Of a stretch of DNA of 32,000 nt, positions 1-32,000 are shown in pieces. The translations under genes and the position numbers were made by a program. Numbering within the stretch: position 1 is the first letter of the stretch; each line of letters starts with the position of its first letter. Under the pieces are notes generated by a model. It did no database searches and was not told the DNA's origin. It saw nothing but the letters and a program-made list of their open reading frames with translations. The stretch comes from Promethearchaeota archaeon (GTDB lineage Archaea; Asgardarchaeota; Hermodarchaeia; Hermodarchaeales; Hermodarchaeaceae): the NCBI GenBank assembly GCA_048938295.1, contig JBHLMI010000002.1, forward strand, positions 60,001 through 92,000. The letters run 5' to 3'.

Positions 1-1065
1 TGCCCCGACATATCCTGCAATATTAGGCAAGATGTATACGACACATTGTGGTGGAAGATTAAGACCTAATTGACTGGCAGATACTTCAAGGGGACCCCGA
101 AAGGGAGGAACAAACGGTCCATAACCAAGATGGGTGGTATCTAAACCAAGGAAAAGACTCGTCATCACCGTATTCCCTACAACGATGACCTCAAATATCT
201 GGTCAGCGAAAGCATCAGAGGACACCAGTTTGCCAAGAAGAGTATTCACACCCTCAATTACTGCAGATTGTAATTCCTTCCTCGTTTCTAATCCAACTGC
301 AGCGTAACTTAGCCGTGTCATAATATCCTCCCCAAATCGCAGTTGTGGATTCTCAATGCCTCCTGATGAAATCAGCTTAGCGGATGTTAACGAATAGAGG
401 CTACCTGCTATCTTTGATGTTCCGATATCCAATGCGCATCCATAGATGCTTTCGCGAGCATCTCCCGCTTGAATATCAAGGAGTTGAAACTGGTTACGAA
501 TTATCAAAGTAACCTCGCCATTGGCTTTGCGTACCGCCTGCGGTGTCTTTGTAATCACGGGAAGGGGATATTCCCAACGAGTGATGCCTTTATACTGTGG
601 ATTCTTAGCTAAGCTAGCAAGAACCCTTTCGGTGTCTGGTTTAGATTCATTCGGATTGACACTAGAAACCCGAAGAAGAAGAGCATGCAGAGCAGGGCTA
701 AAGTGTATCGGACGTAGAGTGCCAGTGATTTGTAATTGGCGTCGTGAAACATGGGTTGCAGTTGGAATAGTAATAATCAGATCTGTTTCACCGTTTATAC
801 GAGCCTGACAGGCTAACCGAAACCCAGCTTTCTGTTGGTCGCTAGTTAATTGGATTCGCTCAGCAGATGTAAGCGGGTTTAGACCAGTTTGAGGTTCAAT
901 GTGAACACGACATTTGCCACAGGTCCCCTGACCTCCACATTCAGAACGCAGCTGGATACCCACCTGACTTGCCACATCAAGTACTGTAAAGTTCTTCTGG
1001 ATTTGTATTCGCCGCCTATCTGGCTCGAAGGTAACTTCCACGTCATCCAAACTTGTATACTCCAT
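1..1065 (-). CDS. ASKHA-domain reductive activator of corrinoid proteins (RACo/DUF4445-like) with N-terminal 2Fe-2S ferredoxin; 3' end runs off the window
   Basis: Hand translation from ATG 1065 is open to base 1 (355 codons): MEYTSLDDVEVTFEPD..ECGGQGTCGKC..RLACQ (2Fe-2S motif), then YGCALDIGTSK (ASKHA phosphate-1), ENPQLRFGEDIMTRL, VVGNTVM and LPNIAGYVGA. Not in the ORF track because no stop lies inside the window. Confidence 0.9.
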   Translation of the reverse strand, partial: MEYTSLDDVEVTFEPDRRRIQIQKNFTVLDVASQVGIQLRSECGGQGTCGKCRVHIEPQTGLNPLTSAERIQLTSDQQKAGFRLACQARINGETDLIITIPTATHVSRRQLQITGTLRPIHFSPALHALLLRVSSVNPNESKPDTERVLASLAKNPQYKGITRWEYPLPVITKTPQAVRKANGEVTLIIRNQFQLLDIQAGDARESIYGCALDIGTSKIAGSLYSLTSAKLISSGGIENPQLRFGEDIMTRLSYAAVGLETRKELQSAVIEGVNTLLGKLVSSDAFADQIFEVIVVGNTVMTSLFLGLDTTHLGYGPFVPPFRGPLEVSASQLGLNLPPQCVVYILPNIAGYVGA

Positions 1066-1207
1066 CCATTTTTTCGATACGGAGTGGTAGTTTTATTCAA
1101 ATAATAAACGCTGAAATTTTAAGCCGTCATATATATGACTAGCATTGTAGATTATAAGGGATAAATCCATACAGTAAATGGTCTTTACCCTTGAGGTGAT
1201 ACACAAC

Positions 1208-1486
1208 TTGGCAGAAACTCCTCCCACTGGTCCACCATCTGGTCCACCATCTGGTCCACCATCTGGTCCACCTCCAGCTGCAGCACCACCGGCTCAACCC
1301 ACAGCCCCACCAAAGCCAGAAGAAAAGCCTCTTGCTCCAGATCAATGTCCCCGTTGCCGTAGTGATGCAACGACGATTTTACGCAAAGTTCCCATTGCCT
1401 ACGGTCATGAGGTCACACGAAAATGTGACAAATGTGGGAACATTTGGAAATACACCTCTAAGTTTGGCGCTGGTGCCTGGCCATAA
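1208..1486 (+). CDS. Small protein with proline-rich N-terminus and C-terminal C4 zinc ribbon
   Basis: GAGGTGAT SD at about 1193-1200 precedes TTG 1208, in frame with track ORF 1178..1486. 19 of the first 46 residues are Pro, followed by CPRC-x22-CDKCGNIW. Confidence 0.8.
   Translation: MAETPPTGPPSGPPSGPPSGPPPAAAPPAQPTAPPKPEEKPLAPDQCPRCRSDATTILRKVPIAYGHEVTRKCDKCGNIWKYTSKFGAGAWP
1229..1272 (+). repeat. 12-bp tandem repeat (GGTCCACCATCT)x3 plus partial copy, encoding (GPPS)n
   Basis: Three perfect copies at 1229, 1241 and 1253, then GGTCCACC at 1265-1272. In frame within the Pro-rich CDS. Confidence 0.95.
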
Positions 1487-1600
1487 AATGCCCTCCAACC
1501 CTAACGGTCCATGCAAGGGAACTACTTGAGATGCTGCACAGCTGGTTTGTGAACTGGTGAATTAAGTCTGAGACACAATTGAGGAAAAGAAGAGAGTATC

Positions 1601-1762
1601 TTAGGCCTGTTGAAATCCGTAGCAGGAGGATTTGTCAGTAAGAAGGAGATAATGGGTGTCCCCTTTCTTTGCAAAGGGGTTCACACTAGTACAGGTTCCA
1701 GTTTTCTTATCGTAATTTTTACAGTTGAGGCAAATGGATTTTACAGACATTTCATCAGGCAT
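1601..1762 (-). CDS. Small Cys4 putative metal-binding protein (start uncertain: 1762, 1777 or 1789)
   Basis: MPDEMSVKSICLNCKNYDKKTGTC..SSCYGFQQA has a C-x2-C-x9-C-x22-C-x2-F pattern and fills the gap before cinA. The overlapping + strand ORF has no features. Confidence 0.5.
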   Translation of the reverse strand: MPDEMSVKSICLNCKNYDKKTGTCTSVNPFAKKGDTHYLLLTDKSSCYGFQQA

Positions 1763-1908
1763 TATTTTCCGTGTCATGGCACATTGCACCCACTGAATAT
1801 TCGGTTTAAGGATGTGGGTGTGCTAAAATCTTTTCCATCACTCTATTTCAGGAAAAGTTACACCCAAATAATACCTTTACTGCAAGATAACATAATGGAG
1901 GACTATAC

Positions 1909-2433
1909 ATGACCATGGTGCACTCTTTGCTAGAAGAAGTACAAGAAAGCGTGAGAGGATTAGTTGATCAAATTGCCCATGAGCTAACGAAACGAAAAGC
2001 TACCCTAATGGTCGCTGAATCTGCAACTGGAGGATTAATTCAGCATCTGTTAACCCAAATTCCCGGAAGCTCAGCGTTTTATTATGGAGGGGTTGTCGCC
2101 TATGCCACCGAACTGAAACACCGGTTACTCCAGGTACCTGAATCCACTCTCAGACAATATGGCTCAGTAAGCCAAGAAACCGTCGCAGCGATGGCAAATA
2201 GTATTAGGCTCTGGTTAAATACAGATTACGGACTTGCATCCTCAGGGATTGCAGGACCAACCGGAGAAACGGAAACGAAACCAGTGGGACTTGTGATTGT
2301 TGGCGTATCGCACCACTCTTTTGAAACAGTCACGCGAGAGCACCATTTCAAGGGTACACGAAGCGATAATAAATACCGTTTCAGTCATGCAGCGCTTCAA
2401 TTACTCCTTGATTGCATTCTTCAAGAGAATTAA
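1909..2433 (+). CDS. cinA: CinA C-terminal domain / nicotinamide-nucleotide amidohydrolase (PncC) family protein
   Basis: MVAESATGGLI, PGSSAFYYGGVVAY, GSVSQETVAAMA, SGIAGPTG and KPVGLV motifs. GGAGG SD upstream. Confidence 0.9.
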   Translation: MTMVHSLLEEVQESVRGLVDQIAHELTKRKATLMVAESATGGLIQHLLTQIPGSSAFYYGGVVAYATELKHRLLQVPESTLRQYGSVSQETVAAMANSIRLWLNTDYGLASSGIAGPTGETETKPVGLVIVGVSHHSFETVTREHHFKGTRSDNKYRFSHAALQLLLDCILQEN

Positions 2434-2478
2434 GTTTAACTCGGCGGAAATCTCTTAAAGTACCACCCAAAACGACAC

Positions 2479-3396
2479 ATGAAAGCGATGCCTCCCTTTT
2501 CAGGATATCCCAACTACCTCGAGCCTCCTGTCTTTCGCCCGCCCAGCGAAGCTAACAGTCTTATCCTTCAAGCCACTCTCGGTTGTTCCCATAATGCCTG
2601 CACTTTTTGTGGCAGCTACCGCACCAAAAAGTTTAGGGTTAAACCGTTTTCTCAATTCCAAAAGGAGGTACACCGCTTAGGCCGTGAATATCAAATCCAC
2701 CCACGACGAATTTTCTTAGCGGATGGAGACGCATTCGTGCTTCCAACTTCCCAATTACTCAACATTTTAAACTTACTCACTCAAGAATTCCCTAGTGTTG
2801 AACGGATCAGTATCTACGCCAGTGGCACAAATATTCAACGAAAATCCGACAAAGACCTCGCACAGCTTCGGAAAGCCGGACTCGAAATGATATACATTGG
2901 TCTAGAATCCGGTGATGACACCGTTTTAAAGAAAGTCAACAAAGGAATTTCGAATCAGGAACATATCAAAGCCTCCCGTAGGCTGATACACGCTGGCTTC
3001 ATATTATCTCCCATCATCATCTTAGGACTTGGTGGAAAGGATCTGAGTCAACAGCACGCCAATAATACAGCTGAGACCATCAATGCAATTGACCCACCTT
3101 ACCTAGCCGCATTAACCTTAATGCTGGTGCCAGGTACTGAACTTCACACACAAACTGAGAGAGGAGAGTTCGACCCACTTACACCTATTGAAATTCTCCA
3201 AGAGCTCAGGGCTCTTATTGATGGATTAACGAAACTGACAAATTGTGTGTTTCGAACTAATCATGCATCAAATTACCTCCCCCTTCGTGGTGTATTATCT
3301 CAAGACCGCGAGATATTTCTTCAGAAAATCGATTCTGTCCTAGCGGACCCGAATGCGATAAGTCGACTACGTCCAGATTATATCCGCCGCTTATAA
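2479..3396 (+). CDS. Radical SAM protein (RPPSEA..SLILQ family), function unknown
   Basis: FRPPSEANSLILQATLGCSHNACTFC, IFLADGDA, IYIGLESGDD and FRTNHASNYLPLRG motifs. Confidence 0.85.
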   Translation: MKAMPPFSGYPNYLEPPVFRPPSEANSLILQATLGCSHNACTFCGSYRTKKFRVKPFSQFQKEVHRLGREYQIHPRRIFLADGDAFVLPTSQLLNILNLLTQEFPSVERISIYASGTNIQRKSDKDLAQLRKAGLEMIYIGLESGDDTVLKKVNKGISNQEHIKASRRLIHAGFILSPIIILGLGGKDLSQQHANNTAETINAIDPPYLAALTLMLVPGTELHTQTERGEFDPLTPIEILQELRALIDGLTKLTNCVFRTNHASNYLPLRGVLSQDREIFLQKIDSVLADPNAISRLRPDYIRRL

Positions 3397-3455
3397 GAAA
3401 GGCTTAACCTGTATCAAAGTGACTAGCATGAGCAGATATTAGGAGTAGGTATACC

Positions 3456-3635
3456 ATGAGTCTTGATCCAGATGATTTCAACCCTCTTGCACGGCGTGAG
3501 CCTCAACCAATTCATCCAAAGGATCCCCGACACACTGTCGATGCAGACATTGTCACATTGCTTCGTCAACTGATGATCCGAGTGGAACGGCTTGAAGAGG
3601 ATATGCGGAAAGTGAAAGAGAAACTAAACCTGTAA
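3456..3635 (+). CDS. 59-aa hypothetical protein with C-terminal coiled coil (below ORF-track cutoff)
   Basis: AGGAGTAGGT SD-like motif then ATG 3456: MSLDPDDFNPLARREPQPIHPKDPRHTVDADIVTLLRQLMIRVERLEEDMRKVKEKLNL*. Its TAA directly abuts the stop of the convergent M1 gene at 3636. Confidence 0.7.
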   Translation: MSLDPDDFNPLARREPQPIHPKDPRHTVDADIVTLLRQLMIRVERLEEDMRKVKEKLNL

Positions 3636-5582
3636 TTATTTTGAACGGCGTTGACGAACGAGAATAATAACTCCCACCAACACCGCAGCTGCAACAACTC
3701 CCCCTATTGCTAAGGGGATGAGAGCGCCAGGGAATAGACCCAAGAAAATAAAGTCCAATTGGTATTGACATACTAGAAGCCTTTCGGGATCAAGTGTTAG
3801 TTGTACAGGTGATGCTGAAAGTAAAAGTTCATGAGTTGTAATTGATTGTGCCTCCATCCAAACCCAAGCTATGTCAGAAGACAAACCAAAATTGACACTA
3901 ACTGGTACTCGTAAACGTACTGGTGTTGGTTGGTATTGCTGCAATTGAAAGGTAAGGACCCAACCGGATTCATTCTGTTGGAGGGTATAGGCACCAATTC
4001 CCAAAGTGATTACTCCACTCCCATAAATCCAAGGATTGAAAAACCAGTCCAGTGATTCACCTATTGCCACTTCAAATAGATCTTGGAGTGAATGGGTTCG
4101 GATATTCTGGTGGATGGTTTCAGAGTAGATGTACTGCCACGCTTCATAGAAGGTCTGGTTTCCAAGTTGGTGACGTAACATATCAAGTAGGAGGGCGCTT
4201 TTTGCATAGACGATGCGTCCATAGGCATACCAATCGGCGGTTTGCCAGTAGGCCATGGATTGGTTGACGCTTTTATCGCCTTCAGAATCCACGTAGTCCC
4301 AATATTGGTCTAGGTCAGTTTGACGATAGTTCATCCTTTCAACCAGACCATAGCTGTATTCTATCCATACATATTCGGTGAAGGATGCAAACCCCTCATC
4401 GATCCATGGTTCTGTATAACTGTCTGTACCTATTGTGAAAGGAATCCATTCATGCCCAATCTCATGAGCAGTAACATAGGCTAGCGAAGAGAGCCCTTCG
4501 GGATTCCAATACAAAGGGAGTCCAATCATGACGAGCTGGGGATATTCCATGCCACCTGCCCAAATGTCAGCCTCCACAATCGCTAGACTTTCCCACGGGT
4601 AGGGGCCGAAAAGGTTCCCATAAATTTCCAAGCATTGCTCGGCCACTTCAAGAACACGTGCACCAGCGAGAGAGTGATCTGCAACATAATAACTGGTGAC
4701 ATTGATGCCCTGTGTGAGTAGGCTTGCGGTGTCATAATTAGGGCTTGCACACCAAGTAAAATCACGAACAGGACCTGTTGTGAAATGCCAATCCTTTGTG
4801 GTTGTATCAGCTTGAATGGATTGCAGCTCCCCTGTTGCAGCCACTATATAATCAGCTGGAACCGTGACTGTCACATTATAGGTTGCGACATCACAGTAGA
4901 AGCTTTCTCCCATATGGGAGTAGGGCTTGGTATCCCAGCCTCGGTCATCGTATACAGCAACGATGGGGTGCCAGTTACCCATATTGTATGCGAGGAAATC
5001 GAAGGGATCAGTACGATTCAACCATCCAAACCGGTCCCCGCTTTCAGGCACTGTCACTTGCCAATCAATCGTCAAGGTCACAATCCCATTGGGGAGTAAT
5101 AGTCCCGGTCCTGAACCCCCAACCAAATCCACTGCTAAGACTGTTTGATCTATTCCTGCAATGGTATATCCCAGAGGTTGGCCAGTGTACATAACATCAA
5201 AGATTTCCATTCCACCCTCGGGCAGAAAGGCGTTCGGGTATAGATGGAAGTATAATTCCGAGAATGCCACCTCTGCATGGTTTACGTACGTGATAATAGT
5301 GTGTCCAGTTACATTGTGGCTCCAATCCTGCAGAAATGCAGTAATTGTGTAGTTTGTGATGGGTGATGGAGCGCCCATTAGAGCACGAGAAGCAGACTCC
5401 CCCTTATCAACAGCTAGCAGGGATGCAGAATCTGGACTATTCTTACTAGTAAGGATTTGGGGCCGGTTAATATCCTGTGCAAAAGATGAAGTATCTGTAA
5501 GCGAGCTTGTGGGATTTATAACCACTGACACAAAAGTGCAAAGAAGACTCAGTATGATTAGATTTCGTAGCCGCAATGGCAT
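3636..5582 (-). CDS. Secreted, C-terminally membrane-anchored M1-family (gluzincin) aminopeptidase
   Basis: Signal-like N-terminus, LYFHLYPNAF, GGMEYP (GxMEN-like), HEIGH..18..DEG zinc motif, YAKSALLL, and a C-terminal hydrophobic helix followed by RQRRSK. Confidence 0.9.
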   Translation of the reverse strand: MPLRLRNLIILSLLCTFVSVVINPTSSLTDTSSFAQDINRPQILTSKNSPDSASLLAVDKGESASRALMGAPSPITNYTITAFLQDWSHNVTGHTIITYVNHAEVAFSELYFHLYPNAFLPEGGMEIFDVMYTGQPLGYTIAGIDQTVLAVDLVGGSGPGLLLPNGIVTLTIDWQVTVPESGDRFGWLNRTDPFDFLAYNMGNWHPIVAVYDDRGWDTKPYSHMGESFYCDVATYNVTVTVPADYIVAATGELQSIQADTTTKDWHFTTGPVRDFTWCASPNYDTASLLTQGINVTSYYVADHSLAGARVLEVAEQCLEIYGNLFGPYPWESLAIVEADIWAGGMEYPQLVMIGLPLYWNPEGLSSLAYVTAHEIGHEWIPFTIGTDSYTEPWIDEGFASFTEYVWIEYSYGLVERMNYRQTDLDQYWDYVDSEGDKSVNQSMAYWQTADWYAYGRIVYAKSALLLDMLRHQLGNQTFYEAWQYIYSETIHQNIRTHSLQDLFEVAIGESLDWFFNPWIYGSGVITLGIGAYTLQQNESGWVLTFQLQQYQPTPVRLRVPVSVNFGLSSDIAWVWMEAQSITTHELLLSASPVQLTLDPERLLVCQYQLDFIFLGLFPGALIPLAIGGVVAAAVLVGVIILVRQRRSK

Positions 5583-5615
5583 ATCACCGATTCAGGATTC
5601 TTTGTAGAATATGAT

Positions 5616-5651
5616 AAGAAAAAGTATTCGAAGGGAGCAATAGCGCCCTTC
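5616..5651 (-). terminator. Possible terminator hairpin plus T-tract after the feo operon
   Basis: On the minus strand GAAGGG-CGCTATTGCT-CCCTTC (5651-5630) is followed by GAATACTTTTTCTT, about 30 nt past the stop of the last feo gene. Confidence 0.35.
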
Positions 5652-5683
5652 AAAAGATAATTAGAAAAAGATGCAATTCTAAA

Positions 5684-5833
5684 TCAGGCGTCTTCGGGAA
5701 CAGCTGGAAATTCATACCCACAATTGGGACACGCAATGGCTCCGCATGCACGGGCCATCATGCAGCCGGCACACCCAGTGGCCTGAGTTTTTTCGAATTT
5801 TCGACCACACATTGGACATTGGTATGTTGTCAT
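5684..5833 (-). CDS. 49-aa seven-cysteine protein downstream of feoB (FeoC-like role possible)
   Basis: AGGAGG SD before ATG 5833: MTTYQCPMCG..GCAGCMMARACGAIACPNCGYEF. The longer track ORF to 6037 overlaps feoB and is not supported. Confidence 0.8.
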   Translation of the reverse strand: MTTYQCPMCGRKFEKTQATGCAGCMMARACGAIACPNCGYEFPAVPEDA

Positions 5834-5898
5834 GATGTTGTTCCTCCTTAAGGGGGTTTTATTTGTTATGGGTCTAAACACCGTTAACCTTTTGAAGC

Positions 5899-8118
5899 TT
5901 ATGGAAATCCCAGACCGAGCATGATGTAGTTGGCAACTCCGCCGAGGAAGAAGGCTAAAATAATGGTTGAGGTTGCGAGGATGAGAGTATATTTCCATCG
6001 ATATTCGCGGAACAATACTGCGATCGTGGCAATACATGGAATGTAAATTGTAGTTACGAGGGCAAAGACGAACATTTGACGTGTGGTCATGAAGGTATTG
6101 ATGGGACCATTCGCCAAAATAACCAAGAGTTCAACAGTGAGTTCTTTGCGAAGAACGCCGTAAACGAGGGCAGCAGCGACTTCTGGAGGTAACCCGAGCC
6201 ATCCGACCACTAGCGGTGCGGTCCATAGGCTGACCACATGGAGATAAGAGAACTCAGGGGTTGGGAAGTAAAGTAGAAGTCCTAGTACTGCACCTCCGAT
6301 GATGATGAGAGGAAGCGCGATGTAAATGAATTCGCGGAATCGAAGCCAGGTCTTTTTGATGGTGGGCTTGAGTCGTGGAGCGCGTAGGGGTGGAATTTCC
6401 ATGACGAGCCCATGAGAAACACCTGGGAGTGTATTTTGGAGTAAGGCACCTAGGCCAATGATAATCCCAAAAACAATGGCGAGAATGATAAAGGCTAAGA
6501 AGATCGAGGCATATAAGCCAACGGTGCCAAGAATTACTGCCAGCTGAGCTGAACAGGGAACGAGAACGACGAGAAAGCCTGCGATGAGGCGTTCACGGCG
6601 TGTGGAAAGTATACGCGTCGCTAGAACAGCGGGTACGTTACATCCCATACCTGTCAATAGGGGAATGATTGCGCGACCATGAAGACCAAATCGGTGCATG
6701 AAGGCATCTAAGAGGAAGGCGATACGTGCCATGTATCCGGTATCTTCGAGGATAGAGAGGATGATGTAGAATGTGGCTACGAATGGGACAGCGATGAATA
6801 ACCAGGCTTGGATGCCTAAGACTAAACCATAATAGAGGATAACTTGAACGATGGTCGAGGGAAGATAGGTGGTGATGAGGTATTCTGCTGTTGGATTGAT
6901 GAACACTTCCCAGAACTCACCAACCGTCGCATCGAATATAGCGCCTGCAGCAAACATAAGGAGGAGTGATCCAATAAGGACCAGAAAGGCAATTGGAAGG
7001 CCAAAAATCCGATCTGTGAGTATGGCTGAGATTCTTTCCGTGAGCGGTACACGTTTACCTTTTCCATGCTGAACCTGCTCGGTGAGATAGACGGCATATT
7101 GTTGGCGTTTTTCACCCAGTATGAGAACGATGTCTCCTTCAAATTCCTCTTCGATTTCCGTTCGAATCGTTTTCACGAGGGTAAGGGCTTCTTCGGATTC
7201 AAGGCTATTTTCAATGCAGGTGGCACACTGAGCGTATTCTTCGAGTAATTGTTGAGAAAGGATACGAAGGGGAAGGTTCATTGGGCAGAGTTGCATTTGA
7301 GTTAGGCGTTGTTCTAGTCTTTGCAGTTTTGCTTCGATACCATCAGGAAACAAGAACTTCCGCGGATTTTGTTGAGCCCCCTTATAGACACCATTTTTGG
7401 CGGCAATGCGGAGAAGGAGTTTCAGATTTGTCCCCTGGGTTGCCACGGTGGGTATAACAGGAACACCTAGCAGCGCTTCAAGTTTCTTTTCATCGATTTC
7501 GATGCCCATCCGTCGGGCTAAATCCACCTGGTTTAAGCATACGACAAGGGGGATTTTAAATTCGAGTAAGGCAATGGTGAGAAGCAGATTACGAGGAAGG
7601 TTGGTTGCATCAACGACATTAACAATGACATCGGGTGTGTCTTGTTGTAGGTATCGGAGTGTAACTTTTTCGTCTTCTGTTGAGGGACTAACGATTGTAT
7701 ACGAACCAGGCAAATCGACAATATCGAGTTGCACACCCTCAGTAGCCTCATCAAAATCTTTCAGTGTCCACCTCCGAAAGTGCTTACCGATTCCTCTCCA
7801 GTGTTGACGACGACCATACCTTCCTTTTCGAAAAAGTCTGTCATCCTGTTGGAATTCATCTTCCTCTATTGATTCCCAGTCTTTGAGTCCTGGACGCCAT
7901 CGTGGAGAGTAGACCTCATGATAGGAGAGAAAGACCGTCCCTTCAAGGATTTCCACTGTTGTTCCTGGGTAATTGGAGACTATAGCCCCTAGCCCCGTCC
8001 AGTAGTTGAAGATCACACTCTTTCCAACATTCGGTTGACCCACTAAGGCAATCCGTAAGCGACTCGGTTCAGGGAATTGCCTCTTATAGCGAAACTTCCG
8101 TTTGCGTGGGCCCTTCAT
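5899..8118 (-). CDS. feoB: Ferrous iron transporter FeoB
   Basis: G1 GQPNVGKS, G2 NYPGTT, G3 DLPG, G4 NQVD. Membrane domain has GYMARIAFLLD, GMGCNVPA, VPCSAQL, VMEIPP and IYIPCIAT. Confidence 0.97.
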   Translation of the reverse strand: MKGPRKRKFRYKRQFPEPSRLRIALVGQPNVGKSVIFNYWTGLGAIVSNYPGTTVEILEGTVFLSYHEVYSPRWRPGLKDWESIEEDEFQQDDRLFRKGRYGRRQHWRGIGKHFRRWTLKDFDEATEGVQLDIVDLPGSYTIVSPSTEDEKVTLRYLQQDTPDVIVNVVDATNLPRNLLLTIALLEFKIPLVVCLNQVDLARRMGIEIDEKKLEALLGVPVIPTVATQGTNLKLLLRIAAKNGVYKGAQQNPRKFLFPDGIEAKLQRLEQRLTQMQLCPMNLPLRILSQQLLEEYAQCATCIENSLESEEALTLVKTIRTEIEEEFEGDIVLILGEKRQQYAVYLTEQVQHGKGKRVPLTERISAILTDRIFGLPIAFLVLIGSLLLMFAAGAIFDATVGEFWEVFINPTAEYLITTYLPSTIVQVILYYGLVLGIQAWLFIAVPFVATFYIILSILEDTGYMARIAFLLDAFMHRFGLHGRAIIPLLTGMGCNVPAVLATRILSTRRERLIAGFLVVLVPCSAQLAVILGTVGLYASIFLAFIILAIVFGIIIGLGALLQNTLPGVSHGLVMEIPPLRAPRLKPTIKKTWLRFREFIYIALPLIIIGGAVLGLLLYFPTPEFSYLHVVSLWTAPLVVGWLGLPPEVAAALVYGVLRKELTVELLVILANGPINTFMTTRQMFVFALVTTIYIPCIATIAVLFREYRWKYTLILATSTIILAFFLGGVANYIMLGLGFP

Positions 8119-8139
8119 TCTTCAATCTACCTCGTGGTG

Positions 8140-8883
8140 TTATTCAACCACTTCATGACGGACCCGGACTCGTTTGGCAAGGTCATAACTCAAAGCAAAT
8201 TGAGCAGTTCCTACTTCAATGAGAAGTGTATCCCCTATAGGCGAAATCTGAACTACACGGACTGTTTCACCCGGAAGCATCCCCATTGAAGACATCATCC
8301 GCAACAAGTCAATGTTCTCGTCGCTGATACAATCGATGACAGCCGATTCACCTTGCCTCATATCAGCCAATGTATTTTGAGGGAGAGGAGTCACGGTTCC
8401 ATCCAATTCCGGTATGGGATTTCCGTGCGGACAGGTGGCTGGATCATCTAGTTTTTCGAGAACTTTATTACACAACGCCGGTGTTAGTAAATGCTCCCAT
8501 TCACACGCCACATCATGGGCTTCCTCCCAGCTTACACCCAACAGGTCAACAAGAAGGCGTTCGGCGATTCTATGCCGACGAAGAACATCCAAGGCGAGTT
8601 TACGCCCTTTCGCTGTAAGGCGAACACCCTTATTCTTTTCATATTTCAGATAGGATTTTTCAGCTAGCTTTTGCACCATCTGCGTCACGCTAGCTGGCTT
8701 GACATTCAAAACTTCAGCAAGCTCACCTGTTTTAGCATACTTGTCATTATTCTGAAGCAATCGAAAAATCGCTTCGAGATACTCTTCAATGTTAGCACTG
8801 GGAATATCGTATTTCAAAGCTCGTGAAGTTTCTTTAGTTTCTTCTCTTTTGACTACTGGTTGGGTTTGTGAAGCAGGAGTCAT
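8140..8883 (-). CDS. DtxR/IdeR-family metal-dependent repressor with C-terminal FeoA (SH3-like) domain
   Basis: EEYLEAI, ELAEVLNVKPASVT, RRHRIAERLL, AHDVACEWEH, CPHGNPIP, then a FeoA-like LADMRQGESA..LSSMGMLPGETVRV segment. Confidence 0.92.
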   Translation of the reverse strand: MTPASQTQPVVKREETKETSRALKYDIPSANIEEYLEAIFRLLQNNDKYAKTGELAEVLNVKPASVTQMVQKLAEKSYLKYEKNKGVRLTAKGRKLALDVLRRHRIAERLLVDLLGVSWEEAHDVACEWEHLLTPALCNKVLEKLDDPATCPHGNPIPELDGTVTPLPQNTLADMRQGESAVIDCISDENIDLLRMMSSMGMLPGETVRVVQISPIGDTLLIEVGTAQFALSYDLAKRVRVRHEVVE

Positions 8884-8890
8884 GTTTCAA

Positions 8891-8912
8891 ATTTAGGTGT
8901 GCCTAAATATAA
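8891..8912 (-). promoter_or_regulatory. TATA box plus DtxR-type palindromic operator for the dtxR-feoB operon
   Basis: ATTTAGG-TGTG-CCTAAAT perfect 7-bp-arm palindrome (8891-8908). It overlaps the minus-strand TTATAT (8912-8907), which ends 24 nt above ATG 8883. Confidence 0.75.
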
Positions 8913-8947
8913 GTCTTTACTTCGTATAAGTAATCATAAATTCATCA

Positions 8948-9859
8948 TTAAATTAATCCTAGGACTTGGGCACACATCAGAAAATACAGGACCAAAGAGC
9001 GTACACCCCCCCAGCGTTCAGCAACCAATTCGACATCAGAACGCCTAGCAGGCTTACCCTTCAAATACAACTGAGAGATGATCTGTCGAATACCCAAATC
9101 GTCGGTAGGAAATACCTCCAACCGGCGTACCCCTGTTAATACCGCAAGTTCTGCAGTCCACTTCCCAATACCTGGAAGACTGTCCAATCTTTCAATAATC
9201 GTGCTCGTCTCTAATTCAGCTAACTCATCTAACCGTAAATTACCAAACGTCAACTCCTCGAATAGGTTAACCAAATAAGGGGCTTTAAACCCGAGCTTGC
9301 ATTCACGGAGTCTCGCCTCAGATAAGGCTGAAAGGCCTTCAAGGGTAGGGAATCCAAATAATTGCTCCTCCCCGAGTTGACAACGCGGACCATAGTCTAC
9401 AACCAACCTTCGAGTGACCTGGTTTGCAGATCGAAAGCTAACTTGCTGCTGTAAAATCGCCTTCACAAGGGCTTCAAAGAAAGTTGGATGACTGAAAGGC
9501 CGTAACCCTTGGAGCGGCTTGTGTAGATAGGCGATAATTGGGTCTTTTTTGATTGCCGTAAGCACTGGGCTCGTATCAACATCCCAGCCCAACATCCGTT
9601 CAATCGCTGTGATAATCGCTCCATGATTTTTCCCAAACTGAGCAGGCCATTGCACTTGGAGGCGAGGCCGTTTTCCTTGATTGAGCTGAAGAACACGGAC
9701 TGGTATGATTTGATCATCGAGGGGGATGCAACGGGCAAATTCACCAGGTTTCTTAAGTTCTGGGGTCGGTTGCACATCAGGATACACCCAGCAATCAACA
9801 GTCACATCGAGATCAAAGGACTTATCAAGCTCAACTTGGAAGCCATGAATTTCTGACAT
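8948..9859 (-). CDS. alkA: DNA-3-methyladenine glycosylase II (HhH-GPD family)
   Basis: FEALVKAILQQQVS, LFGFPT, CKLGFKAPYL, LPGIGKWTAE (HhH) and VFPTDDLGIR. ATG 9859 after GGAG is preferred over the track start at 9919. Confidence 0.88.
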   Translation of the reverse strand: MSEIHGFQVELDKSFDLDVTVDCWVYPDVQPTPELKKPGEFARCIPLDDQIIPVRVLQLNQGKRPRLQVQWPAQFGKNHGAIITAIERMLGWDVDTSPVLTAIKKDPIIAYLHKPLQGLRPFSHPTFFEALVKAILQQQVSFRSANQVTRRLVVDYGPRCQLGEEQLFGFPTLEGLSALSEARLRECKLGFKAPYLVNLFEELTFGNLRLDELAELETSTIIERLDSLPGIGKWTAELAVLTGVRRLEVFPTDDLGIRQIISQLYLKGKPARRSDVELVAERWGGVRSLVLYFLMCAQVLGLI

Positions 9860-10033
9860 TACTCCATCAACACCCCCGAGGGCTAGATGGCATATTTTAC
9901 TGTATGCCTCTCCCAGCAATGAAGGACAAGGAGTTTGTCATATCGGTTGATATGGCTTGTTGGACAACTGTCCACAACACATTTATTCTTGTAATTCATC
10001 CTTCTACTAAACACTCTGGAGTGTGAATACGGC

Positions 10034-10414
10034 ATGGCCATGTTGGGTGTTCAACGAATCATGACCGGACAAAACGTGGAAGCCAACGATGTGATGCACT
10101 GCTTCCTTGGTCTACGAAGCCTCGAAATCGACGTGTACTTTTATCTACTCAAGGGTCGGGCTACCGTCAAAGAGGTCGCAGAAGCTCTCGGAAGAAACCG
10201 GAGTACGGTCCAACGAGCCATCCAAAACCTTGTGCAGCGTGGATTTGCTCATCGTAGAACACGTACACTCCGCAAAGGCGGATACGTATATTTATATGAA
10301 GCAGTAAGTCTAGCGACCATGAAGGATCTAATCAAAGCCGCCCTTGATTCGTTTTACAAGCAAATCGAAGAATTCTTAGACCAATATTGGGCTGAATCAA
10401 CAAAACCCATTTAA
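10034..10414 (+). CDS. Archaeal winged-HTH transcriptional regulator (COG3355/TrmB-like)
   Basis: CFLGLRSLEIDVYFYLL, TVKEVAEALGRNRSTVQRAIQNLVQRG and GGYVYLYEA. Confidence 0.85.
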   Translation: MAMLGVQRIMTGQNVEANDVMHCFLGLRSLEIDVYFYLLKGRATVKEVAEALGRNRSTVQRAIQNLVQRGFAHRRTRTLRKGGYVYLYEAVSLATMKDLIKAALDSFYKQIEEFLDQYWAESTKPI

Positions 10415-10533
10415 CCGGTTGTGTTCAGATGTGGCACTACCGACACCTTTATATGATGACTCTACCACACCCTCCTCGAAGCTGCAAGAGAAGGATAAAC
10501 ACCTTCATGCAGTAAAATGGACGGTGAAATATA

Positions 10534-10761
10534 ATGGCATCCATCGGCTGCCCTTTTTGTTCAAAAGTAGGAATTATTATGGTCATAACTGGCCTAACAT
10601 TCATCCTACTCAGCGTGACAGTCGTCCTTCCATGGCTAGCCATCATTGGACTCATCTTCCTGATTGCGGCCTACATCGTCCCCGGATTTGTGAGTAGAAA
10701 AAGCTGCCACAATGAAGGCGGCGCTAATCCCTCACATAACCATGGAGAGGAGGATTCATAA
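10534..10761 (+). CDS. 75-aa two-TM membrane protein with CPFC motif and Cys/His tail
   Basis: GGTGA SD. MASIGCPFC is followed by two hydrophobic helices and SCHNE..SHNHG. The stop overlaps the trx start (TAATG). Confidence 0.75.
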   Translation: MASIGCPFCSKVGIIMVITGLTFILLSVTVVLPWLAIIGLIFLIAAYIVPGFVSRKSCHNEGGANPSHNHGEEDS

Positions 10762-11180
10762 TGACTGATACCTCCGATCCAGAACTTACACGATTACGTG
10801 AACAAAAACTCAAGGAGTTACAACATACAATGGCAACACAATCTAAAACCCCAACTCAACCCCAAGGTAAGGTAATCCACCTATCTACACACGACTTTGA
10901 CCAAACCATCAGCCAAGGTGTCACCCTTGTTGACTTTTTCGCTGAGTGGTGTGGTCCATGCAAAATGATGGCCCCTGTCGTAGACAAACTAGCGCAAGAA
11001 TATGCGGGCCTAGCGAAGGTTGCAAAGGTAGATGTTGATCACAATATTGAAATCGCGATGCGATATCGCGTGCAAGGCGTACCCACTTTCGCTGTCTTTA
11101 AAGATGGCGTGATGGTGCACCGTATTGTTGGTGGCGTTGGCTATCAGCCATTGAAAACCGCTCTTGATACCTTCCTTTAG
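10761..11180 (+). CDS. trxA: Thioredoxin with N-terminal DPELTRLREQKL helix
   Basis: LVDFFAEWCGPCKMMAP, AKVDVD and VQGVPTF motifs. Confidence 0.95.
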   Translation: MTDTSDPELTRLREQKLKELQHTMATQSKTPTQPQGKVIHLSTHDFDQTISQGVTLVDFFAEWCGPCKMMAPVVDKLAQEYAGLAKVAKVDVDHNIEIAMRYRVQGVPTFAVFKDGVMVHRIVGGVGYQPLKTALDTFL

Positions 11181-11280
11181 AGGCTATCCTTTCTTTTATT
11201 TAAGCAGTCAGCTCTAAGCCTTTTGCGTGACGCGTTGGCATCGTTGACTGCGATTTTTTCTTTTAATAAAAGGAATATAA

Positions 11281-11458
11281 TTATAAATTTCTTTGGTATT
11301 ATTTTTGTGAACACATTCCTTCCGTGTTCAGGTGGTATGAACTCAAGCAGCTCCGAAAATTTTTTATGTACAATTCGGATTTTCGTGAGCTGCTGGACCA
11401 CCCGAGCAGGGTCTGGAGCCGCGAGTCGAAGATTCCAGACTGGTTTTGAGAATCGGGT
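11281..11458 (+). promoter_or_regulatory. Putative grpE promoter (TTATAAAT) and long leader containing three inverted-repeat structures
   Basis: TATA-like 11281-11288 after a purine-rich stretch. IRs at 11308-11330, 11346-11394 and nested 11400-11458. GGAGG SD before ATG 11530. Confidence 0.55.
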
Positions 11459-11529
11459 AACAGCAGCCCCCCTACACTTACTTGACGACAATGCACGTTG
11501 TGCAACAACTTTAATGGAGGATTCGATCG

Positions 11530-12180
11530 ATGACTGATGAACCACATAAAACCGGGAAAGCATCCGACTCCAAAGTAAGTGAGGATAGGCTAGCTAAGAG
11601 TCCAATACCCCCTGAGTCTTCAGCTAAGACCAGCAAACCAAAGAAACTGACCAGAAAAGAGTTAGAACAAGCCTTGGAAGGAGCCCAAGCCCAAATTGAG
11701 AAACAGAAAACCCGGCTAGCATACCTTCAGGCGGACCATGACAACTACGTGAAGTCCATGGAACGCCATACAGCGAATCTCCGACTGCAAGCGAATCATG
11801 ATTTGATCCTCACCTTACTACCGATTTTAGATGATTTAGAGAGGGCACAAATTATGGTTCCCCAGATTGAAGTCAATACCCCTTTCCTTGAGGGATTTTC
11901 AATGCTAGTGGAGAACCTGAAAACGGTGCTAATGAACGCGGGAGTCAAACCAATAGAATGTGAAGGGAAAACCTTTGATCCTCTACGGCACGAAGTGGTT
12001 GTCCGTGAAGAATCTACAGAGATTCCTGCCAACACCGTCATAAAGGAATTGCGAAAAGGATATCTTCTCAAGGGCACTTTACTTCGACCATCCATGGTGA
12101 AGATTGCGGTCGCACCTAAACCCATCCCCAAGAAGTCTGAAACTGAAGAATCTGAAGATAATGAATCAAACAAGAAATAA
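11530..12180 (+). CDS. grpE: Nucleotide exchange factor GrpE
   Basis: LQADHDNY, LLPILDDLERA, FDPLRHEVV and KGYLLKGTLLRPSMVKIA. First gene of the grpE-dnaK-dnaJ cluster. Confidence 0.96.
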   Translation: MTDEPHKTGKASDSKVSEDRLAKSPIPPESSAKTSKPKKLTRKELEQALEGAQAQIEKQKTRLAYLQADHDNYVKSMERHTANLRLQANHDLILTLLPILDDLERAQIMVPQIEVNTPFLEGFSMLVENLKTVLMNAGVKPIECEGKTFDPLRHEVVVREESTEIPANTVIKELRKGYLLKGTLLRPSMVKIAVAPKPIPKKSETEESEDNESNKK

Positions 12181-12213
12181 TATCAAATAATTTAGAAACT
12201 GGAGTTGAAGAAC

Positions 12214-14112
12214 ATGCCAAAAATTATTGGAATTGATCTAGGAACCAGCAATTCAGCAGCCGCTGTGATGCGTGGAGACCGCCCTATTATTATCCCCAGC
12301 GCTGAAGGGCCCACCGTCTCCGGAAAAGCCTTCCCCTCATACGTTGCTATCACTGAGGATGGAACCCGCCTTGTTGGTGAACCTGCCCGACGCCAGGCTG
12401 TTGCGAATCCAGAAGGCACAGTGACAGCCGTGAAGCGAAAAATGGGAACCCGACAAAAAATAAAAATCCGGGATAAAACCTTTACACCTGAAGAAGTATC
12501 GTCATTTATTCTCCGAAAAATCAAAACAGATGCAGAGGCATTTCTTGGAGAACCTGTTAGTCAAGCAGTTATCACAGTTCCTGCTTACTTTAACGACAAC
12601 CAACGTCAAGCCACGAAAGATGCCGGTGAATTAGCGGGCCTCGAGGTCGTACGTCTCATTAACGAACCCACAGCCGCGTCGCTAGCCTATGGTATCGACA
12701 AGCTCGATAAAGAACTTCGAATCCTTGTCTTTGACTTTGGCGGTGGTACGTTAGATGTCACGATCATGGAATTCGGTCCCGACCCAGATACCGGCAGTGG
12801 ACTGTTCCAAGTGGTCTCTACTGCGGGTGACACTCAGCTAGGTGGAACCGACATGGACCTTGCAATAGCGGAATGGCTAGCTGACGAATTCAAAGCTGAG
12901 CAAGGGATGGACCTCCATGATGACCCTACAGCCTGGCGGCGTCTCCTTGAAGCCGCAGAGAAGGCAAAAATCGAGCTATCCAATGTAATCGAAAGCGAAA
13001 TCAACCTCCCCTACCTTACAGCAGACAAAACCGGTCCTAAACACCTCCAACGCAAACTAACCCGAGCAAAACTTGAGGATTTAATCCGAGATATTGTAAA
13101 CCGATGCGATGCCCCAATGCGCCAAGCGATCAATGATGCGAAACTGCGCCCTAACGAAATAGACAAGATCATTTTGATTGGTGGACCCACACGGATGCCA
13201 ATTGTTCGCCAATACGTTGAGAAATTCATTGGCAAGAAAGCCGAACGGGGTGTAGATCCAATGGAAGCTGTAGCTCTCGGTGCAGCCATTCAGGGCGGTG
13301 TCATCACTGGAGACGTCAAAGACCTACTACTTCTCGATGTTACTCCTCTGTCATTGGGGGTTGAAACCAAGGGCGACATTATGACCCCCCTTATCGAACG
13401 AAACACAACCATTCCTGTAGAACGTAGCCAAATCTTCAGCACTGCCGCAGATATGCAAACTGTTGTCACTATTCATGTGCTACAAGGTGAACGGTCAAGA
13501 GCTAGTCAAAACATCTCCCTTGGCCAATTCAATCTTACTGGCATCCCACCAGCCCCAATGGGCGTACCACAAATCGAGGTTACCTTTGACATCGATGTTA
13601 ACGGTATCCTTCATGTAAAAGCCAAGGACTTGGGGACCGGAAATGAACAGAAAATAACCATTTCTGCTTCAACCAAACTAACTGAATCACAAAAAGATAA
13701 GATGGTCGCTGATGCCGAAAATTACGAAGAAGAAGACAAACGCTACCGTGAAGAAGTCGAGGAACTCAACAGAGCAGAGTCACTAGTCTATTCAGCCCGG
13801 AAGACCATCAAAGAACTCGGTGATAAGATTAGCGAAGAGGACAAGCAAAAAATTGAAGACGCTTCTAATCGACTTGAGAAAGCTGTCCAGGATAAAGACC
13901 TTGCAACTGCAAAGCAAGAGATGGAAACCCTTACAGATATTTTACAGGGAGTTGGAACTGCGGTGTACCAGCAAGTGGCTGAGGAACAAGCTCGGGCTCA
14001 AGCCCAAGCTGGAGTAAAAGAAGAAACTGAATCCAAACCGAAAAAGAAGAAGGGTAAAGAAAAAGTCGTTGACGCTGATTATGAAGTCGTCGATGATGAA
14101 GACAAGAAATAA
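12214..14112 (+). CDS. dnaK: Hsp70 chaperone DnaK
   Basis: [59 protein letters not shown] and RNTTIP. ATG 12214 follows GGAG (track start TTG 12205). Confidence 0.98.
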
Positions 14113-14212
14113 AATAGAGTAGTAGTTTCGCTAATCAAATCATCGGGCATTAATTAGGCAGAAGAAATAAAAGCCTAGTTTAGATTCGGTTACGCATTTA
14201 TGGTGAGTCAGT

Positions 14213-15325
14213 GTGAGTTACGGGAGCAATCAAAAACGAGACTACTATGAAGTACTCGGTGTCGATCGGAAAGCAACAAAGGCTGAAATTCGAAGTGCCT
14301 ACCGTAAACTTGCTCTGAAGTATCACCCAGACCGGAATAAAGAACCTGGTGCAACTGAGAAGTTCAAAGAAGTTTCAGAAGCCTATGCAATACTCTCTGA
14401 TGATGACAAACGCCTCCAATATGACCAGTTCGGTCACGCCGGCATCTCCGGGCGTTATAGTGCCCAGGATATATTTGGTGGCGTTAACTTTGAAGACATT
14501 CTACGCAGTTTTGGTCTAGGAGGTGGTCTCGGAGGCTTTGGAAGTATCTTTGATTTTTTTATGGGACGAGGTACATCACGACCTTTCCAACGAGATCAGG
14601 CCATCGATTTACGATACGATATGAAAATCTCCCTCAAAGAAGCTGCAACTGGTATTGAAAGGGAAATTACCATAAAACGCGACGAACAATGCCCCAAATG
14701 CGGAGGCAGCGGTGCAGAACCGGGAACTCCTATGAAAACTTGTTCTCGCTGTGGCGGGCGTGGCGAATTACGCCAAGTCCAACAGACCATGTTTGGACAA
14801 GTAATTCGAGTCGCCACTTGTCCCTCATGTAATGGCCAGGGGAAAACCGTAGAAACACCCTGCTCTGAATGTAAAGGAAAACGCACTGTTCGGGAAAAAC
14901 GGAGTATTCGTGTCCAAATTCCCCCAGGAGTGGAATCGGGGTCAATGCTCAGACTGAAAGACCAGGGTGCTTCGCAAAACGGCAGCCCACCAGGTGACCT
15001 ATATGTTGTCGTGCATGTACAACCTGATGATACCTTCCAGCGTGTTGGCGATGACATCATCATCGAGTTACCGATATCAATCACCCAAGCGGCATTAGGA
15101 GCGGAAATAGAGGTTCCTACACTACTTTCCAAAGCCAAATTAAAGATTCCTGCAGGAACACAACCTGACACTATTTTGCGGTTGCGAGGACAAGGGATGC
15201 CCCGCACCCGATGGCGAGGAAACGGTGATCAACTCATCCAAATTAAGGTAGAAGTACCTAAGAAGCTGAACCGACAACAGCAAGAACTCCTGGAGCAACT
15301 TGCTGAGGAACTGGATAAGAAGTAA
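14213..15325 (+). CDS. dnaJ: Hsp40 co-chaperone DnaJ
   Basis: [16 protein letters not shown]-rich region, four CxxCxGx(G) repeats and the C-terminal PGDLYV domain. Confidence 0.98.
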
Positions 15326-15326
15326 T

Positions 15327-16712
15327 TTAGTCAGCCTTTGCAATGAGTTGAATATCACGGAACTGAATGGATGGGCCAATGAGTGAACCACCTGGACCAA
15401 CCAAGTAGCGACGCAAATCGCTGCCCACAACATCCACCTTCTTGATAAGCTCAAATGCATTGCCTGCAATCATCAAACCATGCACGGCACCTACGAGTTC
15501 ACCATCGATGATCCGGTATGCAGGATTTGCCACGACGCTATAATCCCCTGTTTCCCTATTTGATGAATGGACACCTTGTAGTCCTTTAATCAAGTAACCG
15601 GATTTCGTCTCACCGATCAAGTCATCTAATGACTTTGTTCCAGGTGAAATCACAATGTTTGTTGGGGCTGTATCAACATCACCGGTTCGAAGATTTCGAC
15701 TTGCATTACCAGTGCTGTTTGTACCATGGCGGAGTGCCCAGTAATTATTCCAGAGAAAGGAACGAAGTTTTCCTTTCTCAACAAGGGGAGTCGTTTGCTG
15801 TGGAATTCCTTCTCCGTCAAATAGTGCTGTTGCATATCCTCCATCGAAGCGTCCATCGTCAGTGAATGTAAGAGCTTTGGCGGCAATAGGCGTGTCAATT
15901 TTCTCTGCTAGTTGGGACTTGCCACGAACAACATTTTCACCTTTCAGGGCTTCTAATAATGTATAGCTCAGGAGCGCTCCTAATGCATCGGCTGTAAGAA
16001 TTATCGAACCTGTTTCAGTATTGCCTTTCTCTGAGTTCTGAGCAAGAAGGACATATTTCACCGAATCATTGACGATGTAATCCAAATCAAGCTGAAAATG
16101 GCGATTAACATCAATGGAAACTGCAGCTGGCGTCATTCCAGTCGCAGTGGGTAACACCAACACCGTATATGCATAGACACCAGTTCCTCGATCCGAGATA
16201 ACAATTCCATTGGAGTTTGCATAAGCAGCCCAACCATAAAACCCACCAGTTCCCGCCTCCCCAATGATGATTGCAGGATTCTTTTCCTTGACGGCTTTAG
16301 TAATCTGAGTTGACAGATCAACAAACACACTTGGATCTTTTTCTGGAATAGACCCATCCCAAAGGCCAGTAAGTTTTTGATACTTTGTCTTTAAGGGAAA
16401 GTCTTTCCATGTCTTATCCAGTGTACTCGCCTTAGCTGCTGAAATCGCCCGATTCACTGATTTTTCAATAGCAGATTGATTTAACAGATTAGTATAAGCT
16501 GAGCCTAATTGGTTGTTGATGACGACACGTATTGAGGCTCCAACGACTTGGGATTTTGTTGCTTTACTAACTTCACCAAGAGCGACTTCGCAGCTAATAT
16601 CATAGTTGTCCTGAATCATAATTTCGATCTGATCAGCTTTTTTGGACCCATAAGCGATTGCGTGTTCTGCTAGACTCGCAATTGTTTGTTCCCTGTCTTT
16701 CATTGTTTCCAT
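15327..16712 (-). CDS. pmbA: TldE/PmbA-family protein
   Basis: LTFTDDG..ALFDGEGIPQQ..LVEKGKL, STGNA, TNIVISPG and GDYS. Lacks HExxGH and is paired with tldD. Confidence 0.9.
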   Translation of the reverse strand: METMKDREQTIASLAEHAIAYGSKKADQIEIMIQDNYDISCEVALGEVSKATKSQVVGASIRVVINNQLGSAYTNLLNQSAIEKSVNRAISAAKASTLDKTWKDFPLKTKYQKLTGLWDGSIPEKDPSVFVDLSTQITKAVKEKNPAIIIGEAGTGGFYGWAAYANSNGIVISDRGTGVYAYTVLVLPTATGMTPAAVSIDVNRHFQLDLDYIVNDSVKYVLLAQNSEKGNTETGSIILTADALGALLSYTLLEALKGENVVRGKSQLAEKIDTPIAAKALTFTDDGRFDGGYATALFDGEGIPQQTTPLVEKGKLRSFLWNNYWALRHGTNSTGNASRNLRTGDVDTAPTNIVISPGTKSLDDLIGETKSGYLIKGLQGVHSSNRETGDYSVVANPAYRIIDGELVGAVHGLMIAGNAFELIKKVDVVGSDLRRYLVGPGGSLIGPSIQFRDIQLIAKAD

Positions 16713-16722
16713 AACCCCCTTC

Positions 16723-18126
16723 TCATGCCTTGCCTCCCATGGTTATCGGTCCACTGGCGAATCGGATTAGGGGCCCTCCATCACTGATAAGGGCCTCTTG
16801 ACCCTTGCCGCAACGCCCAACTCCATAACCGTAGGTTTCTTTTCCAACCCCCTCGATTTTCAGGAGAGCTTCGGTAGCAATACCTGAAATCGATAAGTTC
16901 GTTACTGAGTTACCCAATTCTCCGTCGATAATTTCAAAGGCTTCTTGAACTCCAACTTGGAAGCTGGCATTCATTGTTGCTGATCCGCCAGCAAAATCAA
17001 TGCAATAGTAGCCAAAGTCGATTCCCTCAAAGATTTCTTCATCCGTTAAATCGCCGCGTTCAAACACTGTATTTCGCATCCGAATTAGCGGATACACACG
17101 GAAGTCCTCAGCGCGTGCATTGCCGGAAGGAGGCATTCCAGTTTTTTGTGCATATTCACGGTCAGTAAGTAAGGTGTTAAACACGCCGTCTTTAATCAAT
17201 TCAACTCGCTTGGTGGGCACGCCTTCGTCATCATATTTGGCTGTACCAAAGCCGTCCTTCAGGGTACCATCGTCAACCATCCAGACGCCTTTAGGAGCGA
17301 CATCTTGATTGAGTTTTCCAGCAAATGCTGATTGGAGGGTGAGGTCTGCTTCAGCAAGGTGACCAAGGGCTTCATGGGCAAGAACTCCAACCACAACGGG
17401 TCCTAGAACACATGGGAAGCTTCCAGGTTTCGGAGTGACACCATCCAGCTGCATCTTCACCCGTCTTGCCAATCGTTCTGCGATGAGGTTTGGTGTTTGT
17501 GTAGTTTCGTAGTATTCCCAACCTCGTGTGGCGGATCCGGAGTTATCTCGGGCACTGGTGATTTTACTATTATCTTTCCCCGTTAAACTAATAACCACGT
17601 AGAGATGCCCGAAGCCAGTTTCAATTTGTGTCCCTTCATTCGTTACCAGATATTTTGTACCAATCCCATCCCGCTGTTGTATTGTGATGGCTTTGACTCG
17701 TGGTTCAAGAGCTTGAGTTTCTTTCCAAATTTCTGCAGCAAAATTGATTTTTTCCTTTGGGTCAACTTCTGCTGGGCTGCGCTCCACCTTAAAGGGAACA
17801 GTGTCTTGTACAGGTTTGATTTCAGCCAATTTGATGGGCTCTTTTCTCGCTTTTGCGGCGCTACTAGCAAGAGAATAAGCATCCTTCACACTGGATTGCA
17901 ACCCATTCGGGGAAAGGTCATTAGATGTTACAAATCCCCATGTACCCCTGGTAAGGACCCGAATCGCCACGCCTTCCTCGAGGCGTTGGTTAATGCTGCG
18001 TACACGCCCATCTTCATATTGTAAGTTGCTGCGGTTCAGAGTTTCTACTCGCATTTCGACATAGGTTGCACCAAGTTTTTCTCCATAATCAGCAGCTTTC
18101 TGGAGCTTGTCAATCAAAATGATCAC
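16723..18126 (-). CDS. tldD: TldD-family metalloprotease
   Basis: GVLAHEALGHLAEAD zinc motif, YDDEGVPT, SGNARA, PLIRMRNT and C-terminal CGKGQ. Confidence 0.93.
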   Translation of the reverse strand: MIILIDKLQKAADYGEKLGATYVEMRVETLNRSNLQYEDGRVRSINQRLEEGVAIRVLTRGTWGFVTSNDLSPNGLQSSVKDAYSLASSAAKARKEPIKLAEIKPVQDTVPFKVERSPAEVDPKEKINFAAEIWKETQALEPRVKAITIQQRDGIGTKYLVTNEGTQIETGFGHLYVVISLTGKDNSKITSARDNSGSATRGWEYYETTQTPNLIAERLARRVKMQLDGVTPKPGSFPCVLGPVVVGVLAHEALGHLAEADLTLQSAFAGKLNQDVAPKGVWMVDDGTLKDGFGTAKYDDEGVPTKRVELIKDGVFNTLLTDREYAQKTGMPPSGNARAEDFRVYPLIRMRNTVFERGDLTDEEIFEGIDFGYYCIDFAGGSATMNASFQVGVQEAFEIIDGELGNSVTNLSISGIATEALLKIEGVGKETYGYGVGRCGKGQEALISDGGPLIRFASGPITMGGKA

Positions 18127-18222
18127 ATCAAAATTAAAAAATTAATACAATTAATGGGGCGAATAGAAGGTACCACTGCTTATAAGGAGAGTGGAATGCA
18201 CTAATCATTTGAGAAGAACCCC

Positions 18223-18711
18223 ATGAAATCAGAGCCCAGATTCATCGTAGATGCAATGTTTGGTTCGTTAGCGCGTTGGCTGCGTCTTCTCGGCTATGAC
18301 ACGGTGTACTGTGACATTCAATCAGATGATGAAATCCTTGAAGAAGTGGGAGACCGCATCCTCCTGACACGGGACAAGGAGCTCATAAAACGGGCTAGAA
18401 AACGCGGTATGACCATTCTCAATCCGGGAAGCGGGTCAATACGGAGCATGCTAAAAGAACTTCACGATAGACTAGGAGTACGCTTTACTGCAAATCCAGA
18501 TGAGAGCCGGTGCCCCAGTTGTAATGCCTCACTTTTAAGAAAACACCGAGAAGAAGTTCAAGCCCAGGTTCCGAAAGGCTCCCTGCGTAATCATGATGAA
18601 TTTTGGCAATGTACCAATCCTCGATGTCATCAGGTATATTGGCAGGGTCGACATTGGACGAGGATTTCCAATACGCTTAAGCAACTTGACTCAGGTGAAT
18701 CTAAGGAATAG
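18223..18711 (+). CDS. Mut7-C RNase (PIN-like) domain protein with zinc ribbon (DUF82)
   Basis: RFIVDAMFGSLARWLRLLGYDT, ILLTRD, SRCPSCN and FWQC..C..VYWQGRHW. Confidence 0.92.
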   Translation: MKSEPRFIVDAMFGSLARWLRLLGYDTVYCDIQSDDEILEEVGDRILLTRDKELIKRARKRGMTILNPGSGSIRSMLKELHDRLGVRFTANPDESRCPSCNASLLRKHREEVQAQVPKGSLRNHDEFWQCTNPRCHQVYWQGRHWTRISNTLKQLDSGESKE

Positions 18712-18715
18712 CCCC

Positions 18716-19246
18716 TTAATCATCAGGATAATATTCGGGAGCAAGGAATCGGGGAAGGGCACAGATTACGGCGTCCCTGAGAACCTGAGTTCGAGTCAAG
18801 CGCTCTTGCGTGAGGACACCAATCACTCCTTCATTTTGAAACAAGTTCCTTCTGCCCATGAGGTTGTCGACTATCTTCTTACTTCGGTCACTTGATGGAT
18901 CAATTCGCTTGACTAATTGCTGCGAAACCTCAACAGCAACAGACCGCGCCACACTTAGTGTGGTGTTTCTCAGTATGGCAGCAATAGCCTGGATATAGAC
19001 TGCTTCATTAAAGGCAGTCAGCCCGCCTTCTAGCCCGACACTGAAATCCGCGGAAGGTTTCTGTTTCTGTGCTATCTGAGCACGGGTAATAGCTCCCTTT
19101 ATTGTCTCAGCTTCAGAGAGAGGGAATGGTTGAACGCCCGAATCGACCTTGACAGGAAGTATATCCACCTGGCTGAAGTATCTGCTAAAGGCCTCGGAAA
19201 CTGCATCTCGTTTGACTGGGTTTTGTGACCCGACTACAACCTGCAT
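18716..19246 (-). CDS. yjjX: Non-canonical purine NTP phosphatase (ITPase/XTPase, DUF84)
   Basis: VVVGSQNPVK, DSGV..FP, GAITRA, VGLEGG and GVIGVLT. Confidence 0.9.
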   Translation of the reverse strand: MQVVVGSQNPVKRDAVSEAFSRYFSQVDILPVKVDSGVQPFPLSEAETIKGAITRAQIAQKQKPSADFSVGLEGGLTAFNEAVYIQAIAAILRNTTLSVARSVAVEVSQQLVKRIDPSSDRSKKIVDNLMGRRNLFQNEGVIGVLTQERLTRTQVLRDAVICALPRFLAPEYYPDD

Positions 19247-19295
19247 ACTAGATTCGTATAATGTGCTTCCTGAAAAGGATAAGGGTACTAGACAT

Positions 19296-19919
19296 CTAGG
19301 TCTTAAGAACCGCCCCTAAAGGCATAATGTCTCGATTAAAAGCGTCTTTGAGCAGCAAGGCAATCCCGTAGTAGATCCCGATAAATCCACAGGCTACACC
19401 TTCGAAACCAGCGAAAATATTGATTACTGTATTAGTAATGCCAGTGTTGTGCCAAGTATCCCAAGCGAACCAGTGCCCGAAGGCAACGAGCCAGAAGAAG
19501 AGAGCTAAAAGAAAGAAGAACACTTGGAGGACGCGGTTGGTTTTCATTGAACTGAGAAATAGGAAGAAACCAAAAATTCCCCAAAGGAAGAAATATGGAA
19601 CCTGGACCCACATGAACAGGGCAGGTTCACTAACCACGGGAACAAATCCGAAGAAAGGAAGGAAGTATATCGATACATAAGAAAACCAGAAGACAGCACC
19701 TAGAACGAACACCGTCGCCCCGAACGAATTGCCATTCTTCAGCGACCATAATCCAGCAATTAATGGTGCGAACCCACCTGCAAATATTGCGGTAGCAAAT
19801 ATAACGCCCAAACCATTTGAGTCGAGGATCTCAGCAAAGTAAAGTGAAAGTAGAATCAGCGCAAAGCCAAAGCCTATCGCCCCAAAGGCAGCAGGATTCG
19901 CTACTTTTTCATCAACCAT
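19296..19919 (-). CDS. satP: GPR1/FUN34/YaaH (SatP)-family acetate/monocarboxylate transporter
   Basis: N-terminal ANPAAFGAIGFG (NPAPLG-like signature), six hydrophobic helices, GNSFGATVF and LSSMKTN. Confidence 0.88.
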   Translation of the reverse strand: MVDEKVANPAAFGAIGFGFALILLSLYFAEILDSNGLGVIFATAIFAGGFAPLIAGLWSLKNGNSFGATVFVLGAVFWFSYVSIYFLPFFGFVPVVSEPALFMWVQVPYFFLWGIFGFFLFLSSMKTNRVLQVFFFLLALFFWLVAFGHWFAWDTWHNTGITNTVINIFAGFEGVACGFIGIYYGIALLLKDAFNRDIMPLGAVLKT

Positions 19920-20360
19920 ACATATTCACCAATAAACCCATTATAACATGGACTAATCGGCGTTTCTGATAAGGAGTTATTTAAGGCTTTACTGTTCGTC
20001 AACTCAAAGCAAAGAAATTAGTTAGCGTCGTTAATACTCACGTTTGATTCGTTCGTTATGTTCACGATCACGTTTCAGACGTGTCCTAAGTTCATAAACC
20101 CGCCCTAGGTATTTATTGAGTTGCATTTTGGGCGATAGGCTTGTAACAGTTGATTGATTGTGCGACAAAAAAGCCATGAGATCAGAGAGAAACGCTCTTA
20201 GCTCAGCCCAGAAGCCTTTACTCTTTGTTTTTTTCGTTTCCTCTTCTGTGATATAATTTCCCTCGAATTAACCGTTCAAAATAGGGTATAAATATTTTCT
20301 CAATTGAAATGCGTTGGAAGAGCAAAGCATAAGATGCCTACTATGCCCTTCAATTAACAG

Positions 20361-20912
20361 GTGGTTGATTTGAAGCGTGAACTGAAACCAGGAACTGTTT
20401 TGGTCCCTTGTCCTGCAGCGATTATTTCGGTGGGTGATGAGACAGAAACTAACCTCATCACACTTTCATGGGTGGCGAATCTTTGTTCAAACCCCCCACG
20501 AATGGGTATCGGCGTGGTGCCAAGACGCCATAGTTATAGTCTACTCAAACGGATCGGTGATTTCGTAATTAATATCCCCTCTCAGGATCAGCTCGAAGCT
20601 ACTGTGTTATGTGGAACAAAATCTGGACGCGATATCGATAAGTTCGAAGCCACAGGCTTAACTCCCCAACCTTCAACGTTGATTACTTCTCCAATGATTA
20701 AAGAATGCCCCCTTAACATCGAATGCCGAACTTGGCAAATCATTGAGGTGGGGAGTCATCACCTATTCATCGGTGATGTTGTTGCAGCCCACATTAACGA
20801 GGAGGTTCTGAATGCTGAGGGCGAACCTGACTTGGGAAAGATGGCGATTTTCACATATAATCCACTTGTATCTCAATATTGGGCAGTTAATGAATTTCTG
20901 CGAGAGCGATGA
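20361..20912 (+). CDS. Flavin reductase-like FMN-binding protein (flavoredoxin family)
   Basis: NLITLSW, PPRMGI, FVINIPS, CGTKSGRDIDKF, PMIKECPLNIEC and GSHHLFIGDV. Confidence 0.9.
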   Translation: MVDLKRELKPGTVLVPCPAAIISVGDETETNLITLSWVANLCSNPPRMGIGVVPRRHSYSLLKRIGDFVINIPSQDQLEATVLCGTKSGRDIDKFEATGLTPQPSTLITSPMIKECPLNIECRTWQIIEVGSHHLFIGDVVAAHINEEVLNAEGEPDLGKMAIFTYNPLVSQYWAVNEFLRER

Positions 20913-21043
20913 AAGACCATCATCGCCTTACCTCGTCGATTTCCCTTGTTAAGGGTGAATGCCGATAGAGTGAATCTTTTAATTACTGTTTTACTTATAG
21001 CCCATAGGATACCTACTGAGCCGCATTTGGTGGAGGAGCGGTA

Positions 21044-22030
21044 TTGACAAAATTATCTACCATACAATGGGTTTCTATACTTGGCGGAGTAGGAGCTGTA
21101 GTTAGCCCATTTGTAGCTCTTTATCTATCAATGGCACCATTTCCCGTCTATTATTACTCTCCTTTCTATTACATGTGGGGTTTATGGCCTCTGTTTGCCC
21201 TGTTATTTTTCTCAGGGTTACTTGCATTGATTATGACAATCCACACAGCCCAATTCATTGAAAAAATGCCACAACGCGCCGCCACAGACTTGAAGACAGT
21301 AGGCATTCTCATTATTGTGGTGGGCATTATCTCTTTATTCAATCTGTTAGCCATCATCTCTGGCTTCCTTATTTTAGCAGCTGGGGTCGAATGTGGGACA
21401 ATATGGCAGAAAATTCGTCAAGCGCGAATGAAAACAGGGTGGCCTTTTGGCACGGTTGCAACGGCCACAGGAAGCACCTGGGCACGACGAATCTCATGCC
21501 GTTTTTGTGGAGCACCACTTGTGATTATGGCGGCATCATCCTATGGGCACACTGTGCGTTTGGACACTCAATGTCCACTGGATGAAACTCATGATACACT
21601 TCAACTCCCGCTTTCTCAGCTCGATGCATGGGCCCCTGTGGCTGCGGATCGGCTGCATCGCTGCGTGAAATGTGGGGACCGAACCGTCGCCCAAATCATC
21701 GTTCGCCAAACACCGGTCTTATCCCAATTACAAGCATATTGTCCAAAGGGACATTCTAACCGAACCTTTCGAAACATTTGGACACCCCTCTACCCCTATG
21801 TAGCCCGCACCCCAAGTACGGATGTCAGTTTCCAGGGAGCCCTTACCCAACCCCGATTCCGTCCATCTACATTCACCCCTCGAATAGAACCTCTACCACA
21901 ACCCATAACCATATCCTCTAGTAATTCTGAAAGTATACGTGCCGGACCGATAGGATATTGCACTCAATGTGGTGTTAAAATTGAATCCTCTGATCGATAT
22001 TGTTTCCGGTGCGGTGCATCCATCCGATAG
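21044..22030 (+). CDS. Membrane protein (3-4 N-terminal TM) with two tandem CxxC..CP(x)H fingers and a C-terminal zinc ribbon
   Basis: GGAGGA SD. Hydrophobic residues 9-116, then C152/C155..C177..H183, C207/C210..C233..H237, and C306/C309/C320/C323. Confidence 0.85.
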   Translation: MTKLSTIQWVSILGGVGAVVSPFVALYLSMAPFPVYYYSPFYYMWGLWPLFALLFFSGLLALIMTIHTAQFIEKMPQRAATDLKTVGILIIVVGIISLFNLLAIISGFLILAAGVECGTIWQKIRQARMKTGWPFGTVATATGSTWARRISCRFCGAPLVIMAASSYGHTVRLDTQCPLDETHDTLQLPLSQLDAWAPVAADRLHRCVKCGDRTVAQIIVRQTPVLSQLQAYCPKGHSNRTFRNIWTPLYPYVARTPSTDVSFQGALTQPRFRPSTFTPRIEPLPQPITISSSNSESIRAGPIGYCTQCGVKIESSDRYCFRCGASIR

Positions 22031-22042
22031 AAAGTGAAACCT

Positions 22043-22567
22043 ATGGTTCAAGCAGCAATTGAAGCGAACTTCACCTGTTCTTGTGGAACACCCTTCATCG
22101 TGATGACCCTGGATCCAGCTCCAAACGATAAAGTCAGCGCGTTATTGGTCTGTCCACGGCACAAAGTAGGCCATCACATTACCCTTGATCACTCAGGCCT
22201 GGATCTGTGGATTAGAGTTGTTGCGAATCACCTCTATCGGTGTGGTGTGTGTGGTAGAGAACTTGCCCCAGCTAGTGCGGTCAGTTCCACAGACATCGCT
22301 ACTACCTTCACGCTCAACTGCCCCGTTCATGGGACACAAAACAACACGCGAACGGTATGGAGCGTGGTGTATCGTCGCCTTCTCTCCGAAATTCAAAGTC
22401 AACGAGAAGTACCAGTCCCTGAAGAAACACGTACAGTACCAGATAGACCGAGAACCCAACCCGCCGTGGAAGACCCTGGACTAAAAGCTGCCTTTTGCCC
22501 CCAATGTGGAAAGAAAATTCGCCCTCAAGATAATTTCTGCTTCATTTGTGGCAGTGCAATCGATTAG
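22043..22567 (+). CDS. Soluble paralogue of the upstream protein: two tandem Cys3His fingers and a C-terminal zinc ribbon
   Basis: CSC..CPRH, CGVC..CPVHG and CPQC..CFIC. Start is GTG 22034 or ATG 22043, just after the upstream stop at 22030. Confidence 0.85.
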   Translation: MVQAAIEANFTCSCGTPFIVMTLDPAPNDKVSALLVCPRHKVGHHITLDHSGLDLWIRVVANHLYRCGVCGRELAPASAVSSTDIATTFTLNCPVHGTQNNTRTVWSVVYRRLLSEIQSQREVPVPEETRTVPDRPRTQPAVEDPGLKAAFCPQCGKKIRPQDNFCFICGSAID

Positions 22568-22707
22568 GTATCCTAGCATTCACGTTAAATAGATTTTACA
22601 ACGGGATTTAGGTCTTTGCTGAATTCCTTGTTTTAGGGTTACCATTCTACAAACAGGTAGGGCTTTATAGGTTAAATACGAAGTTGCATCCCACCGGAGA
22701 GATTACT

Positions 22708-23247
22708 ATGAGATCAAGGAACATCATTGGTGTGATACTTGCCATTATCGCTGGTATTGGGCTCATTCTTGCGGGTTATGCTGTCGATTCAGGATTCCTA
22801 TTTTATCTAGAATTAATTTGGACAACATTTGCACTTCCACCGGAATTATGGCCTTATGTATTCATCGTCAGTAGTATTCTTGACTTCATCGCCTTAGGCG
22901 GTGGATTTACTGTAATAGTTGGTGCAATTGTTGTTATCTTAGGTTGGGAAGGTTGGGGCCGCTGGCTAATCAAACTCGGGACAGGACTCAGTATCTTGTC
23001 AATGTTGTTTCGAATAGGTAAATTCGTTTTTACATATGTTACAGCCAATCCCGGTTTCGTCCTAATGGATTTGGTAATTAACACATTAATCTTTACGGCA
23101 TCGATCTTTTTAGCGAATCCTGTGGGATGGGCGTTAATCTTGAGCTTAATTGCTCAGCAATTGATTGTTAAGGTTCCTAGAAGTAAGGCGCGACGTGAGA
23201 AAGAAGAAAAAGGTGCGAAAAAGGAACTGGAACGTAAAGAAGAATAA
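22708..23247 (+). CDS. Hypothetical 4-TM membrane protein with Lys/Glu-rich tail
   Basis: GGAGAG before ATG 22708. Four hydrophobic segments and a tail RREKEEKGAKKELERKEE. Confidence 0.8.
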   Translation: MRSRNIIGVILAIIAGIGLILAGYAVDSGFLFYLELIWTTFALPPELWPYVFIVSSILDFIALGGGFTVIVGAIVVILGWEGWGRWLIKLGTGLSILSMLFRIGKFVFTYVTANPGFVLMDLVINTLIFTASIFLANPVGWALILSLIAQQLIVKVPRSKARREKEEKGAKKELERKEE

Positions 23248-23371
23248 TCTAGCAAGGATGAAGAAAAAGAAAAGGGCGAATAATTCAAAATAATTTATTC
23301 TTTGAATATTTGTATCTTCCATAAATCTCGCTTTGGATTCGAGAAGGGTTATCCTCTCAAGATTATTGAGG

Positions 23372-24952
23372 TTAAACTGAATCGAAGAAGGCTTTGCCAA
23401 AGGAGTGGAACAAGAGCTTTTTGATCATTGGTGCTGAAGGATTTTGGCTGGCATACAAAAAGTAGACTAGGCCCCCAAAAATGGGAACAAGCATACTACT
23501 TGCAAACGCTTTCCATGAATTAATTCGTAATCTGGGTCGCCAGATATCCAGGTTGAGTTTCCATGCCCGTATAAAGACTTCCCATTGCAGATCAGTTAAG
23601 GCTTCAATTTCTGGTTGACTTCCCGTACTTAGAATCGATGGACGCAATGGCACCCATAGGAGGGGCGTGACAAAGAGCTTCATCCCCTTCATGTCATCTA
23701 GGAGTTCAAGTGTAGCGTTTACATCTTCTTCATCTTCTTCAGGCAATCCTACTATCCAAGTTGTTAGAGGGAACCACCGATTATCGTTGAGAATACCAAC
23801 AGCTTGTTTAACGATTTCTGGCCACTGTTCAGGTTTGAATGGAATCGATTTCCCTGCCATCCGTTTTTTAAAGAGTCGGACACTGCCGGTTTCAATCCCT
23901 GCCTCTGCTGTGACATAGGGTTTACCTCCCCGTTTATACCGACCATGTGAGACAAGAAGTTCTGCAACTTCTTCTGTGCATTTGGGATCTGCCACAACGG
24001 GGGCTAGGGCAATATGAGCTGGCTGAATATATTGCAGCCCAGGGACCTTGACCAGATTTTCAATTAGATTCACTATTGCTTTCCGATTTGGGATAAACTG
24101 TGAGGAGTTCATTCCATAAAGAAACAGGTCCTCAGTAGCTAAAATGGTCATATCATTTCCAGATTTAACATTAACAGTGACTTCTTTGAGGATTTGATCT
24201 ATTGGAATTGAAAAACGAGAGCGTTGCGTTGGCGTACAAAATTGGCACCCACGACCACAGCCTCGAGTAATCTCAACCGTGCCATGAAGGGATCCCCCTC
24301 GAATGACTGGGATATCTTCGGGTTTTCGAAGCACACCACCAACTGTAGTGGAGGGAAGCTGGTCACCATTTACTGCTTGATGAAAGAGCTTTACCACGGA
24401 GGGACCGACTTCGCCAGTAACAACGCAGTCAATGCCAAGGCTTTTTCGCGCAATACGTCCGCCAACCTGCCATGCACCAGCTCCCCCGACAATGACCTTG
24501 GCCTGCCCCTTGTCATGCATCTTGGCGATTGGAGTGTTTCTTAAAAGATGCCTGAACTCACGTCGATTTCGTGGCTCTGTGCCTAACGCGAACATACTCG
24601 AATAAGTAAGACTCACGTAGGCAATGCCTAATGGGTCCATGCTTGAGACCCCTATTACGCGTGTGTTGGATCCAATGAATTGCTTCAAATTCTTAGGATG
24701 AACTACCGCTACTTCAGATTCATCAAATCCATTATCGAGAAGGAGTGCCTCAGCTTTTCTTAAGCCATAGGGTGCGATGCTGGCCCGAGTATTAGACAGA
24801 TTTTTTGCTTTAGGCATGTAAAGAGGCTTGAGGAAGCTAGGTATGAGAAGAAATGACCCAGCGAATGCTCCGAATGGGTCATCGCCAAAATGACTCATCT
24901 CAATTTCGGAAGCTGTTAAGATGATTTTTGTGCCGTTCCTCGTTTGGGCCAT
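23372..24952 (-). CDS. Radical SAM protein with N-terminal B12-binding-like domain, resembling the GDGT ring synthase (Grs) / GMGT synthase (Gms) group
   Basis: GCGRGCQFC (CxxxCxxC). N-terminal KIILTAS, APYGLRK, VVHP, SSMDPLG and KVIVGG motifs, plus GIETGS. GAGGT SD before ATG 24952. The family assignment rests on recalled motifs, not a search. Confidence 0.7.
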   Translation of the reverse strand: MAQTRNGTKIILTASEIEMSHFGDDPFGAFAGSFLLIPSFLKPLYMPKAKNLSNTRASIAPYGLRKAEALLLDNGFDESEVAVVHPKNLKQFIGSNTRVIGVSSMDPLGIAYVSLTYSSMFALGTEPRNRREFRHLLRNTPIAKMHDKGQAKVIVGGAGAWQVGGRIARKSLGIDCVVTGEVGPSVVKLFHQAVNGDQLPSTTVGGVLRKPEDIPVIRGGSLHGTVEITRGCGRGCQFCTPTQRSRFSIPIDQILKEVTVNVKSGNDMTILATEDLFLYGMNSSQFIPNRKAIVNLIENLVKVPGLQYIQPAHIALAPVVADPKCTEEVAELLVSHGRYKRGGKPYVTAEAGIETGSVRLFKKRMAGKSIPFKPEQWPEIVKQAVGILNDNRWFPLTTWIVGLPEEDEEDVNATLELLDDMKGMKLFVTPLLWVPLRPSILSTGSQPEIEALTDLQWEVFIRAWKLNLDIWRPRLRINSWKAFASSMLVPIFGGLVYFLYASQNPSAPMIKKLLFHSFGKAFFDSV

Positions 24953-25048
24953 GTAATGACCTCTTGAGAGAGTGCGCAACGGGTCAATGCATTCTTGGTC
25001 CACAAAAAGCTTCTGCCTATTAATCTGAAAGAGAGTCTAGGAGTTCAA

Positions 25049-25510
25049 CTAAGATTGTTCGAAATGAGATTGTAGGTTTTTGAGGGTTTGGCGAGCATCT
25101 GCCCGAATCTGTTCATCGAGTTGTTGCTGGGTCTCTTCATCGATTTTACGTCCTAGGAACACTTCAGGCAAGTCATAGGTAATTTCGTAAGTTACCCGTG
25201 TGCCATTCGCGGTGTGCTCAAAAAACCACCGAGCATCCTTGAATGGTTGCCCTGAAAGTGATCGAACATGTAAAGATCGACCTAGTTGAAGTTCAACAAC
25301 TTCTAATTCTTGAGTAAAGCGAAAGTCCTTAACACTGACGCCCATCGCGAAGCGGGCACCAACACCCCATAGAGCCTCTGTGGTCGGATCATAACTTGTT
25401 ACAGAAGCGATGAGCTTGGGAACATTTCGATGATTTACGGCATATTTGAACACTTGCTCAAGGGGGGCTTTGATTTCGATACTTTCGCTGACATCTGTCA
25501 TTTTCTGCAT
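25049..25510 (-). CDS. SRPBCC (START/polyketide-cyclase fold) ligand-binding protein
   Basis: SESIEIKAPLEQVFKY, WFFEH..GTRVTYEITY and a C-terminal helix ending TLKNLQSHFE. Confidence 0.85.
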   Translation of the reverse strand: MQKMTDVSESIEIKAPLEQVFKYAVNHRNVPKLIASVTSYDPTTEALWGVGARFAMGVSVKDFRFTQELEVVELQLGRSLHVRSLSGQPFKDARWFFEHTANGTRVTYEITYDLPEVFLGRKIDEETQQQLDEQIRADARQTLKNLQSHFEQS

Positions 25511-25546
25511 CCTTCTATTCTAAGCTAGCCTTTCAGTTCTTAAAAT

Positions 25547-26875
25547 TTAGCGATGTAAGTATTCATTCCATTCGAAATCGGTGATCGTTTCGTGTGTGTA
25601 TTTATGCCATTCTGCTTCCCGAATAGCTTTGTAAACATCACAGAACTCCTTACCAAGAACCTCACACAGAACATTGTCGACCTGGAGCGCATGAAGCGCC
25701 CCTTTGAGGGATTCAGGGAGTTGTGAGATTTTCAATTGGTTCAATCTTTTTGATGAAAGTTCGTATACATTTTCAGTGACAGGTTCTGGAGGCTGAAGTG
25801 TACGTTCAACACCATTGATACCCGCACCAAGTAAAACGGCAAATAGAAGGTATGGATTCGCAAGAGGATCAGCAGAACGAAATTCCACCGCCGCTTTTTC
25901 AACACTATCAAAGAGAGGAACTCGGATCAGTGCTGAACGGTTGAGATACCCCCAACTGATATAAACGGGGGCTTCAAAGCCTGGAACGAGTCGTTTAAAA
26001 GAATTTACCGTCGGATTAGCTAACGCTGTGATTCCAGGAGCATGGTTGAGCAGACCAGCAACCAAATGTAATCCTGTATTGGAAAGGGTGCCATCCGGCT
26101 TTCCCAATAGATTTTGATTACCTTTCCAGAGTTGGAGATGGCAATGAAGACCGCTCCCTGCTTCACTGGTAAAGGGTTTGGGCATGAAACTAACTTCAAT
26201 ATCATAAAGGGCAGCACGTCGACGAAGAAGCAGTTTGAAGAGCAGGTAATTGTCTGCAGCGCGTCCCAGCTCAGTGAAAGCGAGTTCGATTTCCTGTTGG
26301 CTTTGTCCGTGCTCTGAATGCAACCAAGCCGTTTCGATTCCGATGGCTCGTAAATCAAGGGCTGTTTCAATTAGGAGATCCATACCCTGATTTTCAGGAA
26401 AAATATCCGCATATTCAGCGTCATCAAGGGGAATCCCATCTTCAGTCAAAAGGTAGAATTCCGGTTCGAGTTTAACACGTATTTGGAGACCTTGGGCAGC
26501 GAGTTGTTCCAGGTTCCGTTTTAGAATTGTGCGCGGTGCCAGTGGATGAGGGGTGAGATGCCCCTCTGGTCCGCGTTGGTATACATCAGCAATGACTATT
26601 GCGCGTCGAGGATGGCTATTTGGTAATTCCTGAAGAGTAGAAATGTCCGGAACCAACCGGAGATCTGAAGCGGTAATTGAAGCTAATCCCTTCACCGATG
26701 ACCCATCAATGCTACACCTGGGAACAGAGGAGGAGTCCTTCTTTAGTGCTGAAATAGAATCAACAGGTCTGATGGGTACAGTCATACCCTTGGGGACACC
26801 ATCAATATCGACCGTGAGTAATTCGACAAAGTGCAGTTTTCCTCGAGTTTCAGCAGGATTCAGTGTATCGGACAT
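25547..26875 (-). CDS. glnA: Glutamine synthetase family protein (type I-like)
   Basis: DIDG..KG, IDGSS, EPEFYL, HSEHGQSQQEI, SFMPKP, GSGLHCH, NSFKRLVPGFEAP, RSALIRVP and EFRSADPLANPY. Confidence 0.8.
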   Translation of the reverse strand: MSDTLNPAETRGKLHFVELLTVDIDGVPKGMTVPIRPVDSISALKKDSSSVPRCSIDGSSVKGLASITASDLRLVPDISTLQELPNSHPRRAIVIADVYQRGPEGHLTPHPLAPRTILKRNLEQLAAQGLQIRVKLEPEFYLLTEDGIPLDDAEYADIFPENQGMDLLIETALDLRAIGIETAWLHSEHGQSQQEIELAFTELGRAADNYLLFKLLLRRRAALYDIEVSFMPKPFTSEAGSGLHCHLQLWKGNQNLLGKPDGTLSNTGLHLVAGLLNHAPGITALANPTVNSFKRLVPGFEAPVYISWGYLNRSALIRVPLFDSVEKAAVEFRSADPLANPYLLFAVLLGAGINGVERTLQPPEPVTENVYELSSKRLNQLKISQLPESLKGALHALQVDNVLCEVLGKEFCDVYKAIREAEWHKYTHETITDFEWNEYLHR

Positions 26876-27023
26876 TCTTGGACCTCCACTCGATACTTGG
26901 GGAGATAGAACAGGGATGTGTGCTTTTAAAGCTTGATATGGAGTATATCTACCACCAATCCCTCAAAGGTTTGGATAAGTTTATTGGGATATACCCCGTT
27001 TTGAGAATAAGAGGGCAATCTGT

Positions 27024-28955
27024 ATGAAAGGGGCCCGATCACTTCTTTGTCTCCTCCTTATCCTGTTCTTTCTTCTTCCTTCCAACGCCCCAACCGATTT
27101 AGTGACCTCATATTCATCGCCAACTCCTCAAATAAGCTCATACTCACCCAATAGCTACCAGGTATTAGATTCCTCGCCAGAGAAGTCGACATTTTCGTCG
27201 AATGGAAATCCCCCCCGAAATTGGACGGTTCTCGTGTATATGGCTGCAGACAATGACCAGGAAATTGCAGCTGTTGATAACATCAAGGAAATGGAACTTG
27301 TTGGGTCAACCGAACAGGTGAATATCCTAGTCTATGTGGATTTCCTGACTAACAACACAAGCTTTGGCCCAGGAGCCTACACCTTCAATATCACAAAAGA
27401 TGAGCTGCCATTGAATAACACAATTGTTTCTGAACCCTTGAACACCACACTTCCTGATGAGCCCAATATGGGTGATCCCGCTACTCTTCTGGGCTTTATC
27501 GAATTTGGTCAAAACTATTCCCAGGCCGCTAACTATCTTCTCATCCTATGGGATAAAGGAGGAGGTTACAAGGGCGTCTGTTACGATGACACCAGCGGCG
27601 GAGACCGCCTTCTCCTCCAGGAAATCGCGATAGTACTCGAAAATGATACACTCGAGCCCATTACTCTCACTGCCTTTGATGCTTCATTCATGGGACAAAT
27701 CGAACTCGCCTACGAGATAAAGGAGGGCACCGAGCTTATCGTTTTTTCAGAAGAGGCAGTTCCTAATCAACATTTCCCCTACCACATTATTTTCAACAGC
27801 CTCATTTCACACGAAGATTCAAGCTCATACCTGTTGGCGAAGGAAATCGTTGATCGTTACGTTGAAGCCTACTCCCCCCTTGGTACTTATTATAATCCAG
27901 TCTCACCGCAGACTCGGCTTTGTCTTTCAGTCGTTAATACTACACTAGTAGGTGATGTCTTCGATTGGTTCAATCGTACCACCACCTGGCTAACCACTGG
28001 TTATAACACTCTTACTCACTATCAGGAAATTAGCGCCGCACGGGGATTAACTCAACAATTCAATCTACCGTCTTACATAGATTTAGGTGGCTTCGCCTAT
28101 CAACTCTCACAGTTAATAGAGAATATCACTTTCACTCATTATACCGGGAATCTTAGCCTTAGTGTCCAGACAGCAGTTTCTTACCACCGTGCCCTCTCGG
28201 GATTACCTGGTGCGTCAGGGCTAGCCATGAATTTCAACTCTTATGAGTCGGTGTCACTGGCACTTCTAGATAATAGCGTATACGAAGACTTTCTTTCCAC
28301 ATTCCTTAGCCTTGGAGAAACAACAGGCACCTCCATAATCTCCTTAACACTTGGCCCCATTCGGGGATACCTAGATGGAAAAGATGACTCTGTATTTTAT
28401 CGGTTCACCTCACAAATCGCTATAGAGCATACCATCACGCTTAGTGCCTTTCAACCCACTGATGACGACTTTGACCTCTATTTATACGATAGTAATCTGA
28501 ACCTCCTCACCCGATCCGTCGGTTTAACATCCGATGAAACCATACAGTGGGTACTAATTCCTGGACGGCTTTACTATATCCGTGTTCATTCCAGTCCACG
28601 GACTGATATCACATATGGTCTCGGTTCATTTGAATTGCTGATAACTCCAAGTTCACCAATTAATCCAGCATTAGTTGCACTACACATCGGAATCATCGTT
28701 GCCATCATCTGTTTATTTATTCTTGTGCTCTACATCATTTGGCGTAATCGAGAACGCATCACACGTGCCATTGAACGATATCGAGTACGACGAATGGCTA
28801 GGCAGCTCCAATCTGAAGCATCGACGGCAACTACACCGTCAACAGGGACGCCAGGAGCTTGTGTGAAGTGTGGTGAACAACTTCCAGAGGAGGCCCGATT
28901 CTGCCCCAACTGCGGGGAAACTTTTGAGGAGTCTTCAGACGACAGGGAGGGTTAG
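27024..28955 (+). CDS. Type-I membrane protein: clostripain (C11, clan CD) fold with non-canonical active site, PPC-like beta domain, TM helix and cytosolic zinc ribbon
   Basis: Signal peptide, WTVLVYMAADN, EPNMGDPATL, LILWDKGGG, FDASFM, FSEE..P and IDLGGF. Then DDFDLYLYD..YYIRV (PPC-like), TM ALHIGII..YIIW, a basic stretch, and CVKC-x10-CPNC. Confidence 0.88.
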   Translation: MKGARSLLCLLLILFFLLPSNAPTDLVTSYSSPTPQISSYSPNSYQVLDSSPEKSTFSSNGNPPRNWTVLVYMAADNDQEIAAVDNIKEMELVGSTEQVNILVYVDFLTNNTSFGPGAYTFNITKDELPLNNTIVSEPLNTTLPDEPNMGDPATLLGFIEFGQNYSQAANYLLILWDKGGGYKGVCYDDTSGGDRLLLQEIAIVLENDTLEPITLTAFDASFMGQIELAYEIKEGTELIVFSEEAVPNQHFPYHIIFNSLISHEDSSSYLLAKEIVDRYVEAYSPLGTYYNPVSPQTRLCLSVVNTTLVGDVFDWFNRTTTWLTTGYNTLTHYQEISAARGLTQQFNLPSYIDLGGFAYQLSQLIENITFTHYTGNLSLSVQTAVSYHRALSGLPGASGLAMNFNSYESVSLALLDNSVYEDFLSTFLSLGETTGTSIISLTLGPIRGYLDGKDDSVFYRFTSQIAIEHTITLSAFQPTDDDFDLYLYDSNLNLLTRSVGLTSDETIQWVLIPGRLYYIRVHSSPRTDITYGLGSFELLITPSSPINPALVALHIGIIVAIICLFILVLYIIWRNRERITRAIERYRVRRMARQLQSEASTATTPSTGTPGACVKCGEQLPEEARFCPNCGETFEESSDDREG

Positions 28956-30757
28956 TCCTTTAGAAGGGCTTCCAGTTGAGTTATGAATTCCTCAGCTTGC
29001 TTCATGCCCAGTTCCCAAAAGTCCTCCTTTGAAATATCGAAGCCCAGTTCAGCTGCTAGCTCTCGTGGAGAGCTAGTGCTACCTGCTGAAAGCAGCCGTT
29101 TGAGCTTAGGTACGAAATCTTGTCCTTGTTCCTTGTAGAGTTGGTAAAGAGCATACACAAACAAATTTGCAAAAACGTATGGATAATTGTAAAGTCGGTA
29201 GCGTGGAATGTAGTAGTGTCCTTTGAAGGTCCACTCCCATTTACTTTCTGGTAGCCACTCGACAGCATCACCAAACATGCGGTCTCGTCCCTTCACCCAA
29301 TACTTTGAGATGGTTTCACCGTCAAGATATTCGCCGCGCTCAAAGGCAGCATACATATCCATTTCGAAGAAATATCGAGCAGAGACTTGGAAGACGGTTT
29401 GTCCAAATTCATCAAGGACCTTCGCTAAGACTTCGAGCTTCTCATCTTTGGTCTTAGCTTCAGCAATGAGTTTGTCAGTGAGAAGTAGTTCGCCAAAGAT
29501 ACTACCAACTTCTGCAATACAACTGCCAATGTCCATATTGATGGGTTTGTGTTTTGCAGTCATGAGATAATCATGGACAGCGTGACCATTTTCGTGGACT
29601 AAGGTGAAGACTTCGCCCAGTTTGCCATTATAGCTCATAAGGATGAATGCCGACTTTCCGGCAACCCAGGAGGCACAGAATGCTCCTTGGCGTTTGCCTT
29701 CGCGAACGTCTCCATCAATGCGACGCTTATCAAACATCTCCACCACGATTTTTGCCAGGTCAGTATCAAATCCGTGGTAAGTATCGATGGCCATTTGCCG
29801 GGCTTCTTTCCATGTAAAACTACGCTCAGGCATATTGGGTAAAGGTGCGACCACATCCCATTCACCGAGTTTGGGGAGGTTCATGATTTTCGCTTTCAGT
29901 CGAAGATACTTCTGATAGAGAGCAGTATGGTTATCAACGGTATTGATCAGTGCATCGATGGTCTCATCATCAACATCGTTGTCGATAAGGCTTTGTGTAC
30001 GAGGAGACGGCCAGTTCCGTTTCTTACTTGTCTCTATATGGTCGCCGATTATGGCACGGACTGCACTGGCCCAGAGAATCTGGTCTTTGCTGAGACCGGT
30101 CCAGATGATGCTCTTAGCCGCTTTGCGAACATCACGGTCAGGATCCTCGAAGAGGGCATGAATCTGGGTGAACGGCATTTGCTTCAGCTCTCCTTCGATT
30201 TCGATTTCAAACATCCGAGTCGAGAGCCAGTCACCATGAAGTTGCTGCCAGGAGTTGATGCCGAACTGATCCTTTTGAATAATTAATTGCTCGAGCTCTT
30301 CGCTTAGCATATGAGGTGCGGTACGAGCTGCTTTTTCAAGAGCATGTTTGTATTCAGCTAGCTCAGGATTCTCGATAAGTTCAGGTTTCGCCGCTACTAA
30401 CTGGGCGAGTTCGATTTCCGTGAAGGCTAAAAGTTGCCCTATCTTCGAGCCCATTCGTCTTGCCAAATCGGCTGTCTGTTTGGCATCCTCGTCGAGCGAA
30501 TTGGCTTGGTATGCAAGATACGCATATTTGAATGCCCCTTCACGTTTCAAATACTGGTCCTGGGTTTTTTCCAAGAACTCCAGTAATTCCTTTGGGTTCA
30601 GCTTCCCGATTTTTCCTTTATACTTGGATGCTAATATTTCTGCATCTTGGACTGCTTTTTCCATTTGCCTTTTCAAACTGTCGAGTTTCGTCGAAGATAC
30701 CATTGGGCCTAAGTCCCACGACTCTCCTTTAATTGTCATAATAGTTCGCCCCATCAT
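28952..30757 (-). CDS. pepF: M3B oligoendopeptidase F
   Basis: N-terminal WDL, GKRQGAFC, VFTLVHENGHAVH, AEVGSIFGE, and HYYI..LYNYPYVFA. Confidence 0.93.
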   Translation of the reverse strand: MMGRTIMTIKGESWDLGPMVSSTKLDSLKRQMEKAVQDAEILASKYKGKIGKLNPKELLEFLEKTQDQYLKREGAFKYAYLAYQANSLDEDAKQTADLARRMGSKIGQLLAFTEIELAQLVAAKPELIENPELAEYKHALEKAARTAPHMLSEELEQLIIQKDQFGINSWQQLHGDWLSTRMFEIEIEGELKQMPFTQIHALFEDPDRDVRKAAKSIIWTGLSKDQILWASAVRAIIGDHIETSKKRNWPSPRTQSLIDNDVDDETIDALINTVDNHTALYQKYLRLKAKIMNLPKLGEWDVVAPLPNMPERSFTWKEARQMAIDTYHGFDTDLAKIVVEMFDKRRIDGDVREGKRQGAFCASWVAGKSAFILMSYNGKLGEVFTLVHENGHAVHDYLMTAKHKPINMDIGSCIAEVGSIFGELLLTDKLIAEAKTKDEKLEVLAKVLDEFGQTVFQVSARYFFEMDMYAAFERGEYLDGETISKYWVKGRDRMFGDAVEWLPESKWEWTFKGHYYIPRYRLYNYPYVFANLFVYALYQLYKEQGQDFVPKLKRLLSAGSTSSPRELAAELGFDISKEDFWELGMKQAEEFITQLEALLKD

Positions 30758-30839
30758 GCAGTGAGGTTTCTGGTTAAAAGTTACGTGGATGAATAAGCTT
30801 TGACTAAATGGGCTGTGGAGAAGCTGGTTTCAATTCCTG

Positions 30840-32000
30840 TTAGGTATTAAGTTGATAGCAGACCCCACTGAACTGGTCGAAGATAGAACGGAATGCTTTG
30901 TAGAGTTTATTGTAAGTGGCCACCTGCTCTGGGTCAGGCTTAACCTCTCGATCATAGGTGAAGAGACGTTGGAGGTCATCAAAGGATTTGAACTCGCCTA
31001 AGGCTACTGCAGCCATTAACGCCACCCCCACGGTCCCAGCATCTTGAAGAGTAGTCACGCGCTTCAAGGATACATTGAGTACATCGGCGAATATCTGCAT
31101 CCACAGATCACTTTTAGCTCCACCCCCACAGATGTTTAAGCTAGTGAAGGAGTGACCCATACCCTCTAGTATTTCTTTGACCCACCGTGTGTTATAAGCT
31201 ACGCCTTCCAGTACCGCTCGGACCATATGGGCTCGTCGATGGTCAAAACTCAGATTCAAGAAAGCACTGCGGATGAAAGGGTTGATGAAAGGACAGCGCT
31301 CGCCAATGGGCCAAGGTAAGTATATGAGATTTCGACTCCCAGGAGGAACTTGTTTTGCATTCTCGGTAATGAGATCATAGACATCAACGTTGGCAGTGGA
31401 GGCTTCCTCCTTCTCAGCAGTGCACACATTGTCTACTAGCCATGCTAAGCATGCCCCGGCACTCTCCATATGTCCAGTCAATAGTAGTCGACCGGGAATG
31501 GCACTCTCTACAGTTCCTGCTCCGGCTAGGTCAAATTGTGGCTCATCTTGGTGTTGGGCAATCCAACCTGATGAACCGACATATAGGTGAGGTTCCTTAG
31601 GCTTCAACGCACCAGACCCAATCGGAACGGCCACCATATCACCACAGCCGCACACAATCTGGGTTTCAGCTGTCAGTCCCATCTGTTTAGCCGCTTCAGG
31701 TGAAAGGGTGCCTAAAATATCAGTAGTCTTTTTGATCGTTGCCAACTGGTCCATGGAAAGCCCTAGCCCCTCTTCGATGATTTCAGGTTGGGGTTCATGA
31801 TGATCAATCCGAAAATAATTCCACAAACATGCATGACTCCAATCGGTATAGAAGTCACCTACGCCGGCCTTGAAGAGGATCCAGTCTTTGACATCTACGA
31901 ACTTAGCGGCTTTTTTGAAAATGTGTGGTTCTTCATGCTTTACCCATAGAATCTTAGGTAGGGGATCTTTTGCGGAGGCGACCGGGATGATATTCTTTGC
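30840..32000 (-). CDS. FGGY-family carbohydrate kinase (xylulokinase-like); 5' end lies outside the window
   Basis: Frame is open from 32000 (AKNIIPVASAKDPLPKILWVKHEEP..DVKDW..TDWSHAC) into the track ORF. Motifs GCGD, YVGSSGW, YLPWPIGERCP, RAVLEGVAY, GGGAKSDLWMQIFADV and GVALMAA. Confidence 0.9.
   Translation of the reverse strand, partial: AKNIIPVASAKDPLPKILWVKHEEPHIFKKAAKFVDVKDWILFKAGVGDFYTDWSHACLWNYFRIDHHEPQPEIIEEGLGLSMDQLATIKKTTDILGTLSPEAAKQMGLTAETQIVCGCGDMVAVPIGSGALKPKEPHLYVGSSGWIAQHQDEPQFDLAGAGTVESAIPGRLLLTGHMESAGACLAWLVDNVCTAEKEEASTANVDVYDLITENAKQVPPGSRNLIYLPWPIGERCPFINPFIRSAFLNLSFDHRRAHMVRAVLEGVAYNTRWVKEILEGMGHSFTSLNICGGGAKSDLWMQIFADVLNVSLKRVTTLQDAGTVGVALMAAVALGEFKSFDDLQRLFTYDREVKPDPEQVATYNKLYKAFRSIFDQFSGVCYQLNT

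Follow-up and report, generated by a model that had tools for sequence, protein, structure and literature searches.

Can a protein that keeps the clostripain fold, but carries a lysine and a serine at the positions of the catalytic histidine and cysteine, still be a protease? The question is raised by a 643-residue reading frame in the window (the whole 32,000-nucleotide stretch of Promethearchaeota archaeon DNA that was analysed), for which an earlier note had proposed either a switch to a Ser-Lys enzyme or a dead protease kept as a peptide-binding sensor. The Peptidase_C11 family (PF03415) matches residues 71-387 with an E-value of 2.6e-38 and a score of 132.9 bits, for a Pfam cut-off of 25.8 bits. 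The AF2 model of the full protein (mean pLDDT 86) displays the alpha/beta/alpha fold of clan CD together with the C-terminal subdomain of C11, and all of its top Foldseek matches are C11 structures (E 1.5e-21 to 1.6e-17), among them clostripain 9cip (E 1.5e-21) and thetapain 6n9j (E 2.8e-20). From the N-terminus onwards, a putative signal peptide and a linker are followed by the C11 pseudopeptidase domain, a beta-sandwich, a transmembrane (TM) helix, a cytoplasmic helix and a zinc ribbon, C-terminal to which lies an acidic tail (Table 1). Judging from composition and model, residues 1-23 would act as a signal peptide or as an anchor. The beta-sandwich resembles the pre-peptidase C-terminal/collagenase collagen-binding domain (ColG CBD 2o8o, E 1.7e-06, TM 0.82 when normalised to the target). 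The public gene call for this locus, P0001, starts at Met73 and is 571 residues long; this start loses the putative signal peptide along with W67-T68, a conserved strand present in all homologues.

Table 1. Position of the gene and of its features in the window.
Feature	Positions	Strand	Basis or remark
Whole gene, 643 residues plus stop	27024..28955	+	ORF list; Pfam; AF2 model
Putative N-terminal signal peptide/anchor, residues 1-23	27024..27092	+	Basic n-region, Leu/Phe-rich core; model helix 2-17
Disordered linker, Ser/Pro/Thr-rich, residues 24-62	27093..27209	+	pLDDT <50 for residues 18-61
Clostripain-fold (Peptidase_C11) domain and C-terminal helical subdomain, residues 63-435	27210..28328	+	PF03415; Foldseek
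Asn77, aligned with PmC11 S1-pocket Asn50	27252..27254	+	Invariant in dead and active forms
Lys178 (AAA), catalytic His position	27555..27557	+	Differs among orthologues
Asp219, primary S1 specificity Asp	27678..27680	+	100% conserved in dead clade
Ser221 (TCA), catalytic Cys position	27684..27686	+	Ser in 35/37 orthologue rows
His250 (CAT), in place of Gly of the G-x-P-Y substrate-loop motif	27771..27773	+	
H-R-A, residues 388-390	28185..28193	+	Invariant E-x-H in active relatives
Beta-sandwich domain, residues 440-545	28341..28658	+	Weak PF04151 match; Foldseek
Single TM helix, residues 548-574	28665..28745	+	Hydrophobic stretch; model helix 548-574
Basic cytoplasmic juxtamembrane helix, residues 576-600	28749..28823	+	Conserved in Lys clade; absent from active paralogues
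Cytoplasmic zinc ribbon C-x2-C ... C-x2-C, residues 613-631	28860..28916	+	PF13240, E 3.9e-07; Cys codons checked

Both catalytic positions are replaced. Lys178 stands in W-D-K-G-G-G and Ser221 in F-D-A-S-F-M, 43 residues apart. A phmmer alignment with clostripain (9cip_A) matched Lys178 to the His of N-H-G-G-G and Ser221 to the Cys of F-D-A-C-L-M, and the C11 structures 6n9j and 6mzo gave the identical placement; codons, Pfam and phmmer alignments thus confirm the earlier note on where the two residues lie. Of the features that define a C11 cysteine peptidase, the catalytic His and the catalytic Cys are both missing and the S1 Asp is present: Asp219, two residues N-terminal of the nucleophile position and invariant in the clade, stands for the S1 specificity Asp known as Asp177 in PmC11 and Asp229 in clostripain, PmC11 Asn50 being a further residue of the S1 pocket (PMC4850288). 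The Lys/Ser state also occurs in the orthologues of five other assemblies (G001, G003, G004, G012 and G014) and of many metagenome contigs, with synonymous variation of the codons (AAA/AAG for Lys; TCA/TCC/TCT/TCG for Ser). Because the state recurs in independent assemblies with such variation, a sequencing error is rejected, as the earlier note had anticipated. Its supporting argument, that each swap needs two nucleotide changes, is right for His to Lys but not for Cys to Ser in general, where TGY to TCY or AGY takes one; the specific codon TCA does lie two changes away from Cys.

We placed the protein among its relatives. The forms without the Cys make up one clade (support 100/100) nested within canonical His/Cys enzymes; basal members of this clade retain His178, and the Lys forms descend from His-bearing ones. 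Synteny with glnA and pepF, both on the opposite strand, is conserved. The nearest His/Cys sister, P0026, adjoins glnA with pepF nearby, and the Cys was therefore lost in place. Functional coupling to the two neighbours was considered and dropped, since these opposite-strand genes serve cytoplasmic housekeeping and nothing points to it. The source genome (G000) also carries a His/Cys paralogue of 637 residues (contig C50, locus L001, 1285-3198), with identical domain order, about 39% identity and intact H-G and D-A-C motifs. Within the genus, the dead copy is found in 14 of 15 genomes and a second copy, at 36-40% identity, in 12, with the His/Cys pair verified in 7. The TM helix and the cytosolic zinc ribbon are shared by the active paralogues; neither is therefore a mark of the dead form, which disposes of both as signs of a sensor.

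Loss of the dyad is part of a wider change. About a dozen residues that are invariant in active relatives decay stepwise from basal to crown members of the dead clade, the eroding positions being L79, D86, N88, Y121, P167, H178, C221, G250, A358, A374, E388, H390 and L391. N77, G179, D219, S242 and E243 are 100% conserved in the same clade, and with Gly179 of the oxyanion hole and the S1 Asp preserved, the active site is not grossly destroyed, which speaks against a dead enzyme. E388 and H390 can be placed relative to Tyr347 and Thr349, which contact P3/P4 in thetapain, only to about 3 residues, because a phmmer search of the PDB with the C-terminal subdomain of the active paralogue, made for mapping these two residues, gave chance matches alone. 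Other features have been gained. The ectodomain bears 9-13 N-glycosylation sequons in the dead clade versus 0-5 in active relatives (12 versus 5 for the two copies of the source genome), of which N122, N305 and N376 are conserved in 25/25 rows, and the cytoplasmic helix and the acidic tail are new and conserved in the dead clade.

To weigh what the two substituted residues could do, we followed them through 37 orthologue rows, which come mostly from one genus and show the glnA/pepF neighbourhood wherever their flanks are readable. A Ser221-Lys178 catalytic dyad as in signal peptidase (S26), LexA (S24) or Lon (S16) would draw on the fact that both residues occupy the ancestral dyad positions and that 16 of the 19 rows of one crown subclade retain Lys despite synonymous AAA/AAG changes. 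But Lys178 is confined to this subclade, in which three intact members show a charge reversal to Glu; H, I, V, L or Y is found in sister lineages of the same genus, and one orthologue with Lys178 has Ala221. Over all rows, position 178 reads K16, H10, I4, E3, L2, V1 and Y1 (entropy 2.07 bits), next to invariant W176, G179 and G181. Position 221 is Ser in 35 rows, the exceptions being one Ala (P0012) and one Asp (P0015), both in intact syntenic genes. Thus, the joint invariance of Lys and Ser on which the earlier note had made its class switch depend fails at Lys178, which varies freely among syntenic orthologues, and residue types at two positions are the sole likeness to peptidases whose folds are unrelated. 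A Ser-Lys enzyme is accordingly very improbable. The behaviour of Ser221 opens another route. All six Ser codons occur at this position among the rows that keep it, so selection acts on Ser221 itself; a purely vestigial residue would not need such conservation, a point that counts against a dead protein. Whether Ser is encoded by AGY or TCN goes with the His status, and loss of His178 is always accompanied by a change of Gly250 to His or Arg: the Lys/Glu, Tyr and Leu lineages have His at 250, the Ile/Val lineage has Arg there and a His at 180, and exactly one His is present among positions 178, 180 and 250 in 37/37 rows. The coupling of residue 250 with His178, taken with the codon class, therefore makes a Ser-His enzyme possible: a serine-type hydrolase in which Ser221 would be activated by His178 in basal members, by His250 in the Lys/Glu, Tyr and Leu lineages and by His180 in the Ile/Val lineage, with Lys178 having no catalytic part. 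An imidazole or a base could then still be needed close to the active site in every lineage that lost His178, and the invariance of Gly179 and of the S1 residues would fit, as would an unrelated pseudo-C11 domain, P0105, in which Gln178/Ser221 is paired with His250. Repeated co-occurring changes are also suggested by an AU test against monophyly of the His178-losers (p 0.026); this group, however, was named only after the tree had been inspected, and three concordant rare characters favour a single origin of the His-less forms, against the AU result. Moreover, since the Ile/Val lineage has Arg at residue 250 and P0132 has Lys, what these forms have in common is basicity rather than an imidazole. 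Erosion of a dozen-odd residues, including E388-x-H390 and the Gly of G-x-P-Y, is unexpected if catalysis and recognition were retained, and orthologues with Ala221 or Asp221 are intact. The His/Ser forms of clan CD assayed so far, natural or engineered, are inactive: natural His/Ser TbMCA4 regains cleavage after basic residues upon a Ser-to-Cys change (PMC3220528), and the C136S form of the C11 enzyme PNT1 fails to complement (PMC4850289). We consider a working Ser221 activated by a His unlikely, and it is more doubtful still that the clade records a stepwise Cys-to-Ser class switch with the catalytic base migrating from His178 to His250 or His180, which, if true, would give the first serine-type hydrolase in the caspase-haemoglobinase fold.

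A gene on its way to loss, or an assembly artefact without function, is a further reading, and the orthologue in G007 is interrupted by an in-frame TGA. But 12 other genomes of the genus, and metagenome contigs by the dozen, carry full-length intact reading frames, and new conserved features have been gained. For the pair G000 and G001, dN/dS is 0.18 in the dead copy and 0.15 in the active one, and it ranges from 0.09 to 0.22 in other pairs; the dead copy is under purifying selection and is not a pseudogene. A decaying gene being ruled out by these ratios and by the intact frames, next to no credence is left for this account as a whole. A retained dead protease, the other proposal of the earlier note, is in contrast upheld by the dN/dS of 0.18, the preserved S1-pocket residues, the decay of the residue network and the intact His/Cys paralogue in the genome. 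A specific version of it would have the dead ectodomain bind, be cleaved by or modulate the co-encoded His/Cys C11 protease. At least 7 genomes of the genus have been verified to carry both copies, and probably 11 do. Elsewhere, pseudo and canonical C11 domains stand in tandem within one polypeptide, as in P0078 (HC, HC, HS), P0080 (HC, HS) and P0084 (HD, HC). A comparable pairing of regulator and protease is that of cFLIP and caspase-8; TbMCA4 with MCA3 offers a precedent (PMC3220528). But the two genes of the source genome are unlinked, on different contigs, no active copy was found in the dead-copy genomes G003, G009 and G014 (75-88% complete), and solved C11 enzymes such as PmC11 are monomeric (PMC4850288). 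A complex prediction with the active and dead ectodomains scored 0.00 and was counted neither way. On this balance a regulatory partnership is a minority possibility, though one with some weight.

The protein is most likely a catalytically inactive paralogue, or pseudopeptidase, of a membrane-anchored C11 protease. The findings are among those by which a clan CD pseudopeptidase is recognised: the Cys is replaced, the fold and the acidic pocket are kept, selection is purifying and an active paralogue is present. The history probably ran as follows. An Asgard-archaeal family comprises two paralogous type-I membrane proteins of one design, in which a signal peptide and a C11 domain are followed by a beta-sandwich, a TM helix and a cytosolic zinc ribbon. 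The copy between glnA and pepF exchanged its nucleophilic Cys for Ser in one genus; the general-base His, dispensable after this loss, would then have drifted, to Lys in the source genome, and about a dozen further residues invariant in active relatives eroded stepwise. Purifying selection nevertheless kept the protein. Remodelling added the many conserved ectodomain sequons, the basic residue at substrate-loop position 250, the cytoplasmic helix and the acidic tail. Such a protein would not cleave peptides. Its present role may be that of a glycosylated surface module for binding or structure, which might trap substrates in nature or team up with the active paralogue; the peptide-binding sensor of the earlier note is a conceivable role too.

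Trypanosomes and cyanobacteria are known to have caspase-clan pseudopeptidases, and none of family C11 or of Archaea was found in the searchable literature. The clade is unusually informative because a single genus keeps a graded series at one chromosomal position, which begins with His/Cys, passes through His/Ser and ends in His-less forms with a basic residue at 250, together with an active paralogue as internal control. The series shows in which order an active site is dismantled and what replaces it, namely glycans and a cytoplasmic helix. Unrelated C11 pseudo-domains show the same coupling of His loss with a basic residue at 250 (P0058 was set aside, its loop motif being too divergent for safe alignment), and His loss with a basic residue for the Gly of G-x-P-Y may hold generally as a rule by which annotation could recognise dead C11 domains. 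A search for C11 domains matched about 10,000 at E 0.001 or below, of which 150 were listed. Such proteins as the one described here are currently annotated as 'clostripain-related cysteine peptidase'. Asgard cell biology gains a conserved surface protein, predicted to be glycosylated, with a cytosolic zinc ribbon.

With canonical C11 enzymes (clostripain 9cip, PmC11 3uws, thetapain/iotapain 6n9j and 6nag) the protein shares the fold (Foldseek E 1e-17 to 1e-21), the framework Y-x-x-x-D-N, W-x-[H]-G-x-G and F-D-A-[C]-x-M, the S1 Asp and the G-x-P-Y loop; it differs by His to Lys, Cys to Ser and loop Gly to His, by having no long activation linker after the His motif, and by its additional beta-sandwich, TM helix and zinc ribbon. 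The His/Cys paralogue of the source genome is likewise a membrane protein with a cytosolic zinc ribbon, but its dyad, Gly250 and E-x-H are intact and it is devoid of the conserved basic cytoplasmic helix and acidic tail. Outside the clan, Plasmodium SERA5 is reported to be a papain-like natural Cys-to-Ser homologue of cysteine proteases, retained and functional without proteolysis; this eukaryotic protein, however, is of clan CA and occurs in soluble form in the parasitophorous vacuole (PMC4671257). The pseudo-orthocaspases have Tyr/Ser variants that keep an acidic pocket, and a survey reports none of them in Archaea (PMC6426788). These Tyr/Ser and Tyr/Asn forms resemble the Asgard protein in the replacement of both dyad residues, Ser being commonest at the Cys site, in their conserved fold and acidic specificity pocket, and in coexisting with true variants; they are, however, of family C14, restricted to Bacteria and fixed in their substitutions (YS, YN), whereas the Asgard His site varies within one genus. 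TbMCA4, inactive yet structurally competent (PMC3220528), also has the caspase-haemoglobinase fold, carries Ser for the nucleophilic Cys, is membrane-associated and persists alongside active paralogues. As a C14B member that retains its His, it occurs in a eukaryote as a lipid-anchored cytosolic or released protein, whereas the Asgard protein has also lost the His and is an archaeal type-I membrane protein, predicted to be glycosylated. The Asgard protein is best read as a probable neofunctionalised pseudopeptidase, comparable to TbMCA4 and the pseudo-orthocaspases yet archaeal and of family C11.

The K/S protein, a 643-residue product with Lys178 and Ser221 at the positions of the clostripain catalytic His and Cys, belongs to the C11 homologous family on the evidence of both profile and fold. 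Residues 71-387 match Pfam Peptidase_C11 with 132.9 bits (cut-off 25.8 bits), and the top structural matches of its AlphaFold2 model, which drew on 38 homologues (mean pLDDT 86, core >90), are C11 enzymes only (clostripain, E 1.5e-21). In sequence alignment with clostripain (9cip), the catalytic His corresponds to Lys178 and the catalytic Cys to Ser221; thetapain (6n9j) and the P. distasonis zymogen (6mzo) give the same correspondence, and neither catalytic residue of an active C11 peptidase is present. The codons, Pfam and these alignments bear out the earlier note, which had placed Lys178 and Ser221 at the dyad; its count of two nucleotide changes per swap stands except for Cys to Ser, where one suffices. 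Public databases label these proteins 'clostripain-related cysteine peptidase', and the public gene call (P0001, 571 aa) begins at Met73, dropping the signal peptide and a conserved first strand, W-T-V-L-V-Y, which is present in all homologues (window 27024-27240). Translation most likely starts from the ATG at 27024. Residues 440-545 of the model structurally resemble collagenase collagen-binding and pre-peptidase C-terminal domains. A C-terminal zinc ribbon (PF13240) is also found in a separate protein at window 21044-22030 (+); such tails seem common in the window's genome and are not C11-specific.

Features of the K/S gene, its product and its neighbours (window nucleotides, or residues of the product where marked res)
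Feature	Position	Strand	Basis or remark
K/S protein ORF, 643 aa	27024..28955	+	ORF list
Lys178 codon AAA in W-D-K-G-G-G	27555-27557	+	codon read
Ser221 codon TCA in F-D-A-S-F-M	27684-27686	+	codon read
Putative signal peptide	res 1-23	+	sequence/model
Disordered Ser/Pro linker	after signal peptide, before C11 domain	+	
C11 domain	res 63-435	+	Pfam, model
Beta-sandwich	res 440-545	+	Pfam, model
Single TM helix	res 548-574	+	sequence, model
Basic cytoplasmic helix	res 576-600	+	model
Zinc ribbon C-x2-C ... C-x2-C, then acidic tail	res 613-631 (ribbon)	+	Pfam, sequence
Glutamine synthetase (glnA)	25547-26875	-	divergent, upstream of K/S gene
M3 oligopeptidase F-like gene (pepF)	28952-30757	-	4-nt overlap with 3' end of K/S gene, tail to tail

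Homologues were collected by a word-indexed search (64 returned), by a HMMER scan covering 1.84 billion representatives in full (10,185 matches) and by six-frame searches of the window's assembly and related assemblies. Among the best 150 of the 10,185 matches, the closest are, where named, from Asgard archaea (Promethearchaeota, Hermodarchaeota, Odinarchaeota). Across the 37 rows of orthologues, 35 of which are distinct, residue 178 is K in 16, H in 10, I in 4, E in 3, L in 2, and V and Y in one each, while position 221 is Ser in all but two, which carry Ala (P0012) and Asp (P0015). Within the genus g1, the pair at 178/221 is K/S in six genomes (G000, the window's own, G001, G003, G004, G012, G014), H/S in three (G002, G005, G006), I/S in two (G010, G013), L/S in G011 and Y/S in G007. 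The G007 orthologue (L015, contig C48, ~14478-16571; Tyr178, Ser221, His250) carries an in-frame TGA and extra sequence near residue 290, which may reflect real gene decay or else an assembly error.

A maximum-likelihood tree computed with the trait columns left out unites all the Cys-less forms in a single clade (support 100/100) that lies within canonical His/Cys proteins sharing their architecture. His178 is still present in its earliest branches (P0025, P0017), and the Lys clade, in which three intact proteins carry Glu178 and one protein carries Ala221, is its crown group. The glnA - K/S gene - pepF order is conserved across the genus, and the Cys-less copies adjoin glnA and/or pepF at every locus with readable flanks. 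Since the nearest His/Cys sister, P0026, likewise adjoins glnA, with pepF a few genes off, the nucleophile was lost in place. Also in the window, a Pfam scan placed a radical SAM protein (543 aa) adjoining an SRPBCC/polyketide-cyclase-fold protein (153 aa) at 23372-25510 (-). Of the 15 genomes of the genus, 14 hold the Cys-less copy and 12 hold a copy of 36-40% identity to it (His/Cys verified in seven); in the window's genome this other copy (contig C50, 637 aa, ~39% identity) shares the domain order, and both its H-G motif and its D-A-C motif are intact.

The gene of the Cys-less copy encodes a maintained protein and is not a wreck: between G000 and G001 its dN/dS is 0.18, compared with 0.15 for the active paralogue of the same two genomes, and other pairs give 0.09-0.22. 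Column statistics showed that the S1-pocket positions and oxyanion glycine (N77, G179, D219, S242, E243), mapped via PmC11 and thetapain, are 100% conserved in the Cys-less clade, whereas conservation is lost at positions invariant in active relatives (L79, D86, N88, Y121, P167, H178, G250, A358, A374, E388, H390, L391). This erosion is graded, most such residues being kept in the basal His/Ser members and almost none in the Lys clade. Progressive erosion around a lost nucleophile fits the prediction of relaxed selection on catalysis and is difficult to square with ongoing proteolysis. Loss of the nucleophile was accompanied by a gain of predicted glycosylation sites: N-x-S/T sequons number 9-13 in the ectodomain of the Cys-less clade, against 0-5 in active relatives, and N122, N305 and N376 (25/25 rows) and N207 (24/25) are fixed. 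Twelve sequons lie in the K/S ectodomain (window 27210-28658), six of them conserved in at least 20 of the 25 rows. A further new constraint lies in the basic cytoplasmic helix and acidic tail, which are conserved in the Lys clade and absent from active paralogues.

The G-x-P-Y loop glycine (position 250), which occurs in 166 of 180 canonical domains sampled, is substituted in all lineages that have lost His178 and retained in all that keep this His. The substitute is His in the K/E, Y and L lineages; in the I/V lineage it is Arg, alongside His180. Among unrelated pseudo-C11 domains, P0105 (Gln178, Ser221, His250) and P0132 (Gln, Ser, Lys) follow the same coupling, P0200 (Tyr, Ser, Gly) being an exception; the raw counts are 22/1 versus 2/189, for only about five or six independent events. 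By alignment, residue 250 comes after the position of PmC11 Asp207, on a loop that both lines S1 and binds the backbone of the substrate. As His, Arg and Lys are all found there, we infer that the basic residue may either make up for the lost imidazolium or act as a plug in the acidic S1 pocket.

The codon class of Ser221 corresponds perfectly to His status: AGY in His178-keepers (L011, L012, L014, L035, L036) and TCN in His-losers (L003-L010, L013, L015). A switch between AGY and TCN requires a non-Ser intermediate (Cys or Thr). The split possibly arose by repeated parallel loss of Cys (TGY to AGY and TGY to TCY), or possibly the His-losers are a single clade misplaced by the tree, a grouping defined only after the tree was seen and against which an AU test gave p 0.026. 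Under either history, Ser at 221 is under selection as an amino acid.

Taken with purifying selection, the kept S1 pocket and the eroded active-site network, which agree with the retained dead protease envisaged in the earlier note, we regard the K/S protein as probably a non-catalytic pseudopeptidase. The Ser221-Lys178 dyad, also proposed there, is highly improbable: Lys and Ser are not invariantly paired among the 37 orthologue rows, seven residues occur at 178, the very variability named in advance as contradicting it, and Ala221 occurs in one Lys-clade protein. An enzyme in which Ser221 is the nucleophile and a relocated His the base would account for the conservation of Ser221 and for the basic or His residue always present in His178-losers. 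It is nevertheless quite unlikely, because Arg and Lys occur at position 250, the invariant network of active relatives is eroded, intact genes exist with Ala221 and Asp221, and the Ser-for-Cys forms of the clan tested so far are non-functional: the natural His/Ser metacaspase TbMCA4 is inactive until Ser is changed to Cys (PMC3220528), and PNT1, a C11 enzyme, does not complement when it carries C136S (PMC4850289). Under the pseudopeptidase reading, a role as partner of the active paralogue is a tentative and rather doubtful extension, suggested by the co-occurrence of the two copies in genomes and by tandem proteins joining canonical and pseudo C11 domains (P0078, P0080, P0084). These and P0105 are large multi-domain proteins of other lineages with two or three tandem C11 domains, one Cys-less (Ser or Asp) and the rest canonical; thus dead and live C11 domains are also paired inside one polypeptide.

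No description of a C11 pseudopeptidase, or of an archaeal clan CD pseudopeptidase, was found in the literature searched, and a survey of orthocaspases reported pseudo-variants to be absent from Archaea (PMC6426788). The main value of the present case, of moderate interest, lies in its graded natural series and in the coupling of His178 with residue 250. In pseudo-orthocaspases Ser is the preferred replacement and the acidic pocket is likewise kept (PMC6426788), so that retention of Ser is typical of clan CD pseudoenzymes. The K/S protein behaves like the known pseudopeptidases of this clan.
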